NCBI GenBank assembly: GCA_028708425.1
Contig: JAQVYY010000008.1
Coordinates: forward strand, 7,799 to 71,798
Length of the DNA stretch: 64,000 bases
Direction of reading: 5' to 3'
Source: Bacteroidales bacterium
GTDB taxonomy: Bacteria; Bacteroidota; Bacteroidia; Bacteroidales; Tenuifilaceae
The notes under the pieces are model-generated. The model saw nothing but the letters and a program-made list of their open reading frames with translations. It made no database searches and was not told where the DNA came from. The translations under genes were made by a program, and so were the position numbers. This document shows, piece after piece, positions 1-64,000 of this stretch (positions are counted from its first letter, which is position 1; every line of letters starts with the position of its first letter).

Positions 1-116
1 ACAAATGCAATGGCACCCACGCATGGAATAAAAGCTACCATAAGGGCAATTATCCCCATTACGATGCCAATAATTCCCGTTATCTGTCCTTCTGTCGATT
101 TTTTATATTCTTCCAT
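1..116 (-). CDS. Partial membrane protein running off the left edge (MEEYKKSTEGQITGIIGIVMGIIALMVAFIPCVGAIAF...), DUF4190-like
   Basis: Manual translation of the reverse strand from ATG at 116; hydrophobic helix follows a short polar N-terminus; not in the ORF track. Confidence 0.6.
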   Translation of the reverse strand, partial: MEEYKKSTEGQITGIIGIVMGIIALMVAFIPCVGAIAF

Positions 117-482
117 GTTACTCTATTGTTTGTGTGTAGTAAAGACGAGTTTTTCAATCCGAAATGCTGCAATTATTTTAATAGTTAGGTAAAAAGGTCG
201 CTTTTCTAATCACAAATATACACAACTTGTTTATTACTGAACGAAAGCACCTAACAAATTATGGGCTTTTCTATAGAATGCTTTTGCCCAAAAGGTAGCG
301 GTAAGAAGTGAAAAAACCTTAGTTTTGATGAGCAAGGGCGAAGCCAAATTGTTTATTTTATCCCGTGTATAGGCGAAGTGTCAACATTCTCATAGCTTAA
401 AAATGTGAAATGTTATTTGTAATGTAAGTGTTGTCAGGTTCTTTACACATAGGGTAGTTCCTGCCCGTTTTGTGGACGAATT

Positions 483-638
483 TAACCCACATTACTCATA
501 AAATTCGTTAAATAAAGATGAATGCAAATGCGGGTTACCCCGGCATAGTTGAGTCCAATTTTTTGGGAACAAAATTGGGTGTGAGACTTAGTCGCTACCG
601 GAGACAGTAATTATTCGAATGAATAATAATTGGGGTTA
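483..638 (+). mobile_element. MITE-like repeat family 1, copy 1 (full length)
   Basis: TAACCCAC...GATGAATGCAAATGCGGGTTACCCC...GAATAATAATTGGGGTTA; matches 14 other intergenic copies; TA at both ends. Confidence 0.85.
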
Positions 639-698
639 ATTTGCTTCTACTCTTCTTTTTGTATATTTACTAAAACACGTTATAAAACTATTTCAATC

Positions 699-1988
699 AT
701 GAAAAAAACAGCCTTTATTTCTTTAATGTTGCTTTTAAGCAGCCCTACCTTTGCTCAATTTACCGTGTCGGGTGAGTTGAGAGCCCGTGGGGAGTATCGC
801 AATGGTTACAAAACCATCCCTACATCTTTCACCAATTCGTTAATCATGGTAGGGCAGCGTACTCGGATAAACGCTACTTATAAAAGGGACAAACTTACCA
901 CCTATATCTCATTACAGGATGCCCGTATTTGGGGCGAAGATAAATGGAAGGCCGATAACAATGGGTTGGGCCTTTTTGAAGGGTGGGCCGAGTACAGGTT
1001 TAACCATAATATAGCCCTGAAAGCAGGGCGACAATCATTGATTTATGATGATCAGCGACTTTTTTGCTCTGGCGACTGGCGTACCTTTGCCGAAGCACAT
1101 GACTTAGCCCGCATGTTATTTACCTCTAACGACAAAACATTCCATTTTCACTTGGGTTATGCCATCAACAACAGTGGAGATATAGAGGGGGATGCTTTTT
1201 TAAGCGAATACTCCCTCAAGGCCACCCAGTATAAAAACATGGTTTACGGGCACCTGAATAAATCGTGGGCTAATGGTTTTAGTGCTTCTCTGGTAGGGGT
1301 CAGGGATGGGTTTCAGACAAGTCCCATTGGCACCTCACAACTCGATCCGTTGGGGGTTAATTACCGCACTACCTTTGGATCTTACCTTGAATACCAAACC
1401 CATGCATGGTTTTTTTCAGCCGCTGGCTACCTACAGCGCGGAACCGCTCGTGATAACCGGAATATAAAAGCTAACTTTTATTCAGCACGTGCAAAATATA
1501 TGTTCACACCCAAAAATACTCTCACGCTCGGGTACGACCATTATTCGGGCACCAATTTTTCTTCTGCCGATGCCCTTGCCGAAACCAGAACCTTTTCCAC
1601 CCTTTATGGGCCAGGTCATAAATTCCTGGGATATATGGATTATTTTGGGGTTCCCGAAAATCATGGTGCTGGCATTAACGACTTGCTACTACGTGTTAAT
1701 ATTGGAATTGGGGAAAAAGGAGGGTTGGAAGCTACCTTTCATCAGTTTAACCTACCTGAGGAGTACCTGAGAAATGGCACCCAGGTGGATAAGAATCTAG
1801 GACAGGAGTTAGATCTAGTTTACAGTTATAAACTCGATAATGTGGTGGCCATTAAGGCAGGGTTTTCCACATTTCTCTACACTGAGAGCATGGAGCAACT
1901 AAAAGGAAGGGCTCCTGGCCAGGGCGACAGCGCTCTGTTCGGATGGATTATGCTTGTGGTAAAGCCCACATTTTTCTCAACGAAATAA
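699..1988 (+). CDS. Alginate-export-family outer-membrane beta-barrel protein
   Basis: Signal peptide from ATG 699 (the TTG at 630 lies inside the repeat end); GELRARGEYRNGY, QRTRIN and SLQDARIWGE motifs; amphipathic beta strands. Confidence 0.7.
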   Translation: MKKTAFISLMLLLSSPTFAQFTVSGELRARGEYRNGYKTIPTSFTNSLIMVGQRTRINATYKRDKLTTYISLQDARIWGEDKWKADNNGLGLFEGWAEYRFNHNIALKAGRQSLIYDDQRLFCSGDWRTFAEAHDLARMLFTSNDKTFHFHLGYAINNSGDIEGDAFLSEYSLKATQYKNMVYGHLNKSWANGFSASLVGVRDGFQTSPIGTSQLDPLGVNYRTTFGSYLEYQTHAWFFSAAGYLQRGTARDNRNIKANFYSARAKYMFTPKNTLTLGYDHYSGTNFSSADALAETRTFSTLYGPGHKFLGYMDYFGVPENHGAGINDLLLRVNIGIGEKGGLEATFHQFNLPEEYLRNGTQVDKNLGQELDLVYSYKLDNVVAIKAGFSTFLYTESMEQLKGRAPGQGDSALFGWIMLVVKPTFFSTK

Positions 1989-2072
1989 AAAAATGAGTAA
2001 AGTTGTTGTATATAGCAAATACTACGCAATCATTGAGATTATAACCGATAAAACTTTATATGAGAAGTTTGC

Positions 2073-2615
2073 TTACTCTGTGGGAGGTTCAAACCCATAA
2101 ACAATTCCCTGAACAAAGTGGGTGGGTGTTTCGCCGTATCCACCTTTCGATTCGCGATTGGTAACTAGAATCACAAGGCCACCCATATTCACAGCGCGTT
2201 TTTTCATGCGAATGTCGGCACTACGTTTCGCTGCTTTAGCATTTCTACTCCTTGGTGACGACTTGGCTTCAACTTCACCTAAAGCGAAAAAACCTTCAAC
2301 ATCGTCCTTGTTGTCAGTAACGATTACCGTTTTCCAATCGCCCTCATCAATCATCTGAACTGCAACGGGGTTGAAATGCTCAATCCTACCATTCCGATAG
2401 ATAATTTGATGTATCTGTTTTCTGTCAACCTCTTTAACCTCAGTTTCACCATCTATCATATACGAAATCTTGCTTGATGAAACGCCCTGAACCATCACCG
2501 GTACTTTACGTCCACTTATAAGAACTACCGTATCCGAAAGCAGAGTGTCTTGTGCATACGTTCCCATAGCAAAAGCAAGGGGAAACCATATTACGAGAAA
2601 GAATATTTTTTTCAT
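2073..2615 (-). CDS. Hypothetical secreted protein
   Basis: 180-aa ORF with signal peptide; upstream TACCTTTG promoter motif. Confidence 0.7.
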   Translation of the reverse strand: MKKIFFLVIWFPLAFAMGTYAQDTLLSDTVVLISGRKVPVMVQGVSSSKISYMIDGETEVKEVDRKQIHQIIYRNGRIEHFNPVAVQMIDEGDWKTVIVTDNKDDVEGFFALGEVEAKSSPRSRNAKAAKRSADIRMKKRAVNMGGLVILVTNRESKGGYGETPTHFVQGIVYGFEPPTE

Positions 2616-2697
2616 AGTTTTAAAACTTCAAAGTTATGCTTGCGTTGTTAACGCAAACAAGATGCCAAAAATAGAGTGCCTTTAAATTTTAGTTTTA

Positions 2698-2705
2698 CAA
2701 AGGTA
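2698..2705 (-). promoter_or_regulatory. Bacteroidota -7 promoter element (TAnnTTTG)
   Basis: TACCTTTG on the minus strand ~80 bp upstream of the 2615 start. Confidence 0.5.
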
Positions 2706-2794
2706 TAAAAATAGAGCTTTTTTTGCAATTTTTATTTTTATTGTATTGGGGTAAAATTTAGCCAAATGCATCTATTAGCTAATATCTAAATCGC

Positions 2795-2802
2795 TAAATT
2801 TG
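2795..2802 (+). promoter_or_regulatory. Bacteroidota -7 promoter element (TAnnTTTG)
   Basis: TAAATTTG ~50 bp upstream of the plsC ATG. Confidence 0.5.
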
Positions 2803-2852
2803 CTCAAATAAATGTTTACGCTATTTTTGTAGAAAATTACTTGTCGTTTAGC

Positions 2853-3611
2853 ATGAAAAACTTTTTTACCCTTTACCTTGTTATGCCCATTGTATGGCTA
2901 CTATTTTTAGCTGTCTGCATTGTTTTTTTTATTGGCGATTTAATAGTCTGGCTTTTAACATTCTGGTGGGATAAAAGGCTCTACATCCTTCATAAGTATT
3001 CCATGGTGTGGGCATTGTTTCACGTTTGGGTGAACCCTTTTTGGAGAATTGATTTTGAGGGTGCTGAGAATGCGCAAAAAGACAAAACGTACATCATCGT
3101 TTCTAATCATCAGAGTGCCTTTGATATTGTTTTGCTTTATCGAATTAAGATGCATTTTAAGTGGGTTGCCAAACGCGAGCTGTTTCGAGTTCCCTTTATA
3201 GGTTGGAATTTGTGGTTAAATAAGCATATTGTAATTGATCGTGCAAGTATTAGTGGGGCTAAAAAGATGCTTTTGCAATCGCAAAAAAACATAAGTATGG
3301 GTAATTCTGTTCTGATTTTCCCCGAGGGCACCCGAAGTAAAGATGGGGCAATTAAGCGATTTAAGGACGGAGCCTTTGTATTGGCAAAAAAAACGAATAC
3401 CACCATGCTTCCCGTTGTTATTAATGGCGGCAAAGAGGTAGTTTTAAATAATGGGTATGCCCTAAAAGGTTCACAAACATTTAATGTAAAAATATTACCC
3501 GAGATTAGTCCCGAATCGTACAAGAATAAAAGTATTGATGAGCTGGGGAAAGATGTTCGCGATATTATGCGCTCGGAACATATGAAAATGGCACCCGAGT
3601 ACTATAAATAG
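2853..3611 (+). CDS. plsC: 1-acyl-sn-glycerol-3-phosphate acyltransferase
   Basis: NHQSAFD (HX4D) and IFPEGTRS motifs. Confidence 0.9.
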   Translation: MKNFFTLYLVMPIVWLLFLAVCIVFFIGDLIVWLLTFWWDKRLYILHKYSMVWALFHVWVNPFWRIDFEGAENAQKDKTYIIVSNHQSAFDIVLLYRIKMHFKWVAKRELFRVPFIGWNLWLNKHIVIDRASISGAKKMLLQSQKNISMGNSVLIFPEGTRSKDGAIKRFKDGAFVLAKKTNTTMLPVVINGGKEVVLNNGYALKGSQTFNVKILPEISPESYKNKSIDELGKDVRDIMRSEHMKMAPEYYK

Positions 3612-3694
3612 CAAGCTATGAAATTTAGGGTGGTTTTATTCAAATCTGGAGAACAATTATCTTATATTGCAAATCAAAATAAAAAGATACAGCT

Positions 3695-4213
3695 ATGAAT
3701 CCTAAGGTTAGTATAATTATGGGGAGTGCCTCCGACATGCCAGTAATGGAAGAGGCATGTAATATTTTAAACGATTTTAAAATCCCCTTTGAGGTTAATG
3801 CCCTTTCGGCTCACCGTACCCCCGACCAGGTTGCTGAACTTGCTCGGAATGCACACGAAAGAGGGATTAAGGTTATAATTGCTGGGGCTGGTGGTGCGGC
3901 ACATCTGCCTGGGGTTATTGCAGCCTTTACCCCAATACCCGTTATTGGCGTGCCAATAAAAGCATCAATTTCTATTGATGGGTGGGACTCAATACTGTCA
4001 ATTCTTCAAATGCCTGGTGGCATACCTGTTGCTACGGTTGCCCTAAACGGCGCGCGTAATGCAGGTATCCTCGCAGCACAAATTATTGCTACGGGCGAAA
4101 AGGATATTTTCGATAGGGTGGCATCGTTTAAGGTAAATTTAGCAAAGAAAGTAGTATCGGCTAACGCCGAGCTTGCGAGGTACAAATTCGAGTATAGAAC
4201 AAATGGAAAGTAA
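3695..4213 (+). CDS. purE: N5-carboxyaminoimidazole ribonucleotide mutase
   Basis: IIMGSASD, SAHRTP and AGAGGAAHLPG motifs. Confidence 0.97.
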   Translation: MNPKVSIIMGSASDMPVMEEACNILNDFKIPFEVNALSAHRTPDQVAELARNAHERGIKVIIAGAGGAAHLPGVIAAFTPIPVIGVPIKASISIDGWDSILSILQMPGGIPVATVALNGARNAGILAAQIIATGEKDIFDRVASFKVNLAKKVVSANAELARYKFEYRTNGK

Positions 4214-5109
4214 TGCCTAAATCCGCAAATAGTACTTGTGCAAAAAATAATTTTTGGAGGTTACTCTTTGTTACCTTTTTATTTGGAACTGTTTTTGCAC
4301 CAACGGCAACTGCCGATTTTCCCGAGGAGCAACCCGGAAGCAGGGCGGCATCTTTGGGTTATGGTACTACAGCTTTGGTCGATGGCTGGTCGGTTTTTTA
4401 TAACCAAGCTGCCATGGCGTACGCTACCAGTCCATGGGTAGGGGTGCACCACGAAAATAGGTTTATTACACCCGAGCTGGCCTTTAGCGCCTTAGGCGCT
4501 AGTATCCCAGTTAAAGTTGGAACCATAGGTTTGTCAATTAAGCGTTTGGGATTTAGCGAATTTAGCCAAACTAAAATAGGCTTAGCCTATGGTATGAAGC
4601 TCGCCCCAACATTTAGTGCTGGTGTTCAGCTAAATGGGCATCATGTGTTTATTGCTGGCGAGTATGGTAGCGCCATGGCTCTATCGGCTGAGGGCGGTAT
4701 ACTTTACAGCCCGTCGGAGAGTTTTAATGTTGGGTTTCGAGTTGTAAACCCAACCCGCAGTAAGTTTATTGAAGATCAACGCATTCCAACAACGTTCAAT
4801 CTTGGTATTGCATACCAAATTGGGCACATGGTTTTGTTAACCTCGGGAGTTGCTAAAACCCTGGATAGGCCATTCTCATTTAGCGCTGGAACAGAATTCT
4901 CGCCAATAAAACAGCTCTATATTAGGGCGGGTATGGCTACTGGTCCATCCATACTCTCATTTGGGGTAGGCTATAACGTTGCTAACTTTACTATTGATTT
5001 TGCATTTACCAGACACGAAATTTTAGGCTATACCCCTCATTTTTCGCTTGCCTACACCTTTGGTGGTATAAAAAACAGAAGCGACAAGATTGAAACAAAC
5101 CAGCTATGA
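4213..5109 (+). CDS. PorV/PorQ-family outer-membrane beta-barrel protein
   Basis: GSRAASLG...SVFYNQA N-terminal motif; alternating beta strands. Confidence 0.65.
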   Translation: MPKSANSTCAKNNFWRLLFVTFLFGTVFAPTATADFPEEQPGSRAASLGYGTTALVDGWSVFYNQAAMAYATSPWVGVHHENRFITPELAFSALGASIPVKVGTIGLSIKRLGFSEFSQTKIGLAYGMKLAPTFSAGVQLNGHHVFIAGEYGSAMALSAEGGILYSPSESFNVGFRVVNPTRSKFIEDQRIPTTFNLGIAYQIGHMVLLTSGVAKTLDRPFSFSAGTEFSPIKQLYIRAGMATGPSILSFGVGYNVANFTIDFAFTRHEILGYTPHFSLAYTFGGIKNRSDKIETNQL

Positions 5110-7178
5110 TTTGCAAAAGGCTTATAGCAACTGTTTTTATTTCTATTTTAGGTTCGTGGCTTTTAATGGGGCAGTCAACCGAGTCTGACATTCAGGGTAT
5201 TATTTCAAATATTATTGAAGATATTGTTGCTTCGAGCGAAGAGGATAATATCGATTTAGATGTATTGGTGGTGGATCTTATTTACTTTGCAGAAAACCCC
5301 ATAAATCTCAATACCACAACTTCCGAAGAGCTAGAGAAGCTGATTTTTTTATCCGATTTTCAGGTTAATGCCATAGTCGATTACCGTAAGAATAACGGTG
5401 CTTTCAAAACCAAATACGAGTTGCAAATGGTTATTGGGCTCGACCATTCAGATATCAATCGTCTCCTACCATTTGTTCGTATTGCCGATGCCGAGGAAAT
5501 TACCAAGCGCCGCCCCCTTTTTCAGTATGGCAAGCACGAGCTATTTGTCAGGGGGCATTCGCTAATCGAAAATCAGGTGGGATACACCCCTCCACCCGCC
5601 GATAATCCCGATGCAACACGCTTTGCGGGTAGTAAGTTGGGTTTGTATTCTCGCTATACGTACTCCACTAGGGGTGGTTTTCAGTTTGGTTTTGTAAGCG
5701 AAAAAGATCCGGGTGAAGAGTTTTTTAGGGGCTCAAATCCCTACGGGTTCGATCACTACTCGGCACATGTTCAGGTAAGCAATATAGGCGTGCTAAAAAA
5801 TTTGGTTGTAGGCGATTTTAATGCCGATTTTGGTCAGGGGCTCGCATTATGGACTAGCGCATCGTTTGGCAAGTCGCCCGACCCAATGGGCGTACGAAAA
5901 CGAGCCAAGGGGATTTTTCGATCTAGCTCAACCAACGAAAATAGGTTTTTACGAGGTGTTGGTGCCTCTGTTGCCATTGGTAAGTTTCAACTCTCTGCCT
6001 TTGGTTCATATAAAAAAATTGATGCAAACTTATCCGATTCGCTAGTTGATGGATCTTTTGAGTTTACCTCACTTCCTGTAAGTGGACTACACCGAACGCC
6101 CAGCGAAATAGCCAATAAGAAAAAGCTGAACGAATTTGTGGCAGGGGGGAATGTTTCGGTCTCGTTAAATAAGTTAAGAGCAGGCATTACCGGTTCGATT
6201 GTAAACCTAGATGGCGAATTCGATATGCCAAATCAACCCTACAGATACTTTGAACCACCGCTTACAAACCGAGTAAATTTGGGATTAGATGCTACCTATG
6301 GCATTGGTAACCATCTGGTTTTTGGCGAAGTGGCCAACACGGCCGGTTACGGTAGCGGAATTGTTTCGGGTGCGTTATTAAAAGTGCATCAACAGGTTAA
6401 CCTCTCGGTTGTGGGGCGATATTATGACAGGGATTTTAGTACGTATTACACATCTTCTTTTGCCGATGGGTCGTCGTCGTCAAACGAGCGTGGTGTTATG
6501 GTAGGGGTTAAAATATTGCCCTATCGCAACTGGCAAATCAATGGGTATGTCGATGCTTTTCAATCCGATTGGCTTAAGTTTGGCATTAATGCGCCCTCGC
6601 ACGGGCGCGATTACCTTCTCGAAGCAACCTATAGCCCCCGTTCACGATTAAGCTTTAATTTACGCTATAGGCTTAAACAAAAGGATAAGAATCAAATCGC
6701 AGAAAATGTGCAAATAAGACCAGTAGTGCCCTATGTGAAGCAAGGCATCAGATTCCATTTATCGTATAACCCAAGTAACGAAATATGGTTGAAAAGTCGT
6801 ATCGAGTTCTCGGCGTATAGCGAGGAGAGTAAGCCCAATGAGCATGGTGCCATGTTTTATCAGGATATATCGTACAGGCCGCAAAGAGTACCCATTGTGC
6901 TAACCGCACGTTTGGCAATTTTCGATACCGAATCGTGGAATACTAGAATTTATGCCTACGAGAATGATGTGCTGTACTACTTTTCGATACCTGCATACTA
7001 CTCGCAGGGCACAAGGGCATATCTTTTAGCTAAATATTCAGCGGGTAAAAATATTGATATTTGGCTTAGGGTTTCGCAAACTTTTTTTGCTAATATGGAG
7101 CAGCTGGGTACTGGGGTTACCCAAATAGATGGGCCTACCCGAAGCGATGCCCGTTTGCAGGTTAAGTTTAAGTTTTAG
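5106..7178 (+). CDS. Helix-hairpin-helix (ComEA-like) domain protein with C-terminal outer-membrane beta-barrel
   Basis: INLNTTTSEELEKL...NAIVDYRKNNGAFKTKYELQMVIGLD HhH motif; ends in ...LQVKFKF (C-terminal Phe beta-signal). Confidence 0.8.
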   Translation: MICKRLIATVFISILGSWLLMGQSTESDIQGIISNIIEDIVASSEEDNIDLDVLVVDLIYFAENPINLNTTTSEELEKLIFLSDFQVNAIVDYRKNNGAFKTKYELQMVIGLDHSDINRLLPFVRIADAEEITKRRPLFQYGKHELFVRGHSLIENQVGYTPPPADNPDATRFAGSKLGLYSRYTYSTRGGFQFGFVSEKDPGEEFFRGSNPYGFDHYSAHVQVSNIGVLKNLVVGDFNADFGQGLALWTSASFGKSPDPMGVRKRAKGIFRSSSTNENRFLRGVGASVAIGKFQLSAFGSYKKIDANLSDSLVDGSFEFTSLPVSGLHRTPSEIANKKKLNEFVAGGNVSVSLNKLRAGITGSIVNLDGEFDMPNQPYRYFEPPLTNRVNLGLDATYGIGNHLVFGEVANTAGYGSGIVSGALLKVHQQVNLSVVGRYYDRDFSTYYTSSFADGSSSSNERGVMVGVKILPYRNWQINGYVDAFQSDWLKFGINAPSHGRDYLLEATYSPRSRLSFNLRYRLKQKDKNQIAENVQIRPVVPYVKQGIRFHLSYNPSNEIWLKSRIEFSAYSEESKPNEHGAMFYQDISYRPQRVPIVLTARLAIFDTESWNTRIYAYENDVLYYFSIPAYYSQGTRAYLLAKYSAGKNIDIWLRVSQTFFANMEQLGTGVTQIDGPTRSDARLQVKFKF

Positions 7179-7240
7179 CAAAAAACCATATACATCCTCT
7201 TAGGGCTAAAAAAGGCAGGCATTATAATTAAACTAAACAG

Positions 7241-8038
7241 ATGGGAAAACAGCCAGATTTTATTCAAAAGGTACGACCTAAAAAGCAGCTCGGGCAGCAC
7301 TTTTTAACCGATACTAATATTGCCCAACGAATTGTTGATAGCCTTGATGCCTCGAATGTAGATGCAGTTCTAGAAATTGGGCCGGGCATGGGGGTGCTTA
7401 CCCAGTCGCTTTTAAACAGATTTGGTAAAAGGTTTTATGCTGCCGAAATTGATAGCGAATCTCTTTTTTACCTTAAATCGTTGCTGCCAGATTTAACCAG
7501 TAGGCTGCTTGAGGTCGACTTCCTTCGATACGATTTGTCGCAGATTACCACTGGCAAGCTGGCTATTATTGGAAATTTCCCTTACAATATTTCTTCCCAA
7601 ATTTTCTTTAAAGTCCTTAACGAGAGGGATTCGGTAACCGAAGTGGTGGGGATGCTTCAGCGTGAGGTTGCCCAACGTATTTGTGAGTCGCCTGGAACAA
7701 AAGTGTACGGAATCCTTAGCGTACTGCTGCAAGCATTTTATGATATCGAGTATCTGTTTACAGTAAATGAGGCTGTTTTTACACCGCCACCAAAGGTAAA
7801 ATCGGCGGTTATAAGGCTTACCCGAAACCAGACCGTGCGGTTAGGTTGCGATGAGGATATCTTCTTCCGATTGGTAAAAGCAGGGTTTAACCAACGGCGC
7901 AAAACCCTAAGGAATTCTGTTAAATCTGGATTTAATGGTTTTGTAGGCAATCACCCGTTGCTAAGTAAGCGTCCGGAGCAGCTGGGCGTTAATGAGTTTG
8001 TTGAGCTAACCAACTACATTGCAGGCGAAATATCCTAG
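7241..8038 (+). CDS. rsmA: 16S rRNA m6,2A dimethyltransferase (KsgA)
   Basis: KKQLGQHFL, LEIGPGMG and GNFPYNIS motifs. Confidence 0.97.
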   Translation: MGKQPDFIQKVRPKKQLGQHFLTDTNIAQRIVDSLDASNVDAVLEIGPGMGVLTQSLLNRFGKRFYAAEIDSESLFYLKSLLPDLTSRLLEVDFLRYDLSQITTGKLAIIGNFPYNISSQIFFKVLNERDSVTEVVGMLQREVAQRICESPGTKVYGILSVLLQAFYDIEYLFTVNEAVFTPPPKVKSAVIRLTRNQTVRLGCDEDIFFRLVKAGFNQRRKTLRNSVKSGFNGFVGNHPLLSKRPEQLGVNEFVELTNYIAGEIS

Positions 8039-9300
8039 GTCTTTGTATTTATTGCTTCAACAGGGTTTAATTTTGAGGCTTGCCAGGCAGGAGCAAAACC
8101 CGATAAAATACCGATTACTGCCGAGATGGTTATACCCAGAATTATATTGCTTAGCGATAGCGTAATGGTAAATTCCGAAACGCTGTTTACCAGTAACGAC
8201 CCGAGGAATATTAGCAGCAGTCCGATAGCACCCCCAATAATCGATAGTAAAACCGATTCGTAAAGGAATTGTACCAAAATGAATGTGTTTTTTGCGCCCA
8301 GCGCTTTTTGTATTCCAATTATGTTGGTGCGCTCCTTTACCGAAACAAACATAATATTTGCAATGCCAAAGCCACCAACAAGAATCGAGAAACCACCAAT
8401 AATCCAACCGGCCAAATTTATAGCCACAAAAATATTGTCAATGCCTTCCCTTAAAGTGCTAACCTGATTTAATGCAAAATCATCATCTTCAATAGGTTTT
8501 AACTTTCTAGCGGCCCGTAAAATACCCCGTAACTCATCCATAAGCTCTTCGGATGGAATTTCATCTTTGGCCTTTACCATTATGGTTGGCCCAGCATATC
8601 TGAAATCAATCATTAGTTTCGAAAAATTTGCAGGCACTACCACCAAAGGATCGTGACTTTCGCCGCCTCCAAATTGCGTACCCTCCTTTTTTATAACTCC
8701 TATTACCTCAACCAGATAGCCTCCAATTTTAATTGACTTACCAACGGGGTTTACATCAACAAATAGTTCGGTTGCAATATCATAACCCAGAACAGCTACC
8801 CTTCTCCCCATGGATAAGTCGAATGCCGAAAAATACCTTCCGCTTTCAATTTCAAAAGATCGAATATCTTCGTAGCTATCGGTTACCGCTAAAATAATTG
8901 TTTTGGGTGCAGAGCTCCTTTCATGTTCAACTAGCGAACGGAACGACAGCTGCAATGCGCTCGATTGCGCTGTAATGCTATTCGAGCGAATGATTTTTAA
9001 ATCATCGAGCGAGGGTTGAGGTCTATTCATATATTTCCACCAAGGATAGTTTCCACCCATAGACCATGGCCATTTTTGTACGTAAACAACGTTATCGCCT
9101 AACGAATCAAGACTTTGCCTAATGCTCTTTTCGAGCGAATCAAGTACAGTGAAAACCGAAACTATCGCAAAAATGCCTATGGTAATGCCAAATAGCGATA
9201 AAAACGTACGCATTTTATTTACCTTTATCGACTGGTATGCAAAACTCATACTCTCACGAATTAGTTTTACGTAGATAATAATGTTGGCAATGGGTTTCAT
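8035..9300 (-). CDS. ABC transporter permease (MacB/FtsX family)
   Basis: RTFLSLFGITIGI, GIANIMFVSVKERT..IGIQKALGA and ASKLNPVEA motifs. Confidence 0.9.
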   Translation of the reverse strand: MKPIANIIIYVKLIRESMSFAYQSIKVNKMRTFLSLFGITIGIFAIVSVFTVLDSLEKSIRQSLDSLGDNVVYVQKWPWSMGGNYPWWKYMNRPQPSLDDLKIIRSNSITAQSSALQLSFRSLVEHERSSAPKTIILAVTDSYEDIRSFEIESGRYFSAFDLSMGRRVAVLGYDIATELFVDVNPVGKSIKIGGYLVEVIGVIKKEGTQFGGGESHDPLVVVPANFSKLMIDFRYAGPTIMVKAKDEIPSEELMDELRGILRAARKLKPIEDDDFALNQVSTLREGIDNIFVAINLAGWIIGGFSILVGGFGIANIMFVSVKERTNIIGIQKALGAKNTFILVQFLYESVLLSIIGGAIGLLLIFLGSLLVNSVSEFTITLSLSNIILGITISAVIGILSGFAPAWQASKLNPVEAINTKT

Positions 9301-9332
9301 CTGTCTATTTATTTGTTTTTAAAGGAACACAT

Positions 9333-9390
9333 GGAACATCCATGGAGTAGCCATTCTCCTTTGTGTTAGCACCGCTAACATGAATGTTTC
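9333..9390. repeat. Repeat family 3, unit 1 (58 bp; GGAACATCCATG...CATGAATGTTTC inverted ends)
   Basis: Inverted ends shared with units at 9423-9480 and 24495-24552. Confidence 0.6.
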
Positions 9391-9422
9391 ATCTGTCTGT
9401 TTTTAGATTTTAAAGGTACAAA

Positions 9423-9480
9423 GGAACATCCATAGGCTGACTATTTTCGTAAGGGCTAAAATTATTATCATGGATGTTTC
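9423..9480. repeat. Repeat family 3, unit 2 (58 bp)
   Basis: GGAACATCCATA...CATGGATGTTTC, 90 bp downstream of unit 1. Confidence 0.6.
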
Positions 9481-9744
9481 ATAGTGTTTATCATTTGGTT
9501 CTCAATTGCCACACGGAGCTCGTTTTGTGTGTTTTTAGCAAGAGTAGTCCCTCGAATCTTAAGAATAGACTCCTAAACTTGTCAAAGGTAAAAAAAGGAA
9601 AATGAAAAAAACTATAACTATTTATTATTTTAAGACCATTTAAGAGTGAATAATTCAAAGGTTTTGGCCATTTTTGTATTCTAAAATAGCACTATTTTTT
9701 TTTACTACCCAACTTTTTATTTTATATCGTTGAATACTAGGTTA

Positions 9745-11262
9745 ATGAAGCAAATTAAGTCGGCACTAATTTCTGTGTACCATAAGGATGGACTCAACGA
9801 ACTTGTAGAAGAGCTTAGCAAGCATGGTGTTAAAATATTCTCAACTGGGGGAACGCTAAAATTTATCGAGGAATGTGGTGTTAAAGTCGAGGCTGTTGAA
9901 AATCTCACCAGCTACCCTTCAATACTTGGAGGCAGAGTAAAAACTTTACACCCCAAGGTGTTCGGAGGAATCCTGGCCCGCCGAGAAAATCAAGACGATC
10001 TTTCGCAGTTAAATCGGTATCAAATTCCTGAAATCGATTTGGTTGTCGTTGATCTGTATCCCTTTGAGGAGACGGTAGCTAGCAATGCGGATGAGTCGGC
10101 AATAATCGAAAAAATTGATATTGGTGGAGTAACCCTAATACGAGCAGCTGCTAAAAACTTTCGCGATGTGGCGATAGTGTCCAGCAGGTATCAGTATCAG
10201 GATTTTATTAGGTTGTATAAAGCGAATAATGGGTCAACAACCCTTGCCGAACGTAAACATCTGGCAAAGCAGGCGTTCAATATGTCTAGCCATTACGATA
10301 CCGCTATTTTCGAGTATTTTTCCGAAGAAATAACGCCCGAGGCGTTTAAGCAGAGCGTGCAGCACGCCAAAACCTTGCGATATGGAGAGAATCCACACCA
10401 GCAAGGTGTTTTTTATGGAGGTATCGATAAGCTGTTTGACCAGCTGCATGGGAAAGAAATTTCGTACAACAATCTGCTTGATATTGATGCTGCCATAAAT
10501 CTTATCAGTGAATTTACAGAGCCTACCATGGCTATACTAAAGCATAATAATGCTTGCGGATTGGCATCCCGATCAACTCTGGTTGATGCATGGAATGCTG
10601 CCCTTGCAGGCGATCCAATTTCAGCCTTTGGGGGGGTGATAATTTGCAATAGAGAGATTGATGTTGATACCGCCACCGAAATGAATAAGCTGTTTTTCGA
10701 AATAGTGTTGGCACCAGGTTTCAACGATGAAGCATTACAAACGCTAAAATCTAAAAAGAATAGAATTATTCTAGAATTAAAAGATTTTACGCTTCCTAAA
10801 ACTCAGTTTCGAAGCTTACTAAATGGTGTTTTACAGCAAGATAAGGATAGTAAAACAGAGGCTAAGGCTGATATGAAAACCGTTACTAACCAGGAACCAT
10901 CCCAAGAGGAGTATGGCGATATGGTATTTGCCAATATAGTTGTTAAGCACTCAAAATCCAATGCCATTGTTTTGGCGAAAAATAAGCAGCTAATCGCAAG
11001 CGGTGTTGGTCAAACCTCAAGAGTTGATGCCCTTAAACATGCCATTGATAAGGCGAAAAGTTTTAGCTTTACCCTCAATGGCGCAGTAATGGCTTCCGAT
11101 GCATTTTTCCCCTTTGCCGATTCGGTCGAAATAGCCCATAAGGAGGGTATTGCCGCTGTAATACAGCCAGGGGGGTCAATACGCGATCAGGAAACTATCG
11201 ATTATTGTAACCACCATTCGATGGCTATGGTTTTTACTGGAATAAGACACTTTAAACATTAA
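9745..11262 (+). CDS. purH: Bifunctional AICAR transformylase / IMP cyclohydrolase
   Basis: ALISVYHKDG, GRVKTLHP, LRYGENPHQ and ASDAFFPF motifs; ATG at 9745. Confidence 0.97.
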   Translation: MKQIKSALISVYHKDGLNELVEELSKHGVKIFSTGGTLKFIEECGVKVEAVENLTSYPSILGGRVKTLHPKVFGGILARRENQDDLSQLNRYQIPEIDLVVVDLYPFEETVASNADESAIIEKIDIGGVTLIRAAAKNFRDVAIVSSRYQYQDFIRLYKANNGSTTLAERKHLAKQAFNMSSHYDTAIFEYFSEEITPEAFKQSVQHAKTLRYGENPHQQGVFYGGIDKLFDQLHGKEISYNNLLDIDAAINLISEFTEPTMAILKHNNACGLASRSTLVDAWNAALAGDPISAFGGVIICNREIDVDTATEMNKLFFEIVLAPGFNDEALQTLKSKKNRIILELKDFTLPKTQFRSLLNGVLQQDKDSKTEAKADMKTVTNQEPSQEEYGDMVFANIVVKHSKSNAIVLAKNKQLIASGVGQTSRVDALKHAIDKAKSFSFTLNGAVMASDAFFPFADSVEIAHKEGIAAVIQPGGSIRDQETIDYCNHHSMAMVFTGIRHFKH

Positions 11263-11291
11263 ACAACACAACAAACAATATAAACTAGAAA

Positions 11292-12314
11292 ATGGGACTA
11301 TTTTCATTCTTTACTCAAGAGCTTGCCATTGATCTCGGTACTGCCAATACCATAATTATCTATAACGATAAAGTAGTGGTTGATGAACCCTCGATTGTAG
11401 CTCTAGATCAATCCACAGGTAAACTAATTGCCATTGGGGATAGGGCTCGCCAGATGCATGGCAAAACTCACCAGAATATTAGAACTATTCGTCCGCTTCG
11501 CGATGGGGTAATAGCCGATTTTAATGCAGCTGAGCAAATGATTAGGGGGATGATTAAGATGATTAAGACTAAAAACAGACTCTTTACTCCCTCATTACGC
11601 ATGGTGGTTTGTATCCCGAGTGGAAGTACTGAGGTAGAAATACGGGCTGTAAGAGACTCGGCTGAACATGCTGGAGGTAGAGACGTTTATTTGATTTACG
11701 AGCCGATGGCTGCCGCAATAGGTATTGGTCTCGATGTTGAGGAACCAAGAGGTAGTATGGTGGTAGATATAGGCGGTGGAACATCCGAGATTGCTGTAAT
11801 TGCTCTAGGTGGAATTGTTTGCAACAAGTCGGTTCGTATAGCAGGCGATGCATTTACAACCGATATTCAGTCGTACCTACGTCATCAGCACAACATTAAA
11901 ATTGGCGACAAAACGGGCGAGGATATCAAAATAGCGGTTGGTTCTGCACTGCCCGACCTGGAGAATCCCTCAGCAGATTTTATCGTTCGTGGGCCAAACC
12001 TTATGACCGCCTTACCAATTGAAATTCCGATATCTTACCAGGAAATTGCGCATTGTTTAGATAAATCAATATCAAAAATTGAAACTGGTATACTTAGCGT
12101 TCTAGAGCAAACTCCTCCCGAACTTTATGCCGATATAGTTCAAACAGGAATATATTTGGCGGGTGGTGGGGCCTTGCTTCGAGGCTTAGACAAGCGCCTA
12201 AGCGATAAAATAAATATTCCTTTTCATGTTGCCGAAGATCCTTTGCAAGCCGTGGCTCGTGGAACAGGCATTGCTCTTAAAAACGTAGAAAAATTTCAAT
12301 TCCTTATGCGGTAG
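11292..12314 (+). CDS. mreB: Rod shape-determining protein MreB
   Basis: AIDLGTANT, RPLRDGVIADF and DIGGGTSE motifs. Confidence 0.97.
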   Translation: MGLFSFFTQELAIDLGTANTIIIYNDKVVVDEPSIVALDQSTGKLIAIGDRARQMHGKTHQNIRTIRPLRDGVIADFNAAEQMIRGMIKMIKTKNRLFTPSLRMVVCIPSGSTEVEIRAVRDSAEHAGGRDVYLIYEPMAAAIGIGLDVEEPRGSMVVDIGGGTSEIAVIALGGIVCNKSVRIAGDAFTTDIQSYLRHQHNIKIGDKTGEDIKIAVGSALPDLENPSADFIVRGPNLMTALPIEIPISYQEIAHCLDKSISKIETGILSVLEQTPPELYADIVQTGIYLAGGGALLRGLDKRLSDKINIPFHVAEDPLQAVARGTGIALKNVEKFQFLMR

Positions 12315-12347
12315 GTTTAATTTTTGTACAGTATCTAAAATTGCTTC

Positions 12348-13172
12348 ATGAATACCATAGTTCGATTTATTGTAAGGTATCAATTCTTCTTGCTGTTTCT
12401 TGTGCTCGAAGCAATATCGTTTTGGATGCTTGGGAAACATACCTATTACCAGAACTCAAAATTCGAGGATGCTTACAGAGTGATGAGTGGGCATGCCAAT
12501 CAGTGCATTAGTAACGCAACAAGCTATTTTTCGCTTAAAGATGTTAACGACAATTTAGCTCAAGAAAACCTTGAATTAAAAAATAGATTGGCCATGCTAA
12601 ACGCTAAATACGATGCGCTTAGCAATTTACTTTACGATACCTTGGTTAGCCCAGGGCATAATTATACTCTGGCCCGTGTTGTTAATAATTCGGTTAATAA
12701 GCAGTACAACTACATCACACTAAATGTGGGGGCGAAAAATGGTATATGTAAAGAAATGGGAGTTATTACAAGCCAGGGTATTGTTGGGGTAGTTGTTGGC
12801 GTGTCCAACCATTTTTGTACCGTTATATCATTGCTAAATGTGGACCTGAAAATTTCGGCTAAGCTAAAGAGCACGAATCATTTTGGTTCGTTGTTTTGGA
12901 ATGGTACGAATTACCGAGAGGTGGTTTTAACCGATATACCCCAACACGCAAATATAAATTTAGGCGATACTATAGTTACAAGCGGGTATTCCTCAATCTT
13001 TCCGGCCGATATAGAGCTAGGTACTGTAAGTTCAATAGACAGTAAAGATTCAAATTTCCACTCGCTTACAGTAAAACTATTCTTGGATTTCAAGCAGCTG
13101 AATACCGTGTGGGCTGTGTCGCATAAGTTTGAGAATGAGCAAGGCAAGTTAGAAAGCATGCTAAATAATTAG
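12348..13172 (+). CDS. mreC: Rod shape-determining protein MreC
   Basis: N-terminal TM, coiled coil, GDTIVTSGYSSIFP; operon position. Confidence 0.93.
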   Translation: MNTIVRFIVRYQFFLLFLVLEAISFWMLGKHTYYQNSKFEDAYRVMSGHANQCISNATSYFSLKDVNDNLAQENLELKNRLAMLNAKYDALSNLLYDTLVSPGHNYTLARVVNNSVNKQYNYITLNVGAKNGICKEMGVITSQGIVGVVVGVSNHFCTVISLLNVDLKISAKLKSTNHFGSLFWNGTNYREVVLTDIPQHANINLGDTIVTSGYSSIFPADIELGTVSSIDSKDSNFHSLTVKLFLDFKQLNTVWAVSHKFENEQGKLESMLNN

Positions 13173-13175
13173 TAA

Positions 13176-13682
13176 ATGGCAAGAGATATTCTAAAATATA
13201 TAGGTTTATTTGTGCTACTGCTTTTCTTGCAGCTGTTTATATTTAATAATATACAGCTAAGTGGATACATCAATCCGTATATTTACATACTTTTTATACT
13301 GCTTTTGCCATACGAAATCTCGGGCTGGCTCTTGTTGGGACTAGCATTTATTACGGGTATTTGTGTAGACTCATTTATGAATACCTACGGAATGCATACG
13401 TCGGCAACGCTTTTATTAGCGTTTTTAAGGCCATACCTTTTAAGATTAATTTCGAGTAGGGAGGATGTTGATAAAAAAGGAAGCCCATCAATTTATTCCA
13501 ATGGTTTTACTTGGTTTCTCAAGTATGCCTTTTTTTTAACCCTTGCACATCATTTTATGCTCTTTTTTATCGAAAGTTTTACTTTTACAACTTTCTTTCA
13601 TACTTTGCTTAGGGTAGTTTTAAGCACAATAGTTACAACTAGTTTTATTCTGCTAAGCACTTTCCTGTTTAGTAAAAAGTAA
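13176..13682 (+). CDS. mreD: Rod shape-determining protein MreD
   Basis: Hydrophobic 168 aa, GYINPYIYILFILLLP; operon position. Confidence 0.9.
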   Translation: MARDILKYIGLFVLLLFLQLFIFNNIQLSGYINPYIYILFILLLPYEISGWLLLGLAFITGICVDSFMNTYGMHTSATLLLAFLRPYLLRLISSREDVDKKGSPSIYSNGFTWFLKYAFFLTLAHHFMLFFIESFTFTTFFHTLLRVVLSTIVTTSFILLSTFLFSKK

Positions 13683-13705
13683 ATATACAAATAGCCTTTT
13701 CTGAT

Positions 13706-15538
13706 TTGCAAACCGTAAGTACAGATAGACGTTATATTATAACTGGAATTGTTATTCTGGTTTTTGTTGCTATTGGTATACGCCTTTTTCATATTCAAAT
13801 TATCGACAGCTCGTATCGAATGTCAGCCAGCGGTAACGTGTTGCGCCATATTACTGAATATCCAGCCCGGGGGTTAATATTCGATCGTAATGGAAAGCTA
13901 TTGGTACACAATACTGTTGCGTACGATTTAATGGTGGTGCCGCATCAGGTGTCAGCTTTTGATACGGTTGAGTTTTGCTCGATCTTGGGGGTTTCGCAAG
14001 AATTTATAGAGAACGAACTGAAAAAGGCAAAAAAACATTCATCGTTCAGGCCCTCCATTCTTTTAAAACAGCTGTCGGCCGAGAACTATGCAGTACTTCA
14101 AGAAAAACTCTTTAAATACCCTGGGTTTTATGTGCAAACACGCTCATTGAGAGCCTATCCCGAAAAATCGGCAGCCCATATTTTAGGCTATGTTGGCGAA
14201 GTAGATGATAGGATAATTCACAGTAACCCATATTACAAGATGGGGGATTATATAGGAATATGTGGTTTAGAAAACACATACGAGGACGAGCTAAGAGGGA
14301 AAAAAGGGGTTAGCATTTACTTGGTAGATGTTCATAATAGGATAAAAGGTTCGTATGCTGATGGCCGGTTTGATACCCTTGCAGTGCTTGGAGAAAATTT
14401 ACATATCACAATTGATGCCGACCTGCAAAAGTATGGTGAAACGCTGATGCAAAATAAAATTGGAGGTATAGTTGCCATTGAGCCATCTACAGGCGAAATA
14501 CTTGCTGCCATTACGAGCCCTACGTATGATCCCAACCTGCTGGTAGGGCGTCCCCGAACCGAAAATTATCGAGTACTTGAAAGCGATACGGTAAAGCCAT
14601 TGTTTAATAGGGCGTTGATGGCGATGTATCCTCCTGGATCTACTTTTAAGGTTGTGAACGCTCTTATAGGGTTACAAGAGAATACAGTAACTCCACAAAC
14701 CCAATACGAATGCTATGGTCGTTATCCCATTGGTAGAGGTGTTGGGTGTCATAGCCATTTTTCGCCCACCAATTTGATCGAATCAATTCAGGTCTCGTGT
14801 AATACGTACTATTGCAATGTTTTTCGTAATATTATTGATAAACCTGCTTTTGGTGGGGTTGAGCAGGGGTTTACTGCTTGGAAAAACCATGTTGAATCGT
14901 TCGGATTTGGTAAAAAGTTGAACGTAGATCAGCCCAATGAGCTAGGTGGTATAGTACCAAGTATTGAGTTTTATAATCGTTATTTTAGAAAGGGAGGATG
15001 GAATTCACTCACCATATTGTCGTTAGCCATTGGGCAAGGAGAGCTGGGGGCAACGCCTCTTCAGATGGCAAATTTGGCAGCCACTATAGCTAACAGAGGA
15101 GAATACTATACACCTCACTACCTAAGGGGATTGGGGGATGGGAATTTTAAAGAGGCTCGTTTTTTAATGCCACACAGCACAACAATTGATTCGGTATGGT
15201 ACAGCTACATTGTTGAGGGAATGTATCGGGCTGTGAATGGGGGACAGGGTAGTACGGCCAGAATAGCTGCAATAAAAGGTATCGAAGTTTGTGGTAAAAC
15301 AGGAACTTCACAAAATCCACATGGTAAAGATCACTCGGTTTTTATAGCATTTGCTCCCAAGGAAAACCCTAAGATTGCCTTAGCTGTTTTTGTTGAAAAT
15401 GCGGGATTTGGTAGTACATGGGCTGCACCCATCGCTAGCCTTATGATTGAAAAATACTTAACAGGAGCGGTGAAACGAACCTGGCACGAGAATAGAATAC
15501 TTAATGCTAACTTATTAGATAGGCGTGAGGAGGAGTAG
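13706..15538 (+). CDS. mrdA: Penicillin-binding protein 2
   Basis: YPPGSTFK (SxxK), SCN (SxN) and KTGT motifs; start codon uncertain (TTG). Confidence 0.95.
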   Translation: MQTVSTDRRYIITGIVILVFVAIGIRLFHIQIIDSSYRMSASGNVLRHITEYPARGLIFDRNGKLLVHNTVAYDLMVVPHQVSAFDTVEFCSILGVSQEFIENELKKAKKHSSFRPSILLKQLSAENYAVLQEKLFKYPGFYVQTRSLRAYPEKSAAHILGYVGEVDDRIIHSNPYYKMGDYIGICGLENTYEDELRGKKGVSIYLVDVHNRIKGSYADGRFDTLAVLGENLHITIDADLQKYGETLMQNKIGGIVAIEPSTGEILAAITSPTYDPNLLVGRPRTENYRVLESDTVKPLFNRALMAMYPPGSTFKVVNALIGLQENTVTPQTQYECYGRYPIGRGVGCHSHFSPTNLIESIQVSCNTYYCNVFRNIIDKPAFGGVEQGFTAWKNHVESFGFGKKLNVDQPNELGGIVPSIEFYNRYFRKGGWNSLTILSLAIGQGELGATPLQMANLAATIANRGEYYTPHYLRGLGDGNFKEARFLMPHSTTIDSVWYSYIVEGMYRAVNGGQGSTARIAAIKGIEVCGKTGTSQNPHGKDHSVFIAFAPKENPKIALAVFVENAGFGSTWAAPIASLMIEKYLTGAVKRTWHENRILNANLLDRREEE

Positions 15539-16940
15539 CAACATAATAAAATGGCTCGATTGGCCAGCTGTAGTAATATATCTCCTGTTTGTTTTTATGG
15601 GCTGGATAAATATTTATGCAGCGGTTTTTTCGGAAGAGCATGTAAGTATATTCGATATTTCGCAACGGTACGGAAAGCAACTAATATGGATTGCTGCTGC
15701 CCTGCTTATTGGTATAATAATTCTTGCTATAGATGCCCGTTTTTACATAGTTTTTGCTAACTATTTCTATATAATATCAATCCTTTCATTACTCATAGTT
15801 TTTGTTTTTGGAGTTGAGGTAAATGCTTCAAAGTCGTGGATTCAACTTGGTGGGTTCAGAATTCAGCCAGCCGAGTTTGCCAAATTTGCTACAGTTCTTG
15901 CCTTGGCAAAGTATATGAGCGGTTATGGGTTTAAGCTGGGTTCACTAAAAAGTTACATTAAGCCTGTACTTATAGTATTACTTCCTGTAGCATTAATACT
16001 AATGCAAAATGATGCTGGCACAGCGTTGGTTTTTGCTTCGTTTGTATTCGTTTTTTACCGCGAGGGAATGCCTCATTGGGTAATGCTACTAATGGCTTCT
16101 CTTGTCCTACTGTTTATCTTGGTGTTAATTTACAGTAAGTTCATGGTTTTACTGCTAGTAATTTTGCTGTCGATTATTATATTTGCTCTTACAACAAAAA
16201 AAATTAAAGATGCCATTAGGTTTGCCCTCGTGCTAGGTGGGGTAATAGCTATTTTCTATGGTGTTTCAGAGTTTTTTAATTTAAGTATATCCCTTTACTA
16301 CATCGTATTGCTCCCCTTGGGCATGTTGCTCCCTCTCGTTTTTATTTACGCATACATCCATAAGTTAAAGCATGTTTTTTTACAGGTTCTGGTTTTTATT
16401 ATTGCAGTTGGGTTTAGTTTTAGTGTCGACTATATTTTCAATAATGTATTGCAGGTGCATCATAGGGATAGAATTAACGATTTGCTGGGAATTGAGTCAG
16501 ATCCGTTGGGTTGGGGGTATAATGTGAATCAATCGAAAATAGCCATTGGGTCGGGTGGTTTTTGGGGCAAGGGTTTTATGCAGGGAACCCAAACAAAGTA
16601 TAACTTTGTGCCTGAGCAGAGCACCGATTTTATTTTTTGTACAGTGGGCGAAGAGTGGGGTTTTCTGGGAACAGCTGTAGTTATTGCACTGTTCGTTCTG
16701 CTTTTGCTTCGACTTTTTAAAATTGCAGAAAGGCAAAAGGAGAGGTTCTCACGAATATATGGGTACGGCGTTATTTCGATACTGTTTTTTCATGCCAGTA
16801 TAAATATTGCCATGACCATTGGACTGTTTCCGGTTATAGGTATTCCTTTACCTTTTCTTAGCTACGGAGGCTCGTCGCTGTGGTCATTCACTATTCTCCT
16901 CTTTATTCTCCTTAAGCTCGATAGTGCCAGACTTGACTAG
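15525..16940 (+). CDS. rodA: Rod shape-determining protein RodA (SEDS family)
   Basis: IQPAEFAK, QSKIAIGSGG, PEQSTDFIF and PFLSYGGSS motifs. Confidence 0.95.
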   Translation: MRRSSNIIKWLDWPAVVIYLLFVFMGWINIYAAVFSEEHVSIFDISQRYGKQLIWIAAALLIGIIILAIDARFYIVFANYFYIISILSLLIVFVFGVEVNASKSWIQLGGFRIQPAEFAKFATVLALAKYMSGYGFKLGSLKSYIKPVLIVLLPVALILMQNDAGTALVFASFVFVFYREGMPHWVMLLMASLVLLFILVLIYSKFMVLLLVILLSIIIFALTTKKIKDAIRFALVLGGVIAIFYGVSEFFNLSISLYYIVLLPLGMLLPLVFIYAYIHKLKHVFLQVLVFIIAVGFSFSVDYIFNNVLQVHHRDRINDLLGIESDPLGWGYNVNQSKIAIGSGGFWGKGFMQGTQTKYNFVPEQSTDFIFCTVGEEWGFLGTAVVIALFVLLLLRLFKIAERQKERFSRIYGYGVISILFFHASINIAMTIGLFPVIGIPLPFLSYGGSSLWSFTILLFILLKLDSARLD

Positions 16941-17543
16941 ATCTTCCTCCCATCCCGAGGGGGTAATGTTGTAATCGACCTTTACAAAATTTATTATATC
17001 GGGGAAGAATATTAGGAATTGATCCCGAATATATGAGTAGTGGTACGTGAGCGTTTCAATTGCAAATTTTGTTTCATCGGGAAGCGAGGTTACCCTGCTC
17101 ATAATTTGGAGCGTATTTTCAACCCCTTCAATTTTATGATAAAAGTAAAGCCTGTCACTCTGAATTAGTAGAGGTAATAGGGAGCGCATTGCTTTCGGTA
17201 ACTCCCTGTAGCGCAAAATCATCTGGTAGTAAAATTTACGGGTAAACCCCCGGAGTGGGTATGGGGAAAATGTTCCCCAGTAACGAGCTAAAAAGTGGTC
17301 GAAAAACACATCTACCACAACACCAGCATATTTCCGATAGCCCTGCCGGAACAGCTTTCGTACCTCAGCCGTAGCAGGATGAGTATCGGTGTAAAAGTCG
17401 ATGGCTCTATGCAGGTAAATGCCTTTTTGTATGGTGTCGGGGTAGCGACCCAATGAGCGCCCTTTTACAAAATCGCCCATAAAATTACCCATCCTAATAT
17501 CTACGTCATCACCAGAAAGATACAAGTGGGCTAAAAAATTCAT
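16884..17543 (-). CDS. acpH: Acyl-carrier-protein phosphodiesterase (AcpH/DUF479 family)
   Basis: MNFLAHLYLS, GNFMGDFVKG, HRAIDFYTD and DVFFDHFLA motifs. Confidence 0.85.
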   Translation of the reverse strand: MNFLAHLYLSGDDVDIRMGNFMGDFVKGRSLGRYPDTIQKGIYLHRAIDFYTDTHPATAEVRKLFRQGYRKYAGVVVDVFFDHFLARYWGTFSPYPLRGFTRKFYYQMILRYRELPKAMRSLLPLLIQSDRLYFYHKIEGVENTLQIMSRVTSLPDETKFAIETLTYHYSYIRDQFLIFFPDIINFVKVDYNITPSGWEEDLVKSGTIELKENKEENSE

Positions 17544-17688
17544 AGTTTACAAATTTGCTCTTTTATAAAAGGGGGATATGTTTTTATTCTTACAAAAACC
17601 AGTCCATTATTATCTAATACGCTATTTACATAGGTTTAGTACATTAGTTTCACGTAAAATAGTGGTGTTTTATGGCATATTTTTAAAA

Positions 17689-17836
17689 TAACCCCAATTA
17701 TTCATCCAAATAATTGCTGTCTCCGACAGCAACTAGGCCTCACAACCAATCTAGTTGCCCAAAATTGGGCTCAACTAAGTCGGGGTAACCCGCATTTGCA
17801 TTTATCTTTACTAAATTTGATGAATAGTGCGGGTTA
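17689..17836 (-). mobile_element. MITE-like repeat family 1, copy 2 (full length)
   Basis: Reverse complement of the family consensus; TA at both ends. Confidence 0.9.
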
Positions 17837-17875
17837 AAAAGGTTGGCTATTGAATCAACAATTCTCTTACTATAA

Positions 17876-17917
17876 AAGGGCTGTTTAAAAACAATAATGG
17901 TTTTTTAAACAGCCCTT
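17876..17917. terminator. Probable intrinsic terminator downstream of sppA
   Basis: 16-bp stem AAGGGCTGTTTAAAAA / TTTTTAAACAGCCCTT. Confidence 0.7.
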
Positions 17918-17942
17918 ATTAAAGAGTTATGAAACCGATGTA

Positions 17943-19712
17943 CTAGTACATCTCTATATCGTAAGGCAAGCGCGCCTGAATACCCTTGTTATCGATAACG
18001 CTCTTAATCTTTTTATACGATTTATAGGGCATGTCGAATTCGCTCTGCAAAAGTCTTAATTTGGCTGAACCCGATAGCTCCTTCATCAAAGCTTCGAAGG
18101 GATCTTTAAGCTTGGGCAGCTCGGCAATACGATACTCCTCAAGGTTAGCCTTTTCGGCTGCCACCTCTATCGCCCTGTTAAGGCCTCCAAATTCATCAAT
18201 TAGGTTAATGTCTATGGCATTAATTCCACTCCATACTCTACCCTGTCCAATGGCGTCAACCTCTTCAACAGCCATACCTCTACCCTCTGCAACATGCCCA
18301 GTAAAGGTTGCGTAAACGTCTTCTACACCAAGCTGTATTAGCGCTTTTTCTTCAGCGGTTAAAGCCCTAAATACTGTCATCATGTCGGCACTTTTATTGG
18401 TCTTAACCACGTCTACATGTATGCCAAGCTTTTTATTTAGTGCATTTTTAACGTTTGGTATCATTCCAAAAACTCCAATTGACCCAGTTATGGTAGTGGG
18501 GTTTGCTAAGATATAGTCGGCTGGTGCTGCTATATAGTAACCTCCAGAGGCTGCCACATCACCCATTGATACAATCACAGGCTTAACCTCCTTAGCCAAT
18601 GTCATCTCGCGCCAAATAAGATCCGATGCCAATGCGCTGCCTCCAGGTGAGTTTACACGTAAAACGATAGCCTTAATTGTACTATCGCGACGAGCCTTGC
18701 GGATAACCTTAGCGAAGCCCTCTCCACCAATATCGCCCTCTGTATTGTTGCCCATTGTAATGCTTCCCGAAGCATAAATAACGGCAATCTTATCCTTGAT
18801 TAAACCCTTGGCCTTTCTGGTGGTAGGTATCTTTGAGTATTTTGCTATACCAATGCTGTTGATATCCTTTTCGGGCCCAGTTTCGGTTAGCTCTTTAAGC
18901 ATATCAATAACCTGATCTTTGTATAGCAAGCTGTCGATAAGATTATTTTCTAAAGCCGCTTTTACGTTGCGAATGGTTAGGTTATCGGCATAACGATTTA
19001 GGGTTTTAACATCAATATTGCGCGCTTCCGAAATTCCATCAACCCAATGATCCCAAATAGAGCCCATATAGGTTAAAATCTGCTCCCTGTTTTCGGGGCT
19101 CATCTTATCGTACATGAAGGGTTCAACCGCCGACTTAAACTTACCATGTCGAATAATCTGCATATCAATGCCGAGTTTCTCTAAAGCTGTTTTATAGAAC
19201 ATAATTTCGCTCCTAAGCCCAACCCACTCAAAGCCACCCTCGGGGTTTAGCATTACCTTATCGGCAATTGATGCCAGGTAATAACTTTTTTGGCTAAGGG
19301 TATTGCTGTAACTTACAACAAATTTGCCCGACTCCTTAAACTTGATAAGCGCATTTCTTATCTCCTCTAATGTGGCAAATCCTGCAGGAATACCTTCATT
19401 CTCAATATAAATACCTTTTATTTTAGGATCTTCAGCAGCATTTTCAATGGCTTTTAAAATGCTGTTCAATCCAATTTTGGGTTTGGATTTGAAACTGGTG
19501 AAATCGAAATTCTCCATAGGATTATTGCTTGCCCTATCAGTAATTTCGTTGTCAAACTTAACAATAAGCATCGAGTTGTCCTTAACCGTTACGGGTTTAT
19601 CAGATTTTGACACAATTGCTCCGGCAATGCCAAGAATCAGAAAGAAAACCAGTAGAAAAGATACGAAAATGCCTACTATGCTGGCTAGCGTGTACTTAAA
19701 AAAATCTTTCAT
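17943..19712 (-). CDS. sppA: Signal peptide peptidase SppA (67K long form)
   Basis: LRVNSPGGS, SMGDVAASGGYY and TGSIGV motifs. Confidence 0.95.
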   Translation of the reverse strand: MKDFFKYTLASIVGIFVSFLLVFFLILGIAGAIVSKSDKPVTVKDNSMLIVKFDNEITDRASNNPMENFDFTSFKSKPKIGLNSILKAIENAAEDPKIKGIYIENEGIPAGFATLEEIRNALIKFKESGKFVVSYSNTLSQKSYYLASIADKVMLNPEGGFEWVGLRSEIMFYKTALEKLGIDMQIIRHGKFKSAVEPFMYDKMSPENREQILTYMGSIWDHWVDGISEARNIDVKTLNRYADNLTIRNVKAALENNLIDSLLYKDQVIDMLKELTETGPEKDINSIGIAKYSKIPTTRKAKGLIKDKIAVIYASGSITMGNNTEGDIGGEGFAKVIRKARRDSTIKAIVLRVNSPGGSALASDLIWREMTLAKEVKPVIVSMGDVAASGGYYIAAPADYILANPTTITGSIGVFGMIPNVKNALNKKLGIHVDVVKTNKSADMMTVFRALTAEEKALIQLGVEDVYATFTGHVAEGRGMAVEEVDAIGQGRVWSGINAIDINLIDEFGGLNRAIEVAAEKANLEEYRIAELPKLKDPFEALMKELSGSAKLRLLQSEFDMPYKSYKKIKSVIDNKGIQARLPYDIEMY

Positions 19713-19837
19713 AAGGTAGTGTTTTAGATTAGATATTCGTAAAGATGCAATAAAAATGTGGAAATATAAATTTCCTATTTGTTTTTTCTGTTTTTTTTAG
19801 GCAAACTTTGGACTTCATAAAAGCTATAGAGTTTAAT

Positions 19838-20368
19838 ATGACCAATAATTTGAGCAGCGAAGTGGATTTACATAGGGTGTTTTTGTGTATTGGCGGCAAC
19901 TTGGGCGATAGAGAGCTGTATCTTGAAGAAACGGTTAAACTTATTGAGGGAAAGGTAGGGCCAATTATACGGAAATCATCGGTGTTTGAGTCGGAATCCT
20001 GGGGGTTTAATCATTCTGTATCTTTTCTTAATCAGGTGGTTGAGGTTGAAACGAAGTTGTCGGCACTTTACCTACTCGATGTATGCCAAAAAATTGAGAT
20101 TACGCTTGGGCGACAACACCCTAAGGATGCTGATGTTTATTCGGCTCGAACAGCTGATGTCGACATCCTTTTTTTCGATAATTGTACATACACACTTCCC
20201 CAGCTTACTGTGCCACACCCAAGGTTGCACGAACGGCTCTTTGTGCTTGAACCGCTTACCGAAATTGCGCCTAATTTACTACACCCCAAATATGGAAAAA
20301 CAGCCATGGAGCTTAAAAAGAGTTGTCTCGATAGGGGCAATGTATGGAAGTACAAACAAATTGCTTGA
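19838..20368 (+). CDS. folK: 2-amino-4-hydroxy-6-hydroxymethyldihydropteridine diphosphokinase
   Basis: IGGNLGDR, FLNQV, RTADVDIL and PHPRLHERLFVLEPL motifs; start ATG 19838 or TTG 19808. Confidence 0.93.
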   Translation: MTNNLSSEVDLHRVFLCIGGNLGDRELYLEETVKLIEGKVGPIIRKSSVFESESWGFNHSVSFLNQVVEVETKLSALYLLDVCQKIEITLGRQHPKDADVYSARTADVDILFFDNCTYTLPQLTVPHPRLHERLFVLEPLTEIAPNLLHPKYGKTAMELKKSCLDRGNVWKYKQIA

Positions 20369-20430
20369 AAAGCGATGCCCTAAAAATAATTTAGCTGAAA
20401 TGAGGCGTATTTAATCAATCACTTTAAGTA

Positions 20431-21330
20431 ATGATAACAATATGTATTCCTGTATATAATTATGATGTTACTTCATTGGTAAACGAATTGTCGAGCCAAG
20501 CGAAGCTTTTGGGCGTGCAGCACGAAATTATAATTATTGATGATTGTTCCGATAGTTTTAAAGAGTTAAATAAAAGGGTATGCGAAAAACATACCTACAT
20601 AGAGCTATCGGAAAATATAGGAAGAGCAAGGATCCGGAATTTATTTTTAAAATATGCTAAATATGAATACTTGCTTTTTCTTGATTGCGATTCGCTTATA
20701 GGGGCAGCAGATTTTTTATCCAAATATATTGATATTATTACCGACGCACCTAGTGTGGTATGTGGTGGAAGGGTATATAATGAAAAGCGACCAAAAAGGG
20801 AGAGGTTATTAAGCTGGAAATATGGAGTATTAAGAGAGAGCCAACCTTATCTTGTAAGGCAAGAGTACCCCAATAAATCATTTATGACAAATAATTTTCT
20901 AATAAAAAGAACGATACTAGATACCATCCGATTCGATGAACGGATAGTAAAATATGGTCATGAAGACACCCTCTTCGGCTTTTCGCTAAAAAAAGAGAAT
21001 ATCATTATTACACATATTGACAACCCTGTTATTAATGGGGATGTTGAGCTAAATGGCGAGTATCTTAAAAAGACGCGAGAGGGTATCGTTAACCTGCTTA
21101 ATATTTTGAAATATACAGAGTATAAGGATGATTTAATTAGTGATATTACCCTGTTGAAATTTTACGAAAAAGTAAAAAAATCAGAAGCGTTTATTTATTT
21201 TACATTTATTCTTTTTAAACCGCTCATCACTTTTCTTTTAGCTAAAGGATACGTTAATTTATACTTGTTCGATTACTATAAGCTAGGTGTACTTATTGAG
21301 AATTTAAGGGTTTCGTCTCGTAAGAGTTGA
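20431..21330 (+). CDS. Glycosyltransferase family 2
   Basis: ICIPVYN, IIDDCS, FLDCD and YGHED motifs. Confidence 0.9.
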   Translation: MITICIPVYNYDVTSLVNELSSQAKLLGVQHEIIIIDDCSDSFKELNKRVCEKHTYIELSENIGRARIRNLFLKYAKYEYLLFLDCDSLIGAADFLSKYIDIITDAPSVVCGGRVYNEKRPKRERLLSWKYGVLRESQPYLVRQEYPNKSFMTNNFLIKRTILDTIRFDERIVKYGHEDTLFGFSLKKENIIITHIDNPVINGDVELNGEYLKKTREGIVNLLNILKYTEYKDDLISDITLLKFYEKVKKSEAFIYFTFILFKPLITFLLAKGYVNLYLFDYYKLGVLIENLRVSSRKS

Positions 21331-21341
21331 TATGGTATTAT

Positions 21342-22325
21342 CTACTTTTTTACCATGTACCCTTTTTGTAAATCCAACTTTTGTTTTCTAAAAAAAGGGC
21401 TCCAAACCCCTATCGTACCCGGTAGGGCAACATTTATTACCCAAAGCGATAATATGGCAAGCGCAATTGCTGTTGGGTTGGCCCACAGTGTTCCAATAAA
21501 AATTATGGCAAAACCCGACCTAACACCCGCCTCAGCCATGGCAAACGTGGGGATAACACTTGCGAACATGTAGGTTAGAAAGATGGCTGGGTATAGCGAT
21601 GCGCAGCTGCCATTATATCCAAATAGGAGCAGCATAAGCAGCAGCTGCGTAGAGAATACGGCATACCGGAGGATGCTAAATAGCACGATGGGCATGGTTT
21701 TTCCTGCGGGAGCATTTAACGATAGGTTTAATTGGTTTAGCCAGCGTTGAGCAGGCTTTATACGCTGAAGCCAAGATGCTAACTTCTCATATTTAAAAAC
21801 TACTACCAAGGTAAAAAGCGATATTCCAGCCACAAAGAGTATCGCAATGCCTGAGATTACCCCAACGGCAGGCAATGTGCCGTACATATATGTTAGCAGA
21901 AAACCCGCACCCCCAAACAGTATTGTGGCTAGCTGCTGGCTCATGGCACAAACCGCTGCCATTACCGCCCCTTGACCCCTGTTTACGGGGTTTAGCATTG
22001 CAACCCTGGCAATAGGATCGCCAATGCGATTTGGCGTGAACAGTCCAGCTCCAATGCCATACCAAACAATTTTTAGCGCGCTAAAAACACTTGTTGGTTC
22101 AAATTTCGTGATGGCAGTTTGCCATTTGTACGCTTCAATTATCCAGTTTATAGGTGCCAGCAGTAGTATTAGATATAGGTGAAAAACTCTCTCTTGCATC
22201 TCCCCAAGCTGCGATAACGTAAAAAAACCGTTGTCCCACTGCTCTCCTATCCTCCACACAACGAATCCGAAAACCATAACGGCAACGAGAATTTTTGCAA
22301 TAAGATGTACTTTTGCTCTGGGCAT
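21342..22325 (-). CDS. Lysylphosphatidylglycerol-synthase-like (UPF0104) membrane protein
   Basis: INWIIEAYKWQ, FTPNRIGDPIAR and WVINVALP motifs; multiple TM helices. Confidence 0.8.
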   Translation of the reverse strand: MPRAKVHLIAKILVAVMVFGFVVWRIGEQWDNGFFTLSQLGEMQERVFHLYLILLLAPINWIIEAYKWQTAITKFEPTSVFSALKIVWYGIGAGLFTPNRIGDPIARVAMLNPVNRGQGAVMAAVCAMSQQLATILFGGAGFLLTYMYGTLPAVGVISGIAILFVAGISLFTLVVVFKYEKLASWLQRIKPAQRWLNQLNLSLNAPAGKTMPIVLFSILRYAVFSTQLLLMLLLFGYNGSCASLYPAIFLTYMFASVIPTFAMAEAGVRSGFAIIFIGTLWANPTAIALAILSLWVINVALPGTIGVWSPFFRKQKLDLQKGYMVKK

Positions 22326-22388
22326 TTACCAACTAATTTATTACGAAATTAGTATTTATACCCTAAAATGTAAGGGTAGCAAGCAATT

Positions 22389-22536
22389 TAACCCGCATTA
22401 TTCATCAAATTTGTTAAAGATGAATGCAAATGCGGGTTACCCTAGCTTAGTGGAGCCTAATTTTGGGCAACTAAATTGGTTGTGAAACTTAGTCGCTGTC
22501 GGCGACAGCAATTATTCGAATGAATAATTGGGGTTA
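22389..22536 (+). mobile_element. MITE-like repeat family 1, copy 3 (full length)
   Basis: TTAACCCGCATTATTCATC...GAATAATTGGGGTTAA. Confidence 0.9.
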
Positions 22537-22696
22537 ATATAATTTTAATATATTTACACTGCTTTAATGTGAAGTGATGAAGTACTTGCATGCTAATATC
22601 TAGTCAGGGTTATATTTCATCATAAAAAAGGAGCAAAGGAGTTGAGCAAATTTTTTTTTAGTTTTAAAGTCCGAATCGTCATAAAATCATATAACA

Positions 22697-24049
22697 ATGA
22701 TTACAGCCAAAAAAAAGAAATTTAACCTGCCTGAATATATTAATAAGGTAAGGCATTTCCTTACAAAAGGAATTTGGAGCGTACAGCTACAACACTGCAG
22801 CCCCATGCATCGGCTTGGGATTCAAATTTTACGAATAGTAATGCTAGCGTACAGGGGGTTTGTTGAGGATAGGGTGCTGCTCAGGGGCTCGGCGTTAACT
22901 TACTACACATTAATGGCTATTGTTCCTGTGCTGGCCATGATTTTTGGTGTTGCAAAAGGATTTGGATTTGAGAAATATTTAGAGAAACAGCTGTACAGAA
23001 GTTTTCAGAACCAGCAGGCTGTTTTAGAGCAGCTGCTCGACTTTACAACACGGCTGCTCGAAAATACTGGGGGTGGCCTTATCGCTGGTATTGGTGTTGC
23101 GGTGCTGTTTTGGTCGGTAATAAAAGTTTTTGGGCAAATTGAGCATTCGTTTAACGATATATGGCGGATACGCTCGGCTCGTCCCTTTTCGCGAAAGTTT
23201 GCCGATTACCTTTCAATGATGGTAGTTGCCCCAGTATTGCTATTAGTGGGGAGCGGTATGAATGTTTTTATTACAACCCAATTTGATAGGCTAACTGATA
23301 AAATTGAGCTGCTAAACTATGTTACCCCGCTTGTTATGTTTTCGTTAAAGCTTTTGCCTTACGTTATTATATGGGTTGTGTTTGCCATGCTGTATATTGT
23401 GATGCCCAACACGAAAGTGAAATTTTTGCCAGGTATTATTGGTGGAATTATAGCAGGTTCGGCCTTTATGGTTATTCAATGGGTTTACATTGAGTTTCAG
23501 ATAGGTGTATCAAAGTACAATGCTATTTATGGTAGCTTCGCAGCGCTGCCGCTCTTGTTAATATGGCTGCGGGTAAGCTGGCTAATTGTTCTTTTGGGCG
23601 CCGAAATTGCGTTTTCGCACCAGAATCAGAACCTGTACGAATTCGAAATGGAAACCGACAATATAGGCGACGAGCTAAGTAAGTCGCTGTCGTTACTAAT
23701 ACTCAACACTATTTTAAATCGATTTGTGGATGGTAAGCCGGCCCTAACCGCCCAAGAGCTGTCGAAAGAGGTAAAGCTTCCCATTCGGTTGGTAAGGACG
23801 TTACTCGATGGGCTGGTCAGCTGCAACATACTTTCCAAGGCGTATACCCGTGAGCCAAAAACCCCTGCATTTCAACCAGCACAGTCAGTCGATAAATTAA
23901 CCGTTGCATATGTAATCCAGGCCATTGAACAACATGGAGCGCATATTGAGCTCTCCAATCCTATTTTGGATAGAATAGAAAGAATACACCAAGAGTTTGC
24001 AGAGAGTATGGAGTCACTTCCAGCTAACGTGTTGGTAAAAGATATTTAG
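22697..24049 (+). CDS. YihY/BrkB-family membrane protein with C-terminal HTH region
   Basis: GSALTYYTLMAIVP and YNAIYGSFAALPLLLIWL motifs. Confidence 0.88.
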   Translation: MITAKKKKFNLPEYINKVRHFLTKGIWSVQLQHCSPMHRLGIQILRIVMLAYRGFVEDRVLLRGSALTYYTLMAIVPVLAMIFGVAKGFGFEKYLEKQLYRSFQNQQAVLEQLLDFTTRLLENTGGGLIAGIGVAVLFWSVIKVFGQIEHSFNDIWRIRSARPFSRKFADYLSMMVVAPVLLLVGSGMNVFITTQFDRLTDKIELLNYVTPLVMFSLKLLPYVIIWVVFAMLYIVMPNTKVKFLPGIIGGIIAGSAFMVIQWVYIEFQIGVSKYNAIYGSFAALPLLLIWLRVSWLIVLLGAEIAFSHQNQNLYEFEMETDNIGDELSKSLSLLILNTILNRFVDGKPALTAQELSKEVKLPIRLVRTLLDGLVSCNILSKAYTREPKTPAFQPAQSVDKLTVAYVIQAIEQHGAHIELSNPILDRIERIHQEFAESMESLPANVLVKDI

Positions 24050-24087
24050 CAAGCCTTATCTTGTGGGTTGAAAAAATTATCGCTTAT

Positions 24088-24232
24088 TATCACGCATTAT
24101 TCATCAAATTGTAAAGATGAATGCAAATGCGGGTTACCCCAACCTAGTAAAACCCAATTTTCGGCAATAAAATATGTGTGAGGTTTAGTCGTTGCTACAA
24201 ACGGCTATTATTCGGACGAATAATTGGGGCTA
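24088..24232 (+). mobile_element. MITE-like repeat family 1, copy 4 (degenerate)
   Basis: CGCATTATTCATCAAATT...GCGGGTTACCCC...GAATAATTGGGGCTA with many substitutions. Confidence 0.8.
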
Positions 24233-24334
24233 AGCATCTATACCAACACATATTCATACCAAACCTTACGTCATAGATTTTTCAAGTTTTAGAAATACTG
24301 GCTCCCAATGGTTTTTTGGTTAACTTTGTACCAC

Positions 24335-24482
24335 TAAACCCGCATTATTCATCAAATTTAGTAAAGATAAATGCAAATGCGCGTTACCCCGACTTAGTTG
24401 AGCCCAATTTTGGGCAACTAGATTGGTTGTGAAACCTAGTCGCTGTCGGAGACAGCAATTATTCGAATGAATAATTGGGGTA
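24335..24482 (+). mobile_element. MITE-like repeat family 1, copy 5 (full length)
   Basis: Near-consensus copy. Confidence 0.9.
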
Positions 24483-24494
24483 AAGAACTGTTAT

Positions 24495-24552
24495 GAGCCA
24501 TCCATGGCAATATCGTTACCACACACGGCAACGGCTATTACATGGATGTTCC
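24495..24552. repeat. Repeat family 3, unit 3 (58 bp, reverse orientation)
   Basis: GAGCCATCCATG...CATGGATGTTCC followed by ATCTGTACCTT, the reverse complement of the flanks at 9321-9332 and 9412-9422. Confidence 0.6.
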
Positions 24553-24585
24553 ATCTGTACCTTATGAAAATAAAAAAACAGACAG

Positions 24586-25948
24586 ATGAAAATTCATTTT
24601 ATAGCCATAGGTGGAAGTGCCATGCACAGCTTGGCTATTGCCATTAAGCAAAAAGGGTACTGTGTATCGGGTTCCGACGACGAGATTTTTGACCCCTCAC
24701 GTAGCCGACTGCAGAATCATGGGTTGCTGCCCAATAAGATAGGTTGGTTTCCAGATAAGCTAGATATAAGGTGTTGATGCCGTTGTTCTCGGCATGCATG
24801 CCCGTGCCGATAATCCCGAGCTAGCCCGTGCAAAAGAGCTAGCAATTAAAATATACTCGTATCCCGAGTACCTGTATGAGCAAACCAAAAGTAAAACCAG
24901 GGTGGTAATTGGAGGGAGTCACGGCAAAACTACCATTACATCAATGGTTATGCACGTGCTAAAGGATGCAGGCCGAAAATTCGACTATATGGTAGGTGCT
25001 CACATTGATGGGTTTGAGAATATGGTGGGGCTATCTGAAAGTGCTAACATTGCAATTTTTGAGGGCGATGAGTATTTAACATCTCCCATTGACCCCCGCC
25101 CAAAGTTCCATTTATACAAGCCCCATATTGCCATTATTTCTGGTATTTCGTGGGATCATATCAACGTGTTTCCTACTTTTGAGCAGTATCTAATGCAATT
25201 CGAGCTATTTACCCATACCATTGAGCCCCATGGGCATCTAATTTACTGTGCTAGCGATAAGTTTACAGCTGAGGTGGGTGCCAAAGCATCCGAAAGTACT
25301 AATACTGTATCCTACGTTGCCCATGCCCATAAAATTAGCAATAGTAAGATGTATTTAGACACGGAGAACGGGGAGGTTGAGCTTAATGTTTTTGGAACTC
25401 ATAATATGGAGAATATATCGGCAGCCAAAGAGGCTTGTAAGCTCTTGGGTATAAGTGATAAACAGTTCTATAAATCCATATCAACTTTTAAAGGGGCGGC
25501 CAGGCGGTTGCAGCTAATAAAAAAAGGTGCCACAACCGATGTTTTTCTCGATTTTGCGCATGCGCCATCAAAAGTAAGGGCAACCGTAAAAGCTTTGAAA
25601 GAAACCTATCCCCACCGAAAACTTGTGGCGTGTTTAGAGTTGCACACCTTTAGTAGTTTAAATAAAAACTTTTTAAAGGAGTATGCCGAAACTTTAGACG
25701 ATGCTACACAGCCCCTAGTGTACTACAATCCGAGAACGCTTGAACATAAAAAGCTGCCTCCCATAAACAGCGAAATGGTAGCTGATAGCTTTAGGAATGG
25801 CAACCTAAGGGTTTTCGATAATGGATTAGATTTGTTTCAGTATCTTTTTGATATGGAGTGGAGTAATACTAACCTATTGCTGATGTCGTCGGGTAATTTT
25901 GCTAACCTAAACGTAAATCAGCTAGCCGAAACTATTGCTGGTGGTTAA
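24586..25948 (+). pseudogene. Mur ligase (Mpl/MurC-like), split by a one-base frameshift near 24766-24770
   Basis: ORF 24586-24777 (HFIAIGGSAMHSLA...GSD) continues in another frame as GVDAVVLGMHARADNPEL...GSHGKTT; true lesion or sequencing error. Confidence 0.8.
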
Positions 25949-25995
25949 AAACTAAATAAAACCGAACCCTAAATTTGTTAACCAAATCATAAGCC

Positions 25996-26571
25996 ATGAG
26001 AGTAGTAACCACACGACTTGAAATAAAGCCTTTAAATCTCGAAGAGTTTAAGGCGATTATCGAATCGAGAGCCAAGTTCGAGAGGATGGCAAAATGCAAT
26101 ATCTCAGGATTTAGCTTGCCAGATAGTTACTGTGCCGAGGTAACCGAAATGCTGGAGAAGAGGCAAGGCCTTTGGTCAGAAAAGTCTAACGATTACCTCT
26201 TTTATACCCTATGGACTATGATTGATACCGATATTAAATCAATTGTAGGTTTGTTTACTTTTAATGGAAAGCCTAATGCTCAGGGCGAGGTCGAAGTTTA
26301 TTTTAGTATCGAATCGCCGTATCGTCGTAAGGGTTATGGTTACGAAGCTATGCGGGGTATGCTAAAATGGGCATCGGGAAGCGAACTATTTAAAAGGTTG
26401 CTGGTCGAGGCCGATTTCGACAATAAGGCGGCCATGGCTTCATTAAAAAAACTAGGTTTTAAACCTATTCCTGTATACGATTATGAGGGAACGACGGGTA
26501 CATCAACGAAGTACTATATTAGTACTGCAAAACCCAAAGATATCGACAGTGAAGAGTTAGATTTTGACTAG
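25996..26571 (+). CDS. GNAT N-acetyltransferase (RimJ/RimL-like)
   Basis: YRRKGYGYEA acetyl-CoA motif; NKAAMASLKKLGF. Confidence 0.8.
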   Translation: MRVVTTRLEIKPLNLEEFKAIIESRAKFERMAKCNISGFSLPDSYCAEVTEMLEKRQGLWSEKSNDYLFYTLWTMIDTDIKSIVGLFTFNGKPNAQGEVEVYFSIESPYRRKGYGYEAMRGMLKWASGSELFKRLLVEADFDNKAAMASLKKLGFKPIPVYDYEGTTGTSTKYYISTAKPKDIDSEELDFD

Positions 26572-26585
26572 CCGCCAGCTAGCCC

Positions 26586-26666
26586 CCCTCTTCTTATAAA
26601 TCCTGTTAAGGGTTCGTCATTTTGAGCGTTAGCGAAGAATCTCAAAAGATTTACCGGATAACAGTG
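26586..26666 (+). mobile_element. MITE-like repeat family 2, left-truncated copy
   Basis: Collinear with 53756-53836 (CCCTCTTCTTATAAA...GTCATT.TGAGC..TAGCGAAGAATCTCAAAAGATTTACCGGA.AACAGTG); left TIR missing. Confidence 0.75.
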
Positions 26667-26727
26667 ATTCTAAATGTTAATTTAGATGAAAATGTACATG
26701 GTTAAATCCATAATAATATATTAGTGC

Positions 26728-26735
26728 TACCTTTG
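26728..26735 (+). promoter_or_regulatory. Bacteroidota -7 promoter element
   Basis: TACCTTTG ~90 bp upstream of 26822. Confidence 0.5.
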
Positions 26736-26821
26736 CAGACAAAATGTGGCGATACGATATCACGCAAAATAAGGCGAAACCGAAAAGCCATACGAGTAGG
26801 AGAAATTTAATTTATTGAAAA

Positions 26822-27316
26822 ATGAAAAAAGTTATCGTAATTTTATGTTTTATTTTAGGTACAGGACTTGCCTTACAAGCGCAGGTTCACCCTCGTGCAA
26901 TTGGTTTGAGATTTGGTGGAGGTTCTGTTTTTGGCGGAGAAATTTCTTATCAGCATGGATTAAGTGAAACAAACAGGCTTGAGTTTGATCTTGGGTTTGG
27001 CGGGAGTGAAAATTACAGTAACCTTTTTGTTTCTGGAACATACCAATGGAATTGGAATATAACCGAAGGCCTAAACTGGTATACTGGCCCTGGTGCTGCA
27101 GTTGGTTTCTATAGCCGGACTAATGATGACAATAAAATTAAATCAGGATTAACCCTTGGAATTGGTGGTCAAATAGGGTTAGAGTACGATTTTAATCACC
27201 TTAATGCGCCAATTTTACTGAGCTTAGATACTCGCCCAATATTCGATTTTATTGGATATAATGATGGTGGTTTTGGTTGGGGAGTTTCACTAGGTGTTAG
27301 ATATACTTGGCAATAA
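26822..27316 (+). CDS. Small outer-membrane beta-barrel protein
   Basis: Signal peptide, AIGLRFG, beta-strand pattern, ends in VRYTWQ. Confidence 0.75.
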   Translation: MKKVIVILCFILGTGLALQAQVHPRAIGLRFGGGSVFGGEISYQHGLSETNRLEFDLGFGGSENYSNLFVSGTYQWNWNITEGLNWYTGPGAAVGFYSRTNDDNKIKSGLTLGIGGQIGLEYDFNHLNAPILLSLDTRPIFDFIGYNDGGFGWGVSLGVRYTWQ

Positions 27317-27426
27317 AAACTTGTCTGTAACAAGAGAGTTTAAATAATGATGGGTTATGGATAAATAAATATTTTAGCTTAGCCCGCCATGTTAATACAC
27401 CAACCCGTGTAATGTTGAATTCGTTT

Positions 27427-27572
27427 TAACCTGCATTATTCGTCAAATTTGTTAATGAATGTAAATGCGGGTTACCGCAACATATTGGAGGTCAATTTTG
27501 GGTAACAAAATTGGTTGTGAGACTTAGTCGCTGTCGGAGACCCCCAATTATTCGAATGAATAGTTGGGGTTA
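27427..27572 (+). mobile_element. MITE-like repeat family 1, copy 6
   Basis: TAACCTGC...GAATAGTTGGGGTTA. Confidence 0.85.
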
Positions 27573-27669
27573 AGTATTGGATATTCAGGTTTTTTGGATG
27601 CGAAGCAATATTTCCTTAAATATTTTTACATTTTACCTTGCTTTTTTTTGTATAAAATATTTTTTCAGT

Positions 27670-27677
27670 TACCTTTG
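27670..27677 (+). promoter_or_regulatory. Bacteroidota -7 promoter for tRNA-Glu/rpsT
   Basis: TACCTTTG ~40 bp upstream of the tRNA. Confidence 0.65.
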
Positions 27678-27718
27678 CACCCGCTTAACAATGGTAAGGC
27701 GATAATAAGTGAAATAAT

Positions 27719-27790
27719 GGCCCGTTCGTCTAGGGGTTAGGACGCCAGGTTTTCATCCTGGTAACAGGGGTTCGATTCCCCTACGGGCTA
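27719..27790 (+). tRNA. tRNA-Glu (anticodon TTC), CCA not encoded
   Basis: Acceptor stem GGCCCGT/ACGGGCT, anticodon arm CCAGG-TTTTCAT-CCTGG, T-loop GTTCGATT. Confidence 0.96.
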
Positions 27791-27816
27791 CAATTTTTTT
27801 TAATAAAAATAGTATA

Positions 27817-28068
27817 ATGGCAAATCATAAGTCAGCACTAAAAAGAGTTCGTCATTCGGGAACTGTAAGACTTCAGAATAGGTATGCTGCACGTACAACA
27901 CGTAATGCATATAAAATTTTAAAGGAAACTACCGATAAAGAGGCAGCAAGCGAAATGTTACCCAAGGTAACATCTATGCTAGATAAGTTGTCTAAAAGGA
28001 ATATCATACATAAGAATAAAGCGGCCAATCTCAAGCGTTCTATCTCTTTGCATGTTAACTCTTTATAG
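27817..28068 (+). CDS. rpsT: 30S ribosomal protein S20
   Basis: MANHKSALKR, LDKLSKRNIIHKNKAANLK. Confidence 0.96.
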   Translation: MANHKSALKRVRHSGTVRLQNRYAARTTRNAYKILKETTDKEAASEMLPKVTSMLDKLSKRNIIHKNKAANLKRSISLHVNSL

Positions 28069-28095
28069 TAAAAGTATTGGATGTATTTAGGGTTT

Positions 28096-28121
28096 AGCTC
28101 GCCATTGGCGAGCTTTTTTTA
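28096..28121 (+). terminator. Intrinsic terminator after rpsT
   Basis: AGCTCGCC-ATT-GGCGAGCT followed by a T run. Confidence 0.8.
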
Positions 28122-28186
28122 TGCAAAAATTTTTTGCTAACACTATTTCTTTGTAATTTCCCTGTAGCAAACAACCGGTATTTTCA

Positions 28187-28885
28187 ATGCAGGAAAATTC
28201 AAAACCGCTTACCATCAAAGAATGGGCTGAAGACGACCGCCCTCGTGAAAAAATGATTAGTAAAGGTGTTGCAGCCCTTAGCGATGCCGAGTTAATGGCA
28301 ATACTAATTGGATCGGGTACAAAAAATGAGACAGCCGTAGGTATCTCGCAGCGTATTTTAAATAGCGCGAATAATAACCTTAACGAGCTAGGCCGGTTCT
28401 CGTTGAAAGAGCTAACCAAAACAAAAGGTATTGGCGTGGCAAAAGGGGTTACCATAATGGCTGCCCTTGAGCTGGGGCGTAGGCGAAAAATTAGCGAGGC
28501 AATTAACCGCAAACAGATTACCTCAAGTAATGATGTGATTGATGTGTTTCAGCCACTTTTGGCGGATATCCCTCACGAAGAGTTCTGGTTGCTTTTACTG
28601 AATCGCTCAAATAAAATAATCGATAAGGTTCGAATTAGCGAGGGAGGCTTTACGGCAACCATAGTTGATGTTCGGAAAATAATGCGTGCCGCATTACTAA
28701 ACCATGCCATTGGACTGATATTGTGTCACAATCATCCTTCGGGAAATCACTCTCCCAGCGATGACGATATTCGTATCACAAAAAAAATTAAGCAGGCAGC
28801 TAGCACCCTCGATATCACCCTCCTCGATCACGTAATTGTAACTAACCAGAAATGCTACTCTTTTGCCGATAATTCAGTACTGTAG
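28187..28885 (+). CDS. radC: RadC family protein (JAB domain)
   Basis: EDDRPREK, LSDAELMAILIGSG, HNHPSG and LLDHVIV motifs. Confidence 0.95.
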   Translation: MQENSKPLTIKEWAEDDRPREKMISKGVAALSDAELMAILIGSGTKNETAVGISQRILNSANNNLNELGRFSLKELTKTKGIGVAKGVTIMAALELGRRRKISEAINRKQITSSNDVIDVFQPLLADIPHEEFWLLLLNRSNKIIDKVRISEGGFTATIVDVRKIMRAALLNHAIGLILCHNHPSGNHSPSDDDIRITKKIKQAASTLDITLLDHVIVTNQKCYSFADNSVL

Positions 28886-28964
28886 GGGATACATACTATT
28901 GTAGGCATAATTTTTTATTCTTAACACTTTTTATTGCTACTTTAGCAACCTACAAATTTATATT

Positions 28965-29615
28965 ATGGTGAAAATACTAGGAGACTCGAATACTTTGCTG
29001 AATAAATTTTTGTACGAATTGAGGAGCGTTTCGATACAGAATGATACCCTGAGGTTTAGGCGAAACTTGGAGCGGATTAGCGAAGTTTTTGCTTACGAGA
29101 TAAGTAAAACCTTTAGCTATAAACCGGTGCAGGCTCAAACCCCACTAGGCATAGCCGATATGATGATACCTGATGACGATATAGTTATTGCATCGATAAT
29201 GCGAGCTGGAATGCCAATGCACAATGGATTTCTAAACTATTTTGATGGTGCCGAAAATGCTTTCATCTCCGCTTATCGCAAGTATGGAAAGGATGGGGCG
29301 TTCAAAATTGCATTTGAGCACCTCTCGTGCCCATCAATTGATGGTAAGGTTTTAATACTTGCAGACCCAATGCTTGCAACTGGTGCGTCAATGGTGTTGT
29401 CGTACAATGAGCTGGTTAAGCGAGGAACCCCTAAGCACACTCATATAGTGTCAATAGTAGCATCGAAAGAAGGGGTTGAATACGCTCAAAAAAACTTGCC
29501 TAGCAAAAATGTAACTATTTGGCTGGGTGCTTTAGATGACGAACTTACCGTTAAGTCGTATATTGTTCCAGGACTGGGCGATGCGGGCGATTTGGCCTAT
29601 GGTAGTAAGGAATAA
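28965..29615 (+). CDS. upp: Uracil phosphoribosyltransferase
   Basis: LADPMLATGAS and YIVPGLGDAGD motifs. Confidence 0.95.
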   Translation: MVKILGDSNTLLNKFLYELRSVSIQNDTLRFRRNLERISEVFAYEISKTFSYKPVQAQTPLGIADMMIPDDDIVIASIMRAGMPMHNGFLNYFDGAENAFISAYRKYGKDGAFKIAFEHLSCPSIDGKVLILADPMLATGASMVLSYNELVKRGTPKHTHIVSIVASKEGVEYAQKNLPSKNVTIWLGALDDELTVKSYIVPGLGDAGDLAYGSKE

Positions 29616-29633
29616 CTTATGGTATGGGTTCAG

Positions 29634-29682
29634 CTAAGTCGCTGTCGGAGACAGCAATTATTTGAATGAATAATTGGGGCTA
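29634..29682 (+). mobile_element. MITE-like repeat family 1, copy 7 (right-end fragment)
   Basis: CTAAGTCGCTGTCGGAGACAGCAATTATTTGAATGAATAATTGGGGCTA. Confidence 0.8.
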
Positions 29683-30318
29683 ATGCAGCTTTGTGCCAAT
29701 TAGGTTTATAAACTCCTCACGGGTTTTGCTTTGCGATAGGAATATTCCGGTGAATGCCGAGGTTGTGGTAACCGAATTCTGTTTCTGAATACCACGCATT
29801 TGCATGCACATATGCCCTGCCTCAACTACCACTGCAACACCTAGCGGTTTTAGGTTTTCTTCAATACAATCGCGAATTTGAACGGTTAGCCGTTCTTGAA
29901 TCTGAAGCCTGCGAGCGTATGCCTCAACAACCCGGGCAATTTTGCTAAGCCCAGTGATATACCCATTAGGAATATACCCTACGTGGGCCTTGCCATAAAA
30001 GGGGATCATATGGTGTTCGCACATTGAGTATATCTCAATATCCTTTACTATAACCATTTGCTTGTAGTCTTCCTTAAACTTAGCCGATTGGATAATTTTT
30101 GCAGGGTCTACCGAAGAGCCATGGGTTAAAAATTGTACCGCTTTGGCTACGCGTATTGGCGTGTCAACCAGCCCCTCGCGCTCTACATCTTCACCTAGTA
30201 ATTTAAGAGCCTCCTTGTAATGGTAAGCTAATTTCTCCGTCTTTTTAGTATTCCATCTCTCCACCTTTTTATACCCTTCGTTTTCGGGAATAAAGGCACC
30301 ATCGTTAATTGTTTCCAT
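29680..30318 (-). CDS. folE: GTP cyclohydrolase I
   Basis: [26 protein letters not shown] and HMCMQMRG motifs. Confidence 0.97.
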
Positions 30319-30523
30319 AGTAAAATAAATATGTGTTAGCGTAACTAAGAGCGCAAAATTAGAATAAATCAGCTAGAAACACTAATCGAAATTCGTTATA
30401 CTTAAAATACTTACATGAAATGTTTGTAGTGTTTTTTCAGTCTATACAGGTAGGGAGTGAATAAACTGACTGAAAACCTGCGGGCTATTGCTTCATATTT
30501 TTATTAATTGCTATAATGTTTTT

Positions 30524-30577
30524 TAGCCCCCCCCATTATTCATCAAATTTGTAAAAGATGAATACAAATGCGGGTTA
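30524..30577 (+). mobile_element. MITE-like repeat family 1, copy 8 (left hairpin module only)
   Basis: TAGCCCCCCCCATTATTCATCAAATTTGTAAAAGATGAATACAAATGCGGGTTA. Confidence 0.75.
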
Positions 30578-30661
30578 AATTCAAAATGTCGAGATATATT
30601 GGTTTAATTTCCTATTTTTGATTAATTTTATTCACAAAACCATATAATCATATCTCTCTTA

Positions 30662-32725
30662 ATGAAAAAGCGAATTAAACTCCCCTTTAAAAACGCTGTA
30701 GGTATGCTTGGTGGCTATGCTAAGGATCGCATAGTTGAGCAAATTAAACTAATTGCGTTTATTATATTTTATTTAGTTGCCTTTCAGGTAGTCATCCTAA
30801 GAGTGCCACTTGCCGATGCGTGGTCTATTGCAGGTGGTATTGGTTTGGTGGTTTTGGGTTTGGCGCTATTTCTCGAGGGGCTTATATTGGGGCTTATGCC
30901 TCTGGGCGAAAGGGTAGGTGTTAAGATGCCCGTAAAATTCGGAATTCTCTTTATTTCGATATTTGGAGTATTCCTCGGTTTTGGTTCAACCATTGCAGAG
31001 CCTGCAATTAGCTCATTGCGTACAGCCGGTGCTGGGGTTACCGCTTGGGATGCCCCCATGCTTTATATGCTTCTTGAGCGCCATACACAGGCTCTGGTTT
31101 ATACCATAGGTGCAGGTGTTGGGATAGCAGTGGTTATAGGTATGGTTAGATTCTACTACGAATTTTCAATAAAGCCCTTTATTTTTATTCTTATCCCTGC
31201 TGCCCTGGTTTTTACGTTTTTCTTGTCTTTTGATGAAAAATTAAATTCAATTATTGCATTGGCATGGGACTCGGGAGCAGTAACAACCGGAGCGGTAACG
31301 GTTCCCCTTGTGCTAGCTTTGGGTATTGGTGTTTCAAGGGCTGCGAGTAAGAATAAGGCGACGGGTGGGGGGTTTGGTATTATTTTACTTGCCTCAATCC
31401 TCCCAGTTTTTAGCGTGCTAATTCTGGGTTTAGCTCTCCGTTCATCGTCGCCAGATACAACAACCGAAGCTCATTTCTTTTCGGAAGAGAACAGGGAGAA
31501 TGCGCTTAAACTTTTCGATGATGAAGCCGCTCTTCTAAATCATGCTTTTACTCGAGGAAGTGAGGTTGGTCGCAAATCGTTTTTTGCCGATGAAGCGCTC
31601 TATCTTGAAAACCTTAACCAGCTTGCCAATAATCCCACGGTGTTAAAAGATATGCTTGGCGAAATGTCGTTTGATGCCTGGCTTAGCAAAAGAGCCTCCG
31701 AGAGCGAACGAAAATATATCGCCTCAGTAAAAACCGAACCCTTAGATGTTGCATCGGGGATTCCTGTTTCTAAAGTATTTAAAGAGGAATCGAAAATTGC
31801 ACTGCAGGCAGTTATACCATTAACATTACTGCTGCTTATTGTACTCCTTTTATTCCTTCGCGAAAAATTACGCTTCAAAGATGAGTTTGCACTGGGTATA
31901 GCGTTTACTTTGGTTGGTATGATACTTCTAACTTCAGGAATTCGTTTGGGTTTAGGCCCATTAGGAGGTCAGGTTGGTGCACAGCTACCCAGGGCATTCA
32001 GCAAGGAGGCCAAATTTATTGATAGTAAAATGATTGCCCCATTTGATACCACGGTTGTTTTTAGCACAATAGCGGTTGATGGTTCTAAAGCACAATTTTT
32101 TAACCTTACGCAGGATGGTAAAAATGAGGTGGTCGAATTTATACCAGATAATTACGATAAGGAGAATAATATATACGAGCATGTGATAAAGCGAGCGCCT
32201 TTGCTGGGGCCAAACCTTACTATTTTAGGTGTTCTTCTTGTTCTGCTTTTTGCTTTCGGAATGGGATTTGGTGCAACAATGGCCGAGCCTGCCCTTAATG
32301 CCCTTGGTATAACGGTGGAGGAGATGACGGTTGGTGCCGTGAAACGCTCCCAAATAGTGTCTGTCGTTTCGCTGGGGGTTGGCATTGGTCTTGTTCTGGG
32401 TGTGCTAAGAATACTCTACGATATACCGCTTATTTGGCTTATTTTTCCAGGTTACTTTATTCTTTTGTTGTTAACCTATTTTAGTGAGGACGAATTTACC
32501 TCCATGGCGTGGGATTGTGGTGGTGTTACCACTGGCCCCGTTACCGTGCCATTAGTACTGGCAATGGGGTTGAGTATTGGTGGCGAACTTTTCGTTGTTG
32601 ACGGGTTTGGAATTTTAGCCTGTGCATCCTTTTCGCCAGTACTTACGGTGCTTATCTTTGGGCTAATAACCCGTGCACGTCAAAAACGAATTGTTAACGT
32701 ATCAACCGAGCATGATGATGAATAG
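30662..32725 (+). CDS. Fused double-DUF1538 membrane protein (putative transporter)
   Basis: Two copies of the AEPA...AWD(S/C)G(A/G)VTTG(A/P)VTVPLVLA(L/M)G motif set, separated by a soluble linker. Confidence 0.8.
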   Translation: MKKRIKLPFKNAVGMLGGYAKDRIVEQIKLIAFIIFYLVAFQVVILRVPLADAWSIAGGIGLVVLGLALFLEGLILGLMPLGERVGVKMPVKFGILFISIFGVFLGFGSTIAEPAISSLRTAGAGVTAWDAPMLYMLLERHTQALVYTIGAGVGIAVVIGMVRFYYEFSIKPFIFILIPAALVFTFFLSFDEKLNSIIALAWDSGAVTTGAVTVPLVLALGIGVSRAASKNKATGGGFGIILLASILPVFSVLILGLALRSSSPDTTTEAHFFSEENRENALKLFDDEAALLNHAFTRGSEVGRKSFFADEALYLENLNQLANNPTVLKDMLGEMSFDAWLSKRASESERKYIASVKTEPLDVASGIPVSKVFKEESKIALQAVIPLTLLLLIVLLLFLREKLRFKDEFALGIAFTLVGMILLTSGIRLGLGPLGGQVGAQLPRAFSKEAKFIDSKMIAPFDTTVVFSTIAVDGSKAQFFNLTQDGKNEVVEFIPDNYDKENNIYEHVIKRAPLLGPNLTILGVLLVLLFAFGMGFGATMAEPALNALGITVEEMTVGAVKRSQIVSVVSLGVGIGLVLGVLRILYDIPLIWLIFPGYFILLLLTYFSEDEFTSMAWDCGGVTTGPVTVPLVLAMGLSIGGELFVVDGFGILACASFSPVLTVLIFGLITRARQKRIVNVSTEHDDE

Positions 32726-33923
32726 AGATAATACCACATCGCAAAAGAATTTTTCCCCCTCGAGGGCTGTTTGGAAAACACAACTCGACAAGGGAGTCCA
32801 CTCTCCGCATAGGGTGAGCAGAATAACCTGTATTGCTAACAAGATGTTTAGCGATAAGATTGTTGAGCAGGTTTTTAAGCTGGGCATAAATACTATATTT
32901 GGTGAAACTGGACGAACGGCTAGAGAGTTTATTACTCCCCGAAACCTTGGCCTGCCGGGTTCAACTGCTAAGCTCCAAAGTACTCCTGTTGATGTTTTTC
33001 GGTTTACAGTACAGCGAAAGCAAGCCCGAACGGTTATGGATTACCTTGTGAAGGTAGGTGGATTTAATACACCTGGCAGGGGAACAGTATTCTCGCAAGA
33101 TTTGATAGAGTTCACAAAAAAAGAGCCAATATTTATTGATTTTGATGAGATTAAGAGTGATGTTCCCCACGATATACCCTATCTAAAGAAATTATCCTAC
33201 GTTATTTGCGTGCTTTCCGTTCCGGGTAGCGGCGAGAAAATGGCAAAGGTTGCTCTTGACCTGGGGATATGTGTACCCCTAATTACGCATGGTATTAGTA
33301 ACGATTTGCGCGACCAAATGGGGCTTATTAGAATCACCATCTCTCCAGAAAAAGAGGTGGTGCATCTTATTATGCCAGAGCAGGATACGGAAAGTATTAT
33401 TAAGCTTCTTCTCGAGGAGGGAAGGCTTGATAAACCTGGCCGAGGTTTTATATACCAAACCCCAATAAGCTTCGGATTGATTGATACTCGCATGCGTGTA
33501 GGTAGGCAGCAGTACGCTGCTAGTATGGAGCAAATAATTGCAGCCGTTGACCAGCTAAAGGGTAGTACCTCTTGGCGTAAACGCCTCGATACTGATGGTG
33601 TAGATACTATTGATAAGCAGCTTTGGCTACCCAACGATAACTGCGAAATTTCGGTTGTTACCGAAGAGGATGCCGAGGAACAGTTGAAAGTGGCAGGGAT
33701 GGAGGCAGGTGCCACAGGTTCTACCGTATCGCGTTTAAAGATGATTGTATCTAGGTCTAAGGACAGAAAAGCATCCTCGTTGGTGCAGAGTACTTTTAGC
33801 GTTGCAGCAGAAAAAACCAACGACGTAGTTGATGCCCTGCTTAAGAATAGTGCTGTGGGTGTTAAAAGTTCAGAAAGAGTTCAGGTTTTGGATTCACCCG
33901 CTGCGTATATTCATACATTCTAG
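32712..33923 (+). CDS. Protein with three tandem PII (GlnB)-like domains
   Basis: Repeats ending NTPGRGTVF and LDKPGRGFIYQTPI (with PEKEVV), plus a degenerate third with AGATGST; overlaps the DUF1538 stop; start ATG 32712 or 32673. Confidence 0.65.
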   Translation: MMMNRDNTTSQKNFSPSRAVWKTQLDKGVHSPHRVSRITCIANKMFSDKIVEQVFKLGINTIFGETGRTAREFITPRNLGLPGSTAKLQSTPVDVFRFTVQRKQARTVMDYLVKVGGFNTPGRGTVFSQDLIEFTKKEPIFIDFDEIKSDVPHDIPYLKKLSYVICVLSVPGSGEKMAKVALDLGICVPLITHGISNDLRDQMGLIRITISPEKEVVHLIMPEQDTESIIKLLLEEGRLDKPGRGFIYQTPISFGLIDTRMRVGRQQYAASMEQIIAAVDQLKGSTSWRKRLDTDGVDTIDKQLWLPNDNCEISVVTEEDAEEQLKVAGMEAGATGSTVSRLKMIVSRSKDRKASSLVQSTFSVAAEKTNDVVDALLKNSAVGVKSSERVQVLDSPAAYIHTF

Positions 33924-33929
33924 TGCCAT

Positions 33930-34035
33930 TAACCCGCATTATTCATCAAATTTAGTGAAGATGAATACAAATGCGGGTTATCCCAACATAGTCGCTGCCG
34001 AAGACAGCAATTATTCGAATGAATAGTTGGGGTTA
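33930..34035 (+). mobile_element. MITE-like repeat family 1, copy 9 (central deletion)
   Basis: Both termini intact; the GCCCAATTTTGGGC hairpin region is absent. Confidence 0.85.
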
Positions 34036-34048
34036 AAATACATTTAAG

Positions 34049-34080
34049 CCGACTAGGTTACCGACCTTGGTCGGTTTTTA
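34049..34080 (+). terminator. Probable intrinsic terminator of the DUF1538/PII operon
   Basis: CCGACTAGG...CCTTGGTCGG followed by TTTTT. Confidence 0.6.
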
Positions 34081-34286
34081 TTTTGAATGAAGTGCGAAGC
34101 GGAACCTAATACCCGTTTGGTTTAGGCATAGCCTGTTCGAATATACAACGTATAGCTCCGAAGGAGCGATATTTCTATAACCGCGGGCGAACCCCACGAT
34201 TATTGATATTTTGCCATTTACTATTATCGATCATGTTTCATTTTCTACCCATTACTCATTAACTTTGGGGTTTAATATTAAACTTG

Positions 34287-35429
34287 ATGAGTAAACCTGC
34301 AATCAAGCCACAGGGCTCCTACATAAGCCATTTTAGTAATCTGGTAAAACAGCACGGAGGAATAAATCTGGCACAGGGAATTCCTGGATTTCAGCCGCCA
34401 AAGGAATTACTCGATGCATTACGCTCTGTAATTAGCGATGATGTTCACCAGTATGCCCCCAGCATTGGAAATCATAATCTTATTGATGCAATACATAAGC
34501 AATACGCCAGCAGCTATGCTGTTGAGCGTGATAATTTTTTGGTTGTGCAGGGTGCAACCGAGGCGCTATCGCTTATTTACAGCTATTTCAACAAGATTTT
34601 AGGCGATGATTTTTGCACCCTGAGTTTTGAGCCTGCATATGAGAGTTACAGCCAGCTGCCCTCAATATTTGGCATGCGTTTTATTAGCTACCCCCTCAAT
34701 CAAGATTTTTCTTTTTCTGTAGACGAATTACGAAATACCATTACCAGTAAAGGGGTGAAGGTTATTTTTCTTTCATCGCCCGGAAATCCCTACGGAAAGG
34801 TTTGGAGTAAGGAGGAAGTTGGAATTTTAATAGATTTAGCCAATGAGCTGAACTTTTATTTAGTTTTTGATGCCGTTTACAATGGTTTGTATTTCGATAA
34901 TCCATCCTACATTCCTTTGGACGAGATTTCGCCAAACGTGTTTTATGTCAATAGCTTTTCGAAGATGCTTTGCATCACGGGTTGGCGTATAGGTTACCTT
35001 TACGCTCACCAGCAGCATAGGGTAGGGCTAAGAGCTATCCACGATTACATAGGCCTTTGTGCACCTTCGGTTCAGCAGGTGGCGTTGGCTAGCTACTTGG
35101 CAACGTATAATTATGGTAATGATTTTGTAGCCAACTTTAGAGAGAAAGTTAAAGCTAATTTCAATAACCTTTCGGCAACATTAAGTAAGCTAGGTTTTTA
35201 TATTCCGCCTACCAACGGAGGATGCTTTATATGGGCAAAATTACCCAAGGGCATTACCGATGGATTTCAGTTTGCCAGCGAGTTGTACAACAAGGCCGGT
35301 GTGGCTATTATTCCGGGTGAGCATTTTAGTAAGAACCATACAGGCTGGGTGCGCCTAAACATTGCTAGTCCAGCTCACGAGATAAAGCAAGCCGAGGAGC
35401 GGATTACCCAATTCCTTTCAACCAAGTAG
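34287..35429 (+). CDS. Class I/II PLP-dependent aminotransferase
   Basis: INLAQGIPGF, SPGNPYG, FDAVY and SFSKMLCITGWRIG motifs. Confidence 0.9.
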   Translation: MSKPAIKPQGSYISHFSNLVKQHGGINLAQGIPGFQPPKELLDALRSVISDDVHQYAPSIGNHNLIDAIHKQYASSYAVERDNFLVVQGATEALSLIYSYFNKILGDDFCTLSFEPAYESYSQLPSIFGMRFISYPLNQDFSFSVDELRNTITSKGVKVIFLSSPGNPYGKVWSKEEVGILIDLANELNFYLVFDAVYNGLYFDNPSYIPLDEISPNVFYVNSFSKMLCITGWRIGYLYAHQQHRVGLRAIHDYIGLCAPSVQQVALASYLATYNYGNDFVANFREKVKANFNNLSATLSKLGFYIPPTNGGCFIWAKLPKGITDGFQFASELYNKAGVAIIPGEHFSKNHTGWVRLNIASPAHEIKQAEERITQFLSTK

Positions 35430-35432
35430 ACT

Positions 35433-36560
35433 ATGTGCATTTTTCAGGTTGCTTTTGGTGCTATTTGCTTGCTTTACTTCACTATAATTGCCCTTTTTGC
35501 ATTGGGTCTGTTTTTTAAGCAAAAGCATGGCGTCAAACCAAGCCTTAGCATACCCATTTCAATAGTTGTGGCGGTTCGTAACGAGGAGCAGGTTATTGAC
35601 CGATTGTTGAGGTCGATATTTGGGCAACATTACCCCTTGCAACGCTTCGAGTTGGTGCTGATAAACGACCATTCTGACGATGCAACTAGTGATATTGTAA
35701 CCCAATGGGCAAAGCAATACCCTAATATTTCACTGGTTCAACTTCCTGCCGATTTAGCGGGTAAGAAACAGGCCGTTGCCTTGGGTATTAAACTTGCAAA
35801 AAACGATATTATTGTCCTAACCGATGCCGATTGCACGCACCCAAAGGATTGGCTACGCACTATCTCGTCACAGTATAAAGCGTTAAAAGTAGATATGCTT
35901 ATTGGGCCTGTAATGATTTCGACAGGTAACTCTATTTTTAGCAACATTCAAGCCCTTGAGCATGCTAGTCTGACTGCCAGTAGTATCGGGGCATGTGGCC
36001 TGGGTATTCCATTTATGGCCAGCTCGGCCAACCTTTCGTTTAGTAAAAGTCGATTGGGTTTCGATGTGCAGATGCTTAATCCAAATCAAGCATCGGGCGA
36101 CGATGTTTTTCTGTTGCATAGTGCCAAGCGCAAAAAGGATTTCAAAATATCTAGCTTAACAGGTAAGGATGGATTGGTTTTTACGCAGCCAGCCAAAAAT
36201 GTGAAAGCATTTTTCAATCAGCGTGCCCGCTGGGCTTCAAAATCAACTAAATATACCGATTTTACTGCCATATCGGTTGGTTTTATAGTATTGCTATTTA
36301 ACTTGATGCTTGTTTGCTTAATGTTTCTTTCACTTTGGAATCCTATCTACTTAAAAATGCTTGCCGTTGGGTTTGTGGTTAAATCGGTAGCCGATATTCT
36401 GATGCTTTTCCCCTATTTAAAGCGATACCATAAACTATCGCTACTGAATGTTTTTGTACTTTTACAGTTGATCTACCCGATATATATAGTCGTGGCCTTT
36501 GGTATGGCTATCTTTACTAGCAACACGTGGAAAGGAAGAAGCGGAAATGGCAACAAATGA
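35433..36560 (+). CDS. Membrane glycosyltransferase family 2
   Basis: VRNEE, NDHSDD, TDAD, GDD and QRARW motifs. Confidence 0.9.
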   Translation: MCIFQVAFGAICLLYFTIIALFALGLFFKQKHGVKPSLSIPISIVVAVRNEEQVIDRLLRSIFGQHYPLQRFELVLINDHSDDATSDIVTQWAKQYPNISLVQLPADLAGKKQAVALGIKLAKNDIIVLTDADCTHPKDWLRTISSQYKALKVDMLIGPVMISTGNSIFSNIQALEHASLTASSIGACGLGIPFMASSANLSFSKSRLGFDVQMLNPNQASGDDVFLLHSAKRKKDFKISSLTGKDGLVFTQPAKNVKAFFNQRARWASKSTKYTDFTAISVGFIVLLFNLMLVCLMFLSLWNPIYLKMLAVGFVVKSVADILMLFPYLKRYHKLSLLNVFVLLQLIYPIYIVVAFGMAIFTSNTWKGRSGNGNK

Positions 36561-37774
36561 ATGTTTCTACTAGCAGAAGCGGATCTCCGTGGCGAGTGGC
36601 ATTCCGAAAGTTTTTCGGTAATAGGCTCTCGCTCTACTCCTCATTGTTTGTAGGAGCAGTTGCCCTAATGGCTTTTCTCGGTTACCTAATTGCACCCGAT
36701 TCAACTCCCTGGGCAAATAATCAACATCTAGAAATTGCGACTAAAAAACCAGGATTTAAGGCCGATTTCTTCCTAATCCCCAATAAAACGAAGGGTGAAA
36801 AACGGGGGTTTTTTAGTGGTCTTTTTATGGGTTGGCCAAGCAGCTGTAGGGAAGTGCCAATGCTATCCTATCGTCTAGAAGACTGGAACATCATTCTTAC
36901 CGAATATACCGAACCCGAGGATAGCCTTACCATTGAGAGCACCTATTCGGTTCAGGAAATTCTGTTCCCAAATCAAAAGCCAGAAAATATCCATCACATG
37001 CCAAACCTAATTACCATAGTTGATTATAATGGAATAACGGAAGAACACTCGGCTGCCGATATAGAATTGATTATTGAAAGAGATTTTATTAAAACCCAGC
37101 GGTTTTGGTTGGGCACCGATAGGTTTGGGCGCGATATGCTTAGTAGGCTAATTATTGGAGCCCGCATATCGCTGGCAGTGGGGTTTATAGCCGTTGCCAT
37201 ATCGTTGATAATTGGTATTATACTGGGTGCGCTTGCAGGTTACGTTCGGGGGTGGTTCAACGATTTTATAATGTGGTTTGTTAACGTGGTGTGGTCAATC
37301 CCCACGCTGCTTATGGTAATTGCATTAACCATGGTTTTGGGCAAGGGCTTTTGGCAAATTTTTGTGGCTGTTGGCCTAACCATGTGGGTAGAGGTGGCTA
37401 GGGTTGTACGCGGTCAGGTAATGAGTTTAAGAGAGAAAGAATTTGTTGAGGCTGCCCAGGTGCTAGGCTTTGGTAAAATGCGAATTATTTTCCGGCATAT
37501 CCTGCCCAACGTAATGGGCCCCGTTGCAATAATCTCGGCCGGAAACTTTGCCACTGCCATACTGCTTGAGGCCGGATTGAGTTTTCTTGGTATTGGTGTT
37601 CAGCCGCCAGTTCCCTCGTGGGGAACAATGATAAAAGACCACTACGGATTTCTTATAATGGATAAAGCCTTTTTGGCCATTATGCCAGGGGTAGCCATTA
37701 TGCTTTTGGTGCTGGCTTTTACGCTTATTGGCAACGGGTTACGCGATGCGCTTGATCCTAGAGAGTTGGAGTAG
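36557..37774 (+). CDS. Peptide ABC transporter permease (DppC/OppC-like)
   Basis: LGTDRFGRDMLSR, EFVEAAQVLG and LSFLGIG motifs; likely ATG 36557 overlapping the GT stop. Confidence 0.9.
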   Translation: MNVSTSRSGSPWRVAFRKFFGNRLSLYSSLFVGAVALMAFLGYLIAPDSTPWANNQHLEIATKKPGFKADFFLIPNKTKGEKRGFFSGLFMGWPSSCREVPMLSYRLEDWNIILTEYTEPEDSLTIESTYSVQEILFPNQKPENIHHMPNLITIVDYNGITEEHSAADIELIIERDFIKTQRFWLGTDRFGRDMLSRLIIGARISLAVGFIAVAISLIIGIILGALAGYVRGWFNDFIMWFVNVVWSIPTLLMVIALTMVLGKGFWQIFVAVGLTMWVEVARVVRGQVMSLREKEFVEAAQVLGFGKMRIIFRHILPNVMGPVAIISAGNFATAILLEAGLSFLGIGVQPPVPSWGTMIKDHYGFLIMDKAFLAIMPGVAIMLLVLAFTLIGNGLRDALDPRELE

Positions 37775-37776
37775 CC

Positions 37777-39291
37777 TTACTCCTTTTCTCTTAAAGGATA
37801 CTTATCGGCTTCGGTAGCAATATCGGTTATTAATACAAACATTGCCTTTAGTACGTTTGCCATATTTCTGAAGTTAATCTTATCGGGTGTATCGGTTGAC
37901 TTGTGGTAGTCAGCATGTGTGCCGGTAGTTACAATGAGTGCTGGAATTCCTTTTCTGTGAAAAGGGAAATGGTCTGAGCCCATTAGCCACATTATATTTT
38001 CAGGAAAATCTTGCTTTAGGTAGAACTCCGTGTTGCTCATCTGCCTATCTACCTTACGAAGTAGCCGTTTGGTTGGGCGTTTTACCTTACCAAACCCTAT
38101 TGGCGTGGTGTAAGCATAGCCCGGTTTGTTGGGGCGGTTGTCAGGGCGACCAATCATATCCATGTTAATTATCATAACCGTTTTATCAAGCGGGAAAACG
38201 GGATTATTCGCATAGTACATTGAGCCGTTAAGCCCAGATTCCTCGGCACAAAAGGCCATGAAAACTATCGACCTTCTAAATTCAAACCCGTTGCTTTGAG
38301 CCTGGGCACACATTCGTGCTAGTTCCATAACCCCAGCTGTTCCCGATGCGTTATCGTCAGCACCAAGGCAATAACCATCGGGCATTCGTCCTAAATGGTC
38401 GTAGTGTCCGCCAATAATAATCACCTCATCCTTAAGGTCGGTACCCTCGATATACCCAATTACATTTTTATCAAATAGCGTATCGGTTTTAATAAAGAAA
38501 TCTGTTTTGTAGGTTACTTGGGATATTGGGAAGCTGGTTGAGCGATTCTCTTTACCTACTTTTGCCGACGCTTTATTTAGAGATTTAATAGATTTTTCAA
38601 AAAAATCCCCCGTCAATTCTTTATTAAACATAAATACCCTAAGCGTATCATCCGTTTTAGGTAGATGATGATAGAGCCATTCGGATGAGCTGCGGATCAA
38701 CATGCTATTTGGGTAGCTATATCGCGAAGCGGTTAGCTCTCTCCGAATAAATCGTTTATTTCGTTTTGTGGGTAAGCTAATGGCAAACGATTTTGCATCG
38801 GTTTTTGATGCAATTTCCTCCAGATGTGCCATTGCATCATCCATTGTTTTGCCGTAAATATGCACAATGGTATCGCCAAGGTTATGGTGCGGCGGCGTGC
38901 TCTTGCCCCAGTACTTAATGGGTTGTGTAAGGCTGTCGGAAATGGGTTTTGTGGCTGCAAACGAGTAGTAAAAGCCCGCAACAGGTGGTATTTTGTTGGC
39001 AAAAATCCGTGTTTCGCCCTTGTCGAGTTTGGTAACGGGCATTTCTTGAAAATACGCTTTAGGGTTATTGGGAATGGGCTTTAGGTTAATAGCCTCAAAT
39101 TCCGAGGCGATATATTCGGCTGCTATCTGGCTCCCTTTATGGGGGAATTTTCGTCCCCCAAGGCTATCGGATGCTAAAAAGTATACATCGCGCACAAGCC
39201 TTTTTGTTGAAATCTCAACTTCTAAATTGTTCTGAGCAAAAGCTGAAACGCTTATTATAAATAGGAGGAATAGGTTAATTGTGCTTTTCAC
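37777..39291 (-). CDS. M28 family metallopeptidase
   Basis: GGHYDH, GADDNASG, AEESGL, NMDMIG and SDH motifs; signal peptide. Confidence 0.9.
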   Translation of the reverse strand: MKSTINLFLLFIISVSAFAQNNLEVEISTKRLVRDVYFLASDSLGGRKFPHKGSQIAAEYIASEFEAINLKPIPNNPKAYFQEMPVTKLDKGETRIFANKIPPVAGFYYSFAATKPISDSLTQPIKYWGKSTPPHHNLGDTIVHIYGKTMDDAMAHLEEIASKTDAKSFAISLPTKRNKRFIRRELTASRYSYPNSMLIRSSSEWLYHHLPKTDDTLRVFMFNKELTGDFFEKSIKSLNKASAKVGKENRSTSFPISQVTYKTDFFIKTDTLFDKNVIGYIEGTDLKDEVIIIGGHYDHLGRMPDGYCLGADDNASGTAGVMELARMCAQAQSNGFEFRRSIVFMAFCAEESGLNGSMYYANNPVFPLDKTVMIINMDMIGRPDNRPNKPGYAYTTPIGFGKVKRPTKRLLRKVDRQMSNTEFYLKQDFPENIMWLMGSDHFPFHRKGIPALIVTTGTHADYHKSTDTPDKINFRNMANVLKAMFVLITDIATEADKYPLREKE

Positions 39292-39447
39292 TTCACGAAA
39301 TTTAGGGTTAGAATATCCGAAGGCTTTTCTGTGAAATTTTAGTAAGCCAAAAGTAACTATATGTTAAACTTTTATCAATAGGGGGAGTGGTTTTTATGAA
39401 ATTTTAAAACTCACTCCGAACGTATTATGACTAAAGTATTTTATATT

Positions 39448-40191
39448 TTAGTTAAAGTACCTGTAATAGTTTGGTCTTAAATGTTTTGGTTTTTTATTAT
39501 TCCTCTCAAACCGCATTTTTAGTTTCAGCTCCAAACAGTTGTAATTTGTTGTTGGCGAGCCAGCGTGCCCCCAATCACTTTTTGTTGACAACCTATATCC
39601 AAGGTTAAGTCCAAGGTAATGGTCCATATTTGAAATCATCATTTTATGGTCTATTCCTATGCCTATGTTAGCAAATATAAGTGGTTCTTTATTGTATAAG
39701 TATTTCTCGTTTTTTTCTTCCAAAGAGATATCTGTGAGAACTTGGTCGAAAGTTAAATCTGTTAAGGTCTCAGTAAGTTTTAGTCTGCTGTAACTAATCC
39801 CGATACCCGAATACGGGTATATCAGCCATTTTGAACTCTTTGAAATAACCCAATGCATTTCGGTGGCTAGTTCAATCATTATAATGCCTGCTTTTTTATT
39901 AATGTTTTCAGAGTTTGGAACATCTGTTTCTAGTAGGGTTACAAAATATGAGCCGTAGGAATTCTTATCAGTGAACCTCGATGTGTGTCCCATCGAAAAC
40001 CCAATAGCATTATTTTCTACTCCGCTAAACCCTGCATTTTTCAATACTTTATTAAGCGGGCTAAAGTTATAGAACCTGCCACTCGGCTCAAAAAGAAATC
40101 CTGCCTTATAACCTGTAATTGTGTCATTGTGAGAGTGTACAGAAAGGAATGAGGCGAATAGAATCAGCAAACACGTCAGTTTTTTCTTCAT
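39448..40191 (-). CDS. Hypothetical exported (probably outer-membrane) protein
   Basis: 247-aa ORF with signal peptide and beta-strand pattern. Confidence 0.65.
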   Translation of the reverse strand: MKKKLTCLLILFASFLSVHSHNDTITGYKAGFLFEPSGRFYNFSPLNKVLKNAGFSGVENNAIGFSMGHTSRFTDKNSYGSYFVTLLETDVPNSENINKKAGIIMIELATEMHWVISKSSKWLIYPYSGIGISYSRLKLTETLTDLTFDQVLTDISLEEKNEKYLYNKEPLIFANIGIGIDHKMMISNMDHYLGLNLGYRLSTKSDWGHAGSPTTNYNCLELKLKMRFERNNKKPKHLRPNYYRYFN

Positions 40192-40236
40192 AATTTACTT
40201 GCAATTTTTACTAAAAATATAATTCTAAACTACACC

Positions 40237-40655
40237 TTAAACTACCTTTGCTATACTAATAGCCTTGTCTTTATTTGTGAAGTAATAATCAGTTGCCCAC
40301 GCAACAATCAGAATTGCAATAGCAGCAACTAATATTTTCACCCAGTAGGTTTCAGTATTATGCAGAGCTATTACAAGGAATGGGAAAAGAAACCCAACCA
40401 CCATTGGGTTATATAATCTCTTAGTTATAACTATTTCCAGCTCTGTTTTTCTTCTAGCTCCATTATGACTTTAGCACTACCACCAAAACCATTCGATTTT
40501 GCTTTAACTTCTATATTGCTGCCTTCAACTGTTATTTCTTTCGTTTCGTTTTGCCCAAGTTTCTCAATAAGTTCACCATTAATATAAATTTTGAAATTGC
40601 TTTCGTCGTAGTATTTTTCCTTGTCCTTTGGTTGCTTAATAATTAGGGTGCTCAT
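40237..40655 (-). pseudogene. Hypothetical two-TM membrane protein split by a one-base frameshift in an A5 run near 40445-40450
   Basis: ORF ends EEKQSWK*; adding one A gives EEKTELEIVITKRLYNPMVVGFLFPFLVIAL...ILVAAIAILIVAWATDYYF...KVV* (139 aa). Confidence 0.6.
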
Positions 40656-40771
40656 TTTTACTTTTTTTAATCTGTAGTCAAAGGCATTAATATCAATATA
40701 TTAATTAAAATAACTCATATTTTGGCACATTGCAAAATAAACTTCACGGTTTTTTTTGAACAAAGTTGTTG

Positions 40772-40810
40772 AAAAAAGCGGGGGAGTTTGGCATCGCCAA
40801 ACTCCCCCGC
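40772..40810 (-). terminator. Intrinsic terminator of the methylmalonyl-CoA mutase operon
   Basis: 15-bp stem GCGGGGGAGTTTGGC/GCCAAACTCCCCCGC with a T run on the minus strand. Confidence 0.85.
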
Positions 40811-40836
40811 ATATATAGACCTATTGTTATGTTAAA

Positions 40837-42972
40837 TTAGTCTTCAAACTTCTGAAGTAGCAGCTCAATAATTTGCTTTCCGGCAAGAGCCACCGATGTG
40901 CCTGGGCCAAAAATGGCGGCTACACCCTCATCGTATAGGTACTGATAGTCTTGTGATGGAATTACACCACCGCAAATTACCATAATATCCTCACGACCAA
41001 GTTTTTTTAGCTCAGCCATTACCTGAGGAACAAGCGTTTTGTGCCCTGCTGCCAAGCTGGATACTCCAAGAATGTGAACGTCGTTCTCAACGGCTTGTTT
41101 AGCCGCTTCGGCGGGGGTTTGGAATAGAGGCCCTATATCCACGTCGAAACCTATATCGGCGTAACCTGTGGCCACAACTTTTGCACCACGGTCGTGTCCA
41201 TCCTGTCCCATTTTCGCAATCATTATGCGGGGCTGACGACCCTCTAGCTTTGCGAACTTATCGCATAGTTCACGGGCTTCTGCAAATACTTTATCATCCA
41301 TAGCTTCTGCTGAATAAACTCCTGAAATTGAACGAATAACGGCCTTGTAACGGCCAGCAACCTTCTCACATACATCCGAAATTTCGCCTAAGGTAGCGCG
41401 TAGTCTGGCAGCTTCAACCGATAGCTCGAGTAGGTTGCCCTCACCCGTTTTGGCGCAGTGCTCAATGGCTGCAAGTGCTTTTTGAACTTTGGCCTCATCG
41501 CGGTTGGCTTTTAGCTCTTTAAGCCTTTTTAGCTGACTTTCGCGTACTGCCGTATTATCAACATCGAGAATTTCTATTGGATCCTCTTTGTCTAGGCGAT
41601 ACTCATTTATTCCAACAATTTTATCTCTTCCCGAATCGATACGAGCCTGCTTGCGTGCTGCCGCTTCCTCAATTCTCATCTTTGGAATACCGGTCTCAAT
41701 GGCTTTTGCCATGCCGCCGAGCTCTTCAACTTCCTGTATAAGTGCCCAAGCCTTGTGTGTAATTTCGTGTGTTAACTTCTCAACGTAGTAAGAGCCAGCC
41801 CATGGGTCAACCGCACGGGTAATATCTGTCTCTTGCTGAAGATATAGCTGCGTGTTACGTGCAATGCGCGCCGAGAAGTCGGTTGGTAGAGCAATGGCCT
41901 CATCCAATGCATTGGTGTGCAAACTTTGGGTGTGGCCAAGCGCAGCAGCCATGGCTTCAATACAAGTACGCGCCACGTTGTTAAACGGATCCTGCTCGGT
42001 TAAGCTCCATCCCGATGTTTGGCTATGCGTACGTAATGCTAGCGATTTTGGATTTTTAGGATTGAATTGCTTCACAATTTTGGCCCAGAGTATACGTGCT
42101 GCGCGCATCTTGGCAATCTCCATAAAATGGTTCATGCCAATGGCCCAGAAGAACGATAGGCGAGGAGCAAATGCATCGACATCTAATCCCGAATTTATTC
42201 CAGTACGTAGGTACTCAAGCCCATCGGCTAGGGTATAAGCTAGCTCAATGTCGGCTGTGGCGCCAGCTTCCTGCATATGGTATCCCGAAATTGAGATGCT
42301 GTTGAATTTAGGCATATGCTTAGCGGCATACTGAAAAATATCGGCAATAATCCTCATTGAGAATTCGGGTGGGTAAATGTATGTATTACGCACCATAAAC
42401 TCTTTCAGGATATCGTTCTGAATTGTACCGGCTAGCTGCTCGAGGGTAGCTCCCTGCTCAAGCGCAGCACCTATGTAGAATGCCATTATGGGTAGTACCG
42501 CACCATTCATGGTCATTGATACCGACATCTTATCCAATGGAATATCATCGAAAAGAATTTTCATGTCCTCAATCGAGTCGATGGCTACACCAGCCTTACC
42601 CACATCACCTTCAACGCGTGGATGATCGCTATCGTATCCACGGTGTGTTGCTAGGTCGAAAGCAACTGATAGCCCTTTTTGCCCCGCAGCGAGGTTGCGA
42701 CGGTAAAAAGCATTCGACTCTTGGGCTGTTGAGAAACCTGCATACTGGCGAACGGTCCATGGCCTCATTACGTACATGGTGCTGTATGGTCCGCGAAGGA
42801 ATGGGGCTAGACCTGCTGCATAGTTTAGGTGCTCCATTTTCTCCAAATCGTTCTTGGTATAAACAGGTTTTACAGTAATCTTTTCAGGCGTCTCAAATCC
42901 CGCTTGCTGCGATTTTACCTTTTGGGCAGCGTACTCCTGATTTATGTTTATTTGTTTGAAATCTGGTTTCAT
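40837..42972 (-). CDS. scpA: Methylmalonyl-CoA mutase, large (catalytic, B12-binding) subunit
   Basis: [20 protein letters not shown] and MGQDGHDRG (DxHxxG) motifs. Confidence 0.97.
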
Positions 42973-43016
42973 TTGTATTTCGTTTTAATAATTTAGTTAA
43001 CGCTGAGGCACTGAGG

Positions 43017-43142
43017 TTATAATTTTTCGAAAAGGCAATGCTGATAAACCGACTCCAACAGCCCAGGTCCTAACTCCCTGTGCACATCTATGGCCGCTGT
43101 AATTACCTTTTCTGTTAACCTATTGTATTCTTCTGAAGACAT
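43017..43142 (-). pseudogene. Truncated GxxExxY-family gene (41 aa)
   Basis: MSSEEYNRLTEKVITAAIDVHRELGPGLLESVYQHCLFEKL*; contains the GLLESVY signature; below the ORF-track cutoff. Confidence 0.8.
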
Positions 43143-43188
43143 ATCTTCCTTTTCTCTGTGTCTTTGTGTCTCTATATTCCTCTTACCC

Positions 43189-45066
43189 TTAAATTATCCC
43201 CAGCTGTTTTTGATAACCTTTTAATGTTTCAAGCACATTGCTTTTAACGCTAATGAAATTAGTTATGCCTTTGGCCTCGAGAGCAGGTTGGCTGGCAGGT
43301 GCGCCAGCAACCACAAAAATGGCTTTGCCATTAATCTTTTCGAAAGCCTCAGTAGCAAGAGTTTCGTACTCATCATCGGATGAGCAGATAACCACAATGT
43401 CGCTGTTGTCATCAAGCGCAGCTTTTACGCCTTCTTCAACGGTTTTGAAACCAATGTTATCAACTACCTCAAAGCCTGCACAGGCAAAAAAGTTGCTGCT
43501 AAATTGTGCACGAGCACGACGGAAAGTAAGGTTTCCAACGGTTAGCATAAATACTTTTGGCCGCTTGCCCGAAGCATCGGTTTTGAATCTTAGCTCTTCC
43601 ATTGCTTGCGATTGGCGGTACAGGTTAAGTGGTTCGCAAGTAGCACCTTCGGCCTTCTTAACGGTTGGCTTGGTTACGGTATCAAGGGTTACCACTTTTT
43701 GGTCGGCCACCTCGTTAAAGTTTGGAAACTGATTTGTTCCCAGTACGGTTTTACGACGAGTGGCAACATTCGATTCGTGTTTGCTAGCAACCGCATTTAC
43801 CTCGTTCTGTATAAAACCTTTGGTGAACGCTTCGGTGTATCCGCCCATATCCTGAACCTTATTAAATAGGTTCCATGCATGGGTTATGATAGATTGGGTT
43901 AACGTTTCAACATAGTAACTTCCCGCAGCAGGGTCGGCAACCTTGTCGAGGTACGACTCCTCACGGAGGATAATCTGTTGATTTCGAGCAATCCTTTCAG
44001 CGAATGGAGTTTGTTCTTCGTATGGAGCATTGAATGGTAAAACATTCAAACTATGAATACCACCAAGTACTGCCGACATGGCTTCGGTTGTAGTGCGAAG
44101 CATATTTACGTAGGGGTCGTAAACGGTTTTGTTCCATGTTACGTTCTCGGCGTGGATACAAATAGCCGCTTGCTGTTTGCAACCGTATGCTTCTGCAATT
44201 TTTGCCCAGAGGTAACGTGCTGCTCTAAATTTAGCTATTTCCATAAAGTAGCTGGAACCAATACCTAAGGTAAATTTTATTTTCGAAAGTGCCTCTGCGG
44301 GCTTAATTTGCTGTTCTGTTAGCCAGTTAATATACTCAACACCCATTGAAAGGGCAAAGGCCAACTCTTGTACCACGGACGAACCGGCATTGCGGAATAT
44401 GTCGCCTCTAACGGCCAGCAACTTGAACATTGGAAGCTCGCGACCCGCTTCTATAACTTCTTTTGTGCGATTGGCAATGGTTTTTGTATCAGCGCAAAAT
44501 TTACCGTTTAGGCTTAGCGCGGTTAGCGGGCTATAGTTGAATGAGCCCTTGGCTTTTTTCGCATCAATTTTAGCCTCTTTTAAGTAGCTAATAAGCGCTG
44601 GTAGCAGCTTGCATGAGGTGCAATCCGATAAAAAGTTCACCTCGGTTTGGGTTAGGTCGATACCTTTTAGTAGGGTTGCAAGATCCTTGGTTGTAACTTT
44701 TTCGTCGAATTTGGTTCTAAACCCAACCGACTCAACACCCCTTAGATTAATAGCATCAACTGCTCGGGTGTTTGCCACCTGTAGATTTGATGCCTCAAAA
44801 TCTTGCCTAACGAGCCAATTGTTTTTTGTTGGTTGTGTACCCCTAACAAATGGAAATTCGCCCGGCAACGCATGGGCATTTTTAATTGCCTCTAGGTCCT
44901 CGGCTCGGTAGTAGGGCTTCACGCTGAAGCCCTCTATGGTTTTCCAAACCAGCTTTTTGTCGTAATCAGCGCCTTTTAGATCCTTGGTAATCGCCTCTTC
45001 CCACGCCTGCGTGCTTACTGGCGGAAATTCGTCGAATAGTTTAGAATCATTTTTCTTTTCTGCCAT
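43189..45066 (-). CDS. mutA: Methylmalonyl-CoA mutase, small subunit
   Basis: DLKGADYDKKLVW, NMLRTTTEAMSA and DPAAGSYYVE motifs; lacks the B12 His motif. Confidence 0.93.
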   Translation of the reverse strand: MAEKKNDSKLFDEFPPVSTQAWEEAITKDLKGADYDKKLVWKTIEGFSVKPYYRAEDLEAIKNAHALPGEFPFVRGTQPTKNNWLVRQDFEASNLQVANTRAVDAINLRGVESVGFRTKFDEKVTTKDLATLLKGIDLTQTEVNFLSDCTSCKLLPALISYLKEAKIDAKKAKGSFNYSPLTALSLNGKFCADTKTIANRTKEVIEAGRELPMFKLLAVRGDIFRNAGSSVVQELAFALSMGVEYINWLTEQQIKPAEALSKIKFTLGIGSSYFMEIAKFRAARYLWAKIAEAYGCKQQAAICIHAENVTWNKTVYDPYVNMLRTTTEAMSAVLGGIHSLNVLPFNAPYEEQTPFAERIARNQQIILREESYLDKVADPAAGSYYVETLTQSIITHAWNLFNKVQDMGGYTEAFTKGFIQNEVNAVASKHESNVATRRKTVLGTNQFPNFNEVADQKVVTLDTVTKPTVKKAEGATCEPLNLYRQSQAMEELRFKTDASGKRPKVFMLTVGNLTFRRARAQFSSNFFACAGFEVVDNIGFKTVEEGVKAALDDNSDIVVICSSDDEYETLATEAFEKINGKAIFVVAGAPASQPALEAKGITNFISVKSNVLETLKGYQKQLGII

Positions 45067-45336
45067 AACGTATTTTTGTTTGATTTAAAATCGTTTTGCA
45101 AATTTACTAACTATTAGCATTGTAACGATTAATAACCCTCAATAAAAGCTTCAGGGTGTTGTGAAGCATATTATTAGGGTTATCAAATACTAGAAATTGT
45201 TGTTTTCGCTTCAGCTCCGTAAATGTACTCTATAGTTTAGCTGCATGCCATTTTATTTTAACTGTTTGAATACAAAGTGGTTTAATTTAAAAAAGGGCAA
45301 ACAAACCGTTCGCCCTTTTTATGGATTGCAAATTTC

Positions 45337-46380
45337 TTACTGTATTTCAACAATGCGTCTGCTAATCTCTTTGCCATTCGCCTTTAGTTTAACAATGTAA
45401 GCCCCATCACTCAAGCTAATTTCTTTAGCTGAAAATTTAAAGGTTCTCTCCCCAGCATTTTCTGTTCCAGCGTAAATAACCTTTACAAGTTTTCCCGTGA
45501 TATCGTATACCGATAGGTTTACCTTGCTCTCTTCGGTTAGCCGGTATCTTATGTTAACAAAATCGTGGTATGGATTAGGATAAGCTTCGAGGGTTGCCTC
45601 GTTAAAGCGTTCGATATCGAGAGGTTTGGCACCCTCTTTAATGGCTATGGGGTTGTATGCGGCTTGGTTTGATGTAAAACTGCGTCCATCCTGATAGGTA
45701 GTAATTGATTCGATTAGTACCAGAATAGGGAATCGGTGCTCGTTTACGTACCAACGGTATGTTGTGGTTTCGATATTGTAGTTACGGTCATTAATTGTTT
45801 GGTCAAACGATTTTATCTCTTTCACCCTAAGGGCCTTTTCGTACACCATATTGTCTGGCAGCATAAGCGTTCCTAATCCGTCGGCTTCAACATCATAGGT
45901 GCCATTAATTACACCTAGCTGTTTTTGAGTTGTATTGTACGTACCGCTAAAATTCCCACTAAACGAATTGTTGTATGCGAAAGGGTACTTCATCTTAACA
46001 AAAGGCTTATTATAAACAATATAGGTGTTTCCGCTGGCGGTCATGTAGCCGTGTTGTTCAATCGATTTTTTTGTTGTTAAGAAGAAGAAGCTATTCCCGA
46101 ACTCTTCGAGGCGAGTATTTGATTTTGAAAATATATTTTGGCCTTTCGAATTCACGGGGCTGTCAAGTGTTCCCACGAAATTTTCGTTTAGCTTTAAGCT
46201 ACGAAAATCCCAAACCACATTCTTGCCCGATTGACCCGGTTCGGTGTAGTCGGTAATTTTCATTTCGTTAGTGTGATTTGCTACCAACCCATGTGTTTGT
46301 TGGCGAAGTACGGTTTGTGCGCTAAGGGTTACCGAGAGCGCTATACATACTAAGGTTAAGTAAAGTTGTCTCATAGTCAC
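45337..46380 (-). CDS. Secreted protein with T9SS type A C-terminal sorting domain
   Basis: Signal peptide; C-terminal YPNP...LSVYDITGKLV...GAYIVKL motif. Confidence 0.85.
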   Translation of the reverse strand: MTMRQLYLTLVCIALSVTLSAQTVLRQQTHGLVANHTNEMKITDYTEPGQSGKNVVWDFRSLKLNENFVGTLDSPVNSKGQNIFSKSNTRLEEFGNSFFFLTTKKSIEQHGYMTASGNTYIVYNKPFVKMKYPFAYNNSFSGNFSGTYNTTQKQLGVINGTYDVEADGLGTLMLPDNMVYEKALRVKEIKSFDQTINDRNYNIETTTYRWYVNEHRFPILVLIESITTYQDGRSFTSNQAAYNPIAIKEGAKPLDIERFNEATLEAYPNPYHDFVNIRYRLTEESKVNLSVYDITGKLVKVIYAGTENAGERTFKFSAKEISLSDGAYIVKLKANGKEISRRIVEIQ

Positions 46381-46462
46381 ATTTTTTTAGATTAGTAAAA
46401 CATCAAATTTTAGTGATAGTAAAAATACCAAATTCTTATGATAATTGCAAGTAAAGGTAATT

Positions 46463-46869
46463 TAACCCGCATTATTCATTAATTTTCATTGGTGTCCGGT
46501 TAATATTTATAGATTCCTCCCTACGGTTGGAATGACAGGGCGTTGAGTTGTATTTGAGAGGGGAGGGCTTGGCTAGCGGCGAAGCCGCTAGCCAAGCCCT
46601 CCCCTAAAAACTAAACATTTGTCATTGACAAAGCCATTTCTATTTTCAACGGTTTTGTCGAACATACGTTTCAGAGCAAAACGCAGTGAAGCGAAGAATC
46701 TATAATGTTTAACTTTATTTTTACCGGACAATAGTGATTAATTTTATTAAAGATGAATGCAAATGCGGGTTACCCCGACTTAGTTGAGCCCAATTTTGGG
46801 TAACAAAATTGGTTGAGAAACTTAGTCGCTGCCGGAGACAGCAATTATTCGGATGAATAGTTGGGGTTA
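46463..46869 (+). mobile_element. MITE-like repeat family 1, copy 10, interrupted by a family-2 insertion
   Basis: Left end 46463-46486; resumes at 46746 to GGGGTTA at 46869. Confidence 0.85.
46487..46736 (+). mobile_element. MITE-like repeat family 2, long 250-bp copy with 9-bp TSD ATTAATTTT
   Basis: TIRs CATTGGTGTCCGG / CCGGACAATAGTG; identical 9-mers at 46478-46486 and 46737-46745; internal inverted REP-like motifs and a perfect 22-bp hairpin at 46559-46605. Confidence 0.88.
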
Positions 46870-46897
46870 TGAGTAGTTTGGCGTTTTCGTACAAAGG

Positions 46898-49102
46898 CTA
46901 GTTACCCAAATCGGAAATGAATTTTATACGGATTAGCCTAATCTCCTCCTCTTCAAAGTCATCTTCTCCAAGGTATTCCATTGCCTCATCTATTGATTCC
47001 GTTTCGGCCTCCTCTTTAAAGTAATCATAAATTTCATCAATCTTATCCTCTTCAATATTTTGATTGATGTAGTAATCGAGGTTAATACGTGTTCCCGAGT
47101 TTACAATGGCCTCTATTTCGGTTAAAAGTTCAGAGGAATCAAGCCCTTTCGCATTCGCTATATCCTCCAAATCCATCTTACGGTCGATACTTTGTATGAT
47201 GAAAACCTTGAGGAGTGACTTGTTGGCAATGGATTTTACGATCATGTCCTGAGGCCTTATAATTTCCTTGTCTTCAACATAAACTTTGATAAGTTCGATA
47301 AACTCTTTACCGTATCGTTTGGCTTTTCCGATGCCTACCCCTGTTATATTTTGAAGTTCCTCCATGTTGGTAGGATACTGGATAGCCATATCCTCTAGTG
47401 AGGGGTCCTGAAAAACCACGAATGGCGGAAGGTTTTTCTTTTTTGCAATCTTCTTCCGCAGGTCTTTAAGCATGGCCATTAGCTCCTCGTCGTGCGACTC
47501 GCCTTTGCCTGTTTGCCCGAGGGTAATATCATCATCATCCGATTCTTCGTAGTCGTGGTCTTGGGTAAACATAATGTCGAAAGGCTCTTCAATAAACTGT
47601 CTCCCTTTTTCGGTTAGCATTAGCAACCCATAGTTCTCAATGTCCTTATCGATAAATTTCTCAACAAGGGCTTGGCGGCTAATTGCGTTCCAGAATTTTA
47701 TATCTTTTTCGGCTCCTTCGCCAAAAAATTCGAGCTTATTGTGTTTATATGATTTTATAGAGGTTGTAAGGTTTCCGCAAAGTATATTGGCGATGTGTTC
47801 TGCTTTAAACTTCTCTTTAACAGCATCAATTGTTTCGAGAAATAGTTGTAAATACTCTTTGCCCTCGAATTGGGTTTTTGGATGCAGGCAGTTGTCGCAT
47901 GAGCTACAATTTTTTTCGTGGTACTCCTCGCCGAAGTAGTGCAGAAGCATTTTTCGTCGGCATACCGATGTTTCGGCATACGATACGGTTTCGAGTAGCA
48001 GCTGTTTGCCAATTTCTTGTTCGGCAACTGGTTTACCCTGCATAAATTTTTCGAGCTTTTGAATGTCTTTATAGCTGTAAAACGTTATGCATTTGCCTTC
48101 GCCTCCATCACGTCCAGCTCTGCCTGTTTCCTGATAATATCCCTCAAGGCTTTTAGGTATATCATAGTGTATTACAAACCTCACATCGGGCTTGTCAATA
48201 CCCATGCCGAATGCAATTGTAGCAACAATCACATCAACCTCTTCCATAAGAAACTTATCCTGATTTCCGCTGCGGGTTTTTGAGTCCATCCCGGCATGAT
48301 AGGGGAGCGCCTTTATATCGTTAACCTGGAGGGTTTCAGCAACCTCTTCAACCTTTTTGCGACTTAAGCAGTATATAATGCCCGATTTTCCGGAGTTATT
48401 TTTTATAAACTTAATAATTTCGCGGGTGGTATTTACTTTGGGGCGAACCTCGTAGTATAAATTAGACCTGTTGAATGATGATTTGAATACATTGGCATCG
48501 AGCATTCCCAGGTTTTTTTGTATATCGTGCTGTACCTTAGGGGTTGCGGTTGCCGTAAGGGCAATTATTGGAGCGTTCCCTATTTCGTTAATGATGGGCC
48601 TTATGCGTCGGTATTCTGGTCTAAAATCGTGACCCCATTCCGATATACAGTGCGCCTCGTCGACTGCGTAAAAAGAAATTGTAACCTGTTTTAAGAACTC
48701 TATATTCTCTTCTTTGGTAAGCGATTCGGGTGCAACGTATAGTAACTTGGTTTGGCCGCTAAGCATGTCCTGCTTAACTTTTTGAACCTGAGTTTTGTTT
48801 AACGATGAGTTGAGGAAATGGGCTATCCCATCCTCCGAGCTAAACCCTCGCATGGCGTCAACCTGGTTTTTCATTAGGGCAATTAGCGGCGATATTATTA
48901 TGGCAGTACCCTCGCTTATTAGTGCGGGTAGCTGGTAGCAAAGAGATTTTCCTCCCCCTGTAGGCATAAGCACAAAGGTATCATTTCCGGCAAGCACATT
49001 ACGGATTATAACCTCCTGATTGCCCTTAAAACTACCAAAACCGAAATACTTGCTAAGATGTTTTGATAACGATATTTCCGATTCAAATTTTACTGTTGAC
49101 AT
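46898..49102 (-). CDS. recQ: ATP-dependent DNA helicase RecQ
   Basis: MPTGGGKSLCYQ, DEAHCISEWGHDFRP and QETGRAGRDG motifs; HRDC domain. Confidence 0.97.
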   Translation of the reverse strand: MSTVKFESEISLSKHLSKYFGFGSFKGNQEVIIRNVLAGNDTFVLMPTGGGKSLCYQLPALISEGTAIIISPLIALMKNQVDAMRGFSSEDGIAHFLNSSLNKTQVQKVKQDMLSGQTKLLYVAPESLTKEENIEFLKQVTISFYAVDEAHCISEWGHDFRPEYRRIRPIINEIGNAPIIALTATATPKVQHDIQKNLGMLDANVFKSSFNRSNLYYEVRPKVNTTREIIKFIKNNSGKSGIIYCLSRKKVEEVAETLQVNDIKALPYHAGMDSKTRSGNQDKFLMEEVDVIVATIAFGMGIDKPDVRFVIHYDIPKSLEGYYQETGRAGRDGGEGKCITFYSYKDIQKLEKFMQGKPVAEQEIGKQLLLETVSYAETSVCRRKMLLHYFGEEYHEKNCSSCDNCLHPKTQFEGKEYLQLFLETIDAVKEKFKAEHIANILCGNLTTSIKSYKHNKLEFFGEGAEKDIKFWNAISRQALVEKFIDKDIENYGLLMLTEKGRQFIEEPFDIMFTQDHDYEESDDDDITLGQTGKGESHDEELMAMLKDLRKKIAKKKNLPPFVVFQDPSLEDMAIQYPTNMEELQNITGVGIGKAKRYGKEFIELIKVYVEDKEIIRPQDMIVKSIANKSLLKVFIIQSIDRKMDLEDIANAKGLDSSELLTEIEAIVNSGTRINLDYYINQNIEEDKIDEIYDYFKEEAETESIDEAMEYLGEDDFEEEEIRLIRIKFISDLGN

Positions 49103-49323
49103 TCTCCTGCTGTAATTATTCCTTTTTAATTTTATGTACCCATAAATTGATGTTTTTGCCCGAGTACGATTAATGTTGTTTCTGTATTTATAAAGGTAAC
49201 AAATCTTAACCGATTTATCTATTCATTTGCCCAATCTTTTTAGTTTGTGTGAAACTTGTGTTGTTATATATGAATAAACGAGTAGTTGTTAACTACACGC
49301 TTTCAGGGTTGCTAACCTACTAT

Positions 49324-49472
49324 TAACCCGCATTATTCATCAGCTTTGTTAAAGAATGAATGCAAATGTGGGTTACCCCGACTTAGTTGAGCCCAATTTT
49401 TGGTAACAAAATAGGTAGTGAAGCATAGTCGCTGTCGGTAACAGCAATTGTTCGAATGAATAATTTGGGTTA
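49324..49472 (+). mobile_element. MITE-like repeat family 1, copy 11
   Basis: TTAACCCGCATTATTCATC...GAATAATTTGGGTTAA. Confidence 0.88.
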
Positions 49473-49734
49473 ATAGTACAAAGCTGACGCAAAATGCTGT
49501 TTCTTAATTGCATTATTTGATTTTTTCTTTGTTTATAGAATTTCTTAAATACGCCAAAACGCATTGTACTGTAAAAAGGTTCGTTAACCTTAACCCATAA
49601 ACATGTGTAAAATTATAAATAAATTAGTTCTTTTAGGGTTACGTTGATATAAATCACCCTATTTTCGAAGGCAGCTAAACAACAATTGATTTAAGTGGGT
49701 GTTTTGCCTAGCTTAGTGGTTGAAGTGGATGTGG

Positions 49735-50616
49735 TTAGCCAATTTTCTTTACTTCTATGGCAACTTTTTCCATTAGCCATAACGGGGTAGAAGTTGCCCC
49801 GCAAATGCCAACCGTTTTGGTGTTTTTAAACCAGTAAGCTTTTAACTCGCTGGGCGTGCTTACGAGGTATGTTTTGGGGTTAATCTCTTTACAAATTCGA
49901 TATAGCATTTTGCCATTTGAACTATTTTTACCGCTAACAAAAAGGATAACATCGTGATTCCTTGAAAATTTCATCAGCTCCTTTTTTCTGTTGGCAACCT
50001 GGCCACAAATAGAGTTGTGTACTTTAAATGGTATCGATTTTACTTTTAACTTTTGCCCAATTTCACTGGCAATTGCGTTATATTCATCTGAACTCATAGT
50101 TGTTTGGGCAAAAAGCTCTGTGGGCTTCGAAAAATCTATTGAGGTTAGCTTGTTAATGCTTTCTATTACAATGGCATTGCCGTTTGTTTGCCCGAGTAGG
50201 CCAACAACCTCGGCATGACCTTTTTTGCCAAATATAATAACCTGTCCGCCTATCTTACTCATTGCCTCCCAACCCAGCCTTACCTTTGTCTGTAATCTAA
50301 GTACCACGGGGCATGATGCGTCAATAAGGGCTATGCCCTTTTCAATCGCTTTTTTGTAGGTTGATGGTGGTTCGCCGTGTGCTCTTAGTAGTACTTTTTC
50401 GCCATGTAGATTATCTAAATCACTGTGCGAAATTACTTTAAGTCCTAGCGACTGTAGTCGTTGTTCCTCCTCACTGTTGTGAACGATCTGTCCTAGGCAG
50501 TATAATCTCCCGTTTTTAGCCAGCTCCTCTTCTGCTCGCGATATGGCATTTACTACGCCAAAGCAAAACCCCGAGTGGTTATCTATTTCAACGTGTATTT
50601 TAGGTTCTTTTGGCAT
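49735..50616 (-). CDS. ispH: 4-hydroxy-3-methylbut-2-enyl diphosphate reductase
   Basis: GFCFGV, RAHG, DASCP, SICGQV and GATSTP motifs. Confidence 0.96.
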   Translation of the reverse strand: MPKEPKIHVEIDNHSGFCFGVVNAISRAEEELAKNGRLYCLGQIVHNSEEEQRLQSLGLKVISHSDLDNLHGEKVLLRAHGEPPSTYKKAIEKGIALIDASCPVVLRLQTKVRLGWEAMSKIGGQVIIFGKKGHAEVVGLLGQTNGNAIVIESINKLTSIDFSKPTELFAQTTMSSDEYNAIASEIGQKLKVKSIPFKVHNSICGQVANRKKELMKFSRNHDVILFVSGKNSSNGKMLYRICKEINPKTYLVSTPSELKAYWFKNTKTVGICGATSTPLWLMEKVAIEVKKIG

Positions 50617-50665
50617 CGTCTTGTTTTTGCTTAGGCGAAAAAATGTTTCGTGTTCTTAGTGAAAG

Positions 50666-51397
50666 CTAAAGAATATCCTCAATAATTTTTTTAAACCAAA
50701 CCATTTGCTCTTCAACGGTCATATGCGAGTTGTCGAGTACTATGGCATCCTCGGCCTGGCGTAGCGGGGCAATGGCCCGGTTTTGATCAATGTAATCGCG
50801 CTCTTCAATATTCATAAGCACCTCATCCAGGGTTGCTTTTTGCCCTTTTTGTTCCATCTCTTTTAATCGGCGTTTCGCTCTGACTACTGGGTCGGCTGTC
50901 ATAAATATTTTGAGCTCAGCATCGGGAAACACAACGGTTCCAATATCTCGACCGTCCATAACCGTTCCTTTTTTTTTGCCCATTTCTTGCTGTAGCTGGG
51001 TCATTTTTTTACGAACCAAGGGAATTGTTGAAACGGGGCTAACCATATTCGAGACCTCAAGGGATCGGATTTTATCCTCAACTATTTCGCCGTTAAGGGT
51101 TGTGAACCAGCCGCTTTTGTTGGGGATATTAGCCAACCCTACCTCAATGTTGCTTAGTAGGTTTTGCAGCTGATTTTCATTGGCATCGTCGATTGAAGTT
51201 ATTCCTGCACGGATAAGGGCGAGGGTTACAGCTCTGTACATTGCGCCGCTATCTATATATAGGTAGTTTAGATGTTCTGCTATTTGCTTGGCAAATGTGC
51301 TTTTCCCGCACGATGAGTACCCGTCAACTGCTATGGTGATTCGTTTCTTTTCCACAAATTTTAGTTTTTTGAATGTAATGCAACAAAGATAATTCAA
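50666..51397 (-). CDS. cmk: Cytidylate kinase
   Basis: IAVDGYSSCGKST, DSGAMYR and DGRDIGTVVFPDA motifs; start uncertain. Confidence 0.96.
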   Translation of the reverse strand: MNYLCCITFKKLKFVEKKRITIAVDGYSSCGKSTFAKQIAEHLNYLYIDSGAMYRAVTLALIRAGITSIDDANENQLQNLLSNIEVGLANIPNKSGWFTTLNGEIVEDKIRSLEVSNMVSPVSTIPLVRKKMTQLQQEMGKKKGTVMDGRDIGTVVFPDAELKIFMTADPVVRAKRRLKEMEQKGQKATLDEVLMNIEERDYIDQNRAIAPLRQAEDAIVLDNSHMTVEEQMVWFKKIIEDIL

Positions 51398-51427
51398 AAA
51401 AACGAGTAGGCATTACTCCTTTTTTCT

Positions 51428-52468
51428 TTATAAGAAGTTGTTTAGGTTTGTGCTTATTGAGAAAAGGTTTGAAGAGCCTGCCAAATGATAGGTGGCTCGG
51501 CTATAGTTAATGCTTAACTTTTTTAGTTTGATACCTACTCCCCAGCTAAAACCCACAAGAGAGGCGCGCTCCTCTATTTTTAGCTCGTTCCTACGCTGAA
51601 AATTATAGCCTCCTCTTACGTAAAAACTTTCTACTGGAACAAACTCAATCCCTAAAATAAGGTGGCTTATCATTTCACTTCCTATTTTCTCAAAGGTTGA
51701 GGGCGTAACCTGAGTTTCCTCACCAAAAAAGGTTGTATTATTATCGGGTCGACTATAGTAAAGGTTAACCGTTTGCAGCTGTTGAAAGGTGCCAACAAAA
51801 CGGAATGGGGCATGTTTTAATTTTTGACTTACGCTTGCAATAACTTCAAATGGCAATTTCTCGGGAGTGTTTGGGGTGTAAGGTTTTAGCATTGTTCCAA
51901 TATTACGGGCAACCATAGCGACTGAAAAAAGTTTTGTTCTGTTGGTAAACGATACGCCAATATCAGCACAAATCCCGAACGAATTGTATGCCTCTAAATG
52001 CGAGTAAATTGGCTTTAGATTAACTCCAACTGTTATTAGGCTGTCGAAGGTTTTAGCGTAAATTAGGTTTAGCGCCATATCGGAGCCCGAAAAATTTCCT
52101 GTGATTTGCCCCGTAGGATCGGCCTCGATAAACTTGCCATAGTTTACATACTGAATACCTACACCGAATGTACCAATCTTTCCCATATCCCTGAAATACG
52201 AGGCCACTCCGTATTGAATATCGGCAAAGTATGATGTATACGATAGCTTAACGTGATTGTGTAGCTCATGGTTTAGGTGTGCGGGATTGGTTAGCACTAT
52301 TCCGGGGTCAATTTCATCCAAAGTAGCCGTTTTACCACCCAGAGCAGCACTTCGAGGAGAAAAGGTTAGGTTAAGAAAATCGTATGTACCCTGTCCTCCA
52401 ATTTGGCTATTAGCCATTTTAGATACTGTAGACAGGATCAGTAGTACTAAAACGATACGTTTTTTCAT
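51428..52468 (-). CDS. porQ: Type IX secretion system protein PorQ
   Basis: QIGGQGTYDFLNL..SPRSAALGG, YNFQRRNELK; located next to cmk. Confidence 0.8.
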   Translation of the reverse strand: MKKRIVLVLLILSTVSKMANSQIGGQGTYDFLNLTFSPRSAALGGKTATLDEIDPGIVLTNPAHLNHELHNHVKLSYTSYFADIQYGVASYFRDMGKIGTFGVGIQYVNYGKFIEADPTGQITGNFSGSDMALNLIYAKTFDSLITVGVNLKPIYSHLEAYNSFGICADIGVSFTNRTKLFSVAMVARNIGTMLKPYTPNTPEKLPFEVIASVSQKLKHAPFRFVGTFQQLQTVNLYYSRPDNNTTFFGEETQVTPSTFEKIGSEMISHLILGIEFVPVESFYVRGGYNFQRRNELKIEERASLVGFSWGVGIKLKKLSINYSRATYHLAGSSNLFSISTNLNNFL

Positions 52469-52612
52469 TAGAATAATCTAGTGATTGCAAATATATAAGC
52501 AAAACTAATAAATGCTGAAAATATTGCTAATTATTAATGTAAATTGTACTTAGGGGTGTTATAAGGGTTGATTTATAGGACTTTTTTCTATGTAGTTGCA
52601 GCTATAGATAAG

Positions 52613-53521
52613 CTACCATTTCTTGTTTCGGCTAAAAGTGCCTTTTTTTAGCTGAGATAGTAATAGCCCGAAGAACACAACCAGTATACCAATTATTTTC
52701 AGAATAGTAAGTTTTTCATCAAGCACAAAGTAAGCAAAAATTGCCGTTACTGCAGGGATGCCATTGGTAAAGATACTTGCCTTAGAAACCCCCAAATGTT
52801 TTATGGCGTGGGTAAAGAATATGAACGCAAGGGTTGATGCAAAAACACCCAGGTTTAGCAGCGGTATAATAACATCCCAGGTAGGCGTAACCTGAACGAA
52901 CTCTTTGTAATCGAGGATAAAGAAAAGGGGCAAAAAGTAGAATATACCAATAAGGTTTTGGTAGGCTACAATTGAAAATGCGTTATGCTTTTTCGTGAGC
53001 TTTTTTATTATCAGCGATGCCGCTATGGCCGAAACAACCGCCAACGACAAAAAGGCAATGCCAAGAGGATTAATATCGCTAAAATTTAACCCCTGATGGA
53101 AAATTACCAATCCAACCCCTATAACCGATACAATAATACCGAAAAAGTTCATCACCGTAATGCGCTCATTTGCAAGGTAAAAGGCAACTAGTGGGGTAAA
53201 TAGCGGGATGGTTGCAATGATTACTGCCGAAAGTGTTGATGATGTTAGGCTTACGCCGTAACTCTCGCCTAGGAAGTATAAAAAAGGCTGAAAAAGGCCC
53301 AGCAAAAGGTATGGTTTTATATCCTTACGTTTTATCTTATTAAGCTTGCCAATTGCTGCGGCAACTGTAAAAAGTAGGATGCTTGATATTACCAGCCGCA
53401 TTAGCACCAACGAAATGGGCTTGTACAGCACCAGTACCTCTTTATACCACACAAAGGAGAACGCCCAAAAAATAGTGGCGAATATTATGCTTAGGTAAAC
53501 CCCAACAAGTTTTTTATTCAT
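52613..53521 (-). CDS. EamA/DMT family transporter
   Basis: Ten-TM repeat pattern; FWAFSF and GLFQPFLYF motifs. Confidence 0.9.
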   Translation of the reverse strand: MNKKLVGVYLSIIFATIFWAFSFVWYKEVLVLYKPISLVLMRLVISSILLFTVAAAIGKLNKIKRKDIKPYLLLGLFQPFLYFLGESYGVSLTSSTLSAVIIATIPLFTPLVAFYLANERITVMNFFGIIVSVIGVGLVIFHQGLNFSDINPLGIAFLSLAVVSAIAASLIIKKLTKKHNAFSIVAYQNLIGIFYFLPLFFILDYKEFVQVTPTWDVIIPLLNLGVFASTLAFIFFTHAIKHLGVSKASIFTNGIPAVTAIFAYFVLDEKLTILKIIGILVVFFGLLLSQLKKGTFSRNKKW

Positions 53522-53574
53522 TGTAATGTGCTTTCTGCCCTTTTAGACTGGCAAAATTAAAAAGGTTTGGTTAC

Positions 53575-53724
53575 TAACCCCAAATTATTCATTCGAATAA
53601 TTGGGGTATCTGGCGGCGATTAGGTTTCACAACCAGTTTTTTTTAACCAAAATTGGGTTTTACTAGGTCGGGGCAACCCGCATTTGCATTTACCTTTTAT
53701 AAATTTGATGAATAATGCGGGCTA
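53575..53724 (-). mobile_element. MITE-like repeat family 1, copy 12
   Basis: Reverse-complement copy; TA at both ends. Confidence 0.85.
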
Positions 53725-53737
53725 AATTATATAAAAT

Positions 53738-53836
53738 CACTATTGTCCAGAGAATCCCTCTTCTTATAAAACCTGTTAAAATTTTGTCATTCTGAGCATT
53801 AGCGAAGAATCTCAAAAGATTTACCGGACAACAGTG
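53738..53836 (+). mobile_element. MITE-like repeat family 2, 99-bp copy with 9-bp TSD ATATAAAAT
   Basis: TIRs CACTATTGTCC / GGACAACAGTG; identical 9-mers at 53729-53737 and 53837-53845. Confidence 0.88.
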
Positions 53837-53920
53837 ATATAAAATGAAGTAAAGCCGTTTGTTTTTTATTAAAAGTAGCTGAATGTATGTGGTTACCAAC
53901 TAAAATTTTTAATTTTACAG

Positions 53921-55063
53921 ATGCGAAAAAGCGTTACTATGGATGAACTAATTCGCCTAAGGCACGAGTTGCACAGGAATCCTGAACTTTCGGGTCACGA
54001 AAGGGCTACTGGGAAAAGGTTACGATTTTATCTAAAAAAATATAAACCCAACGAGCTTATTACGGGAATTGCAGGGAGGGGTATGGCTGCTGTTTTTAAT
54101 GGTAGCGAGCCTGGCCCAACGGTATTAATTCGTTGCGATTTAGATGCTGTTCCCATACAAGAAACTAGCGGTAAGCCACATTCTTCGGTAGCTAATGGGG
54201 CGTCACATGCCTGTGGGCACGATGGGCACATGGTTATGGTATCGGGATTGGCTTCGCAGCTCAACACCAATCCACCAAAACGGGGTAGGGTAATTCTTTT
54301 TTATCAACCCGAGGAGGAGAATGGTCGGGGTGCTAAAAATTCTATTGAGCATTTAAGAAGGTTAAACCTTTTCCCCGACTTTGCCTTCGCGCTACATAAT
54401 ATGCCAAAATACCCTATTGGAAGCATAGTATTAGCTAAGCATACTTTTGCTGCAGCATCTAAGGGCATGATAATAAAATTAATTGGAAAAAATTCACATG
54501 CAGCATTTCCAGAGAAAGGAATTAATCCGGCATTGGCTATTGCAGAGATTACTCAGGAGCTGTGCTTACTAGCGAACAAAAGCGATTTTGACGATTTTGT
54601 GCTTACCACCGTAATCCATATAAGACTTGGCGATGTGGCATTCGGAACATCACCAGGCTATGGCGAGCTGATGCTTACGCTTCGATCATTCGATAATGAG
54701 GATATGGAGAAGCTGACGGCTAAAACCGTACAAATTGCAGAGCATATTGGAATAAAACATGGGCTGTCTATCGAAACCCATATTACCGATGATTATCCAG
54801 CAGCAGTAAATCATCCCGAGCTTAAATTGCTTGTAAAAGAGTTGGCTAGCAAACAGGATAGAGTGGTGGTTAGACTTAAAGAGCCCAACCGATGGTCTGA
54901 TGATTTTGCCCATTTTGCTCAGGAGGTACCCTCAATTATATTTGGGTTGGGAGTAGGTGAGGATGCTCCCGATTTGCATAGCCCCGATTACGATTTTCCC
55001 GATGAGGCGATTGAGCATGGGATAGAAATTTTCGACAGCATTGTTTCTCATTATCTAAGATGA
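53921..55063 (+). CDS. M20D family amidohydrolase
   Basis: RHELHRNPELS, HACGHDGH, QPEEE, SDDFA and LHSPDYDF motifs. Confidence 0.9.
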   Translation: MRKSVTMDELIRLRHELHRNPELSGHERATGKRLRFYLKKYKPNELITGIAGRGMAAVFNGSEPGPTVLIRCDLDAVPIQETSGKPHSSVANGASHACGHDGHMVMVSGLASQLNTNPPKRGRVILFYQPEEENGRGAKNSIEHLRRLNLFPDFAFALHNMPKYPIGSIVLAKHTFAAASKGMIIKLIGKNSHAAFPEKGINPALAIAEITQELCLLANKSDFDDFVLTTVIHIRLGDVAFGTSPGYGELMLTLRSFDNEDMEKLTAKTVQIAEHIGIKHGLSIETHITDDYPAAVNHPELKLLVKELASKQDRVVVRLKEPNRWSDDFAHFAQEVPSIIFGLGVGEDAPDLHSPDYDFPDEAIEHGIEIFDSIVSHYLR

Positions 55064-55081
55064 TAGCCCGCACATAGGATT

Positions 55082-55229
55082 CAGCCCCAATTATTCATTC
55101 AAATAATTGTCGTCTCCGGCAATAACTAATGCTCACAACCAGCTTTGTTGCCCAAAATTGGGCTTCACTAGGTCGGGGTAACCCGCATTTGTATTCATCT
55201 TTAATAAATTTGATGAATAATGCGGGTTA
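55082..55229 (-). mobile_element. MITE-like repeat family 1, copy 13
   Basis: Reverse-complement copy. Confidence 0.88.
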
Positions 55230-55248
55230 ACATTCACACATATTTTAC

Positions 55249-55256
55249 TACTTTTG
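55249..55256 (+). promoter_or_regulatory. Bacteroidota -7 promoter of hpt-adk-obgE
   Basis: TACTTTTG ~45 bp upstream of the hpt ATG. Confidence 0.55.
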
Positions 55257-55301
55257 CCCAAAGTTTAGTGTAACATTGGGTAAATGTAATAACGCGAAAT
55301 C

Positions 55302-55838
55302 ATGAAAAATGTAAAGCTTTGGGACAAGGAGTTTAGGATAAGCTATCCGGCCAATGAGATTAAAAAAGATGTTGAGGCGATGGCTCAGGATCTTAGCCGC
55401 GATTTGGCAAATGAAGAAAATCCGTTGTTTCTTAGCGTTTTAAATGGTTCGTTCGTATTTACTGCCGATTTTGTACGAAACCTAAAGTTCCCCTGCGAGA
55501 TATCATTCGTGAAGCTCGCTTCGTACCAAGGGACTAAAACAACCGGAACGGTAAATCAGCTAATTGGACTTACCGAGAATATCGAGGGGCGTACCGTGGT
55601 TATTCTCGAGGATATTGTTGATACAGGTATTACTCTCGGAAAGCTTGTTGATACGCTTAATAGCTTTAACCCTAAGGCTGTAAAAATAGCTACGTTACTT
55701 TTTAAACCCGATTCGTACAAGGGAAAAGTTAAGATAGATTATGTTGGGAGGAACATTCCTAACGAGTTTATTGTTGGGTATGGTTTGGATTATGACGGTT
55801 TAGGTAGAAATTTAGCCGATATTTATACGCTTGTGTAG
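55302..55838 (+). CDS. hpt: Hypoxanthine phosphoribosyltransferase
   Basis: VLNGSFVF, ILEDIVDTG and FIVGYGLDY motifs. Confidence 0.95.
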   Translation: MKNVKLWDKEFRISYPANEIKKDVEAMAQDLSRDLANEENPLFLSVLNGSFVFTADFVRNLKFPCEISFVKLASYQGTKTTGTVNQLIGLTENIEGRTVVILEDIVDTGITLGKLVDTLNSFNPKAVKIATLLFKPDSYKGKVKIDYVGRNIPNEFIVGYGLDYDGLGRNLADIYTLV

Positions 55839-55868
55839 CGTACACAGAAAATAATTTTTGATGCAACC

Positions 55869-56453
55869 ATGCTGAATATTGTTTTGTTTGGCCCTCCTGG
55901 CGCGGGGAAAGGCACCCATTCGCAAAGATTAGTAAGTAGGTATAACCTAAAACATCTCTCAACTGGCGATATACTCCGGAGTGCCATTCAGGAGCAAACC
56001 GAAGAAGGTATTGAGGCAGCAAAGTTTATGGATAGAGGCGAGTTGGCACCCGATAGAATTGCTTTAAAAATTATTGGGCAGTGTCTCGATGAATTTAATG
56101 GAACGACGAATGGTTTTGTGTTCGATGGCTTTCCAAGAACTACAGTCCAAGCTGCCGAATTTGATGTTTTGATGAAAAATCGAAATACTGCCGTATCGCT
56201 AATGCTTAGCTTGGAGGTTGAGTACGATGAGCTTATTTTGCGACTTGAAAAACGGGCTCAGCATAGTGGCAGAATCGATGATGGTGATATCTCCATAATA
56301 AAAAATCGTATCCAAGTGTATAACCAACAAACTCGCCCAGTGAAGGAGTACTACAAGAAGCAGGGTAAATATGTTGAAATACATGGGATGGGCACTGTGG
56401 ATGAGATTTTTCAGAAAATTTGTAATGTGGTTGAACTTATCGAAAGTCGATAA
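55869..56453 (+). CDS. adk: Adenylate kinase
   Basis: GPPGAGKGT, STGDILR and DGFPRT motifs. Confidence 0.95.
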   Translation: MLNIVLFGPPGAGKGTHSQRLVSRYNLKHLSTGDILRSAIQEQTEEGIEAAKFMDRGELAPDRIALKIIGQCLDEFNGTTNGFVFDGFPRTTVQAAEFDVLMKNRNTAVSLMLSLEVEYDELILRLEKRAQHSGRIDDGDISIIKNRIQVYNQQTRPVKEYYKKQGKYVEIHGMGTVDEIFQKICNVVELIESR

Positions 56454-56503
56454 TGATATAGCAGATGGTAATTGTGACACTATTGTAAACATAAGAATGA
56501 CCT

Positions 56504-57493
56504 ATGGCCTCGATGAATTTTGTTGATTATGTGAAGATCTTTTGCCGGTCGGGAAAAGGGGGTGCGGGTAGTACGCATCTTAGACGAGAAAAGTTTGTGC
56601 CTAAAGGTGGCCCCGATGGGGGCGACGGTGGGCGAGGAGGGCATGTTTACCTAAAGGGGAACGACCAGCTGTGGACTCTTATCCATTTAAAGTACCAACG
56701 ACACATTTTTGCTGGGCATGGGGCTGCTGGAAGTGGCAGCCGAAGCACAGGTGCCGATGGTAAGGATGTTACCATTGAGGTGCCTTTGGGAACCGTGGCT
56801 GTTGATGCTGAAACCAAGGAGGTGGTATGCGAAATTACCGAGCACGGACAGGAAATTGTTTTAAAGAAAGGCGGTAGGGGTGGCCTTGGAAACTGGCATT
56901 TTAAATCGTCCACCATGCAAACCCCCAGATTTGCGCAACCCGGTGAGGATAGTGTGGAGGGTTGGGTTATTCTTGAGCTGAAAATATTGGCCGACATTGG
57001 TTTGGTTGGCCTTCCGAATGCTGGTAAATCAACCCTGCTATCTACCATAACTGCTGCCAAACCCAAAATTGCCGACTATCCCTTTACAACGCTAGTCCCC
57101 AATCTAGGTATTGTACCCTATCGCAACGGCCGCTCGTTTGTTATTGCCGATATCCCTGGAATTATTGAGGGTGCTCACGAGGGTAAAGGGCTTGGGATCC
57201 GTTTTTTGCGACATATAGAGCGAAACTCGATGCTGCTTTTTATGATACCCATTGATAGCCCCAACATTATTGAGGAGTATAACACATTGATTAACGAGTT
57301 GAGCCAGTTTAATGTTGAGCTGCTCGATAAGCAGCGTATGCTAGCCATAACAAAGTGCGATATGGCCGATGATGAGATAAAAGCTGCGGTTGAAAAAGAG
57401 CTGCCCGACGTAAAAAGTGTTTTTATCTCATCGGTATCGGGCGAAGGGATTACTGAGCTAAAGGATATGCTTTGGGATGAGCTGAATGGTTGA
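56504..57493 (+). CDS. obgE: GTPase ObgE/CgtA
   Basis: [26 protein letters not shown] and DIPG motifs. Confidence 0.97.
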
Positions 57494-57504
57494 GACAGTT
57501 GATG

Positions 57505-57513
57505 GTTGAGTGC
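57505..57513 (+). other. Putative cassette core site GTTGAGTGC (GTTRRRY)
   Basis: Fits GTTRRRY and is nearly complementary (7/9) to GCACACAGC at the start of the downstream palindrome. Confidence 0.45.
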
Positions 57514-57585
57514 AAGCCTAAAAAAGACAGCAAAGCGACAGGAAACCAAAAAAACAGAGATAAAATAAACCTGTAGGTTGATTAA

Positions 57586-58110
57586 GTGAAAATAGTTCGT
57601 ATCTTTGCAGACCAATTATTTGCTTTTCATTATGAAACTGAGGCTGATAATGTGTTGCGTAAATTATTATCGTTATGGAACGATATAGCGCATTTACACC
57701 AGTTTGTCATGCGGCACAAAGCCGATGTGCCTCAAAACCTACCCATACCAACATTAATCAGTCAACTTATTGATAATGCAAACCACATTGATGATACGCT
57801 CAATGAAATATCAACAGCCCCACACAGGAGTTTGGAAGAATTTTTCAACCCCCTGAATAATCAAGAATACCACATTGTGGAACTATCGAAGCAGAAAGGA
57901 AGAAAGAACTATTTGAGATTATATGCGATTAGAATTGACAAGAACTGCTTTGTGATTACAGGTGGTGCAATAAAATTTCACCACTTAAACAGAGACCGGC
58001 CGCATACACAACAGGAAATGAAAAAAATAGACAAATGCCGAAATTACTTAAAAGACAATGGCGTATTTGATGTAGATTCATTTCATGAATTTTTAAAAGA
58101 ACAACAATGA
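57586..58110 (+). CDS. Putative HigB/RelE-superfamily toxin with N-terminal extension (TAC toxin)
   Basis: C-terminal LRLYAIRIDKNCFVITGGAIK...QEMKKIDKCRNYL resembles the Gp49/HigB pattern; first gene of a coupled trio. Confidence 0.6.
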   Translation: MKIVRIFADQLFAFHYETEADNVLRKLLSLWNDIAHLHQFVMRHKADVPQNLPIPTLISQLIDNANHIDDTLNEISTAPHRSLEEFFNPLNNQEYHIVELSKQKGRKNYLRLYAIRIDKNCFVITGGAIKFHHLNRDRPHTQQEMKKIDKCRNYLKDNGVFDVDSFHEFLKEQQ

Positions 58111-58568
58111 CAAACAAGGAGAAATTACTTCAGCTAGTTTCAGGAGAAGACACCAAAACAATCGCTGAGGTAAAGCAGCGAATAAAAAGCCGTGCAATGT
58201 TGCATGAATCGCAACAAATTGCCATAAAGGTGTTTATGAAATTAGACGAATTAGGTTGGTCGCAAAAAGACTTAGCGAAAGAAATGGGAGTCTCTCCACA
58301 ACAAATCACAAAAATCGTAAGCGGTAAAGAAAACCTAACCATTGAAACGCAAATCAAGTTGCAGCATATTTTGAATATCCCTGTATTGGCAAGCTACTAC
58401 GAAAACAAAATGGCTGAAATGGAAGAATGGATTCTAACTATTGAAAAGCGGGTAGAAAGCATAGCTGCACAAACGTTACACATCAGCGACAATTATCAGG
58501 CTACTAAAACCGTGAGATTGGAAACTTATCATTATTCACAAGAGTTCTATCAACTTCTAGCTGTATAA
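58107..58568 (+). CDS. XRE-family HTH antitoxin (HigA-like) with C-terminal tail
   Basis: WSQKDLAKEMGVSPQQITKIVSGKENLTIETQIKLQHILN helix-turn-helix; ATGA overlap with the toxin. Confidence 0.85.
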   Translation: MTNKEKLLQLVSGEDTKTIAEVKQRIKSRAMLHESQQIAIKVFMKLDELGWSQKDLAKEMGVSPQQITKIVSGKENLTIETQIKLQHILNIPVLASYYENKMAEMEEWILTIEKRVESIAAQTLHISDNYQATKTVRLETYHYSQEFYQLLAV

Positions 58569-59014
58569 TGAAAAAAAATAACACACAAGTAGAGTTTGCA
58601 TTGCAAGGAATAAAAACCGAGCAATTCGCCATTTTTGAAGAAAACTATGCCTCTAAAAAAGAAACAGGTTTAAGCACTGAATTACAGTTTAAACTAGACC
58701 AAAAAAACAAACAGATTGGAGTGTTTCTTGGGTTTGAATTTATTCAGGGAAAAAAGATTTTTCTGAAGATTCAAGTTAGCTGCCATTTTAAGATTAAAGA
58801 AAATTCTTGGACACATTTTATTCAGGAAGAGAGCAACAAACTAGTTGTACCCAAAATATTTTTGGCACATTTAGCAATGATAACCACAGGTACAACAAGG
58901 GGTGTATTATTTGCAAAAACAGAGTCAACACCATTTTATAAATTTATCGTTCCAACATTAAATGTAGCTGAAATGATTAAAGAAGATGCTACGTTTGATA
59001 TGGTTGTTGAATAA
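58568..59014 (+). CDS. SecB-like chaperone (TAC chaperone)
   Basis: 148 aa, four-strand then helix pattern; C-terminal FLAHLAMITTGTTRGVLFAKTESTPFYKFIVPTLNV parallels the SecB helix and LP.xN motif; TAATG overlap. Confidence 0.7.
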   Translation: MKKNNTQVEFALQGIKTEQFAIFEENYASKKETGLSTELQFKLDQKNKQIGVFLGFEFIQGKKIFLKIQVSCHFKIKENSWTHFIQEESNKLVVPKIFLAHLAMITTGTTRGVLFAKTESTPFYKFIVPTLNVAEMIKEDATFDMVVE

Positions 59015-59040
59015 TGGACGAATTATAAAACAGAACGCCA

Positions 59041-59175
59041 GCACACAGCATGGGTTTTGCTTTAGGCGGTGGGACGTGCAAACTTGATGTTTTGCGCTTC
59101 TATTTAAATTTTTTGCTGGCTCACAGTCTTGTGTTCCGAAACCCGCCCGAGCGTAAAACCCGGAAACCGTTAGTT
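59041..59175 (+). other. attC-like imperfect palindrome (135 bp)
   Basis: GCACACAGC...GGGTTTTGCTTTAGGCGG / CCGCCCGAGCGTAAAACCC...GTTAGTT; begins 27 bp after the chaperone stop. Confidence 0.55.
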
Positions 59176-59215
59176 TAACAACATATTGAAACTCTAATTC
59201 CGTAAACCTAGTACT

Positions 59216-59785
59216 ATGCTCGAGTGGATTTTGAATTTAGATACGCAGCTTTTCCTTTTCTTAAACGCGCTGCACACCCCTTTTTTCGACCCCATAATGA
59301 TTTTTATGTCGGGTAAGTTAACGTGGTTACCCCTTTACCTAATCATTGTGCTATTTATGTATAAGCGCTTTGGGTGGCGATTTGTTTGGCCCCTGCTGGG
59401 GATAGCGTTGGTTGTTGTTTTGGCCGATCAAAGCTCGGTACATCTATTTAAGGATGTTTTTCAGCGTTTGCGCCCTTGTCGTAATCCTGATATTAAGGAC
59501 TTAATTTACTTGCCAACTGGGCGCTGTGCTGGTGGTAGGTTTGGTTTTGTATCATCGCATGCAGCTAATGTATTTGGTGTGGCAACTTGCTTGGCGTTGC
59601 TGATAAAAAAACGCTGGTTTTCCATTCTTATATTGATTTGGGCTGCCCTAGTTTCGTATAGCCGCATTTATCTTGGGGCGCACTACCCCGGCGATGTGAT
59701 CTTTGGCGCCATCCTAGGCGCTATTGTTGGCTACTCGGTATGGAATTTGCTCTATGGTATAAACCGCGTAAAGCCAATACTGTAG
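59216..59785 (+). CDS. PAP2 family phosphatase
   Basis: KDVFQRLRP, FVSSHAAN and SRIYLGAHYPGD motifs. Confidence 0.92.
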   Translation: MLEWILNLDTQLFLFLNALHTPFFDPIMIFMSGKLTWLPLYLIIVLFMYKRFGWRFVWPLLGIALVVVLADQSSVHLFKDVFQRLRPCRNPDIKDLIYLPTGRCAGGRFGFVSSHAANVFGVATCLALLIKKRWFSILILIWAALVSYSRIYLGAHYPGDVIFGAILGAIVGYSVWNLLYGINRVKPIL

Positions 59786-59802
59786 GGCAAAATATTGTTT
59801 TG

Positions 59803-59893
59803 TTAGTCGAGCCCAATTTTGGGTAACAAGATTTGGGTAAGAGGTTTACTTGCTGTTGGAAATCCCAATTATTCGAATTAATAATTGGGGTTA
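59803..59893 (+). mobile_element. MITE-like repeat family 1, copy 14 (right module only, degenerate)
   Basis: TTAGTCGAGCCCAATTTTGGG...AATAATTGGGGTTA. Confidence 0.75.
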
Positions 59894-60033
59894 AAGTAAC
59901 CCTGGAGTTGTTTCATTCCCAAAACATGTAGGTAAGTTAGTAGTTAATTGTTTATATTTGCATAGTACGCAACGCATAGCAACTTATGTAAATTTTTTGT
60001 ATAGTTACCGAGAATCTTTAACTTTCCAAGCAT

Positions 60034-61251
60034 ATGGCTCGCATGTCCTCAACAAAGGAGTTCCCTTTTTCAAAGGGATTACTTCCTCAGGAAGAAACCC
60101 TAGAAATTGGCAGGCAAAATAAGAAGTTGATTATTGGTATCCCTAAGGAGACCGATGAAACCGAGAGTAGGATTCCTCTTACCCCCGAAGCGGTTGAGCT
60201 TCTTGTAAATTGTGGGCACGAAATTATCATTGAAAGAGGAGCCGGTAACTTGGCAAACTATTCGGACCGCGAGTATAGCGAAAAGGGTGCGCGAATTGTT
60301 GAATCGAGCCGTGAAGTGTTTCAGGCAGAAATAGTTTTAAAAATTTCACCCCTTTTACCCTCAGAAATTAATATGCTCACCGAGAATCAGGTGGTAATCA
60401 CATCGTTACTTTTAACCCCAGCTGCTGGGCAGCAAATTAAGGGGCTTATTAGCAAGAAAGCCACAGCCATAGCCTTTGAAAGCATACGCGATGCCGATGG
60501 CGATTACCCGGTGGTGCGAGCCATGAGTTCAATTGCCGGAAGCACCTCAATTCTTGTGGCGGCAGAGTACCTTAGCAATGTGAATAAGGGTAAGGGTGTA
60601 ATGCTGGGCGGCGTGTCGGGGATAACCCCAACCGAGGTGGTTATTTTGGGTGCAGGTTGGGCTGGTGAGTTTGCCGCCCGTGCAGCAATTGGACTGGGGG
60701 CAAACGTGAAACTTTTCGACGATTCCATAAGGCGCCTTATGGAGGTGCAGGATATTTTGGGGCAGCGTTTGTATACCTCAATTTTTCACCAGCAGGTGCT
60801 TGAGCGTGTGCTAAAAACTGCCGATGTGGTAATTGGGGCAATACAACCTCAGGAAACCAAGGGTAGGCTTATTATTACCGAAGAGCAGGTTAAGCTGATG
60901 AAGAAAGGGGCTGTTATAGTTGACCTTAGCATTGATAAGGGGGGATGTTTCGAAACATCGGAGGTGCGAAATCATAAGAACCCAGCTTATGAAAAGTATG
61001 GGGTAATTCATTACTGCGTACCCAATATCACTGCAAGGGTGGCACGTACCTCATCCATTGCCATGAGCAATGTTTTTAATCCAATTATTTCCGAGATAGC
61101 CGAAACGGGAGGTGTAAAGCAGCACCTAAAAGAGGATGCAGGGTTGCGACATGGCGTGTATGTTTACAATGGAATTCTAACCAATAGCTATTTGGGCGGG
61201 CTTTACAATATCCCATCAAGGGATATTAATTTACTGATGGCCGCTTTTTAG
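60034..61251 (+). CDS. ald: Alanine dehydrogenase (Bacteroidota type)
   Basis: IGIPKE...RIPLTP, VDLSIDKGGCFETS and IHYCVPN motifs. Confidence 0.9.
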   Translation: MARMSSTKEFPFSKGLLPQEETLEIGRQNKKLIIGIPKETDETESRIPLTPEAVELLVNCGHEIIIERGAGNLANYSDREYSEKGARIVESSREVFQAEIVLKISPLLPSEINMLTENQVVITSLLLTPAAGQQIKGLISKKATAIAFESIRDADGDYPVVRAMSSIAGSTSILVAAEYLSNVNKGKGVMLGGVSGITPTEVVILGAGWAGEFAARAAIGLGANVKLFDDSIRRLMEVQDILGQRLYTSIFHQQVLERVLKTADVVIGAIQPQETKGRLIITEEQVKLMKKGAVIVDLSIDKGGCFETSEVRNHKNPAYEKYGVIHYCVPNITARVARTSSIAMSNVFNPIISEIAETGGVKQHLKEDAGLRHGVYVYNGILTNSYLGGLYNIPSRDINLLMAAF

Positions 61252-62052
61252 CTAGTATTGCGGAACAAAAAGGTAGGTAATACTCCCCTTTTGCCGCGAC
61301 GGGGCAATACCCGATACGGTGAAAATGCTTTTTTTTGCAGCTGCAATGGCTGCTCTGTTTATACAATCATCAATTACTGAACTTGCAGCATCAATGCTAG
61401 CATGGCTAACCGTGCCATTGCGAAGAACTTCAATGTCAACAACCACACGACCGCCATTCTCGCATTTGTACGATGGCACCGGTAAGCGCATGGCTTTTCT
61501 ATCTTTCAGAAAGTAGCTGATAACCGATGGCCCTTTAAATTGCGTTTCGTCCTGTTCGGGTATAATCTTTTCTTCAACATTTGGAATTTCTTCGGTTAGC
61601 ACATCCTGTTCCTCTTCCCATCTTTGTCGGTTTTCTTCCATTTGTTCCCTAATACGCTCGGCTTCTTGGTACAGCTCGTCAGCATCAATATTTTTTTCAT
61701 CGGTAAGCCCCGCGTTTAGGTCGTCTTTGGTAGCATCAATGGCAATGTTTTTTATTGCCTCGTACTCTTTTGTGGGGTCGAGAGCATCATCGGGAAGTAG
61801 AGGTTCTTTCTCTTCGGGTGGTGGCTCGGGTAGTATTTCGTACTGTCTTTCGAAGTCAACGTTAACCTCTGCGTAGCGTATGTTCGAACTTCCGCTTAGC
61901 TCTAGGATGAAGAACAGAATGGCGAGCACAAGGTTAAACGCAATGGTGCCAAGTATTCCAACTTTATGTTTATTCCAAAACACAAAAAAGCGATGTGCAA
62001 CAGCATCGAGCCATATCTCGAAACGGTCAAACTTGTTGGACGTGTTGGTCAT
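61252..62052 (-). CDS. TonB-like energy-transducer protein (single TM, acidic linker, TonB_C-like domain)
   Basis: N-terminal TM, PEPPPEE linker, GGRVVVDIEV..NG and QKGSITYLF motifs. Confidence 0.65.
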   Translation of the reverse strand: MTNTSNKFDRFEIWLDAVAHRFFVFWNKHKVGILGTIAFNLVLAILFFILELSGSSNIRYAEVNVDFERQYEILPEPPPEEKEPLLPDDALDPTKEYEAIKNIAIDATKDDLNAGLTDEKNIDADELYQEAERIREQMEENRQRWEEEQDVLTEEIPNVEEKIIPEQDETQFKGPSVISYFLKDRKAMRLPVPSYKCENGGRVVVDIEVLRNGTVSHASIDAASSVIDDCINRAAIAAAKKSIFTVSGIAPSRQKGSITYLFVPQY

Positions 62053-62080
62053 TAACTCAATTTCTGTTTAGTACAAAAAT

Positions 62081-62113
62081 AGTAAACCCAAGGTTAAATC
62101 CCTTAGGTTTACT
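62081..62113. terminator. Probable bidirectional intrinsic terminator
   Basis: AGTAAACCCAAGG / CCTTAGGTTTACT flanked by A and T runs. Confidence 0.55.
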
Positions 62114-62185
62114 GTTTTTTTGGTTGCGTACGGTAAGGTGTAGGCTTTAATGTTAACCTACTCTAGGTAAGTTATGGTATCTACC

Positions 62186-62333
62186 TAACCCCAATTATTC
62201 ATTCAAATAATTGCTGTCTCCAACAGCGACTAAGTCTCACAACCAATCTAGTTGTCCAAAATTGGGCTCGACTATGTCGGGGTAACCCGCATTTGTATTC
62301 ATCTTTTACAAATTTGATGAATAATGCGGGCTA
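62186..62333 (-). mobile_element. MITE-like repeat family 1, copy 15
   Basis: Reverse-complement near-consensus copy; TA at both ends. Confidence 0.9.
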
Positions 62334-62352
62334 AATTGTGGCGCTTGCTTTA

Positions 62353-63192
62353 TTATTGATAACCCTTTACAATTTGCTCGGCAAAGCTGTCGATAGTTTT
62401 TGAGTCGGTGGCACCGTAAAAATCGTAGTAGTACTCAATAAGATACTTCTTAATCTCGTTATCCTCCATTTTTTGTCGTTTTAGGATGGGGATAATGGTA
62501 TTAAACTCTTTTACCAATTCATCCTTATCAACAAAAACAAGGGTAAAGCGGGTAATTTCATTTCCTTGTTTAGTAGTGTTTTCGTACTCGTAAACGGCAA
62601 GGTTCGATATTTCGTTTCCACTTATTGAGCCAACGCTGCTGGTAAAAAGTTGATCCTTTTCAACTAGAAGTGTTTGCTCGTTGTGTCCAATCTTTTTTGA
62701 AACCGGGCTGTTATCAACCCTGTAATAAAAAACGATAAATTTATCGTCAGTCAAGGGGTATTTCTTGTCGTTAAGCGGTACGTTAACCGCATCGCCAATA
62801 ACCGAGAACTTGTCGTTGCCAAAGTACTGTCGCAAATCCGAGATTTCTTGTTCTGCTGGGTTAAAATGGGCAAGCATAAGGCTACGCATACGGGTAGGTT
62901 TTGCTGCTTGTTTAACCGTTGAGGTTAGCATTTGTGGGTCGGCTGATAGCTGCGAGTCTTGAATTTTAATTTGGTATCTGTTTAAGTCGCTGCCAATGGT
63001 AATTACGTAACTTTCAAGGCTTTCGAAAAGCAGGAATTCATCGGGATTCAGAACGTCTCCGGCAACCACATTCTCGCCAGAGCCCAGAATTGTAACGTTA
63101 CCATTAACGCGGGTAACGTTGTAAACGTCCTGTGCATAAGTATTTATGCTCAGGAATAGTAGCATCGAGATAATGATTTTTGCTGTTTTCAT
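62353..63192 (-). CDS. Hypothetical secreted protein
   Basis: 279-aa ORF with signal peptide. Confidence 0.7.
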   Translation of the reverse strand: MKTAKIIISMLLFLSINTYAQDVYNVTRVNGNVTILGSGENVVAGDVLNPDEFLLFESLESYVITIGSDLNRYQIKIQDSQLSADPQMLTSTVKQAAKPTRMRSLMLAHFNPAEQEISDLRQYFGNDKFSVIGDAVNVPLNDKKYPLTDDKFIVFYYRVDNSPVSKKIGHNEQTLLVEKDQLFTSSVGSISGNEISNLAVYEYENTTKQGNEITRFTLVFVDKDELVKEFNTIIPILKRQKMEDNEIKKYLIEYYYDFYGATDSKTIDSFAEQIVKGYQ

Positions 63193-63262
63193 ATTTGTGT
63201 ATTTTTAGTTTCCACTTTCAAATAGTTTTCTTACAAGACTTGTACCAAAGTAGTAAAGATCA

Positions 63263-63613
63263 CTAATTATAAAGCTCTTTTTGCTTGTATTTTGGGAGTG
63301 ATGAAATAGTTAGGTTGTACGATTGGAGTATCCATTCTTTTAAAACGCCGGGTTTAATGCTTCCATCAATAAGTACCGTGTTCCAGTGTTTTTTATTCAT
63401 GTGATAACCTGGGGTGACGGAGTCGAACTCTTCTCTTAGTTCCAGCGCTTGCTTGGGGTTACATTTTAAGTTAATGGAGTGGGGTTTTTCTAGGTTAAGC
63501 AAGGCGTATATTTTATTACCAACCTTAAATACCAGTGTTGTCTCGTTAAACGGAAAGCCTTCCGTTGTATGCTTAAGCGATATGCAGAAGGCGCGTATAT
63601 CTTCTACATTCAT
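63263..63613 (-). CDS. MmcQ/YjbR family protein
   Basis: FPFNETTLVFKVGNK, NLKCNP and PGYHMNKKHWNT motifs. Confidence 0.93.
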   Translation of the reverse strand: MNVEDIRAFCISLKHTTEGFPFNETTLVFKVGNKIYALLNLEKPHSINLKCNPKQALELREEFDSVTPGYHMNKKHWNTVLIDGSIKPGVLKEWILQSYNLTISSLPKYKQKELYN

Positions 63614-63625
63614 TATGTGCCTTTG

Positions 63626-64000
63626 TTAAAGGGTTGGGGTAAAAGCATCGGGAATATGCTCGAGCTTATAATTTTTACCGTTATATGTAAGGCTAATTAC
63701 ATCGAACTGTACTTCAAAGTTTAGGTCGTATTGCTGAACGTAAGCGTCGGCGGCATCAATAATATTACGTTGCTTTCGCATTTTTACTGCATCTTTTGGC
63801 TCTTCCCAGCTATTATAAAATCGGGTTTTTACCTCAAAAACAGTAAGAGTACTATTTTTTAGGGCAACAATATCAAGCTCTTTTCGGTTGTAAAACCAGT
63901 TGGTATGCAGAATTCTATACCCATTGGCCTTGATGTACTCCTGAGCGTACGCCTCGCCATCCTTGCCAAGTTTATAATGTGGGGATATATTGCTATTCTT
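63626..64000 (-). CDS. YraN (UPF0102) family protein, 5'-partial at the window edge
   Basis: Manual translation: ...LGKDGEAYA...GYRILHTNW...ELDIVA...FEVKTR...QFDVI...HIPDAFTPTL*; not in the ORF track. Confidence 0.88.
   Translation of the reverse strand, partial: KNSNISPHYKLGKDGEAYAQEYIKANGYRILHTNWFYNRKELDIVALKNSTLTVFEVKTRFYNSWEEPKDAVKMRKQRNIIDAADAYVQQYDLNFEVQFDVISLTYNGKNYKLEHIPDAFTPTL

Follow-up and report, generated by a model that had tools for sequence, protein, structure and literature searches.

A low-GC island between obg and the PAP2 gene

In the 64-kb window (the whole stretch of DNA that was analysed), obg is separated from the gene for a PAP2-family phosphatase by a low-GC insert of 1.66 kb, located at 57506-59169. 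The genes of the island and of its flanks are listed below, together with a short direct repeat at the left end.

56504..57493, + strand: obg (GTPase ObgE), conserved left flank (Pfam GTP1_OBG 8e-59 and MMR_HSR1)
57486-57494 (over the obg stop codon) and 57502-57510 (over the predicted left crossover), + strand: two copies of a 9-nt direct repeat, ATGGTTGAG, read from the sequence
57586..58110, + strand: gene 1, 174 aa, putative toxin of no recognised family (first gene of the module, conserved in other genomes)
58107..58568, + strand: gene 2, 153 aa, HTH_3 (Xre-type) DNA-binding protein, putative antitoxin (Pfam HTH_3 3.6e-12)
58568..59014, + strand: gene 3, 148 aa, SecB-fold chaperone-like protein (AlphaFold model, pLDDT 90.7)
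59216..59785, + strand: PAP2-family phosphatase, conserved right flank (Pfam PAP2 1.8e-24)

The GC content of the island is 31-38%, compared to 45-48% in both flanking genes. The PAP2 gene was found in 41 of 41 relatives, and in 15 related genomes (8 of the same genus and all 7 of the other-genus family members examined) it is encoded directly downstream of obg with a gap of 5-70 bp; no trace of an attC-like site was present in these 15 short junctions. Relative to these genomes, comparison of the sequences marks 57506-59169 as an insertion. 

Two other species of the genus carry different content at the same junction. G007 encodes a 148-aa membrane protein followed by a site of the family described below (31 bits, E 7e-7), and G001 encodes ParD/ParE followed by a site that matches the covariance model weakly; one obg-PAP2 junction therefore holds different content in three species. 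Homology between the right flanks of the window and G007 begins at CATATTG (59183), and the two also share a weak, A-rich similarity over ~60 nt following the left junction (z about 4), because of which the true left end of the island could be nearer gene 1. Neither a recombinase nor an array remnant was present at the obg-PAP2 locus.

Gene content of the island

The island encodes a protein of no established family, an HTH protein and a SecB-fold protein. Gene 1 has no Pfam family, its structure model was poor (pLDDT 67), and a fold search yielded nothing significant, the best plausible match being a HigBA toxin chain (E 1.3); its start codon is GTG in the window and ATG in other strains. Gene 2 shares 4 nt with gene 1 and abuts gene 3, and its HTH_3 domain (residues 46-92 of 153) is accompanied by a C-terminal extension of ~60 aa. 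By sequence, gene 3 had no Pfam match, and a PDB profile search with its homologues was also empty. By structure, Foldseek matched the gene 3 model to SecB of E. coli and H. influenzae (TM 0.60-0.66, prob 1.00) and to M. tuberculosis Rv1957, the SecB-like TAC chaperone (TM 0.44-0.51, prob 1.00).

Judged from its modelled fold, the third gene encodes a SecB-like chaperone, as expected of a TAC system. The operon resembles TAC systems (e.g., HigB1-HigA1-Rv1957 of M. tuberculosis) in the order of a putative toxin, an HTH antitoxin with a C-terminal extension and a SecB-fold protein, in the overlapping or abutting of genes 1-3, and in the match of the gene 3 fold to both SecB and Rv1957; unlike in those systems, gene 1 belongs to no recognisable toxin family, and the toxin and antitoxin roles are putative here. 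A homologous three-gene module was found in 24 of 301 genomes. No attC-like site was located near any of the 11 homologous module loci examined in other genomes, and there is consequently no second context of the window cassette by which its ends could be fixed. A literature search, aimed at integrons rather than at TAC systems, found no TAC system on an attC-type cassette.

An attC-like site downstream of the operon

The last stop codon of the operon (59012-59014) is followed by an imperfect palindrome. Two covariance models were used to examine it: R1, built from three copies including that of the window, and R2, a family model of 47 sequences trained on R1 matches. The elements of the site and of the two predicted junctions are as follows.

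57505..57516, + strand: left junction G|TTGAGTGCAAG, predicted crossover, followed by what would be the cassette's own distal R' bases (weight matrix)
59042..59180, + strand: attC-like recombination site, whole model match, imperfect palindrome (R1 138.1 bits; R2 111.5 bits, E 2e-23, the R2 score being partly by construction because the window copy is among the three building copies of R1 and the 47 training sequences of R2)
59046..59050, + strand: R''-equivalent core, CAGCA versus TAACA in the family (family alignment A3)
59052..59069, + strand: outer helix, 5' arm, GGGTTTTGCTTTAGGCGG, pairing with 59143-59161 (family helix 1)
59076..59097, + strand: conserved inner hairpin, GTGCAAAC...GTTTTGCGC, then TTCTATTT (family helix 2; terminator-like scan match)
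59143..59161, + strand: outer helix, 3' arm, CCGCCCGAGCGTAAAACCC (family alignment, helix 1)
59169..59180, + strand: right junction G|TTAGTTTAACA, R' core and predicted crossover, with target bases expected after it (CGTT conserved in the family)

An initial annotation of this DNA, made from the sequence alone, had read the operon as a solo integron-type cassette, and the sequence features that it named were all present: the upstream core GTTGAGTGC at 57505-57513, GCACACAGC at 59040-59048, the arms GGGTTTTGC..GGCGG (59052-59069) and CCGCC..GCGTAAAACCC (59143-59161), the stop codon, and G|TTAGTT at 59169-59175. The site is the sole R2 match in the window; in an alignment with copies found in other families of this order, column identity is 80%. 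With respect to the attC cores, R' reads GTTAG and R'' reads CAGC instead of TAAC; the R''-equivalent core is degenerate, since the window has CAGCA where the family has TAACA, and no strain variant of these bases was found in 8 metagenome runs. The 3' arm of the outer helix exceeds the 5' arm by 1 base, so that a bulge is implied, and an extra G at 59162 is missing in the strains of runs X16 and X17. The inner hairpin is terminator-like and forms the first of four spaced GTGC motifs.

Folding of the palindrome, a check proposed in the initial annotation, gave a negative result, as the single-strand fold was no better than that of shuffled sequences on either strand (z = 0.09 and 0.59), and on its own the palindrome would thus fail a chance test. 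However, fold energy tells nothing about a stem whose arms are far apart and enclose a large interior, and it is homology and covariation that set the site apart from chance. Rfam had no match in the region.

To score the junctions, a weight matrix covering the 9 nt after GTT was derived from 39 family sites. The left junction scored 4.56 bits, ranking 26 of the 2544 GTTs in the window, while other GTTs near it scored -6 to -10 and the right junction scored -3.98, equal to background; the resulting support for a cassette-start consensus at the left junction is modest (p about 0.04). The left junction is also identical at 11 of 12 bases to the cassette starts in L050 and in contig C6 of the same genome. 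The same test did not separate left from right junctions in G007 or G001.

A family of structurally conserved sites

A BLAST search with the palindrome against its own genome, as suggested initially, recovered the palindrome alone; the other six of the seven sites in this genome required the covariance models, which also revealed arrays. Across the order, the site family was found in 135 of 301 genomes (~45%), at a constant length of 136-141 nt. Its ends are conserved as TAAC...CGTTA, with the AAC and CGTT columns at 90% or more and the T of TAAC at ~75%. Over 44 distinct copies, the outer helix of 18 bp is 95.6% paired, and 17 of its 18 pairs show compensatory changes; the covariation score of the helix, obtained on an alignment fitted to the model, is 0.398 versus at most 0.07 for slid partners (0 of 500 shuffles reached 0.398). 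Throughout the family the 3' arm is 1 base longer than the 5' arm, the positions of the mismatches are fixed, and the centre retains the inner hairpin and the four spaced GTGC motifs. Contig C11 of the same genome was considered as a cleaner solo example and dropped, as that locus is cluttered by another repeat family.

Members of the family were found after unrelated genes and beside a tyrosine recombinase, which is the test that the initial annotation had set for its reading. At the family level, the sites share with attC sites an imperfect palindrome at the 3' end of the cassette, AAC/GTT cores, and conservation of structure over sequence. Family membership and covariation of the outer helix thus bear out the proposed cassette with a split site and an attC-like hairpin at its 3' end.

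A tyrosine recombinase linked to arrays of the sites

Arrays consist of same-strand copies of the site directly downstream of a Xer/IntI-like tyrosine recombinase of ~380-410 aa, extended at its N-terminus by an extra domain of about 100-140 aa. Named arrays include those of Pedobacter aquatilis CECT 7114 (NZ_JAUFPW010000003), Flavobacterium sp. (NZ_OZ260089) and Perlabentimonas gracilis. Sites and recombinase co-occur in the same genomes (counts 88/47/44/122, odds ratio 5.2, p 1.7e-11). At 80 recombinase loci in named genomes, 70 of 71 sites were downstream of the recombinase and all 71 were on its strand (binomial p 6e-45). The contig ends <300 nt past the gene at 34 of these 80 loci, and of the 42 recombinase loci whose downstream flank extends for 700 nt or more, 32 have a site. 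An attI-like motif, ...ATAAAC(A/G)AG|TTA..., was present 100-120 nt past the recombinase stop codon (12 loci aligned). The combination of recombinase, attI-like site and array constitutes an integron-type platform, though the recombinase is not an IntI, and we propose that this recombinase acts on the sites of the family.

The genome that contains the window encodes two copies of the recombinase, on contigs C15 and C79, outside the contig of the window. On C79 the recombinase is followed by the attI-like site and then by at least two cassettes, each closed by a site, and the end of C15 falls no more than 2 nt from the attI-like crossover predicted there. This arrangement, with one R2 match in the window and the recombinases elsewhere, agrees with the original description of a solo cassette beside obg with no integrase in the window. 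An apparent 9-mer match of the left flank to the loop of the attI-like region on C15 was dropped from consideration, because the alignment of 12 recombinase-proximal regions puts the conserved crossover elsewhere.

The relationship of the recombinase to integron integrases was assessed with TIGR02249. Array-linked recombinases scored 195-198 bits versus a cut-off of 265, leaving model positions 179-238 unmatched, and BLASTP against IntI2 gave gaps of 21 and 12 aa at the IntI-specific segment; the recombinase thus lacks the IntI-specific domain by which an integron integrase is recognised. No TIGR02249 match above the cut-off was found in the genome of the window (best, 115 bits per segment), nor in any of 61 genomes, 20 of them array-rich, except on one contig of G007. 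That full-scoring IntI was considered as the missing integrase and rejected, as it is 99.9% identical to the enterobacterial class 2 IntI2 and is encoded on a 4-kb contig with gamma-proteobacterial neighbours, which identifies it as a contaminant. The linked IntI-like recombinase sought by the initial annotation was therefore located, in two copies, but it is no true IntI, and the term integron-type holds for the logic of the cassettes and not in the sense of a canonical integron. The suspicion that the cassette belongs to an under-described system is probably right.

Altogether, the solo cassette is real, and the system to which it belongs is integron-like and not a canonical integron. Such a system appears to be common in Bacteroidales and in other Bacteroidota and to reach Ignavibacteria; no description of a Bacteroidota gene-capture system of this kind was found in the literature.

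Origin of the island

We consider it likely that the island is one cassette of this integron-like site-specific recombination system, inserted at a secondary GTT. The cassette would have been excised as a circle, and a recombinase acting in trans on a single-stranded substrate would have joined its attC-like site to a GTT located 12 nt after the obg stop codon. After such an event, the left junction would carry distal core bases of the cassette, and the right junction would carry bases of the target. The cassette genes are probably read through from obg, and the addiction module may select for retention; with a 5' core that has since degenerated, the cassette would then behave as a fixed set of chromosomal genes.

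If this is correct, the empty junction should read GATGG|TTAGTTTAAC, i.e., ...GACAGTTGATGG|TTAGTTTAACAAC..., and the circular cassette should be joined as ...AACCG|TTGAGTGC.... No clean empty site was found among the strains and relatives examined, or by scanning metagenome contigs, among which close records may be missing, with the obg 3' end, and the island was intact in 8 public metagenome runs, with no empty site, circle or alternative joint among contigs, which hide rare forms. The comparison of obg-PAP2 junctions therefore upheld the insertion itself, relative to the 15 relatives, but did not recover the fused junction that the initial annotation had predicted. Insertion at the secondary GTT is suggested by the left-junction consensus and by the different cassettes of two relatives. 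The degenerate copy is fixed in >20 metagenomes, and this, together with its CAGC core, indicates that the window copy is probably immobilised, as had been surmised. Samples in which the organism is present come from landfill, sediment and digesters.

It is possible, but in our view unlikely, that the site family is real and that the island nonetheless arrived with its flanks by homologous recombination, or is the remnant of an older variable region or array. The missing empty site would be consistent with this, as would the fixation of the cassette, in which SNPs amount to ~0.6% divergence among samples taken between 2016 and 2025. In the lone variant allele, a contig from run X19, the sequence departs from that of the window immediately past 57493, where the obg stop codon ends; the proposed crossover is 12 nt further on. 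The differing content of the three species fits a long-lived variable spot exchanged via conserved flanks, and the weak leader similarity between the window and G007 points the same way. However, the 8 same-genus and 7 other-genus junctions of 5-70 bp retain no trace of a site, the cassette-start consensus is found at the left junction exactly where a site-specific event predicts it, and the locus has neither recombinase nor array remnant.

There is little to recommend the view that the palindrome is an RNA-level element (a terminator or 3'-UTR structure), a selfish repeat or a miniature transposable element whose link to cassettes is incidental. The inner hairpin with its T-rich tail fits the pattern of a terminator, and the elements always follow co-oriented genes; however, there is a single copy in the window and only seven in the genome, neither terminal inverted repeats nor target duplications accompany the elements, and no Rfam family matches. 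Their strict orientation and position relative to the recombinase gene, constant length, conserved AAC/GTT ends and covarying 18-bp helix, far larger than a terminator, also argue against it.

Least credible is a canonical integron cassette (SALIN), made and mobilised by a true IntI that is either no longer present or resides in another organism: the island is laid out like an attC cassette, such cassettes commonly occur singly in genomes (10.1101/2022.09.11.507474), and one same-genus assembly contains a full-scoring IntI, but that gene is a contaminant, the tested genomes otherwise have no TIGR02249 match over the cut-off, the sites are linked tightly and directionally to a different recombinase, and IntegronFinder surveys report almost no integrons in Bacteroidetes.

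Beyond the island as a cassette of this system, a broader scenario can be put forward tentatively, and we hold it to be conceivable without favouring it. Bacteroidota and Ignavibacteria may own an integron-type capture system whose recombinase never had, or has lost, the I2 segment of IntI. Its core-binding and catalytic domains would read the 138-nt site at the TAAC/GTTA helix, and the extra N-terminal domain would bind the four GTGC repeats in the manner of arm-type sites. The recombinase would also seed single cassettes at secondary sites, the obg 3' end being a recurrent target in the genus, and addiction modules such as the TAC module of the window might thereby become fixed beside essential genes.

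Comparison with known gene-capture systems

Integrons are the textbook route for collecting and shuffling accessory genes, and what defines their integrase is a single additional stretch of protein. Surveys built on this IntI definition find next to nothing in Bacteroidota, while the locus described here and its relatives appear to follow the logic of integrons with parts of another kind, namely a recombinase, an insertion site, and ordered arrays of cassettes that each end in a hairpin. Similar to sedentary chromosomal integrons (e.g., that of Vibrio cholerae, with VCR attC sites of ~120-130 nt), one tyrosine recombinase heads the system, the insertion site adjoins it, and next comes a co-oriented array of cassettes that are unrelated to one another and mostly carry a single gene. 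The palindrome that closes each cassette is imperfect, has AAC...GTT ends, is conserved in structure rather than in sequence and keeps a near-constant length within one lineage; toxin-antitoxin cassettes are frequent, and group II introns and IS elements are found inserted at the sites. Dissimilar from integrons, the Bacteroidota recombinase is without the IntI-specific insertion, which binds extrahelical bases, and has the extra N-terminal domain. In most cases it precedes the array and is encoded on the same strand, an orientation of intI and cassettes shared by 'inverted integrase' integrons. The centre of the site is conserved and non-palindromic, with four GTGC motifs and a terminator-like hairpin, and the host phylum has almost no integrons in surveys, the present system being known from sequence alone.

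The solo cassette itself resembles the SALINs and attG insertions described by Loot et al. (10.1101/2022.09.11.507474) in that one cassette, with its one attC-type site, stands at a distance from arrays and integrases, and in its position in the chromosome, close to a host promoter and at a short site that contains GTT/GWT, where outside expression is possible. The likeness appears to be one of layout, with one site and no nearby integrase, since SALINs are defined for IntI-type integrases, whereas the recombinase family here differs and the insertion event is deduced; in addition, three species use one obg-PAP2 junction for different cassettes. The window adds that cassettes of this system seem to occur singly at ordinary chromosomal sites, and recurrently at obg-PAP2, in parallel to the recently described attG/SALIN route of classical integrons. 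If the recombinase works as proposed, the known range of integron-type gene capture would widen, the recognition of hairpin sites without an I2 helix would become a reopened question, and a large, unexplored pool of cassette genes, including toxin-antitoxin and likely defence genes, would become visible.

In pdif modules of Acinetobacter plasmids and in IMEX elements at dif, the housekeeping XerC/D recombinases act at 28-bp double-stranded dif-like sites that flank both sides of the module. These elements are similar to the cassettes described here in being discrete gene modules with short specific sites at their ends, moved by Xer/IntI-branch recombinases that lack the IntI insertion. The Bacteroidota system differs in that its recombinase is a dedicated one, each cassette has a single long hairpin site, and the cassettes form ordered arrays.

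Insertion at the obg-PAP2 junction

Between obg and a PAP2-family gene, an island at 57506-59169 carries three overlapping or abutting genes, all on the plus strand, followed by an attC-like site, with the following layout:

56504-57493, plus strand: obg, left flank of the island
57586-58110, plus strand: gene 1, 174 aa, no family
58107-58568, plus strand: gene 2, 153 aa, HTH_3
58568-59014, plus strand: gene 3, 148 aa, no Pfam family
59042-59180: attC-like site
59216-59785: PAP2-family gene, right flank of the island

All landmarks of the initial annotation, which had proposed an integron-type solo cassette here, were located, and its observation was confirmed overall: GTTGAGTGC lies upstream at 57505, GCACACAGC follows 26 nt past the last stop codon, both palindrome arms (GGGTTTTGC..GGCGG and CCGCC..GCGTAAAACCC) are present, and the G/TTAGTT end falls at 59169. 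The island genes have a GC content of 31-38%, compared to 45-48% for the two flanking genes and 40.5% for the whole genome. The junction was surveyed in 41 related genomes, which were searched with the PAP2 protein and then by tblastn with Obg. In 15 relatives (eight from the same genus, seven from elsewhere in the family), obg directly precedes PAP2 with a gap of 5-70 bp; two genomes are rearranged here, with RecJ upstream of PAP2. Furthermore, two same-genus genomes hold different inserts at the same junction: that of G007, the closest relative (PAP2 89% identical), encodes a 148-aa membrane-anchored protein, and that of G001 a ParD/ParE pair and a small lipoprotein. Each of these inserts terminates in a palindrome of ~140 nt closing with CCGTTA. 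By comparison of these junctions, the island is an insertion.

Gene 3 yielded a structure model with a pLDDT of 90.7 that matches SecB (TM 0.60-0.66) and also Rv1957, the SecB-like chaperone of an M. tuberculosis toxin-antitoxin-chaperone system. Gene 2 encodes an HTH protein of the Xre type whose tail is ~60 residues long; gene 1 has no recognisable family and a poor structure model, and is kept together with genes 2 and 3 in 24 of 301 genomes. A toxin-antitoxin-chaperone module, shown for one of its three parts, is a reasonable reading of the three genes. Motif scans of the interval between obg and gene 1 revealed no promoter-like motif (sigma-70 or Bacteroidota type) and no terminator; read-through from obg is thus the simplest reading of how the island genes would be expressed.

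A family of attC-like sites

The window palindrome folds with an energy equal to that of shuffles on either strand (z 0.09 and 0.59), and the genome contains no further copy that BLAST could find. Copies with 71% identity do occur in relatives, however: a DNA search recovered them downstream of unrelated genes in two further genera, as had been predicted. The three copies align at 80% column identity, and the degenerate R'' core that had been claimed is borne out, the window reading CAGC (within 59046-59050) where the other two have TAAC. A covariance model built from these three copies, the window's among them (R1), was run on 301 genomes sampled across the order and matched in 135 of them, representing 113 of 209 genera; many positive genomes carry several copies on one strand, 0.4-3 kb apart. 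Forty-seven matches align at a constant length of 136-141 nt, with the consensus CCnnTAACAnGGGTTTTGCGTCAGGCGGGGTGACGTGCnAAnTTGnAGCTTTGTGCTTCTATTCAAGTTTAGTGCTGGTTGACAGTTTTGTGCTCCGAAACCCGCCCGAACGCAAAGCCCnAAAACGTTA. The outer helix is 95.6% paired, with both-sided changes in 17 of 18 pairs, and its covariation score is 0.398, compared to at most 0.07 for slid partners and with none of 500 shuffles as high, in an alignment that was itself fitted to the model. Thus, the window palindrome is non-significant alone, but its family is significant. Under a second model (R2), the window copy scores 111.5 bits, partly by construction as it is one of the 47 training sequences, and is the sole copy in the window. 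Without filters, the palindrome at the G007 junction reaches 31 bits (E 7e-7); that of G001 is weak (16 bits) and alike in layout by eye.

The site centre (window 59076-59140, consensus of family alignment A3) is kept in sequence and is not a simple variable hairpin. It contains four (A/T)GTGC(T) motifs ~18-19 nt apart, the first of which lies inside a terminator-like hairpin followed by TTCTATT. These motifs may be candidate binding sites for the extra N-terminal domain of the recombinase described below.

A linked tyrosine recombinase

In the complete genome G317 and in five others (G024, G170, G207, G232 and G265), arrays of the sites are found 0.5-2.5 kb away from a tyrosine recombinase. 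This protein combines an N-terminal extension of ~90-140 aa with a core-binding domain (SAM_4) and a catalytic domain (Phage_integrase). Among NCBIfam entries, it comes closest to the XerA/integron-integrase and the integron-integrase models, without reaching the cut-off of either. With the integron-integrase model TIGR02249 (cut-off 265 bits), it scores 195-198 bits, and the match is split in two: model positions 179-238 are left out, and only ~20 residues lie between the two parts in the protein; alignment with true IntI2 leaves gaps of 21 and 12 residues at the same place. These data indicate that the IntI-specific segment is absent from the recombinase. [quoted passage not shown]

Across the 301 genomes, with recombinase presence set at E <= 1e-50, 88 have both sites and recombinase, 47 sites only, 44 recombinase only and 122 neither (odds ratio 5.2, p 1.7e-11, not corrected for phylogeny). 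The strongest test of linkage was a scan with R2 of 80 recombinase loci from named genomes, up to 10 kb per side. All 71 sites found lie on the recombinase strand, 70 of them in 172 kb downstream versus one in 608 kb upstream (binomial p 6e-45), and the predicted proximity of the palindrome to a tyrosine recombinase is thereby upheld. Of the 42 loci whose downstream sequence extends to 700 nt or more, 32 have a site, the first being 0.5-6.8 kb past the recombinase gene; 34 of the 80 contigs break less than 300 nt past the gene, as expected if a repeat array begins there. Hosts include, in Bacteroidales, Rikenellaceae, Tenuifilaceae, Lentimicrobiaceae, Prolixibacteraceae and Perlabentimonas; in other Bacteroidota, Flavobacterium, Pedobacter aquatilis CECT 7114, Saprospiraceae, Algoriphagus and a MAG labelled Spirosoma; and also Ignavibacteria. 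Twelve loci share the motif ...ATAAAC(A/G)AG/TTAnnnGCAAG... ~100-120 nt past the stop codon, preceded by short repeats, which we read as a putative attI-like insertion site.

A distant recombinase subfamily (359 aa, 40% identical) at L083 (G170:C7:1-4100) and L084 (G207:C1) is divergent from its cassettes, the order seen in classical integrons, so both gene orders exist in the system; the first cassette there encodes a Fic-domain protein. The G317 array (L076, G317:C1:1-12000, and L077) contains long runs of sites at ~440-nt intervals, in which the cassette strand has no ORF reaching 50 aa; these units may represent one cassette, with no ORF or a micro-ORF, repeated in tandem. The array is interrupted by two IS91-family transposase copies, each with its own 306-aa tyrosine recombinase.

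Relation to integrons

For Bacteroidetes, IntegronFinder 2.0 reports that only In0 elements were recorded earlier, and adds one complete integron, in Salinibacter; SALINs and attG sites have been defined for classical integrons (Loot et al., 10.1101/2022.09.11.507474). A full-text literature search found no description of the arrays, the sites or the role of the recombinase. The G007 assembly does include a class 2 integron integrase, which shares 99.9% identity with copies on enterobacterial plasmids, on a 4-kb contig (L042, G007:C97:1-4144) where a tRNA-Ser and a P4-type integrase are also found; this contig is almost certainly proteobacterial and mis-binned, and the class 2 integrase was rejected as a native gene. 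The evidence supports the interpretation of the island as a solo cassette of an integron-like system. This part of the original proposal stands, but a canonical integron does not, the recombinase being without the IntI-specific segment. The cassette would have been inserted at a secondary GTT by a recombinase acting in trans, and would now be immobile.

Recombinases and sites in the same genome

The window's genome has no IntI. It holds two copies of the recombinase (378 aa, mutually 91% identical), on contigs C79 and C15. C79 (114-3353, L178) carries what is, as read from its sequence, a complete small platform: in order, the recombinase, the attI-like motif (...ACAAGTAAG/TTGTGTAGCAT), a 375-aa thioredoxin-like lipoprotein gene closed by a site of 49.5 bits, and a 66-aa membrane protein gene closed by a site of 30 bits. 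Both sites are invisible under default model-search filters. The C15 recombinase (12489-13712, L179) lies at the end of its contig, which breaks off no more than 2 nt from the predicted attI-like crossover (...ACAAGTAAGTT). Further sites were found on four contigs (C2, C6, C56 and C11). With two recombinase copies, the C79 platform and sites elsewhere, matching machinery is present in trans.

On C2 (1562-3571, L080), a group II intron reverse transcriptase on the opposite strand abuts the 5' end of the site, which has CACACA in place of TAAC; the arrangement resembles the group IIC-attC introns of classical integrons. In several other genomes (G112, G095, G271, G223 and G052), sites begin ~45-85 nt from a contig end. 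On C11 (9300-10740, L180), pepT and a dehydrogenase gene enclose a ParE-like toxin-antitoxin pair followed by a site (45 bits), with three copies of a different ~180-nt repeat (...TATAACACACCGCCCTGCAGGGGCCGGTTAACAAC...) on the flanks.

Cassette ends

The position of the right end is clear from the model, which closes with CGTTA, and from the G007 flank, to which homology restarts at CATATTG, 13 nt on. The left end was assessed with a weight matrix of the 9 nt past GTT at 39 family sites, since in an array the next cassette begins with these bases. GTTGAGTGCAAG at 57505 scores 4.56 bits (rank 26 of 2544 window GTTs), the remaining GTTs after obg score -6 to -10, and the right junction GTTAGTTTAACA scores -4; given about four candidate GTTs, p for the left junction is ~0.04. 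The scores fit site-specific insertion, after which the left junction should show the distal core of the cassette itself and the right junction the sequence of the target. The same test was not clean in G007 or G001.

Two copies of a 9-nt direct repeat, ATGGTTGAG, lie 16 nt apart within 57486-57510, one over the obg stop codon and the other over the proposed left crossover; they are unexplained, as is a weak A-rich similarity between the window and G007 over ~60 nt past the junction. Just past the right crossover, the 10-mer TTTAACAACA (59174-59183) also occurs ~45 nt upstream of the attI-like crossover in C15, C79 and Perlabentimonas gracilis (L099), against a chance expectation of ~0.005.

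Stability across strains

The stretch is nearly unchanged in more than 20 public metagenomes (landfill, sediment, sludge, digester and manure; 2016 to 2025). In eight of them, the island is at flank depth with SNP-level variation, and no joint skipping the island was seen at the level of contigs, which cannot show rare forms. The CAGC core does not vary among strains in these eight. Gene 1 starts (57586) with GTG here and ATG in other strains, and the G at 59162, in the 3' spacer of the site, is missing in some strains, which restores the family consensus. In sediment run X19, a 1.7-kb contig (depth 9) matches the final 494 nt of obg at every position and diverges right past the obg stop codon (57493/57494), continuing as AGAATTGAAGTTATATCTGTAAGTGGGGTT... 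for 171 nt. The divergence falls, unexplained, 12 nt short of the proposed crossover; the contig is an alternative junction allele of a co-occurring strain.

Follow-up and report, generated by a model that had tools for sequence, protein, structure and literature searches.

A putative toxin-antitoxin-chaperone module of the HigBAC type, with a sequence-divergent SecB-fold protein, in a Bacteroidota genome

Three overlapping genes within the window (the whole stretch of DNA analysed, 64,000 nucleotides long) probably form a horizontally acquired HigBAC-type toxin-antitoxin-chaperone (TAC) module, a category of system already described, and would act through the three-part mechanism that we propose below. 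The ORFs, all on the + strand, occupy positions 57586-58110 (g1), 58107-58568 (g2) and 58568-59014 (g3); they overlap by an ATGA at the g1/g2 junction and a TAATG at the g2/g3 junction. This copy sits in a housekeeping setting: the upstream neighbour encodes an Obg GTPase (PF01018, 8e-59) and the downstream neighbour a PAP2 phosphatase (PF01569, 2e-24). The coordinates, overlaps and flanking genes all agree with the initial annotation, which had also described the operon as A-rich. Its GC content is 0.32-0.37, whereas the flanks have 0.40-0.52; AT skew within the operon climbs to +0.2 to +0.3, and the description is therefore real.

The toxin-antitoxin-chaperone order, with overlaps of -4 and -1, was retained in all 26 related loci that had room for the three genes. 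These loci span several classes of Bacteroidota, and the relatives extend down to 24-33% identity. The arrangement is the one that characterizes TAC systems, namely a toxin-antitoxin pair followed by a third, SecB-like gene in a tricistronic operon, and its recurrence with such tight spacing goes beyond chance and, along with the folds and covariation described below, fits the tripartite TAC-like operon originally suggested for this locus. Genes encoding KilA-N, Mob_Pre and phage lysozyme were seen near some of the other loci, most of which lie outside prophages.

The first gene (g1, 57586..58110, + strand) encodes a putative toxin of 174 aa with a predicted extended HigB/RelE-ParE fold. Its GTG start is supported in two ways: all homologues have ATG at this position, and another strain carries a G>A change at 57586. 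The AF2 model (pLDDT 90, pTM 0.87) displays the beta-sheet core against N-terminal helices that defines RelE-like folds, along with extra helices. When this model was compared to the PDB with Foldseek, the best match was the HigBA module of S. pneumoniae (6af4/6af3; E 4e-3, probability 0.96-1.0, TM-score by target 0.5-0.58), followed by V. cholerae HigB2 and then by ParE proteins (ParE2, ParE1); overall the matches were moderate, with TM-scores by target of 0.4-0.58 and E-values of ~1e-3. A Foldseek search of viral structures gave no significant match.

Sequence comparisons of g1 were much less informative. Pfam, NCBIfam and PHROGs contained no match, a Pfam search with eight divergent relatives yielded nothing relevant, and neither g1 nor these eight relatives match the curated families HigB_toxin, Gp49 or ParE_toxin; sequence and profile searches against the PDB likewise produced nothing meaningful. 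The initial annotation had called g1 HigB/Gp49-like on the basis of an RLYAIR..VITGGAIK..EMKK motif. This block does occur in g1, at residues ~110-147, and no other stretch is conserved as well in the family; the predicted HigB/RelE-ParE fold bears out the proposed kinship, but membership in a HigB, Gp49 or ParE Pfam family does not hold. Within the block, R111 and K130 are shared between subtypes, and the candidate catalytic residues H133 and H140 are absent from distant relatives. Judging from the model, g1 most likely specifies a HigB-like putative toxin of the RelE/ParE superfamily.

The second gene (g2, 58107..58568, + strand) encodes a putative antitoxin of 153 aa with three distinguishable parts on the + strand: an N-terminal segment (about residues 1-30, 58107-58196) that co-varies with the toxin, an XRE-type HTH (residues 46-92, 58242-58382), and a ChAD-like C-terminal tail (residues ~97-153, 58395-58565) that ends in LAV. 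The HTH, which had been recognized from the outset, matches HTH_3 above the cut-off (3.6e-12, 46.6 bits), and a match to the HigA profile TIGR02607 is sub-threshold (2.4e-9, 36.9 bits; cut-off 47.7). The tail, which extends for ~55 residues beyond the HTH, is conserved less well than any other part of the protein (0.25-0.43 identity), and positions Y97/Y98/Y130/Y143 are nevertheless aromatic in 89-98% of homologues; the variable, aromatic-bearing C-terminal extension (ChAD) expected of a TAC antitoxin is thereby present. An aliphatic-aliphatic C-terminus, mostly -AV, is found in 90 of 141 g2 homologues (64%), compared to 5.7% of the 2277 ORFs of the host genome (0.2% for AV). The -AV ending is not universal: 22 of the 141 antitoxins terminate in -IDY instead, and the tails of distant relatives, although unalignable, still finish in -A. 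These properties agree with published features of ChADs and ClpXP degrons, and the sequence evidence as a whole supports the reading of g2 as an XRE-type, HigA-like antitoxin that ends in a ChAD-like tail.

The third gene (g3, 58568..59014, + strand) encodes a 148 aa protein, a putative dedicated chaperone resembling SecB-TA. Its AF2 model (pLDDT 78.6, weak at residues 115-130) has four long beta-strands and one long helix. The best 12 Foldseek matches in the PDB were all SecB-fold proteins (SecB, Rv1957 SecB-TA and SP1558-like; probability 0.99-1.0, E 6e-4 to 9e-3, with moderate TM-scores of 0.3-0.5), among them 1qyn, 1fx3, 5mtw (Rv1957 with a ChAD peptide), 2o2a and 2hng. The model thus has the fold expected of the third protein of a TAC, and the earlier suggestion that g3 is SecB-like stands at the level of structure. 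It does not stand at the level of sequence: Pfam SecB (PF02556) matched neither g3 nor any of 141 diverse relatives, and hhalign comparison of a diverse g3 profile to E. coli SecB (5jtl_A) gave a non-significant probability of 1.5%, with the first beta-strand alone aligned. Pfam, NCBIfam and PHROGs searches with g3 were negative, and sequence and profile searches against the PDB retrieved no sequence. Because sequence-level membership fails for both HigB and SecB, the links to these families are fold-level links.

HMM searches placed g3 in PADLOC family PDC-M64C (1.2e-14), which comprises 1165 clusters at 50% identity and matches all 141 of the diverse relatives. The only recurrent second family was PD-T4-9_C (CmdC), matched by g3 at 0.011 and by 15 of the 141 relatives, the best at 1.2e-4. 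A search of the host genome for a housekeeping SecB found none.

The divergence of g3 from SecB at the sequence level would also be in keeping with an ordinary two-component HigBA-like pair to which g3 has been added as a co-transcribed accessory with a non-chaperone role, for example as a direct phage sensor, a toxin regulator or a SecB/hot-dog-like enzyme. An invariant R111-G112 lies inside a conserved HLA..TVGT.RGILHAKTE block; these residues and the conserved helix block resemble a specific site, and their conservation might exceed what would be expected of a passive holdase. Hot-dog thioesterases, moreover, rank next among the fold matches of g3. These matches are, however, 20-100 times weaker than the 12 SecB-fold ones, and the weak matches to the CmdC chaperone model recur across the family. 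The divergence of g3 also goes with that of the antitoxin tail rather than that of the toxin: divergence of the g2 tail tracks that of g3 (r=0.83) and divergence of the g2 N-terminus tracks that of g1 (r=0.78), compared to r values of 0.25-0.34 for the cross pairs, and g3 divergence is independent of toxin subtype. Physical linkage is a confounder of this covariation: each end of the antitoxin gene lies next to the gene of its partner. Given that g3 in addition stays with g2 after deletion of the toxin gene, we regard an accessory role as unlikely and favor a chaperone partnered with the antitoxin tail.

The toxin gene by itself has been deleted at least twice in other lineages. One event is a clean in-frame deletion of 438 bp from g1 that leaves the 5' control motif, the start codon and an intact g2-g3; the second, independent event is an internal deletion in g1. 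A g2-g3 unit without g1 is present in a widespread lineage, the g3 of which occurs on 162 contigs. 'AC' modules of this kind are already known in the TAC literature. The repeated deletion of g1 suggests that its product may be toxic.

These deletions bear on two other readings of the locus. Gp49-like/XRE pairs are frequent in prophages, and the operon could be a regulatory cassette of a mobile element, in which a non-toxic Gp49-like g1 product and an XRE repressor together form a switch; the KilA-N, Mob_Pre and phage lysozyme neighbours and the lack of universally conserved catalytic residues in g1 are compatible with this. We consider it improbable, since the best fold matches of g1 are bona fide toxins, g1 alone is repeatedly lost while g2-g3 remains intact, in one congener the site is occupied by ParDE, and the majority of loci are located outside prophages. 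Alternatively, the roles could be permuted, with g3, or g2 and g3 together, as the effector pair and g1 as a sensor or modulator; the wide distribution of g2-g3 without g1 raises the prospect that these two genes do something in their own right. However, no toxic activity of the SecB fold is known to us, every lineage has kept g3 intact and shows no hint of selection against it, and AC remnants are what toxin loss would be expected to leave, all of which make such a permutation very unlikely. A TAC in which g1 is the toxin remains our preferred reading.

The distribution of the module among congeners points to its mobility. A close copy was present in none of 14 congeners, two of which had only remote matches (26-27%). 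In a blastn comparison to the closest congener (G007), homology was absent between window positions 57570 and 59182; in a second congener (G004) the site is empty, with obg and PAP2 ~60 bp apart, and in a third (G001) ParD-ParE occupies the same site. Together with the dip in GC content, the comparisons to G007 and G004 define an acquired insert of ~1.6 kb (approximately 57571..59181, + strand). Most likely, the module was acquired horizontally as a self-contained unit and inserted at a variable site. The insert had no Rfam matches, a search of the flanks for repeats, direct or inverted, that an insertion might have left returned only short chance-level matches, and a sigma-70 promoter and terminator scan, made with a tool that does not cover Bacteroidota promoters, gave counts at chance.

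Only one non-coding element is conserved among the loci. It is a 5' control motif, ATAAACCTGTAGGTTGATTAA (57565..57585, + strand), located immediately ahead of the g1 start and found at >90% identity in nearly all related loci, where it ends 3-4 nt 5' of the start codon; the DNA upstream of it is unrelated between loci. The core of the motif (57568-57579) is a near-perfect 12-bp palindrome with the family consensus AACCTA|TAGGTT. We propose that this palindrome may serve the HTH antitoxin as its operator and could overlap with the promoter.

At the other end of the insert is a 167 bp 3' spacer (59015..59181, + strand) with a terminator-like hairpin (59076-59097) followed by a T-rich run, which was identified in the scan whose count was at chance level. 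The compactness of the insert, this spacer and one GTTTAAC heptamer close to the right boundary would fit movement of the operon as a single integron-type cassette equipped with an attC site for recombination. The spacer differs between loci, the conserved element being the palindrome at the 5' end, and the lone degenerate heptamer corresponds to chance expectation. As single-stranded DNA, the spacer folded no better than shuffled sequences on either strand (z -0.12 and -0.19) and therefore shows no sign of attC. No conserved attC hairpin was found downstream of the three genes, and we reject an integron cassette as extremely unlikely.

The mechanism that we envisage for the TAC is as follows. 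The product of g1 would most likely be a translation-dependent mRNA endonuclease. The g2 product would be a dimeric XRE-HTH antitoxin whose N-terminal ~30 residues neutralize the toxin, whose HTH represses the operon via the palindrome ahead of g1, and whose tail serves both as a chaperone-addiction (ChAD) element and as a protease degron that renders the antitoxin unstable. The g3 product, a very divergent SecB-fold chaperone, would bind this tail and keep the antitoxin soluble and protected. Titration of the chaperone, as might happen when a phage structural protein becomes abundant or other unfolded clients accumulate, would lead to loss of the antitoxin, release of the toxin and a halt in translation.

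A link to phage defence is suggested by PADLOC, in which the three adjacent proteins all match candidate system PDC-M64 (g3, 1.2e-14; g2, 1.5e-13; g1, 6.4e-6), such that the locus would be called as PDC-M64. The initial annotation had expected standard annotation to leave the locus as hypothetical-HTH-hypothetical; general databases do so, but PADLOC does not. PDC-M64 is one of 145 candidates identified by guilt-by-embedding, a label without a described mechanism, and a search of the available literature for 'PDC-M64' found no paper. An anti-phage role may be proposed from the R-M, MADS and Abi genes that neighbour the module at loci other than this one; by a crude baseline, N6_Mtase occurs in 3 of 122 neighbours, compared to five such genes in the host genome.

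The module most closely resembles HigBAC-type TACs such as M. tuberculosis Rv1955-Rv1956-Rv1957 (HigB1-HigA1-SecB-TA) and HigBAC of E. coli NT1F31. It shares with them the toxin-antitoxin-chaperone order, a RelE/HigB-fold toxin, an XRE-type, HigA-like antitoxin whose C-terminal extension is variable, contains aromatic residues and has an aliphatic end (Val-Ala in M. tuberculosis HigA1, mostly Ala-Val here), a SecB-fold third gene, and a signature of horizontal transfer. Unlike these systems, its chaperone is not recognizable as SecB by sequence, its toxin of 174 aa has extra helices and falls in no Pfam family, and its host belongs to the Bacteroidota, where the module is known from sequence and models. 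CmdTAC (PD-T4-9) of E. coli, with a proven anti-phage role, is also a tripartite TAC with a SecB-like chaperone, and is the only characterized system whose chaperone HMM g3 matches (PD-T4-9_C, E 0.011); however, its toxin CmdT acts as an ADP-ribosyltransferase on mRNA and CmdA falls outside the XRE group, whereas the putative toxin here has a predicted HigB fold. Canonical HigBA/Gp49-XRE pairs (S. pneumoniae HigBA, 6af3/6af4; V. cholerae HigBA2), which supplied the best structural matches for g1, have the same toxin-first order and XRE antitoxin, but they lack both a third gene and a long antitoxin tail and have shorter toxins (~110-120 aa).

Catalogues of TACs began from proteins recognizable as SecB by sequence, mostly from Proteobacteria and Actinobacteria. 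This Bacteroidota family, with >1100 chaperone clusters at 50% identity, is invisible to such surveys. The comparative data assign a predicted toxin-binding segment (about residues 16-30) and chaperone-binding tail to g2 and a predicted 12-bp palindromic operator to the operon, and a natural toxin-less variant exists as a possible control. More speculatively, PDC-M64C may be a large, sequence-cryptic branch of the SecB fold that works as an exchangeable module for sensing phages in Bacteroidota, a phylum not known to have a housekeeping SecB. The antitoxin would then be a two-ended adaptor, its N-terminus directed to interchangeable toxins and its tail to the chaperone, and toxin-deleted 'AC' forms might be kept as functional units, for example for anti-addiction or immunity against incoming TAC elements. 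The general concept of TAC function is unchanged by the module. If confirmed, it would validate one PADLOC candidate and extend chaperone-gated abortive infection to the Bacteroidota, including organisms of anaerobic digesters and related habitats.

Three genes on the forward strand of the window occupy the interval between obg and a PAP2 phosphatase gene: g1, the putative HigB-like toxin gene (57586-58110, 174 aa, GTG start); g2, the putative antitoxin gene (58107-58568, 153 aa); and g3, encoding the SecB-fold protein (58568-59014, 148 aa). Adjacent genes overlap at their stop and start codons, by ATGA for g1/g2 and by TAATG for g2/g3. The operon is set in a housekeeping gene run (hpt, adk, obg ... 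alanine dehydrogenase), with Obg (PF01018, 8e-59) immediately upstream and PAP2 (PF01569, 2e-24) downstream. The initial annotation, which proposed a diverged toxin-antitoxin-chaperone (TAC) operon here, had the gene arrangement right, and the A-rich composition that it described is measurable: GC is 0.32-0.37 in the operon versus 0.40-0.52 in its surroundings, and AT skew climbs to between +0.2 and +0.3.

General sequence libraries know only one of the three proteins. The g2 product matches HTH_3 (3.6e-12), as expected of an XRE HTH protein, and scores 36.9 bits against the HigA equivalog TIGR02607, below the cut-off of 47.7 bits. Neither g1 nor g3 matches a family in Pfam, NCBIfam or PHROG or, profile searches included, has a sequence relative in the PDB. 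The prediction that standard annotation would read 'hypothetical-HTH-hypothetical' holds for these libraries, but not for PADLOC, where all three proteins match phage defence candidate PDC-M64: g3 matches PDC-M64C (1.2e-14), g2 PDC-M64B/C (1.5e-13) and g1 PDC-M64B/A (6.4e-6, 4e-4). The PDC systems are 145 putative defence systems, proposed because they are embedded in loci for BREX, DISARM and type I R-M ('guilt-by-embedding'); a literature search found no paper naming PDC-M64. PDC-M64C is matched by 141/141 diverse g3 relatives. The only other PADLOC family recurring among them is CmdC (two models; 15 relatives, best 1.2e-4), and g3 itself weakly matches PD-T4-9_C (0.011), PD-T4-9 being the former name of CmdTAC, whose C component is a SecB-like chaperone. 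At the sequence level, the CmdC matches are the one specific link of the g3 family to such chaperones. Pfam SecB matches neither g3 nor any of the 141 relatives, and hhalign of their profile against E. coli SecB (identical to 5jtl_A) gave a probability of 1.5%. This genome encodes no housekeeping SecB.

The SecB-like assignment of gene 3, which the Pfam and hhalign comparisons fail to support, is instead carried by predicted structure. In a model built from a 53-sequence alignment (pLDDT 78.6, pTM 0.71; weak at residues 115-130), four long antiparallel strands (10-22, 33-44, 49-60, 63-76) precede a long helix (96-114). All 12 of its 12 best PDB matches have the SecB fold (probability 0.99-1.0, E 6e-4 to 9e-3, TM-scores 0.3-0.5), including E. 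coli SecB (1qyn), H. influenzae SecB (1fx3), the SP1558-like proteins 2o2a and 2hng, and M. tuberculosis Rv1957, a SecB-TA chaperone bound to the chaperone-addiction (ChAD) peptide of HigA1 (5mtw); hot-dog thioesterases form the next group, from E 0.065. Residues 95-120, on and after the long helix, are the most conserved block of the family (PK.F..HLA..TVGT.RGILHAKTE), with R111 and G112 invariant in 141 sequences at 35% mean identity. A passive holdase would not usually be so strictly conserved, and the block could mark a specific binding site or the interface between subunits of an oligomer.

Gene 1 likewise resembles HigB in fold but not in sequence family, since eight divergent relatives match no toxin family. 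Its model (65 sequences, pLDDT 90, pTM 0.87) is matched best in the PDB by 6af4/6af3, the HigBA module of S. pneumoniae (E 4e-3, probability up to 1.0, TM by target 0.5-0.58), with V. cholerae HigB2 and ParE toxins next; a viral structure library yielded nothing further.

Published ChAD elements lie at the C-terminus, differ in length and sequence, and are recognised via aromatic residues, a description that the tail of g2 matches. About 60 residues follow the HTH (46-92), and across 141 distinct homologues no other part of the protein is so poorly conserved (pairwise identity 0.25-0.43 versus ~0.9 for the HTH). Aromatic residues nevertheless recur at positions 97, 98 and 130 (97-98% of homologues), 143 (89%), 148 (72%) and 108 (61%). 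Two aliphatic residues, mostly -AV, end 90/141 homologues; among 2277 long ORFs of this genome, aliphatic-aliphatic ends make up 5.7% and -AV 0.2%. The M. tuberculosis HigA1 ChAD ends in a Val-Ala ClpXP degron, whereas the order here is mostly reversed. A subclass of 143 aa (22 sequences) terminates at a conserved Tyr (-IDY), and the tails of distant relatives are unalignable and Ser/Thr/Asn-rich, with scattered aromatics and a C-terminal -A kept.

The two ends of the antitoxin also vary with different partners. Two toxin subtypes (L002, L006, L008-L013 and L018 versus L001, L003-L005, L007 and L014, all related loci) show g1 identities of 0.73 and 0.65 within and 0.41 between, and pair with near-interchangeable antitoxin cores and chaperones: g3 is blind to subtype (0.72/0.73 within, 0.71 between), as is g2 save residues ~16-30 (0.69/0.66 within, 0.47 between). 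When pairwise distances were correlated over 18 loci, the g2 N-terminus followed g1 (r 0.78; partial r controlling for the HTH, 0.76) and the g2 tail followed g3 (r 0.83; partial r 0.81), with cross pairs at r 0.25-0.34 (partial r not applicable). A TAC would be expected to give this pattern, in which one antitoxin end would neutralise the toxin and the chaperone would hold the other, and it echoes the demonstrated graftability of known ChAD/SecB pairs. Each g2 end adjoins its partner gene, however, so recombination in the conserved HTH-coding region would mimic the covariation without physical interaction.

For each of the three proteins, close relatives labelled 'hypothetical' number in the hundreds across Bacteroidota metagenome bins. 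An exhaustive g3 profile search returned 1165 clusters at 50% identity (696 at E<=1e-10), nearly all of 140-150 aa. Of 29 loci in species-representative genomes, all 26 with room have g1, g2 and g3 adjacent in this order, most with overlaps of 4 or 1 bases, and the order persists in relatives at 24-33% identity. The loci come from Sphingobacteriia, Flavobacteriales, Saprospiraceae, Spirosomataceae, Crocinitomicaceae and Bacteroidales; between members of different classes, identities of 68-82% suggest that the module spread horizontally, and in none outside the window does obg or PAP2 adjoin the module. A complete module 74-80% identical to that of the window lies on a 5.2-kb contig (WFPU01000112.1) of a MAG binned as Sulfurimonas sp. 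(Campylobacterota), probably a binning error, although cross-phylum transfer is not excluded.

Right before the g1 start, nearly every locus carries the motif ATAAACCTATA(A/G)GTTGATTTnATG (57565-57585, forward strand, in the window), whose core AACCTA|TAGGTT is a 12-bp palindrome (AACCTGTAGGTT at 57568-57579). Loci share no conservation further upstream or downstream of g3. The palindrome is a putative operator of the HTH antitoxin and may overlap a Bacteroidota-type promoter near the start codon (a sigma-70 promoter scan was uninformative); this motif is, in addition, the left boundary of the mobile unit.

Close copies of the module are found in 0/14 other species of the genus, two of which have remote matches only (26-27% identity). 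The hpt-adk-obg ... PAP2 backbone is conserved among these congeners, and the obg-PAP2 gap holds the 1.6-kb module in this genome, ~60 bp (an empty site) in G004, overlapping ParD (PF03693) and ParE (PF05016) genes plus a 123-aa ORF in G001 (L058:2000-2519), and, in G007 (L056:2583-3029), a gene for an unrelated protein of 148 aa whose N-terminus is hydrophobic. The gap thus looks like a place where small accessory modules land repeatedly, another TA pair included. Flanking repeats at the insert do not exceed chance. An attC cassette as vehicle is not supported: the 3' spacer is not conserved between loci and folds no better than shuffles on both strands (z -0.12, -0.19).

Metagenomes of 2016-2025 from landfill, sediment, sludge, biogas, wastewater and manure contain the exact operon. 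Wastewater metatranscriptome contigs cover 57270-57995, 58241-58669 and 58972-59292 at depth 5.6-7.6, close to the depth of obg and PAP2; parts of g1 are also covered in two more RNA-type runs. This hints at transcription; DNA carry-over could also give the coverage. Metatranscriptome contig depth reaches 44-86 at 59748-59995, between PAP2 and alanine dehydrogenase, versus 5-9 in neighbouring genes, which could reflect a repeat present in many copies or a small transcript of high abundance.

In one lineage, whose g2 and g3 proteins give the same match figures as L034, a locus with intact g1, most contigs carry a clean 438-bp (146-codon) in-frame deletion inside g1. MKI is joined to the last 25 codons, and the 5' motif, start codon and g2 coupling are kept; the g3 sequence of this lineage occurs on 162 contigs. 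The resulting 28-codon mini-ORF MKIKYRDYLKDNGVFDADSFYEFLKEQQ (L031:5457-5543; also L032, L033, L035-L038) overlaps the antitoxin start and lies downstream of a KilA-N gene and an uncharacterised 145-aa gene. L028 and L029 have an independent out-of-frame internal g1 deletion, with g2 and g3 decaying too. These deletions point to g1 as the harmful part. A TA module is expected to decay by losing its toxin while keeping the neutralisers, and 'AC' modules without toxin are mentioned in the SecB-TA literature; the L031-type antitoxin-chaperone pair may persist for a separate role.

At other loci the module often lies beside or inside defence-related genes. At copies next to one conserved UvrA-like gene, the downstream neighbour of the module is a type III R-M Mod+Res pair, Mrr or Fic, and further copies adjoin a type IIG enzyme or lie near AbiEi. 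The 122 neighbours at 26 loci (145 Pfam families in total) include type I MTase and specificity subunits, type IIG, MADS mad3/mad5, Mob_Pre and phage lysozyme, and many housekeeping genes too. N6_Mtase accounts for 3/122 neighbours versus 5 in the whole genome, a crude ~15-fold enrichment with this single genome as baseline. No defence-related genes lie near the window copy. An anti-phage role is plausible by context and by analogy with HigBAC, CmdTAC and MqsRAC, at best an even call against the alternative of plain addiction or selfish maintenance.

Together, the results place the module in a large, sequence-cryptic Bacteroidota family that PADLOC already lists as candidate PDC-M64, and make it likely that it is a HigBAC-type TAC. 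The comparative data specify what to mutate, and a natural toxin-less control exists. Confirmation would bear out one of PADLOC's defence candidates and add a phylum that lacks SecB to the range of TACs.
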